Shown here: positions 1 to 28,563 of the stretch, piece after piece
Numbering within the stretch: the stretch's first letter is position 1
Layout of the letters: the number at the start of each line of letters is the position of its first letter
Assembly (NCBI RefSeq): GCF_006345805.1
Contig: NW_021827511.1
Location: 1 to 28,563 of the forward strand
Direction of reading: 5' to 3'
DNA from: Octopus sinensis
Lineage: Eukaryota
Length of the DNA: 28,563 bases
Notes under the pieces: generated by a model
Database searches by the model: none
The model's input: only the letters and a program-made list of their open reading frames with translations
Told to the model about the DNA's origin: nothing
Translations under genes and position numbers: made by a program

Positions 1-133
1 ATATATATATATAACATCTAATATAGGATAGAATTTTTCGAAAAAAATTCTATCAATGGCCAGCATATTAAAAAATACCTTTAAAGGTTAAATTTATAAA
101 CAATTTATAAGTAAGGCTTGCCCTTACTTATAA

Positions 134-134
134 A

Positions 135-175
<41 letters not shown>

Positions 176-381
176 TATGTATGTATGTATGTGTGTGTGT
201 GTGTGTGTCTGTGTTTGTCCTCCCCATCATCACATGACAACCGATGCTGGTGTGTTTACGACCCCGTAATTTAGTGCTTCGGTAAAAGAGACCGATAGAA
301 TAAGTCCTGGGGTCGATTTGTTCGACTAAAGACAGTGCCCCAGCATGGCCGTAGTCTAATGACTGAAACAAATAAAAGATA
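134..381 (+). mobile_element. SINE family A, 3' half with internal microsatellite
   Basis: gacaaccgatgctggtgtgtttacg...gagaccgatagaataagt...ccccagcatggccgtagtctaatgactgaaacaaataaaaga is the reverse complement of the copies at 4451-4879 and 27329-27681. Confidence 0.8.
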
Positions 382-589
382 CATATATGAGAGGTAATCT
401 TTAGCTTAGTTTAACCCCACCATCTGGCCCTTAGATATCTTCAAGAGAATCCACGGTTGCAAGAATTCGGACCAAGTCTTCTGCTTAAGGATAACTTAAT
501 TCGCACCTCTATCCCAGTCTCAGAGGTCATTGGTAGTTCCTTTCATTCAGTGACTGAAAATTGAAGTCTGTCTCGAGTCCTTGGACTCA

Positions 590-790
590 TTGAGATGGTT
601 ACCCTGTTTTCATGACGTCTAAATGACCGAGATCGCAACATACCCCGTGAACTGGACGCAAGTCCATTGCAGAGTTATTCATTTAGAGCTGAGTGAACTG
701 GAGCAATGTTGAATAAAGTATTTTGCTCAAGAACACAATGCACCACTCGGTCTGGGAATCGAAACCACGACACCACGATCCAGCGAGTGT
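590..790 (-). mobile_element. Old tRNA-derived SINE: CORE-like segment plus V-domain-like body
   Basis: Minus strand reads gtttcgattcccagaccgagtggtgcattgtgttcttgagcaaaatac...ttgctccagttcactcagc (shared with 22316-22643), then aactctgcaatggacttgcgtccagttcacgggg (similar to the body of 14326-14640). Confidence 0.6.
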
Positions 791-1351
791 GAGTACAACA
801 ACCTACTCGATACGCAACGCACTTTTACCCACTAATTAAACTATTGATTAAATATGATATAAAAATCATTAATGTAAATTCAAATTAATCACGAAATTAG
901 CTCTGCATATTTTACTAAAATCGTTGCTTCAGATTGATCAAAAGTTTCAATTAACAGATCTTGTGGAGATTATCTCCCCATTTTATCAAAAATATATATT
1001 CTAGAAAAAGAGAGATGTACCCAAGCGCCTTCGAAGCCCCTCTCCCCGCCCAACAGCCAATAAGGTCGACAAGGTTTAGCATTCCTCTTTACAAGCAGGA
1101 AATCGAAGATTGCTTAGAGGAAGTCTTTTTCTAGTAATTGTTAGAATAATTTCCATTTCTCGAGATTTATCAACTCACCCCCTGTATTCCATATGTGAGA
1201 CTCTGCCATACTTGTATTTAGTAAGCAGAGCTACCCCAACACCTCGACAGGCATTTTCGTATTTTTGTCCTTCGGCCATATTGAGTATACAGAATATAAT
1301 TTTACGCTGAATAATCTTAGCAGCTAAGTCATTCATAATAATGTGTAAGAT

Positions 1352-1553
1352 CTTCTCAAAACAGCGCCCTGGTGGTGATGGTGGTAGTGGCAGCAGTGGT
1401 GATAGTGATGGTGGTGGTGATGATGGCGGTGGTTGTGGCGGTAGTGGTTGTTGTGATGTTGGTGTTGTAGAGGTGATGGTAGCGTTGGTAGTAGATTTGG
1501 AGATGTTGATGGTGATGGTGATTATAGCGGCACTGTTGGTAGCGGTTGTGGTG
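1352..1553 (+). repeat. Degenerate (GGT/GAT/GGC)n trinucleotide low-complexity tract
   Basis: ggtggtgatggtggtagtggcagcagtggtgat... runs; produces the Gly/Val-rich ORF 1341-1571. Confidence 0.8.
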
Positions 1554-1757
1554 GTCTACCGTGAAATATAATGTGAGGTATCTTTCTCAAGTTTTCTTTA
1601 TGAAATACAGGTGGTGATGGATGGATTCTATTACCTGTTGTTTGTTATTTGAACCTTGACCTTTGATTTCTTCTGATCGAGCAATCCTACCTACAAAAGC
1701 ATTGCAGCCGTAAGAAATCCGCCATTTTACTTGTTGCTTGTACGACATTATCTAATC

Positions 1758-1995
1758 CAGTCGTTCTCAACCTTGGGTATCCAGATAAGATTTTGTTATT
1801 ACAACTTATGAGCAATAAATTGCTCATACTTTTATAGTACACAAAATATTTTAACAATTTTTAAATATATTTCCTAATAATATTTGATTATGAAAATATT
1901 ATAGGATTTTTTAAACAGCGAATGTTTATGAGGGTCCACATGAATAAAATAGAAATCAAAGGGATCCATGGATTAAAAATGATTAAGAAACACTG
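1758..1995. mobile_element. hAT/Charlie-type MITE (degenerate)
   Basis: Left end CAGTCGTTCTCAACC; right end reverse complement CAGTGTTTCTTAATC (11/15 match). Flanks atctaatc and atccaagc match 6/8, compatible with an eroded 8-bp TSD. Confidence 0.55.
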
Positions 1996-2157
1996 ATCCA
2001 AGCTGTTCTTCCTCGGTTTTTAAAGACGGTAAAACCTATACACACACACAGATATATGCACATATTATAAGCACTACAGAACATCGACTATATCCATATT
2101 AGAACGTTAGAATGGGTAGGTGAATGTCATGGGTACATACTTTCCTTTCTAAGTAAG

Positions 2158-2168
2158 CCATAAATAAA

Positions 2169-2234
<66 letters not shown>

Positions 2235-2438
2235 GTTTCAAATCTTGCCACAAGGCCAGCCATTTTAGGGGAGGGGATGAGTCGATTACATCAACACCAG
2301 TTTTCACTGGAACTTAATTTATCGACCCCGAAAAGATGAAAGGCAAAGTCGACCTCGGCGGAATTTGAACTTAGAACGTGAAAACGGACGAAATACCGAT
2401 AAGCATTTCGCCTGGCGTGCTAACAATTCTGCCAGCTC

Positions 2439-2440
<2 letters not shown>
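2158..2440 (-). mobile_element. SINE family B copy with tail type ii and (TTA)n/(TTTA)n tail
   Basis: gtcgattacatc...tttatcgaccccgaaaagatgaaaggcaaagtcgacctcggcggaatttgaac...gcatttcgcctggcgtgctaac...ctgccagctcg. Minus strand has a tRNA-like head with B-box GTTCAAATTCC. Confidence 0.85.
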
Positions 2441-2500
<60 letters not shown>

Positions 2501-2503
<3 letters not shown>

Positions 2504-2733
2504 AATAATAATAATAATGGTTTCAAATTTTGCCCCAAGGGCAGTCAATTTTGGGGGAGGGAATGAGTCGGTTACATCGACCCCAGTGTTTCACTGGAAC
2601 TTAATTTATCGACCCCGAAAGGATGAAAGGCAAAGTCGACCTCGGTGGAATTTGAACTCAGAACGTGAAGACGGACGAAACACCACTAAGCATTTCGCCC
2701 GGCGTGCTAACGATTCTGCCAGTTCACCGCCTT
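2501..2733 (-). mobile_element. SINE family B copy, tail type ii
   Basis: Near-duplicate of 2158-2440; minus-strand head aaaggcggtgaactggcagaatcgttagcacgccgggcg. Confidence 0.85.
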
Positions 2734-2736
2734 TAT

Positions 2737-2776
<40 letters not shown>

Positions 2777-2995
2777 TAGAGTCAAAGAGAAGCTTGTGGA
2801 GACTTGAAACCGACCCTTTAACCTTTGTGGCCAACATTAGTTAAATATCAAAGAGATGCGGCGAAGTCTTACGTGTTTACACGGAAAACAACGAAAGCGG
2901 CCGACATTGTTGACATTCTGTCAACGAAATCAGAGCAAACATGTTTCTTCACTGTTTTCAAGTCTACTGCCTGAACCTACCACCGCTTGCATGGA

Positions 2996-3318
<323 letters not shown>

Positions 3319-3326
3319 TTGTGATC

Positions 3327-3497
3327 CCCTTCGATTATGAATGACCATGGGATTGCACCTAGAAAGTTACCCCCCGTGGTACAAGTCCGGGCAAGATTGT
3401 TTATGCATACTGGCCTCCCCTCTCCATGCCACCGATTTTATTCAAAGGAAAGGCAAAGGCCGATACAGCTTGGCACCAGTGACGTTGCAACTAATTT
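3327..3497 (-). mobile_element. SINE family E, 3' portion
   Basis: cccttcgattatgaatgacc...gattgcacctagaaagttaccc...ggcaaaggccgatacagcttggcaccagtgacgttgcaact matches 22316-22505. Confidence 0.8.
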
Positions 3498-3804
3498 ATT
3501 AACGTGCAAGTGACTGAGCACTCCACTGATACGTGTACCCTTAACGTAGCTCTCGGGGAGATTCAGCGTGACACCGAGGGTGACAAGGCTGGCCCCCTTT
3601 GAGATACAGGTACAACAGAAACAGGAAGAATGAGTGAGAGAAAGTTGTGGTGAAAGAGTACAGTAGGGTCCCCCCTCCCTGCCAGAGCCTCGTGGAGTTT
3701 TAGGTGTTTTCGCTCAATAAACACTCACAATGCCCGGTCTGGGAATCGAAACCGCGATCCTACGACCGCGAGTCCGATGCCCTAACCACTGGGTCATTGC
3801 GCCT

Positions 3805-3808
<4 letters not shown>
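3498..3808 (-). mobile_element. SINE family D (tRNA-like head, body type 2), 3' truncated
   Basis: Minus head gtggaggcgcaatgacccagtggttagggcatcggactcgcggtcgtaggatcgcggtttcgattcccagaccgg; body matches 24933-25318. Confidence 0.85.
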
Positions 3809-3843
<35 letters not shown>

Positions 3844-4450
3844 TACATATATATCTTGTATATAGATGGCAATTTCTGTGTCTGTTACCATCTCACGGTC
3901 TAAATCAGCGAACCAATCTTCACGAAAGTTTGCATACATGTTAAGCTAATATCCAGTTCAATTACAGGCTAATTTGATTTCAATAAAAATCGCTAGTGGG
4001 CCCCCTACGGGGGCTGGGCTATTATATGATAGAATGAGAAAGGTACAAAAGTATTAGCGTGAGGGAAATGTGGTGGTTGATACAATGAGGGTGACTGATA
4101 TCAGAGAAGGGGAGGAAACAAAAAGATATAGAGGGCGAGATAGGGGACACTGAGCAGGAAAGAGAGAGAGAGAGAGAGAGAGAGAGTGTGTTTACTGAAT
4201 TTTTACCTATCAGTTAACGCATGCGCTTTAGTGAATTAACTATCGTCTGCTCAGTCAAAACTTTTAAATCTCCAACAACAGATGTAAAACTAACAAGTGA
4301 AGAGCAAAGTGTTTTTATATTTGTTTTCAAATCACCGTATTTATTAAAATTTTACCAATGTACTGAAACAAGAAAACTGAAGATAATGTCTTTCATTTTC
4401 TTCCATAGATGAATAAATAGCCTGTCGTTGTCGGGCAATTTTTACAATTC

Positions 4451-4675
4451 TTTTCTTTCTTTCTTTTACTTGCTTCAGTCATTTGACTGCGGCCATGCTG
4501 GAGCACCGCCTTTAGTCCAGCAAATCGACCCCAGAACTTATTCTTTGTAAGGCTAGTACTTATTCTATCGGTCTCTTTTTGCAAAACCGGTAAGTTGTGG
4601 GGACGTAAACACACCAGCATCGGTTGTCAAGCGATGTTGGAGGGACAAGCACAGATACACAAACATATACACACA

Positions 4676-4714
<39 letters not shown>

Positions 4715-4879
4715 GACGGACTTCTTTCAGTTTCCGTCTACCAAATCCACTCACAAGGCTTTGATCGGCCCGAGGCTATAGTAGAAGACACTTGCCTAAG
4801 GTGCCAACGCAGTGGTTCTGAACCCGGAACCATGTGGTTGGTAAGCAAGCTTCTTACCACACAGCCACTCCTGCGCCTA
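4451..4879 (-). mobile_element. SINE family A, full length (tRNA-like head, CORE-like segment, internal (TA)n, LINE-like 3' tail)
   Basis: Minus head aggcgcaggagtggctgtgtggtaagaagcttgcttaccaaccacatggttccgggttcagaacc..., then ggcaccttaggcaagtgtcttctac; 3' end ggcggtgctccagcatggccgcagtcaaatgactgaagcaagtaaaagaa. Confidence 0.9.
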
Positions 4880-4897
4880 TAATAATAATAATAATAA

Positions 4898-5389
4898 TCT
4901 TATATAAATTTCTGTTTATTTTATGTCAGACCATGCCTTCCTTTACAGATAGGTCTCTGAACCTGCTTTTTCCTATGGCCAACTGTATGTAGGATACTCA
5001 AGTGTCAGCAAACCAAATCAGTTATTTATTTATGCTCCAGAGGACATGATCAAATATGTAGTATACCAAGAGGCTCTACAAAATTGCTAGTAATCGGTCA
5101 TCAATCAATCGTTTCATACTCGCACATCGTGAACCCTCTCATCCGTCCAACCATCCACCAGTTCAACTTTGATATTACCTTACCATTTCAATCAATTAAT
5201 TTTATGATTCAACTGCATTATTTCCCAGTATTTGTAAATCTATCCCACGTCACGGTGTATTTGTAAATCTATTTGAAATATTTAAACGGGAAATGAATAG
5301 GGAACAGGATAGGACATGAAACAGTGTAATGGGAACGGGAACTGGAAATAACACCCGTTTTTCCGGGTAGTACCGGGTAATTCAGTTAG
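4898..5389 (+). mobile_element. Possible non-autonomous Helitron-like element (degenerate)
   Basis: Starts a|TCTTATATAAA and ends ...ccgggtagtaccgggtaattcagTTAG|t, resembling the clearer element at 23710-24104; terminal CTAG appears as TTAG. Confidence 0.4.
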
Positions 5390-5548
5390 TATATATATAC
5401 ACTAGCGGAGCTAGTGTGTGTGCGTGTAGGGGCGATAGGGGCGGTACTTTTGGGTCTGCTGTAGACATGTGTTTTTTGTGAGGTCCGGGGGGGGGCACAC
5501 TCTCTAGCTATGCTAGTGTGCGTGTGTGTGTATATATATATATGCACA

Positions 5549-6281
5549 CACCAGATCATCACAGATCCTCTATGTTTAACAGCTGGAAGAATGCAGTCTG
5601 GGTCAAATGCTTCCTTTGGCTGCCGCCACACGTATATTCGGCCGGTGGCCGGAAATAAGGTAAAGGATGTCTCGTCCGAGTAAATAACATTCTTCCACTG
5701 CTCTAGGGACCAGTTCTGTAGGTTTTTACTCCACTCTAAACTCTTTGCAACGTTTGTTTTTGAAAGTAGTGGTTTTCTGATTGCAGCCCTCCCGTGAAAT
5801 CCGGCTTTGTGCAGCTCCCGGCGAACAGTTTTTGTAGAAACTAGGTTATCGAGGAGGTCATTAAACTCTGCAGTAATTTTGGGAGCTGTACTTTTGTGAT
5901 CCTTTCTAACAATTCGCGTAAGAGTCCGGCGGTGCCTATCTGAAAGTTTTGGTTTTCTTTCGGAGTTTTGTTTCGACGAGTAGGTTTCTCAAAGGGTGTC
6001 AATACTTTCGAGACAGTATTTCTTGATACACCAAACATTTCAGCTGTTTTCGTTACGCTAGCGCCTACCATACAAGCACCAACAATTTGACCTCTTTGAA
6101 AGTCCGATAGATCTGTCATTTTAATGAATTTTAATTACCTTTTTCTGATGTCTGAAAAGAAACAGTAATTTTAGCAAAACATATTAAGCAACACAAATAA
6201 TAAATCCCAAAACAAAAATAAACAAGCTTTTGATGGTTTTATTTCAAAATTATGATGGTCTGATGCTAGGTGTTTCCATTG
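5549..6281 (-). mobile_element. Tc1-family DNA transposon, 5' half with frameshifted transposase (pseudogene)
   Basis: MTDLSDFQRGQIVGA...GVSRNTVSKV (HTH, start 6119); frameshift near 5985; RKPKLSDRHRRTLTRIV...VSTKTVRRELHKAGFHGRAAIRKPLL...WKNVIYSDETSF (first catalytic Asp 5674-5676)...VWRQPKEAFDPDCILPAVKH..GSVMIW, then truncated. Outer end TA|CAATGG at 6281-6283. Confidence 0.9.
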
Positions 6282-6327
6282 TATACATAAATACATACAT
6301 ACATACATACTACATACATACCATACA

Positions 6328-6358
<31 letters not shown>

Positions 6359-6383
6359 CATACAAATAATATATATATATATA

Positions 6384-6446
<63 letters not shown>
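6282..6446. repeat. (TACA)n then (TA)n microsatellite
   Basis: Directly visible. Confidence 0.95.
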
Positions 6447-6448
<2 letters not shown>

Positions 6449-6525
6449 CGATGAAGAAGCAACAAGAAATGGATAGGTTGTTTAGTACGATCGTTTCATA
6501 CAAGGACAGGTTTATTAAAAGTTGC

Positions 6526-7399
6526 AAGGTTACAGCATAAAACGAGTCCCGTACTCATAGCTAAAATACATGTAAGTTCTCTAGACATCCTAGTGTTTGA
6601 GGCTATACTCATGAAGTAATGTAGATAATTAAACAGATTTCTAAAGTTCATTAAAGTTCTTTAAAGATGATGTAAGTCTTATCACAGAATATTAAAAAAG
6701 TTTTGATAGGCATCACAGAGAAGGTGACCTAATCCATATGAATTTCCATAGATATGATGAGGGAATATACTCACAGAAGACAAATTTATCCATTGTTATT
6801 AGCATTACAGAGAGGGTGAATTATCCTTTGTATATATGCACAGATTCCAATGGTGTAGATGTTAAATTTCCAGAGAAATGGAGATGAATTTCATATTCAC
6901 AGGCGATAAATTTTTACAATGGTTGAACACATGAGGTAGGTACCAATCCTTGTTACCTATAACATTGGTACCTATAACAAGGATTGGTACCTACCTCATT
7001 GTGTTCAACATTGTAAAATTTATCGCCTGTTGAATATGCAATTCATCTCCATGTTTCTCTGGAATTTACATCTACACCATTGGAATCTGTGCATATATAC
7101 AAAGGATTAATTCACCCTCTCTGTATGCTAATAACAATGCATAAATTTGTCTTCTGTGAGTATTAATCCCTCATCATATCTATGGAAATTCATTGGATTA
7201 GGTCACCTTCTCTGTGATGCTATCAAAATTTTTTAATATTCTGTGATAAGACTAACCTCCATTTTAAAGAACTTTAATGGAACTTTAGAAATCTGTTTAT
7301 TATCACATTACTTCATGAGTATAGCCTCAAACACTAGGATGTCTAGAGAATTACATGTATTTCACATGATGAGTGGGACTCTTTTATATCTGTAACCTT
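6526..7399. repeat. ~880-bp imperfect palindrome (two ~430-bp inverted arms, 19-bp spacer)
   Basis: Arm 6526-6955 is the reverse complement of 6975-7399, e.g. gaggtaggtaccaatccttgtta (6933-6955) and taacaaggattggtacctacctc (6975-6997); spacer 6956-6974. Confidence 0.95.
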
Positions 7400-7877
7400 T
7401 GTCAATGTGTTAATAAAACCGGAACCTGAGGTGTCCTGTATGAAACGATTTTACACTAAAAACCTATCCATTCTTGTTGCTCTTTCTCGCTATAATCAAC
7501 CCACTTACTGTATGTTAAATCAGTATAGTTTTTTTTGGTGCATCATAAGTTACTGTACCATCTTCAATAAATTTTTATTAAATACTATGAATCTTTATAT
7601 GCTATTATATATATATATATATATATATAATATATTAATTATTATCCTAGTATTGATAATTCGGTTAATCGATACCTGGTAGCAAATTCACGTCAGAAAA
7701 CACGGTTGAAGCTACATGTCAAGGGCAGAAACCTCGTGTTCTTGTGTGGTAATTTGTGTGTTTTTTTTATATGAATAAATGAAAGAATGGAGTCGAACGA
7801 AGATTTCCTACCCTTTCACTGTTCTTCGCTCGCAAGAAAAAAAACAAAACAAAAAAAAAAACAGCAACAGCCTTACT

Positions 7878-8050
7878 CATTGGTTTCAAATGTTGGCACT
7901 AGACCAGCAATTTCGAGAGAGGGAGTAAGTCGATTACATCGACCTCAGGGCTCAACTGGTTCTTTTTTTTATCGACTCTGAAAGGAGGAAAGGCAAAGTC
8001 GACCTCGTCGGAATTTGAACTCAAACTGTATAAACAGATGAATTGCTTCT
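7878..8050 (-). mobile_element. SINE family B copy (tail ii, degenerate, lacks head) just upstream of the acceptor
   Basis: ggtttcaaatgttggcac...gtcgattacatcgacc...aaggcaaagtcgacctcgtcggaatttgaactc. Confidence 0.8.
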
Positions 8051-8114
8051 TAGGATGAATGAAAATATGATTTTGTATTTGTATTTCATTAATTAAATTC
8101 CAGTAATTGAAATG

Positions 8115-8139
8115 ATTTTGTTTTCTTTCTCTTCCATAG
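8115..8139 (+). promoter_or_regulatory. 3' splice acceptor (polypyrimidine tract + AG) of the hydrolase exon
   Basis: attttgttttctttctcttccatag|gt directly precedes the coding-like sequence; the ORF-track N-terminus MILFSFSSI is just the translated pyrimidine tract. Confidence 0.8.
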
Positions 8140-10163
8140 GTGTGTGTGTTGATCATCAACTGCCAACCAATAAATCATTTGATGAGGCATTCAATAAATT
8201 TTTGAACAAACATCAGTACGAAGGGGCAGCGATTGCTTTATCACGACATGGCAAACTTATTTATGCCAGAGGTTACGGGAAATTGCATAAAGAACACAAA
8301 ATCACCCCAGAAACGTTGTTCCCGGTTTCAAGCATTGCCAAGATGTTTACTGCAGTCTCCATTCTGAAATTAGCCGAAGAAAACAAATTGGTGCTCTCAA
8401 ATAAAGTATTTGGTAAAAGAGGAATTTTAGGTCATTTGAAACCGTGGGGCGCTCATCATACTGACAAACTGTTGTATGATATAACAATTGATGATCTGCT
8501 GCGCCACGCTGCTGGTTGGAACGCAAACAAACCACCTCTGTTTGATCCTCTGCTGAACTCTGTATATTTATCTAAAGGCTACCGTGTACCCAACATAACT
8601 GACATCATGAAGTTATCTCGACCATTAGAACTGAGAGACGTCATCAGATATGTCATTTCCCTTCCTCTTCACGATCGACCAGGTACACACTCAACATACT
8701 CAAATTTTGGTTACGTCATATTGGAACGAATTATCGAGAAGGTACAAGAGTTAGGCTACGCTGATTTTGTTCGTAAGAACATTCTGGAGCCGTGTGGTAT
8801 GTGGCATACAAAGGGTAGCATCGCTAACCACCACCATGATGAGAAAAACAAGAAGAACGGTGCTGTATTACATATGCCGTCCAATACCTTACATGCTCCA
8901 CCAGAACATGCCAGAGTTGAATGGCACTCCAACGTTTATGATGTAATGCGCTTTTCTCGTTGTTTGGATTATTCTGGCGACCATCATCTTCTCAACGCGT
9001 CCGGAGTAAGAATGCTCTTGGAGAAACCAAGCCGTGTAGTTGGACATGTCGATAGTTGGATGGGAGCTGGGATCAATGTCAACAAACATGGCCATATTTG
9101 GCAAGAAAGTGACATGAACACAGATGATATGCTCTTTTATCATAAAGGATTGTTGAAGTCTATGCATAAACACCACAACTCAACACATTCGTCAGCTGAT
9201 GCATTTGTGATGCTGTTAGTTGGAAGAAAGAACAAAAATTTATTCAACAAAGAAATTTTACATTTTGCAAAGAATTTTGATCTTCATACTCCTGATTATT
9301 TCAATTACGATCTCTCAGACATTCAAATTGGTACTCCAGCCGAAGGATCGCGTATCGTTAAGTATCAAGTACCAGAGAGACATATTTCAGCATATGTTAG
9401 TGCCATCCGAGAACAAGACTTTAAAGTGGAATGGATTAGTGCTTATGAGTTTAAAGAAAAAACCTTTTTCAGTGTTATAGCCCACTTTAATCCTGGTCAA
9501 ACTCCAGACGCCTTCTACCTCGAACATGGTTTAGAGGAAAAGAGACTTCTACATTACAAGCATGTCTACGCAGAAAGTCATGCCTACCTGAAATTGATAC
9601 AAACATATAAAAGTTATTCACACGGAGGCACGCAAAAATATATGGCACTTTTTAACAAGGAAAGCGAACCCCCAGTGGATATTAAATTCGGAATTCGGCA
9701 ATATTCTCAAAGTTATAAACTCTTCGCTCATGTATATAACGAGAAGGGTTACGTTCCGAGGATTCAAAGTTTTTTCCACATAAACCACGAGCCATTGGTA
9801 TGCTTTATTCTGGAAAAGAAACCCATTAAATTTTCTAAAGAGTATATGAATATCAGTTTACGAGATCTTATCTTTAGTATGAAGCTAAATTTCAAATCTG
9901 GCCGAGTCATGACATACCTGGATTCCTCAAGCCGCTATAAAAAACCTCGATTTTCGGTAATTTATCGCAGAGACACTACCAGACAAGGTCTCTTTAAACA
10001 TAACCTTACTGCTTCAGGTGTAGGTGAAGTTATCGCTTATCATTACTTTAGAGGAAGCTATTTCCCGAAACTGCTTGTGGGTTACGTAAATAAGAAGGGC
10101 GTTTTGCATTATGCCGTTTATCTTGAGCGAAAAACTTCTTTAAAAAACAAAAAAGTGAACTAA
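8140..10163 (+). CDS. Large terminal coding exon: beta-lactamase-related (PBP/class C-like) serine hydrolase domain plus five C-terminal polyglycine-hydrolase-like (BTRD1-like) repeats; true start probably in an upstream exon
   Basis: 683-codon ORF 8112-10163 with normal amino-acid complexity. Motifs: GAAIALSRHGKLIYARGYG, FPVSSIAK (SxxK, Ser codon 8331-8333), LLRHAAG (8496-8516), YSNFGY (Tyr codon 8697-8699), ILEPCGM. Five ~50-aa repeats at residues ~414-673 (9351-10130). The first 9 codons are a polypyrimidine tract ending in TAG at 8137-8139, so the exon starts at 8140 in phase 1. Stop TAA 10161-10163. Confidence 0.9.
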
Positions 10164-10199
10164 AAAAGACAACAGAACATCACAGACTTATCAATTGAA

Positions 10200-10205
10200 A
10201 ATAAA
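10200..10205 (+). promoter_or_regulatory. Candidate polyadenylation signal AATAAA
   Basis: First AATAAA after the stop codon. Further AATAAA runs occur at ~10735-10755, so the site actually used cannot be determined. Confidence 0.25.
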
Positions 10206-11120
10206 ACAAACTATTAAAAAACGCGGTGGAATGTCATTAAAAATTAAATTACTTAAATGAATACAGTTTTTTTTTATGGTTGTAAAACATTTTCCGCAAT
10301 TAAAAAGCAAAGAAGATTATTGTTACGATTTGAGCTATTATTTAAACATTACATCGAATGTTTTCCTCCTTTTGTAAAGATCGGTTCAGTAGGACGTAGC
10401 TGTGATCGTGTCTCATCGTGTCTCATCTAGTCAAATACTGATACATCAAACTCTGGTTACCAGACTGAGCGAACCACCCCCAGTAAATCACAAACGCGCG
10501 CGTACGCACGCACAAACACACACTGGTATACCCATATGCACTCTCATTGACACACATAAACAGAAGCATCCATACACACACACAGATACATACTATGAAC
10601 ATCTTTGCACAAACTACTTAACGTCTGGTTTTGATAAACGTCATCATATTTTCCACCATCAAAATTTGTTTGAAATCGATGTATTCTTTACAAAATCAAT
10701 ACATCATATAAGATCAATACATTGCAATTTGAAATAAATAAATAAATAAATAAAATTTTATTGATATTTCCCCATATTCTGCCATATTTCACGTCGTGCT
10801 CCGTTTAGTAAATTTCTTTTTTTTTTTGGTTCGTCTTTAAATGTAATTCGTGTTATATTTTTTGTTCTTAAACATTACGAAAAATATATTTTAAACTCTT
10901 GGTTTCTTTGGATAAAAAATCAAAAAAAAATCGAAGAACTACCTTTGATAATTCTTGGAATTACAACAACCACTTCAACATCAACGATTCCTCTTCCGTT
11001 ACAACAGCAATAAATGTATTTGGAATTAATAAAATTGTATCCGTTCTATATTTTTTGAGTTTTTCATTGAATTTGAAAATATTTTTCTTAATTCGGATTT
11101 CTCGATTCTTTTTTCTTACC

Positions 11121-11201
11121 TTTTATCTTTTACTTATTTCAGCCATTGGACTGCGGCCATGCTGGGGCATCGCCTTGAAGGATTTTAGTCGAACAAATCG
11201 A
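11121..11201 (-). mobile_element. SINE family A 3' end (left part of a LINE-interrupted copy)
   Basis: ttttacttatttcagccattggactgcggccatgctggggcatcgcc...tttagtcgaacaaatcga. Confidence 0.8.
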
Positions 11202-11202
11202 T

Positions 11203-12864
11203 TTGATTGATTGATTGATTGATTGATTCTAGTTTCAGCCCATGAGCTGTGGCCATGCTGGGGCACCGCCATTTGGTATTGCTACTTGGTTTCACTTCAC
11301 GAAAGCTTTCTAGCAGCTGCCATTTGGTGCATGAGAGAGTTCGATGCAGCTGCCCTCATCTGCCCCTCCTGCCGTGAAGTTGGTTCATCTGGGACACCTG
11401 ACAGGAAGAGATCCAGCTTCATTTTAAAGACATCTGCATCCACCCCATGCAGGTCTCTCAGGTTCTTCGGGAGGATATTGAAGAGCTGTGAGCCTCGGAA
11501 GCCCAGGCTATCACAGAATCTTGTCCTACATCTTGATGGCAAGTTTGGAGTCCTAGGCACCACGCAGTGGCGCCCAGTTCTGGCATTTGCGTAACTCTCG
11601 ATGCCAAAGTTCAGGACACGTCCCTCCAGGATCTTCCAGATGTATATTATGGCATATCTTTCCCGCCTACGCTCCAGGGAATATAGTTTTAATCTCTTGA
11701 GTCTTTCCCAGTAGCTTACATTCTGCATAGAGGCTATCTTCGTGTAGCTACGTTGGATCGCCTCGAGCTCTGTGAACAACTTGACACTGGATGGTGACCA
11801 TAACTGAGAGCAGTAGTCAAAGTGGCTTAGGACAAGTGTCCTCCAGAGGACCATCATGGTTTCTTGTTCTCTTGTTCTAAAGGTTCTGAGGATCCATCCG
11901 GCCAGTCGTCTACATTTCATTGCCAATTTAGCAACATGTACACGAAAGGTCGCGTCATCACTCATGTAAATACCCAGGTCACGCACTGATTGTGCCTCTG
12001 GGATTGCTATTCCTCCGGGTCCAGTGTATTCATTGGGTATTGCATTTAGTTTTGCATGCTGATAGTATAGAGCTTGAAACTTTTCAGCATTGAACTGCAT
12101 GCTATTCTTTTCGGCCCACTTGTATATTTTGTCCAGCTCACATTGCAGGTGTTTAGTGTCCTCAGGGTTCTGTATTGCCTGTGAAACTTTTGTATCATCT
12201 GCATAACTTGTGATCGTGGCTCTCTGCGTGGCTGAGGGCATGTCTGAGAGGGCCATTATGAACAGTAGTGGTCCCAGAACAGTGCCCTGCGGAACACCGC
12301 TCACTATTTGCATGTTAATGGAAGTGGCCTCATTGGCTACTACCACCTGACTTCTATCTTTCAGAAAGTCATGAAGCCATTCTCCCAGTTTTCCAACTAT
12401 GTTGAGATCACGCAGTTTGTGACATATCATTCCATGATCGACTTTATCAAAGGCCTTTGCAAAGTCGAGATATATCACTTCCACATTTGAGTGGTTGAGC
12501 AGCCGTTTCAGCACCCAGTCATAGTGTTGTAGGAGCTGAGTTAAACAGCTTCTCCCTGGTCGGAAACCATGTTGGGTGTCGGGCAGCAAGTCATTCTCTT
12601 CAAGGAAGGTGATCAGCTTCCTTCTGACTATCGTTCCATGACCTTGCTGATGTGTGAGGTCAGAGAGATAGGTCTATAGTTCTTGGCTTCCGCTCTGCTA
12701 CCTCCTTTATGAATGGGGCATATTTTACCTTCCTTCAGTTTTCTTGGAAGTTTGCCAGCTGCAAGGAAGCTCTGAAAGAGGAACTGCAGTGGTCTTGCTA
12801 GGACTCTCTTACATGCTTTTAGGAGGATTGCCGGGAATCCATCGGGGCCAGTAGCTGATTTTAG
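11203..12864 (-). mobile_element. 5'-truncated CR1/L2-group LINE: reverse transcriptase, 3' UTR and (AATC)n tail
   Basis: RT motifs QHGFRPGRSC, YLDFAKAFDKVDH, SGVPQGTVLGPLLF, YADDTK, VRDLGI and C-terminal ERRRERY...IWKIL. The frame extends upstream across a 1-nt deletion near 12631 (ER/IVRRK) to KSATGPDG...NYRPISLTSHISKVME. Stop TGA 11297-11299; tail repeat 11203-11228. Confidence 0.92.
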
Positions 12865-12914
12865 TAGTTATTTTTTTTTCAAAAGCCTGGTACTTATTCT
12901 ATCGATGTCTTTTT
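12865..12914 (-). mobile_element. SINE family A continuation (right part of the LINE-interrupted copy)
   Basis: ttatttttttttcaaaagcctggtacttattctatcgatgtctttt corresponds to ttattctttgtaagcctagtac(t/g)tattctatcggtctcttt in intact copies. Confidence 0.7.
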
Positions 12915-13189
12915 CATGTACTATGGGAAAAAAAAGAAAAAAAGATGATAGCACATACCTCAGAAAAGGTCTCAGAAAATGTCAAAAGCAGCCATTCTCT
13001 GGGAATTGTATGCCAGAAGAGAATCTGTTGGTTATTGTTGTCAAGGACTACAAAAAAACAAACAAACAAACAAACAAACAAAAAACCCAAAAAACAAAAC
13101 AAAACAAAACGACTGCCGTCTAATCGAGATTTCAGTCCCAATATATGATAATAACAAGAAATTGAGAGATTATCGAAATACAAAGCATG

Positions 13190-13431
13190 CAATAATCCTT
13201 TCCACTATAGGCACAAGGCCTGAGATTAGGAGGGAGGGGATGAATCGATTACATCAACCCCAGTATGCCACTGGTACATAATTTATCGACCCCGAAAGGA
13301 TAAAAGGCAAAGTCGACTTCGCGGAATTTGAACTCAGAATGTAGCGACAGGCGAAATACCGAAAAGCATTTTGTCCGATGCGCTAACGATTCTACTAGCT
13401 CACCGTCTTCACAAAGCATCCAATGATAATA

Positions 13432-13503
<72 letters not shown>
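13190..13503 (-). mobile_element. SINE family B copy (tail ii) followed by a long (TAA)n
   Basis: aatcctttccactataggcacaaggcctgag...aaggcaaagtcgacttcgcggaatttgaactcag...gctaacgattctactagctcaccg; (TAA)n 13425-13503. Confidence 0.85.
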
Positions 13504-13504
<1 letters not shown>

Positions 13505-13505
<1 letters not shown>

Positions 13506-13605
13506 CCTGGTGTGCCCTTATCAGACGGGTAGTCATGATGGGTATACTGGGCTTCGTATATTTTACCCCAGTGTCACTTTGATGGCATGCACTGCTCTCT
13601 CACTC
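13505..13605 (+). mobile_element. ~100-bp segment flanked on both sides by (TAA)n; probable 3' end of a 5'-truncated retroelement
   Basis: Unique-looking gcctggtgtgccc...gcatgcactgctctctcactc between pure TAA arrays; no coding signal. Confidence 0.4.
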
Positions 13606-13650
<45 letters not shown>

Positions 13651-13683
13651 TGTAGTAGTAGTAGTAGTAGTAGTAATTTTTAA

Positions 13684-13803
13684 GAATACAATGTGATACC
13701 AATGGTGATTGGTATTCTTGGAAGTATCAGTACCCAGCTACCAACATGACTCAAAAGACTGGTACAGATGTAAATATAGAACACCTACAAAAATCATCAT
13801 TGA
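13684..13803 (+). pseudogene. Short C-terminal fragment of an RLE-type non-LTR element
   Basis: EYNVIPMVIGILGSISTQLPT*LKRL/(G)TDVNIEHLQKSSL matches the post-endonuclease VIPxVIGALG...LQKxxL motif of R4/Dong-like proteins. Confidence 0.65.
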
Positions 13804-14325
13804 ATCCGGTTATAAATATCTGGGAATACTTGAGGCAGATGGAATTAAACACAACGATATGAAAGAAAAGATAAAGGAAGAGTACCTGTGGTGAGTGAGA
13901 AAAATATTGGCTTCAAAGATGAATGCCAGAAACATAATTTCGGCAATAAACTCGCGCGCAGTCGCAGTAGTTCGGTATGGCGCTGGAATGCTGAAGTGGA
14001 GAGACGAGGAGCTAAAGGAAGGTAAGAAAGCTCCTAACGATGCATGGAGCCCATCATCCGCATGCAGACATTGATCGCCTATATATATGAGGAGAGCAAG
14101 TGGAGGAAGGGGGCTGGTAAGTGTGGAAGACTGCGTACGTTTCCAACACGGGAGCTTAACGAGATACCTATCCCAACGTAAGGAGACCTTGCTAGTGTCA
14201 GCTGGGAGTGAGGGAGTATTAAAACCAGAGAAAAGAGGAAAAACAAAGGAAGAATTACAAAAAGGACATGAAGAAGAATTACGCCAGAAGGAACTACACA
14301 ACTAATTCCATGTAGCCACAACAGA

Positions 14326-14640
14326 TAAACGATAACGGTCGCCCTTTTCAAGCCTAGCCAGGCTCATGGGCCCGGCTTCCCGGTTTCTGTGGAGTATGTG
14401 TTCCCCCCAGCTGGACGGGACGCCAGTCCATCGCAGCGTTACTCAAGAAACAGGAAGAAAGAGTGAGAGAAAGTTGTGGCGAAAGAGTACAACAGGGGTC
14501 GCCACCACCCTCTGCCGGAGCCTAGTGGAGCTTTTAAGTGTTTTCGCTCAATAAACACACAACGCCCGGTCTGGGAATCGAAACCGCGATCCTCCGACCG
14601 CGAGTCCGCTGCCCTAGCCACTGGGCCAGTGCGCCTCCAC
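14326..14640 (-). mobile_element. SINE family D (body type 1, V-domain-like) with 12-bp TSD
   Basis: tRNA-like head at 14640; body ttgagtaacgctgcgatggactggcgtcccgtccagctgggggg...cagaaaccggg; TSD agccacaacaga (14314-14325) / agtcacaacaga (14641-14652). Confidence 0.9.
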
Positions 14641-15358
14641 AGTCACAACAGAAGTTGCTGGAAAACATAGGTGGGATTGGCTGAAGAAAGGAACACTGAA
14701 AAAAGAGACCGGAGAGCACTATTCTGGCAGCGCAAGACCAAGCTTTGGCTACGAATTGGAGGGTCAACCGTAAGAATGAGCAAGTATCTTCGCTGTGTCG
14801 CATCTGCATTAGAGTGGATGAAACTATTGCCCACATCACGAAAGAATGCACTACACTTGCCCAAAACTACTACAAATTGTGGCGACACGATGAGGTAGTG
14901 ATAGTGTTACATTGTGCGAAAAGTGGGGGCTAGAGAGAGGTAAGACGAGGTATGAGCACAAACTGCCGAGAGTGGCGGAATCGGAGACTTGCAAAACCCT
15001 GTGGGATTACCCAATTCAAACAGATCAGGTGCTAGAGCATAATAGACCGGACTTAGTGGTGGTGGACAAGATGCACCACATGTGCTATATAGTTGACGTT
15101 GCATGTCCCTTCGACCCACGAATAATCAAGAAGGAAGGGGAAAACGTAGATAAATACGACACAGTAAGTACGAAATAGTCCGGCTGTGGAAAATGAAGGT
15201 GAAGATAATGCCAATTATTGTTGGGTCAGAAGGCATCAAGAGGAATATAAAGGAAATCGGAATAGAGTGCCCAGTAGAACTGCTATAAACGGTTTTCTTC
15301 CTTGGCACGGCCATAATAACCAGGAAAGTGTTAGATAGCTGAAAAGAACAAATAGCAT

Positions 15359-15598
15359 GATACCTATTTCTTTACTACCCACAAGGGGCTAAACACAGAG
15401 AGGACAAACAAGGACAGACAAACGGATTAAGTCGATTATATCGCCCCCCAGTGCGTAACTGGTACTTATTTAATCGACCTCGAAAGGATGAAAGGCAAAG
15501 TCGACCTCGGCGGAATTTGAACTCAAAACGTAGCGGCAGACGAAATACAGCTACGCATTTCGCCTGGCGTGCTAACGTTTCTGCCAGCTCGCCGCCTT
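15359..15598 (-). mobile_element. SINE family B, tail type i, inserted in the Dong-like 3' UTR
   Basis: tatttctttactacccacaaggggctaaacacagagaggacaaacaaggacagacaaacggattaagtcgattata...ctgccagctcgccgcctt; gatacc on both sides. Confidence 0.9.
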
Positions 15599-15739
15599 CG
15601 ATACCGATACCATAATACCGTAGGCCGCAGGTAGCAAGCCCGGTACGTATTGTAAGACTTCAGGAGTTACAACAAGACCTGAGATAAAAAGAATAATAAT
15701 GATGACGACGATGACGAAAACAACAACATTGATGATAGA

Positions 15740-16031
15740 CTCTCCTATCGAAGACGGCGAATGAGCTTTTTAGCTTTTGCCGAACAACCTACACAAATGA
15801 TTTGTTTATAAGAATCGAATGTATGTGTCGCACATTAACTCACGTCTTCCATCAAAGCGACGTTGGATGAACAGGTGCACGGTGTCTACCACACGTCAGG
15901 TGTCGAAATGATCACGGAACAACGTGAGATGAAGTGTTTTGCTTAAAAACATAACGCACCACCTGGTCTAGGAATTGAAATCACGATCGCTAGACCATGA
16001 GTGCAACACCCTAACCACAACGCCATGCGTC

Positions 16032-16032
<1 letters not shown>
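15740..16032 (-). mobile_element. Degenerate tRNA/CORE-like SINE with a further distinct body (family F)
   Basis: Minus head aagacgcatggcgttgtggttagggtgttgcactcatggtctagcgatcgtgatttcaattcctagaccagg...gttatgtttttaagcaaaacacttcatctcacgttgttccg. Confidence 0.6.
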
Positions 16033-16126
<94 letters not shown>

Positions 16127-16185
16127 AGTAATAATAATAATAATAATATAATAATAATAATAATATAATAATAATAATAATAATA
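16033..16185. repeat. (TAA)n-(TGA)n-(TAA)n compound microsatellite
   Basis: Directly visible. Confidence 0.95.
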
Positions 16186-16391
16186 AAAATACTCTCTATG
16201 TAATCCCAAGGTTGAAAACAAATTTTTTTTATGTATTAGACATTCACTAGTACAACACCAAAAAAAAAAAACGCCAAATATATGGCACACTAGGCATAAC
16301 AACAGCGTGAACTTCCAACCTGTTGTCTCTTGAGGTCTCTGGGTGAGACTTGGAGCCAACTTGTACAGACATAAAGCAAAAGTCAAACATA

Positions 16392-17095
16392 GAATAATAA
16401 TAATAATAATAATCCTTTTTTCTAAAGGCATAAGGCCTGAAGTTTTTTGGGAGGTAACAAGTCGATTAGATCAATCCCAGTACGCAACTGGTACTTAATT
16501 TATCGACCCCGAAAGGATGAAAGGCAAAGTCAACCTCGGTGGAATTTGAGCTCGGAACGTATAGGCGGAAGAAATACCGGCGGAATTTGGACCCCAGAAC
16601 GTGAAAACGGACAAAATGCCGCAAGTATTTCGCCCGGCGTACTAACGATTCTGTCTGCTCTCCCTCCTCTTTTGGAAGCAAAAATTTTATTTCTGTATTG
16701 CCCACAAGGGACTAAACATAGAGGGGACAAACAAGGACCGAGAAAGGGGTTAGGTCGATTGCATCGACCCCAGTGTGTAACTGGTACTCAATTTATCGAC
16801 CCCGAAAGGCAAAGTCGACCTCGGCGGAATTTGAACTCAGAATGTAGCGGCAGAAGAAATACCTATTTCTTTACTACCCACAAGGGGCTAAACACAAAGA
16901 GGACAAACAAGGACAGACAAAGGGATTAAGTCGATTATATCGACCCCAGTGCGTAACTGGTACTTAATTTATCGACCCCGAAAGGATGAAAGTCAAAGTC
17001 GACATCGGCGGAATTTGAACTCAGAACGTAACGGCAGGCGAAATACCGCAAAGCATTTCGCCCGGCGCGCTAACGTTTCTGCCAGCACGCCGTTC
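16392..17095 (-). mobile_element. Head-to-tail cluster of three SINE family B units
   Basis: Repeated aaggcaaagtc(g/a)acctcgg(c/t)ggaatttga; tails ii, i, i; junction agaaatacc|tatttctttactaccc at ~16860. Confidence 0.9.
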
Positions 17096-17384
17096 TTAGT
17101 AGCAAAATATTGGTAAGTCTTTTAGTATTTTTACTGTTGGCTTAATTTTGTTCTGATTGGTTGGAAGAAATTATCATGTTTCCCTTCTCGTTCTCACAGA
17201 ATGAAACTTATTTTAATTTGGAATAGGGGAGGGCAAATTTGGAGTCAGAGAGCGCGAGCGGCTGTTATCTCCCAGCCATAATCTACTTGATTAAAAAAAA
17301 TTTTTTTTTTAGATACTTTTATTTTGTATGGGATATCGCGTTTTCTTTTCCTTTCATGCAAGCTGTCATATTCAACACGAAAAC

Positions 17385-17428
17385 CCTGAATACATCTATC
17401 TATGTATCTATCTGCATTAATGCACCCT

Positions 17429-17470
<42 letters not shown>

Positions 17471-17576
17471 GCATACATATGCATACACGTACACATACAC
17501 ACATCCCTCACATGTAGATGTATTTACATATTCATACATACATACATAATGCATAATCTATCTATCTATCTGTCTG

Positions 17577-17652
<76 letters not shown>

Positions 17653-17669
17653 TATCTATATGTATATAA

Positions 17670-17753
<84 letters not shown>

Positions 17754-17905
17754 ATATACATTGATAGATAAATAGATAGATACATACATACATAAATAAA
17801 TACATACATACGTGCATAAATACATATATACATACATAAATACATACATGCATACATACATACGTACATACATACATACATACATAAATACAGACAGACA
17901 GACAT
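17385..17905. repeat. Compound microsatellite block (CA)n,(TATC)n,(TA)n,(TG)n,(TACA)n,(CAGA)n
   Basis: Directly visible. Confidence 0.95.
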
Positions 17906-18104
17906 CAGGCATACTACTGAAATATTTTAAAGAAAAACCATTATTAGCTTTTCAACAATAAGCCCCTTGTATTTATGTGTGTGTGTGTGTATACGCAACA
18001 GCATACTTTCTTGTCTGTATAATATCTCCGTATATTTATTTATTACGACTGTAATGCGTTCCTTCCTTTCACAGTATTTGTTACCCAGGTGGAGATTAAA
18101 GAAT

Positions 18105-18110
18105 ACATAG

Positions 18111-18187
<77 letters not shown>

Positions 18188-18253
18188 TATTATTATTATC
18201 ATCATCATCATCATCATCATCATTCTCATTATTATTATTATTATTATTATTAG

Positions 18254-18286
<33 letters not shown>

Positions 18287-18326
18287 TATTATTATCATTA
18301 TTATCATCATCATCATCATCATTCTC

Positions 18327-18358
<32 letters not shown>

Positions 18359-18393
18359 CATCATCATCATCATCATCATCATTATTATTATTA

Positions 18394-18444
<51 letters not shown>

Positions 18445-18512
18445 GCATCATTATTATTATCATTATTATTATTATTATTGTTGTTGTTGTTGTTGTTACT
18501 ATTATTATTATA

Positions 18513-18558
<46 letters not shown>

Positions 18559-18570
18559 TATTATATTATT

Positions 18571-18601
<31 letters not shown>

Positions 18602-18622
18602 GTAGTAGTAGTAGTAGTAGCA
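18105..18622. repeat. Large compound trinucleotide array (TAA)n/(TTA)n/(TCA)n/(TTG)n/(TAG)n
   Basis: Directly visible; source of the poly-Ile/Met ORF 17927-18463. Confidence 0.95.
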
Positions 18623-18904
18623 GAAGAAGTAAAGTGGCGAAAGAGGCGAAGAAGTGCAAGAAGGAGCGTTACAATGATTCCGAAGGGTTTCGTACATCCC
18701 CGCCCATCTCCGGTCTGTCGTCTGCTCGTTGTTATATGTTCGTTGTTATTCCTCACTAAACTAAAACCAGATGCCATTGTGGTTCCTTACCAGAACAAAC
18801 ACATGGATTCCAGAATATTTTTTTTTCTCCCTATTTTCCTTTTCTGGGAAATTTTCTTTGTATTTAACATCGTCTACTTTCTACATGGTTTTTAACGCTA
18901 ATGG

Positions 18905-18938
18905 CGTCTGTGTGTGTTTGTGTGTGTATATATATGTG

Positions 18939-19016
<78 letters not shown>

Positions 19017-19255
19017 TGTATATGTGTATGTACACACACATACATGTATGAATGTATGTTTATATGCAAGACTGAATATGTATTATTTTTACTTATGTAC
19101 ATGATGGATATATGGATATATGCATGCATATACATACATACATACATACATACATACATACATACATACATACATACATACATACATACAACATACATAC
19201 ATACATATGTATGTATGTATTGTATGTATGTATATATATATATATACATACATAC

Positions 19256-19286
<31 letters not shown>

Positions 19287-19306
19287 TGTATTGTATGTAT
19301 GTATAT

Positions 19307-19398
<92 letters not shown>

Positions 19399-19536
19399 TG
19401 TATATGTGTATGTACACACACATACATGTATGAATGTATGTTTATATGCAAGACTGAATATGTATTATTTTTACTTATGTACATGATGGATATATGGATA
19501 TATGCATGCATATACATACATACATACATACATACA

Positions 19537-19567
<31 letters not shown>

Positions 19568-19572
19568 GTATG

Positions 19573-19620
<48 letters not shown>

Positions 19621-19625
19621 CATAC

Positions 19626-19656
<31 letters not shown>

Positions 19657-19677
19657 GTATGTATGTATGTATGTATG

Positions 19678-19719
<42 letters not shown>

Positions 19720-19862
19720 ATAATATATATATATATACATACATACATACATGTGCGTATGCACTTGTGTACGTACATATTTTACACGCGCACACACACA
19801 TACACACACACAAACACAAACACACACACACACACACACACCACACACACACACACTTACAC
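18905..19862. repeat. Microsatellite block containing a 382-bp-period tandem duplication
   Basis: Core cacacacacacatgtatatgtg...gcaagactgaatatgtattatttttacttatgtacatgatggatatatggatatatgcatgc starts at 19005 and again at 19387. Confidence 0.92.
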
Positions 19863-20068
19863 ACCGCCTCTCACCGTAACAGGGATCGTTTTTTTTAGAA
19901 ATTTCAGATTGCTAAAATCGTAAAACAATCTTCTTTGTCTCAAAGACAATTATTATATATTCCTCGTTCTTCCATTTTACCATTCCTATATTCCTCTCAT
20001 CTTTTGTTTTCTATGGGAAATGTTTTCTTTGCAACTGTAGAGTGGATGAAAACCCAAACACTATTAGC

Positions 20069-20070
<2 letters not shown>

Positions 20071-20138
<68 letters not shown>
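20071..20138. repeat. (TTA)n microsatellite
   Basis: Directly visible; gives the poly-Tyr ORF. Confidence 0.95.
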
Positions 20139-20139
<1 letters not shown>

Positions 20140-20449
20140 AGTGGATGGCTGAAAGTTTGAAGAAGATATATAGAAGGGATGGCAGGAAATTAAAAAGACA
20201 TGTTTTCTGTAGAAATGAAGAAACAGACGGCGATGATGTATTGATGCCGTCTATAAGAATTGTTTTTACAGACGACAAAGGTTTATTCTGTAGTGTTTGC
20301 TAAAGAATAGTAAATATTCTGGTAAGCTGTTGGAATCGTCGTCGCTGTGATTATCACAAGAATGGCAGCAACAGAGAGAACAGCATGATAGAAACTGTGG
20401 GATCTCAGAGCAGGGTTTCTGCGACCCTCTCGATTAGTTAGAACAAGAA

Positions 20450-20654
20450 AGGCGGCGAACTGGCAGAAACGTTAGCACGCCGGGCGAAATGCATAGCCTT
20501 ATTTCGTCTGCTGTTACGTTCTGGGTTCAAATTCCGCCGAGGTCGATAAATTAAGTACCAGTTACGAACTGGGGTCGATGTAATCGACTTAATCCCTTTG
20601 TCTGTCCTTGTTTGTCCCCTCTGTGTTTAGCCCCTTGTGGATAATAAAGAAACA
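20450..20654 (+). mobile_element. SINE family B (tail i) with 18-bp TSD and 27-bp internal deletion
   Basis: Head aggcggcgaactggcagaaacgttagcacgccgggcg, B-box ggttcaaattcc; TSD gattagttagaacaagaa at 20432-20449 and 20655-20672. Confidence 0.92.
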
Positions 20655-20877
20655 GATTAGTTAGAACAAGAAGTTTCTATGTGGATGTTTGGCCCACAAG
20701 AAATAGTAGAGAAATCTCTCTCAGGTCACACTTTTCCGTTTTGAAGGAAGGGCAATGTAGTTATAGACATTATATATCCGATAAATGACGGGATGGTCCA
20801 GGATGGTTCGATTTTGGTCAAAGATCCGGTAGATCAAATTTGACCTGGTGTTAAATAACAATAGCTATCTCTATTTA

Positions 20878-21555
20878 ATAATCCTTTCCATTATAGGCAC
20901 GAGGCCTGAAATTTTGTGGGAGGAACTAGTCAATAACATTCAACTGATACTTAATTTGTCCACCACGAAAGAATGAAAGGCAAAGTCGACCTCAACGGAA
21001 TTTGAACCCAGAACTTAAAAATGGGCGAAATGCATTTTGTCCGGCGTGCTAACGATTCTGCCAGCTCGCAGCTTTATCTCTATTCAATAATGCTTTTTAC
21101 TATAAACACAAGGCCTGAAATTTGGAGGGAGGGGATGAGTCAATTACATCGAACCTAGTACTCCACGGGTACTTAATTTATCGGCCCCGAAAGGATGAAA
21201 GGCAAAGTCGACCTCGGCGGAATTTGAACTCAGAACATAACGGCAGACGAAATACCTATTTCTTTACTACCCACAAGGGGCTAAACACAGAGGGGACAAA
21301 CAAGGATAGTCAAACGGATTAAGTCGATTATATCGACCCCAGTGCGTAACTGGTACTTAATTTATCGACCCCGAAAGGATGAAAGGCAAAGTCGACCTCG
21401 GCGGAATTTGAACTCAGAACGTAACAGCAGACGAAATACCTATTTCTATTTCTTTACTACCCACTAGGGGCTAAACACAGAGAAGACAAACAAGGACAGA
21501 CAAACGGATTAAGTCGATTATATCGACCCCAGTGCGTAACTGGTACTTATTTAAT
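20878..21555 (-). mobile_element. Head-to-tail cluster of four SINE family B units
   Basis: Tails ii, ii, i, i; junction gacgaaatacc|tatttc at ~21257 and ~21437; fused at ~21556 to a family A copy. Confidence 0.9.
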
Positions 21556-21740
21556 CGGCCATGTTTGAGCACCGCCTTTATCGAGCAAATCGACCCCAGG
21601 ACTTATTCTTTGAAAGCCTAGTACTTATTCTATCGGTTCTCTCTTGCCGAACCGCTAAGTTACGGGAACGTAAACACACCAGCATCGGTTGTCAAGCGAT
21701 GTTGGGGGGACAAACACAGACACACAAACACAAACACACA

Positions 21741-21803
<63 letters not shown>

Positions 21804-21998
21804 CATACACACACACACACAAACTCACACACACTCACACACACTCACACACACACACACAAATACATACACACATACGACGGGCTTCTTTCTGTTTCCG
21901 TCTACCAAATCCACTCACAAGGCTTTGGCCGGACAGAGGCTATAGTAGAAGACATTTGCCCAAGATGCCACGCAGTGGGACTGAACCCGGAACCATGT
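21556..21998 (-). mobile_element. SINE family A with expanded internal (CA)n, both ends clipped
   Basis: cggccatgtttgagcaccgcc...aacacaccagcatcggttgtcaagcgat-(CA)n-tacgacgggcttcttt...gggactgaacccggaaccatg. Confidence 0.9.
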
Positions 21999-22315
21999 TT
22001 AAAAATTCGTATTCATTTCATTATTTTGTATATGCATCAAGAAATTTTATAAGAGTTAAATTATAATTATCGTATGTATGCCATATTACCTGATATTACC
22101 ATGGGGCCAAAAGTATATTTCTAAAGATATCCGTCATATGTGCGGTAATATGCTAGTATGTATATAATAAGTTTATAAGCTAGTAAGAAAGGGTGAGAGA
22201 GTGGACATGAGCCGAGCAGGAGGTCAAACAGTCAGACATGTGAGGTTGACTTCCAGTTACCTACTTTTTACTAGCTGGGTCTGGAGGAAAGGGCAGTACC
22301 CTGGTATGAATTTGG

Positions 22316-22643
22316 ACATCCCCTTCGATCATGAATGATTGCACCTAGAAAGTTACCCTCCGAGGTAAAAGTCCGGGCAAGTGTGTTTATGGAAGGCCAG
22401 CAGTCGCCCATGCATACCAGCCTCCCCTCTCACACACCACTGATGTTATCCAAGGAAAAGGCAAAGGCCGATACAACTTGGCACCAGAGACGTCGCAACT
22501 CATTTCTACAGCTGAGTTAACTGGAGCAACGTGAAATAAAGTGTCTTGCTTAAGAGCACAACACGCAGCCCGGTCCGTGAATCGAACTCACAACGTTACG
22601 ATCGTAAGCTCGACGCTCTAACCACTGAGCCATACGCCTTCAC
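22316..22643 (-). mobile_element. SINE family E, full length (tRNA head + CORE-like domain + distinct tail)
   Basis: Minus head gtgaaggcgtatggctcagtggttagagcgtcg...gagttcgattcac (A/B boxes), then gttgtgctcttaagcaagacactttatttcacgttgctccagttaactcagctgtagaaatgag. Confidence 0.88.
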
Positions 22644-22646
22644 AGT

Positions 22647-22848
22647 TATGTATGTATGTAATTATGTATGTATGTATGTATGTATATATGTACGTATGTA
22701 TGTATGTATGTATGTATGTATGTATGTATGTATGTATGTATGTATGTATGTATGCATGTATGTATGTATGTATGTATGTATGTATGTATGTATGTATGTA
22801 TGTATGTATGTATTTATGTATGTATGTATGTATGTACGTATGCATGTA
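22647..22848. repeat. Long (TATG)n / (CATA)n microsatellite
   Basis: Directly visible. Confidence 0.95.
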
Positions 22849-23205
22849 TGTTCTCTTCTGTTTTTAATTATTTAAATTCTTTCTCTGGGGAAGGAGCTAG
22901 TTTCTAACAAAAATATAAGGCCCCATCGTTGGAATGTAGATAACGAAAACTGTCACATTTTAAACGTGAGAAAAGTCTTGCAAATTTTAACTGTTCCACT
23001 TACAGATTGCATTTATATTGTGCGAATTGCTTGGTTGATTTATTTTTCTGAAGACCCTAGCATTATCCAGATTGTCACTTGGGCATTCAGTCACAAAACC
23101 AAGCGAACCAATTATTGGTATAAATGTGAACTTATAGTCTGGATATAGGAGCTGGTGGTTTCGATGCAGTTGTCCATAGTAATCGTCTTTCTGTTTGATT
23201 TCCAA
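22849..23205 (-). mobile_element. RLE-type non-LTR 3' fragment, copy a
   Basis: EIKQKDDYYGQLHRNHQLLYPDYKFTFIPIIGSLGFV...(frameshift) IRTI*MQSVSGTVKICKTFLTFKM*; 3' end aattaaaaacagaagagaa then (CATA)n. Confidence 0.75.
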
Positions 23206-23217
23206 ATGTATGTATGT

Positions 23218-23658
23218 TATTATTCAGTTTTTTTTTCAAGATTTCTTGCCAATAGAAAAAGAACCGGTTTCTAACCTAGATCCAAGGCTCCTTCATTGGA
23301 ATTTCAACATCAACAACAGGGTATTTTTGTATGTATGCATGTATGTATGTATGTATGTATGTATGTATGTATGTATGTATGTATGTGTATGTATGTATGT
23401 ATGTATGTATGTATGTGTGCAGATTTGTATGTTTTGCTTTATGTATGTATTCTCGTGCATTTAGTTGCATATCTAGACATGTTCATATATACTTAAATGA
23501 TAAACTTCTGGAAAAAAGATCTTTACAGATTTTTACAGTTCCAGTGATGGACTGGATCTGTAGTCTACGAATTACTTTTCTCCTTTCTGGTTTTGAGAAG
23601 CTTAATTTCTCAAGATTGATATTTAGGCAGTGTGTTATATATCCCAGTGCCCCAACAA
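23218..23658 (-). mobile_element. RLE-type non-LTR 3' fragment, copy b, with internal (TACA)n in the 3' UTR
   Basis: ILVGALGYITHCLNINLEKLSFSKPERRKVIRRLQIQSITGTVKICK; 3' UTR ...ccctgttgttgatgttgaaattccaatgaagg...ggcaagaaatcttgaaaaaaaactgaataataa then catacatac. Confidence 0.78.
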
Positions 23659-23709
23659 GTATGTATGTATGTATGTATGTATGAATTAATGTTCTCTTTC
23701 TCTTTTTAA

Positions 23710-24104
23710 TCTTTATATATAAAAGTCAAGTTGTGTGTCTGTCTCCTACGATTTAGATTCCTAACTACTCCCACATTTTGCGGTGCAGTTTAACCAAAAC
23801 CGGGTATCTTATAGTCGTGATTCATATCGAGCCCTTCTGGGTATTAGCGCGCGTCTACGATGAGTCTACGATATTTAAAAAAATTTACCATCATTTTTTC
23901 CATTTTTATGCATTTTTTCGCTATTATATAAGGGAAGTAACTCTCTAAAAATGTCTACGATGAGTCAACGATTTAAAAAAAAAATACCATAATTTTTTTC
24001 CATTTTTAATGCATTTTTTTGCTATTTTTTGGCTATAACTCTCTAAAAATGCTCATATAGTTATTTCCCTTACAAACCCGAGCAACGCCGGGCGATACTG
24101 CTAG
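23710..24104 (+). mobile_element. Non-autonomous Helitron-like element
   Basis: 5' a|TCTTTATATATAAAAG; subterminal hairpin CCCG-agcaacgc-CGGG (24077-24092); 3' CTAG|t (24101-24104); inserted between A and T with no TSD; internal ~100-bp tandem duplication starting 23853 and 23953. Confidence 0.8.
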
Positions 24105-24362
24105 TTTAGAATAAATTTTGATCGGTCACCTCCTTGGTAGTAAGGTTGTGAAGGAAGGCATCTCGCTTTGTTCACCATCCTTTAAATCTTAAAAGGTCTT
24201 GCAGAGTTTTATCGTCCCAGATATTGTGATCATTTCTAGGGTATGAATTAAGGATTGCGTTCTTTCCTCAAGATCTCAGGTTCAGCTGTATTTGATCCAG
24301 ACAGGTTGGTACGTATCATATTGCTCTAATAATAATTGACGTGAAGCTGAAAGTGTACTATA
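24105..24362 (-). mobile_element. RLE-type non-LTR 3' fragment, copy c; its 3' terminus (23683-23709) is split off by the Helitron
   Basis: YTFSFTSIIIRAI*YVPTCL...LIHTLEMITISGTIKLCKTF. Removing the Helitron gives a 3' end ...ctaaattaaaaagagaaagagaacattaatt then (CATA)n. Confidence 0.7.
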
Positions 24363-24552
24363 CATACATACAGATTGTACCCCAAAAATGTGGTTACTCT
24401 TCAAATGACAATAAATGCATTGTTTATGAACTTAGAAACAAGACTAATGACTAAATGCATGTTTACAAATGTTGAAACTGACGTCCACCCCTTTCCAAAA
24501 CACAGCCTTGAACGCGGACCAATAGATTCAACAGCGTTACGAATCATTTCAC

Positions 24553-24808
24553 TTGGAACTACGAAACATTGTCCTTCAATTTCCTCTTTCATCGACTGCT
24601 GCTGGTTTTGAGCCATAAACCTTATCAAGATTTCTTGCCAATAGAGAAAGAGCCGGTTTCTAACCTAGATCCAAGGTTCATTGGAACTACGAAACATTGT
24701 CTTTCAATTTCCTCTTTCATCGACTGCTGCTGGTTTTGAGCTATAAACCTTATCAAGATTTCTTGCCAATAGAGAAAGAGCCGGTTTCTAACCTAGATCC
24801 AAGGTACC
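24553..24808. repeat. 128-bp tandem duplication including part of the copy-b-type 3' UTR
   Basis: Units start ttggaactacgaaacattg at 24553 and 24681; cttatcaagatttcttgccaatag at 24621 and 24749; two substitutions seen. Confidence 0.92.
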
Positions 24809-24932
24809 TTCATTGGAATTTCAACATCAACAACAGGGTAGTTTGTTTGTATGTACATATATATGTATGTATGTATTATGTATGTATGTGTGTATGTATG
24901 TGTGTATTATATATGTATGTATTATGTATGTG

Positions 24933-25318
24933 AGGCGCAATGGCCCAGTGGTTAGGGCAGCGGACTCGCGGTCGTAGGATCGCGGTTTCGATTCCCAGAC
25001 CGGGCGTTGTGAGTGTTTATTGAGCGAAAACACCTAAAGCTCCACGAGGATCCGGCAGGGCATGGTGGTGATCCCTGCTGTACTCTTCCACCACAACTTT
25101 CTCTCACTCTTACTTCCTGTTTCTGTTGTACCTGTATTTCAAAGGGCCGGCCTTGTCACTCTCTGTGTCACGCTGAATATCCCCGAGAACTACGTTAAGG
25201 GTACACGTGTCTGTGGAGTGCTCAGCCACTTACACGTTAATTTCACGAGCAGGCTGTTCCATTGGTCGGATCAACCGGAACCCTCATCGTCGTAACCGAC
25301 GGAGTGCTTCCATCCACC
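24933..25318 (+). mobile_element. SINE family D, full length (body type 2)
   Basis: aggcgcaatggcccagtggttagggcagcggactcgcggtcgtaggatcgcggtttcgattcccagaccggg...; flanked by attatgtatgtg at 24921-24932 and 25319-25330 (TSD in microsatellite context). Confidence 0.9.
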
Positions 25319-25391
25319 ATTATGTATGTGTATATGTGTGTATGTATATATGTATGTATGTATATGTATCTATCAATCTATCTAGGTATAT

Positions 25392-25470
25392 TCTTTTATT
25401 CTTTTACTTGTTTCAGTCATTTTCATCTCGTGTATCCTGGAGCACAGACACACACAAACACACACACACG
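25392..25470 (-). mobile_element. Internally deleted remnant of SINE family A
   Basis: cttttattcttttacttgtttcagtcattt...ctggagcac joined directly to agacacacacaaacac. Confidence 0.55.
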
Positions 25471-26691
25471 TATATATATTGAAAGAGAGAGAGGAAGAGA
25501 AGCTGAGAGCGAGAGGGAGAATACTTTGCATATGTATGTTATTGAATTGCCGTTTAACATTTCAAAGCAGATGTGGTTTTATTGGTATTATTAGTCCTAT
25601 TAGCATTTCTCTGCTGTCATTGGTATTTCCTGAACAACAAATACCATTGTTTTACACTAAACCAGTTCACAGTTGACGAAGACAGAAAAACTGTCGAATC
25701 ATGTTATACTATATCGAAGCAAGCCTCAAGTCAACAACATTGAAGCATTAACTATTCCTTTTTATGCTTTTGTTATCTTTTTAGTATTATTTACATACAA
25801 CTTGCACTCTGAGACATCTCCGTCATCATCTGTTAAACAGAGGTCATTACAATTTCAACACCTTCAAAAAGTATTGCTTTCTCCTGAAGTGCCGAGCGTA
25901 ATTGATGTTAACTGGAATGTCTGGGTTCTTTTGATTCACACTGTAGCATGCTTTGAATAATAATCTAACTATAGTTGCTATGTTCCCTCATTTCCGTCAG
26001 ATGATGTAATTGAGAGAGACGGGATGAATGAAGTGAGAAAGAAAATAAAAGGCGAGAAAGTAGGGAAGAAGAAAGGGAGAAAGAATGGCGGAAAAAGACT
26101 GGTTAATAGACGTGAGAATATTCACTTTGAAAGAACAGCCTCAGTTCAGTGGTTACAAATGATGTTACGAAACAGATGCAGTTCGAGTGTCTCGTTTAAA
26201 CAGAGAGATCTCTTAATCATTTTCACTACCACGTTTAAACGAAGATCCCGCAATTCTGTGCCTTTCATGAATTTTTTAACTGAAACATCCCATAAACACT
26301 TTGGCTGTTTTGAACTAAACACTTAAATTGAGAAATTCCTTAGAAACTAGGGTTATTTTGAAGTAATCGTAACTGTTTCTTTTAATAATTTTTGTTGAGT
26401 TAATGTCTTATATCGTATTCTGTATGCGTGCATTATTAACCCTTTATTTTGTTAGAGCAAAGACGATTAAGGTAATTTCAGTTGCAAAAATGACCTAATA
26501 AAATGGGGTTGATAGGGTTTTCTTTACCTTTATCTGGTACACTTAAGTACTGCAAATACTTCAAGATAGTCAAAACATCTCTTAACTGAGAGATCCCGTA
26601 AGCACTTTGGTTGCCTTGAAATAACTTAAACGGAGAGGTGCCTTAAATAATGTGGCTCCTTGAAATTAACTCTTATAACAAAAACATCCCT

Positions 26692-27135
26692 TCATCATCA
26701 TCATTGTTCAACCGTGGTCGAGACAATGGAATTTACTATGCTACGCCAAACTTCACGGTCCATCATAGCATTACTTAAGTCCTGTTTCTGGATGCCTGTA
26801 TACCTGGAGATTACATCAGGGTAGGAGAGTGTGCGCCCTCCGGTATCGCGAGTAGATAGATTCCAGAGGAGAAGAGCAGAAATTACCTCGTTTTCAGCTC
26901 TACAACAGTGTCCAGCAAACTGGACTCTCCTACCTTTCATAAGAGATGATACAGGTGATAGTTCCCCATATATATGCATTTTGGTTGGATGACGCTTCCA
27001 CGAGAGATTTTGAGCTCTCATAAGGAGGCGAGTGTAAATTCTATCCGACCGCCTCTCAAGCTTCTTTGATAACGTCCAGGTTTCTGAGCCATATAGTAGA
27101 ATTGGTTCGACTGTGGCTTTGAAGATTTTATCCCT
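26692..27135 (-). mobile_element. RTE-clade LINE 3' fragment with (TGA)n tail
   Basis: KIFKATVEPILLYGSETWTLSKKLE...YTRLLMRAQNLSWKRH...RRVQFAGHCCRA...AMMDREVWRSIVNSIVSTTVEQ* followed by tgatgatgatga. Confidence 0.88.
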
Positions 27136-27328
27136 TAAAAACTCCGGTCATCATGAAGTACAAATATGAAAGGAACCATCCCTTAAATACCTTGGTTGCT
27201 TTTGAGTACACACTCCAACAAAGTGGTCCCACTGTCGTGTGTTGTGTTGTGGTCGTTCATTGATGTTGCTGGAGAATGAAAATGTCTTTCCAGGGCTGCG
27301 TGAAAAAAAGATTAACAATTCTATTATC

Positions 27329-27681
27329 CTTTTATTCTTTTACTTGTTTCAGTCATTTGACTGTGCCCATGCTGGAGCACCACCTATAGTCGAATAAATC
27401 GACCCCCATGACTTATTCCTTGTAAGCCTAGTACGTATTCTATCGGTCTCTTTTGCCGAACCGCTAAGTGACGGGGACAAACACAGACACAAACAACAAA
27501 CACACACACACACACACACATATACGACGGGCTTCTTTTAGTTTCCGTCTACCAAATCCACTCACAAGGCTTTAATCGGCCCGAGGCTATAGTAGAAAAA
27601 CACGTGTCCAATGTGCCACACAGTGGGACTGAACCCGGAACCATGTGGTTGAGAAGCAAGCTTCTTACCACTCAGCCACTC
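27329..27681 (-). mobile_element. SINE family A, near full length, internal deletion around the microsatellite
   Basis: cttttattcttttacttgtttcagtcatttgactgtgcccatgctggagcacc...ggaaccatgtggttgagaagcaagcttcttaccactcagccact. Confidence 0.9.
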
Positions 27682-28563
27682 ACGAATAATTAACAGAAGC
27701 TTTATTTACTGCACATAATATTTTCTGTGTTGATGAAAAATAAAAGCGAAAGTTTATGCACACTACAGAGACCTAGGACAAAATAACGGACACGTATCAA
27801 TCTTTAAGAAGTCCATCATAACTAGGAAAACACTCTCGCTATATTCATGATGGCAAAATCTGTATATTGTATCTGCACAGCTGATGAATGGAAAATGAGA
27901 ATAGAGTCGTTAGAGCAAATGCCTCAACATTCTGAAGTTGCGACCAAGACCCCATATATTTATAGAGCTCATTAGAAAGTTATATAAAGTCGAGTCACAT
28001 GATAGTTTGACGCTGACTGGTCGGCTGATCGGCCGATCGCGTGAAACAACAGTGATCTCACTGTGATATCTGCACGGTTATCTGGCGATTGGGTCTCGAA
28101 TCGTCTGCCTAGAAGTAAACACATAAACTGAACGATCCTTGAAACAGTATGGCTCTTTGAAGAACAGATTTCTATAGAGGGATCCCCAAAAGAGCTAATT
28201 TAAAAATAAACAAATTAAAAACACAGCTCCAATTCTACCCTGGTTGGTAAGTCCACAGTGATCATTAGGGGAGGTAGAAATAACGGAGTGTCAAGGAGTG
28301 GTGGTGGTGATGGTGGTTGGTGTTGTTAAGTGTCAGTTGATTGGTTATGAAAACATTTACGTGGACGTGTCAATAGAGAAAGAAGTAATATGTGCTTTGG
28401 GACAGGCTTACACCGTTTATAGAACAATTCCGATTCCCGATGTTTTAATTGCTTGTTGCTTTTAGTAAAAGCCACAAGAGCTTTGGTTAAAAGAGAAAAT
28501 ATAAATAAACGAGGCTACGTAAATAACAATTGAGACTAAATAAACTTATTAAGAAAACTGTTT

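Follow-up and report, generated by a model that had tools for sequence, protein, structure and literature searches.

Gene structure and domain layout

The window, which is the whole 28,563-nucleotide stretch of Octopus sinensis DNA analysed here (contig NW_021827511.1), holds on its forward strand an uninterrupted frame at 8112-10163 that reads as a protein of 683 residues, with a serine hydrolase domain in its N-terminal half and five repeats in its C-terminal half. The initial annotation had placed the coding stretch at 8140-10163. The frame is indeed open throughout this stretch and position 8140 proved to be an exon start, with a splice acceptor lying exactly there (ttttctttctcttccatag followed by GTGTG, the AG being 8138-8139). 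The annotated O. vulgaris protein P0001 is 693 residues long. The stretch matching the octopus frame begins with VCVDHQ, and upstream of it P0001 has an N-terminus, MDYRNLSFCATLLIALFTSS, unlike that of the open reading frame (ORF). Because the two N-termini differ, the in-frame ATG at 8112 belongs to translated intron and is not the true start. The features of the locus, with residues numbered as in the ORF, are as follows.

8120-8139, + strand: 3' end of intron 1, polypyrimidine tract and AG acceptor, phase 1; P0001 and the ORF diverge exactly there
8140-10163, + strand: large last coding exon; it carries the last part of the signal-peptide region, all of the mature protein and the TAA stop (10161-10163)
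8178-9149, + strand: serine hydrolase domain of the PBP / class C beta-lactamase / DD-peptidase fold, residues 23-346 (PF00144)
8331-8342, + strand: motif 1, S74-I-A-K77, predicted nucleophile Ser and general-base Lys, equivalent to S343-V-S-K346 of Fvan-cmp
8697-8705, + strand: motif 2, Y196-S-N198, equivalent to Y447-S-N449 of Fvan-cmp
9057-9065, + strand: W316-M-G318, on the first strand after the helical subdomain (E315-318 in the AF2 model); equivalence to KTG/HxG inferred from position
9351-9488, + strand: repeat unit 1, E-H-E-E, residues 414-459 (AF2 models, HHalign)
9513-9656, + strand: repeat unit 2, E-H-E-E, residues 468-515 (AF2 models, HHalign)
9675-9818, + strand: repeat unit 3, E-H-E-E, residues 522-569; of the five units the most diverged, its loop 526-534 modelled at low confidence
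9834-9971, + strand: repeat unit 4, E-H-E-E, residues 575-620 (AF2 models, HHalign)
9981-10133, + strand: repeat unit 5, E-H-E-E, residues 624-674 (AF2 models, HHalign)

The signal peptide is encoded by exon 1 (ATGGATTAC...ACGTCGA, followed by GTAAGT), which was located on the O. vulgaris chromosome, in locus L001, some 29.3 kb farther upstream. A search for it in positions 1-8139 found no match, and the signal-peptide exon thus falls outside the window. The two exons, on a 182-Mb O. vulgaris chromosome, are separated by about 29 kb of spliceosomal intron whose ends are the canonical GT...AG. All parts of the mature protein, namely the catalytic domain, the linker and the five-repeat domain, are encoded in the last coding exon. 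Compared with the reference O. vulgaris locus, this exon differs at 2 of 2024 nucleotides, both differences being synonymous, and the gene is intact. The flanks of the locus contain metazoan repeats and a reverse-transcriptase fragment; tandem paralogs were detected neither in the window nor in the 71-kb reference locus. For the cephalopod orthologs, spliced full-length coding sequences are present on contigs of mRNA size. N-termini are hydrophobic across the family, the octopus gene has its signal-peptide exon, and the octopus protein is very probably secreted.

Catalytic domain and five-repeat barrel

The N-terminal half matches PF00144 over residues 23-346 with an E-value of 1.6e-39 and 136.5 bits, against a curated cut-off of 27. 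This is the match that the initial annotation had expected, and the SIAK, LLRHAAG and YSN segments on which it had based the assignment are all present, SIAK as S74-K77 and YSN as Y196-N198. Ser74 would serve as the nucleophile, with Lys77 and Tyr196 acting as bases, and Asn198 is in place too; judged from these residues, the acylation machinery appears intact. At the putative third-motif site, which is assigned by position, the glycine is kept, tryptophan takes the place of the basic residue and the canonical KTG is absent; the tryptophan of W316-M-G318 is nearly universal in the family. We lean towards the view that the octopus copy is catalytically active.

The closest PDB sequence matches of the catalytic domain are Pab87 (2qmi), the catalytic domain of the fungal polyglycine hydrolase (PGH, 7tpu) and Flp (4gdn). 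The best matches have E-values of 1e-16 to 1e-17, and 7tpu is one of three similar top hits, whereas LACTB reaches about 4e-7 and over short stretches only. The same group was likewise recovered by Foldseek with the full-length model. The NCBIfam model bla_class_C gave 42.3 bits, far under its equivalog cut-off of 415. Among solved structures, the closest relatives of the catalytic domain (Flp, Pab87, PGH and alkaline D-peptidase) are peptidases or esterases, not true beta-lactamases. At the sequence level, single-domain bacterial COG1680 hydrolases score about 143 bits with the catalytic half, compared with 22-60 bits for the sampled fusions of a beta-lactamase domain with BTRD1. Two fusions having the domain order of PGH, P0262 and P0308, also score below the single-domain bacterial hydrolases against the animal catalytic domain.

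In the C-terminal half, AF2 places, with high confidence, five E-H-E-E units, whose boundaries agree to within a few residues with the five units originally delineated at about 414-673. The models, built on 12 sequences only, have a pLDDT of 76.6 and pTM of 0.82 for the full-length protein and a pLDDT of 84.7 and pTM of 0.85 for the C-domain alone; the full-length pTM suggests a defined packing of the two modelled domains. Plain HMMs of each unit, run against the octopus protein, gave no cross-matches among units, and profile-profile comparison was therefore needed. With 45-sequence family profiles, HHalign gave in-register alignments among units 1, 2, 4 and 5 with probabilities of 92-97%; for unit 3 against unit 1 the figure was 86%. 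The maximum in 35 control comparisons with 50-residue segments of the catalytic domain was 3.2%. The repeat signal exceeds chance. A single domain built from five E-H-E-E repeats, each some 44-50 residues long, is also how the N-domain of PGH has been defined (PMC9912923).

A relationship to that very domain emerged from structure comparison. Foldseek with the C-domain model found 7tpu_A (Fvan-cmp) with E=2.2e-6, probability 1.0 and a TM-score of 0.66 over 271 columns; this was the sole significant fold match in the PDB, the next one having E=0.08. Among the best 50 matches listed for the full-length model 7tpu was absent; that search was swamped by the catalytic half, and the C-domain-only model was therefore used. 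Repeat unit 5 shows, in addition, a weak in-register match to residues 210-262 of 7tpu, which correspond to PGH repeat 5. The sequence evidence took a less direct route than the initial annotation had envisaged: Pfam PF17660 (BTRD1) gave no match at E<=10 to the full protein, its C-terminal half or any of the units, and homology to this family came instead from family profiles and from the fold. A relative from Aplysia, P0121, passes PF17660 (24.2 bits, cut-off 23). A C-domain profile search recovered 214 proteins, and PF17660 is present in 72 of the 73 that were sampled. HHalign against a bacterial profile of five BTRD1 repeats gave 99.8% probability and E=1.6e-27 over 245 columns, with all five repeats in register, and a chain of sequence matches connects the animal domain via P0231 to the N-domain of 7tpu. 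Other searches contributed little: the C-domain profile had no meaningful match among PDB sequences, a word-indexed homolog search with it returned 3 proteins only, and the same kind of search with a diverse family profile produced no further named animals.

Foldseek, profile recovery and HHalign all bear out the initial proposal of a hydrolase followed by five PGH-type repeats, in the order opposite to that of fungal PGH. We regard this architecture, and the homology of the repeats to PGH and BTRD1, as nearly certain. The octopus gene joins a PBP/beta-lactamase-type hydrolase to a five-repeat barrel that has otherwise been solved only in fungal polyglycine hydrolase.

An animal family with intact and lost active sites

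The architecture of the octopus protein spans five phyla, with members in molluscs, nemerteans, an echinoderm, a hemichordate and amphioxus. All named members are annotated as uncharacterised. We found no description of the animal family in the literature, and neither gene and run identifiers nor cephalopod proteome studies led to any pertinent mention of the protein, in agreement with the earlier remark that no functional description exists in animals. Both catalytic motifs are kept in only about one-third of the members; the remaining two-thirds or so lack Ser and/or Tyr, and the fold can evidently persist when catalysis is gone. The product of O. bimaculoides LOC106876528 is one such naturally dead paralog. 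The octopus copy and its orthologs P0002-P0004 retain SxxK, YxN and W-x-G, whereas the sister paralog clade P0005-P0009 has lost them. This contrast between the two clades implies that selection retains the motifs in the octopus copy. When family membership was defined by architecture, the best match of the catalytic domain beyond close orthologs was another family member in 57 of 57 cases, and by this comparison the family appears to have a single origin.

The arrangement of a beta-lactamase domain followed by BTRD1 is present in bacteria as well, in the MAG proteins P0167, which has a relative in a MAG of the Calditrichaceae, and P0231; genome contigs searched with P0231 yielded nothing. Because bacterial MAGs share the order and the catalytic domain is nearest to COG1680, the animal protein is not a rearranged fungal enzyme, and we rejected descent from fungal PGH. 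Of the initial description as a "domain-swapped metazoan counterpart" the architecture holds, with the provisos that the protein does not derive from fungal PGH and that its domain order is not confined to animals. LACTB was considered as a source of the family and rejected as too distant. An ancient horizontal transfer into an early animal may have taken place. As to partners, bacterial BTRD1 domains are most often fused to Peptidase_M23 or to beta-lactamase-fold domains, and also occur with LGFP and PASTA.

Function and relation to known systems

We propose that the octopus protein would be secreted by means of the signal peptide encoded in exon 1, and that the repeat barrel, in a role that we assume for it, would act as a binding or exosite module placing a substrate, peptide or ester, from the extracellular space. 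Cleavage of this substrate by the catalytic domain, of the MEROPS S12 type, would then proceed through an acyl-enzyme intermediate at Ser74, as a peptidase or esterase reaction and not as beta-lactam hydrolysis. The gene belongs to an old marine bilaterian family of apparently single origin, whose fusion of a catalytic domain with subsequent repeats arose independently of the fungal enzymes. Since many paralogs and orthologs have lost catalysis, the function retained in part of the family is probably binding. A glycine-rich or D-amino-acid/peptidoglycan-type peptide is a possible substrate, which we put forward tentatively; the Gly-rich proteins and cell-wall peptides suggested in the initial annotation are likewise conjectural.

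The most obvious alternative is that the protein is a true polyglycine hydrolase, a Gly-Gly endopeptidase like the fungal chitinase-modifying proteins with its domains swapped. The two have both modules in common, the catalytic domain of PGH ranks in the top three among relatives of solved structure, Y-S-N is identical and the first motif reads S-x-S/A-K in both. Moreover, bacterial BTRD1 is frequently fused to M23 peptidases, a family that includes glycyl-glycine endopeptidases. On the other hand, single-domain COG1680 hydrolases give the catalytic half better scores than any sampled BTRD1 fusion does, and the geometry of barrel and active site must differ from that of PGH because the domain order is reversed. 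In addition, PGH has Phe at the third-motif site where the octopus protein, by inferred position, has Gly318, and the known PGH substrate is the linker of a plant chitinase, for which an animal counterpart is not obvious. We therefore consider a polyglycine hydrolase proper unlikely. It is easier to imagine, though still doubtful, that the protein is secreted and serves immunity by recognising or trimming peptidoglycan peptides of bacteria; catalytic members would be effectors and dead ones would act in pattern recognition, by analogy with PGRPs. The DD-peptidase/PBP-like fold with its D-stereospecific peptidase relatives, the signal-peptide exon indicating secretion, the mixture of intact and dead active sites, the fusion of bacterial BTRD1 to cell-wall-related modules (M23, PASTA and LGFP) and the restriction of the family to marine invertebrates, which rely on innate immunity, would all fit, but the case is entirely circumstantial. 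Spelled out for an ancient bilaterian family, the BTRD1 barrel would target cell-wall peptides (D-Ala stems or glycine bridges), intact members would be bacteriolytic or muropeptide-trimming effectors and dead members pattern-recognition receptors; in this full form, too, we consider the idea rather speculative.

The loss of Ser and/or Tyr in about two-thirds of the family, together with the missing canonical KTG, raises the question of whether the octopus copy itself might be a non-catalytic binding protein, a pseudo-enzyme. This is improbable, as SxxK, YxN and W-x-G are kept here and in P0002-P0004 while lost in P0005-P0009, a pattern implying selection. A genuine beta-lactamase, shielding the animal or its microbiota from beta-lactam antibiotics, would agree with the Pfam Beta-lactamase match and with the weak NCBIfam class C matches. 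It is nevertheless very unlikely, given a class C score of 42 bits against a cut-off of 415, the absence of the KTG motif and the lack of nitrocefin hydrolysis in the characterised relatives, reported both for PGH (PMC9912923) and for Lip3. Finally, the presence of the mature protein in one exon and the bacterial nearest non-animal relatives of its catalytic half could be taken as signs of bacterial contamination or very recent horizontal transfer. Contamination, and likewise a pseudogene, are effectively refuted, and a very recent transfer is made highly improbable, by the GT...AG intron (about 29 kb) and the separate exon for the signal peptide, both on a 182-Mb chromosome, by the metazoan repeats and reverse-transcriptase fragment in the flanks, by an intact frame with synonymous polymorphism only, and by orthologs and paralogs in five phyla.

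The broader interest of a secreted hydrolase-barrel protein lies in several directions. To our knowledge, secreted serine hydrolases of the S12 type are not a known feature of animals, mitochondrial LACTB apart. A conserved secreted family in five phyla points to extracellular peptide processing or microbe recognition that is as yet unexplored. The BTRD1/PGH barrel is a widespread fold, and the animal family always pairs it with a PBP-like domain, either active or dead; this pairing amounts to a natural experiment for finding what the barrel binds. If the substrate were peptidoglycan or D-amino-acid peptides, the family would constitute a novel class of proteins serving invertebrate immunity or peptide metabolism. 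Were the immune reading true, it would be an unrecognised, PGRP-like arm of innate immunity and would provide a first function for the fold of BTRD1 and the PGH N-domain. Should the protein turn out to be a plain esterase, its appeal would be chiefly evolutionary, as a convergent, independent fusion of two modules in fungi, bacteria and animals.

Among known systems, the fungal PGHs or chitinase-modifying proteins (Fvan-cmp, 7tpu; Bz-cmp; Es-cmp) are similar to the octopus protein in a number of ways. They are secreted, combine an E-H-E-E barrel with a PBP/class C hydrolase, and have SxxK and Y-S-N without a canonical KTG. However, their barrel is N-terminal and their catalytic domain C-terminal, the barrels share 11% identity, Phe replaces Gly at the inferred third-motif position, and the host is a fungus and not an animal. 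Bacterial PF17660 proteins, with beta-lactamase+BTRD1 or Peptidase_M23+BTRD1 architectures, possess a homologous five-repeat domain and, as in octopus, a signal peptide. The catalytic domains of these fusions are remote from the animal one, at 13-60 bits, and the octopus C-domain, unlike bacterial BTRD1, has diverged below the Pfam threshold. By both sequence and fold, the closest catalytic relatives are the COG1680 "CubicO" hydrolases (Pab87, 2qmi), Staphylococcus aureus Flp (4gdn) and alkaline D-peptidase (4y7p). Unlike the octopus protein, these lack the BTRD1 barrel; Pab87 has a C-terminal domain of another kind and is an octamer. LACTB, a metazoan beta-lactamase-like serine protease, shares the superfold but is far more distant (E about 4e-7); it is mitochondrial, forms filaments and has no repeat barrel. 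The Lip3/Lip7 DL-peptidases of Paenibacillus (9sn1) consist of an N-terminal S12-type hydrolase followed by a beta-rich C-terminal domain that forms a substrate cleft, and they show no beta-lactamase activity. In Lip3 this domain has been reported to be Paenibacillus-specific, and we rejected it as a relative of the octopus C-domain, Foldseek giving no fold match between them. Lip3 and Lip7 nonetheless set a precedent for a C-terminal accessory domain that shapes the specificity of the hydrolase preceding it.

The two halves of the octopus protein

That the C-terminal half of the octopus protein consists of five repeats of the type seen in fungal polyglycine hydrolases (PGHs), as the initial annotation proposed, is borne out by AF2 models, a Foldseek match and profile homology to the BTRD1 repeat domain (PF17660). 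The direct HMMER check against PF17660 did not support it: residues 394-683 have no Pfam match, a profile search of PDB sequences with this region found none either, and with plain HMMs of the five units no unit finds another. The protein is laid out as follows.

Residues 23-346: serine hydrolase domain (PF00144 match, E=1.6e-39)
Residues 414-459, 468-515, 522-569, 575-620 and 624-674: five E-H-E-E units, in both AF2 models

One model covers the whole protein (pTM 0.82), the other just the C-domain (pLDDT 84.7, pTM 0.85). In Foldseek, the only significant PDB match of the C-domain model is the PGH Fvan-cmp (7tpu_A; E=2.2e-6, probability 1.0, TM 0.66 over 271 columns), the runner-up having E=0.08. 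The octopus repeat half resembles the N-domain of Fvan-cmp in both unit type and unit number, that domain being built from five 44-residue EHEE structural repeats whose sequences are little conserved from one to the next (PMC9912923). When the mollusc C-domain was used as a profile in an exhaustive search, 214 proteins came up; among the 73 sampled, BTRD1 is present in 72, Beta-lactamase in 33 and Peptidase_M23 in 25. Single-sequence phmmer with the octopus C-domain finds bacterial BTRD1 proteins at 40-51 bits, and when the mollusc profile is aligned to a bacterial 5xBTRD1 profile, HHalign puts the probability at 99.8% (E=1.6e-27), all five repeats being in register. P0231, a BTRD1 protein from outside animals, matches 7tpu residues 17-78 (E about 1e-4). 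Profile-profile comparison also finds the internal repeat significant: the units align in register at 86-97% probability, controls at no more than 3.2%.

In the alignment of bacterial relatives, BTRD1 is partnered by Peptidase_M23 (25/73), the beta-lactamase fold, glyoxal/galactose oxidase and M57 peptidase, and also by CHAT, calpain, CAP, LGFP and PASTA. Such varied fusion partners suggest that secreted enzymes use the barrel as a general-purpose module for targeting or binding.

The N-terminal domain had been assigned to the PBP/beta-lactamase fold, which its PF00144 match confirms, and the catalytic motifs S74-I-A-K77 and Y196-S-N198 are found as claimed. W316-M-G318, which the model places at the first strand past the helical subdomain and whose Trp is nearly universal across the family, may be the counterpart of KTG. 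The NCBIfam class C beta-lactamase models score far under their cut-offs. The solved structures closest to the family profile are S. aureus Flp (4gdn, 4e-32), Pab87 (2qmi, 3e-30) and Fvan-cmp (7tpu, 2e-28), with alkaline D-peptidase (4y7p) also among them; Foldseek puts the full model in the same neighbourhood of PBPs, DD-peptidases, family VIII esterases and LACTB.

The animal family and the origin of the fusion

Proteins with the order signal peptide, catalytic domain and five repeats (600-740 aa; about 37 clusters at 50% identity) occur in Mollusca (Octopus, Argonauta, Aplysia, Haliotis, Tegillarca, Solemya, Candidula, Bulinus), Nemertea (Lineus, Tubulanus), Echinodermata (Antedon), Hemichordata (Glandiceps) and Cephalochordata (Branchiostoma); this range is a lower bound, and many members are metagenome or SRA contigs. 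A hydrophobic signal sequence is present at the N-terminus of nearly all members, and every named member is annotated as uncharacterised or hypothetical.

The octopus protein had been viewed as a domain-swapped PGH counterpart. This stands insofar as the same modules appear in reversed order; judging by sequence relationships, however, the animal protein is not a rearranged fungal PGH, because the nearest non-family relatives of its catalytic half are single-domain bacterial COG1680 hydrolases (about 143 bits; Planctomycetota, Verrucomicrobiota, Acidobacteriota) and because fusions outside animals exist in both orders. The PGH order is found in P0262 (Gammaproteobacteria MAG), P0244, P0308 and P0326, the octopus order in P0231 and in P0167; P0167 comes from a bacterial MAG and has a relative in a Calditrichaceae MAG. 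Sampled bacterial beta-lactamase+BTRD1 fusions score 13-60 bits against the animal catalytic half. The catalytic and BTRD1 modules have been joined several times. For the animal fusion, both halves point to a single origin, given the common architecture and best-match patterns: past close orthologs, the best match of the catalytic domain is a family member in 57 of 57 tested and bacterial in none.

Of 45 family members, 19 have an intact SxxK, 20 an intact YxN and about 15 both; in roughly two thirds the Ser is replaced and the YxN Tyr lost. The nucleophile has become Asn in the cephalopod paralog clade P0005-P0009 (O. bimaculoides LOC106876528 included) and Asp, Ala, Gly, Gln or Glu in other members; the Branchiostoma protein has SLSE/LSD at the catalytic motifs. 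No motif is lost in the window copy or in its orthologs P0002-P0004, and members with degraded motifs still have the signal peptide and barrel. This looks like repeated pseudo-enzyme evolution, and the coexistence of live and dead active sites in the family suggests that some members act through binding alone.

Gene structure and surroundings

8112-10163 (+): uninterrupted frame, 683 aa
11297-12589 (-): 430-aa ORF with a reverse-transcriptase domain (RVT_1, E=3.5e-23)
2236-2439 and 2547-2771: short interspersed repeats, about 160-200 bp
18000-20000: very AT-rich stretch (GC 0.23-0.25), overlapping 180-267 aa ORFs on both strands
13000-17000: block set apart from its flanks by strongly positive AT skew (+0.20 to +0.26) and by GC reaching 0.50

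The start given at 8140 is a true exon boundary. A splice acceptor lies there, ttttctttctcttccatag (polypyrimidine tract, then AG) preceding GTGTGTG, and the annotated O. vulgaris protein P0001 (693 aa) matches the window ORF exactly from VCVDHQLP on and has a different N-terminus, MDYRNLSFCATLLIALFTSS. In the 71-kb reference locus of the O. vulgaris chromosome, the signal-peptide exon, ATGGATTAC...ACGTCGA followed by GTAAGT, is separate and ~29.3 kb upstream of the large exon; it was not found in window 1-8139. Since the signal peptide of P0001 thus comes from an upstream exon outside the window, an ORF starting from the ATG at 8112 begins in translated intron: its seeming start codon and first nine codons (8112-8139, MILFSFSSI) come from the polypyrimidine tract of intron 1. 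Against the O. vulgaris reference the exon has 2 differences in 2024 nt, each of them synonymous; the window is O. vulgaris DNA, with an intact gene. Neither the window nor the 71-kb locus holds another copy.

Cephalopod orthologs lie on contigs of 2.5-4.4 kb, each with the entire spliced CDS, consistent with transcripts. The Logan contig L002 (SRR21372859_25557, 4.4 kb), with the full spliced CDS of P0003, has Illumina adapter sequence at both ends, an assembly artefact in the public contig; it is consistent with an RNA-seq-derived transcript.

The minus-strand ORF, a retrotransposon fragment, lies ~1.1 kb beyond the stop codon of the gene. The short repeats, with >20 copies in the 71-kb locus (82-90% identity, both strands), probably represent a SINE- or MITE-like element that occupies the long intron in many places. 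Pfam gave no match for the ORFs of 18000-20000, probably low-complexity or repeat sequence and not genes, and no significant match for those of 13000-17000, which may be another transposable-element remnant.

Predicted function and relation to known systems

Sequence and model together show two domains in a secreted protein: a serine hydrolase whose active site looks competent, and a barrel of the BTRD1 type. Ser74 would form an acyl-enzyme, the substrate being a peptide or ester outside the cell, and the barrel, across a predicted domain interface, would give binding or exosite specificity. A binding or exosite role has been suggested, not demonstrated, for the PGH N-domain (PMC9912923); in Lip3 an unrelated C-terminal domain does provide such specificity. 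Beta-lactam hydrolysis by the octopus protein is unlikely. Glycine-rich or D-amino-acid/peptidoglycan-type peptides are the most attractive candidate substrates, on circumstantial evidence of two kinds: in bacteria, BTRD1 is repeatedly fused to M23 and PBP-fold domains and also occurs with PASTA and LGFP, and some of the closest catalytic relatives are D-stereospecific peptidases.

In agreement with the earlier statement that no functional description is known in animals, a literature search found no paper on the animal family. Both modules and their co-occurrence are already known, since the PGH structure paper reports the N-domain fold in all kingdoms, with a top 50 of fungal and bacterial proteins only (PMC9912923), and a 2026 preprint reports it in a red-algal cuticle protein. 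Not described before are the animal family, its reversed order, its apparent single origin across bilaterian phyla and what looks like repeated catalytic decay.
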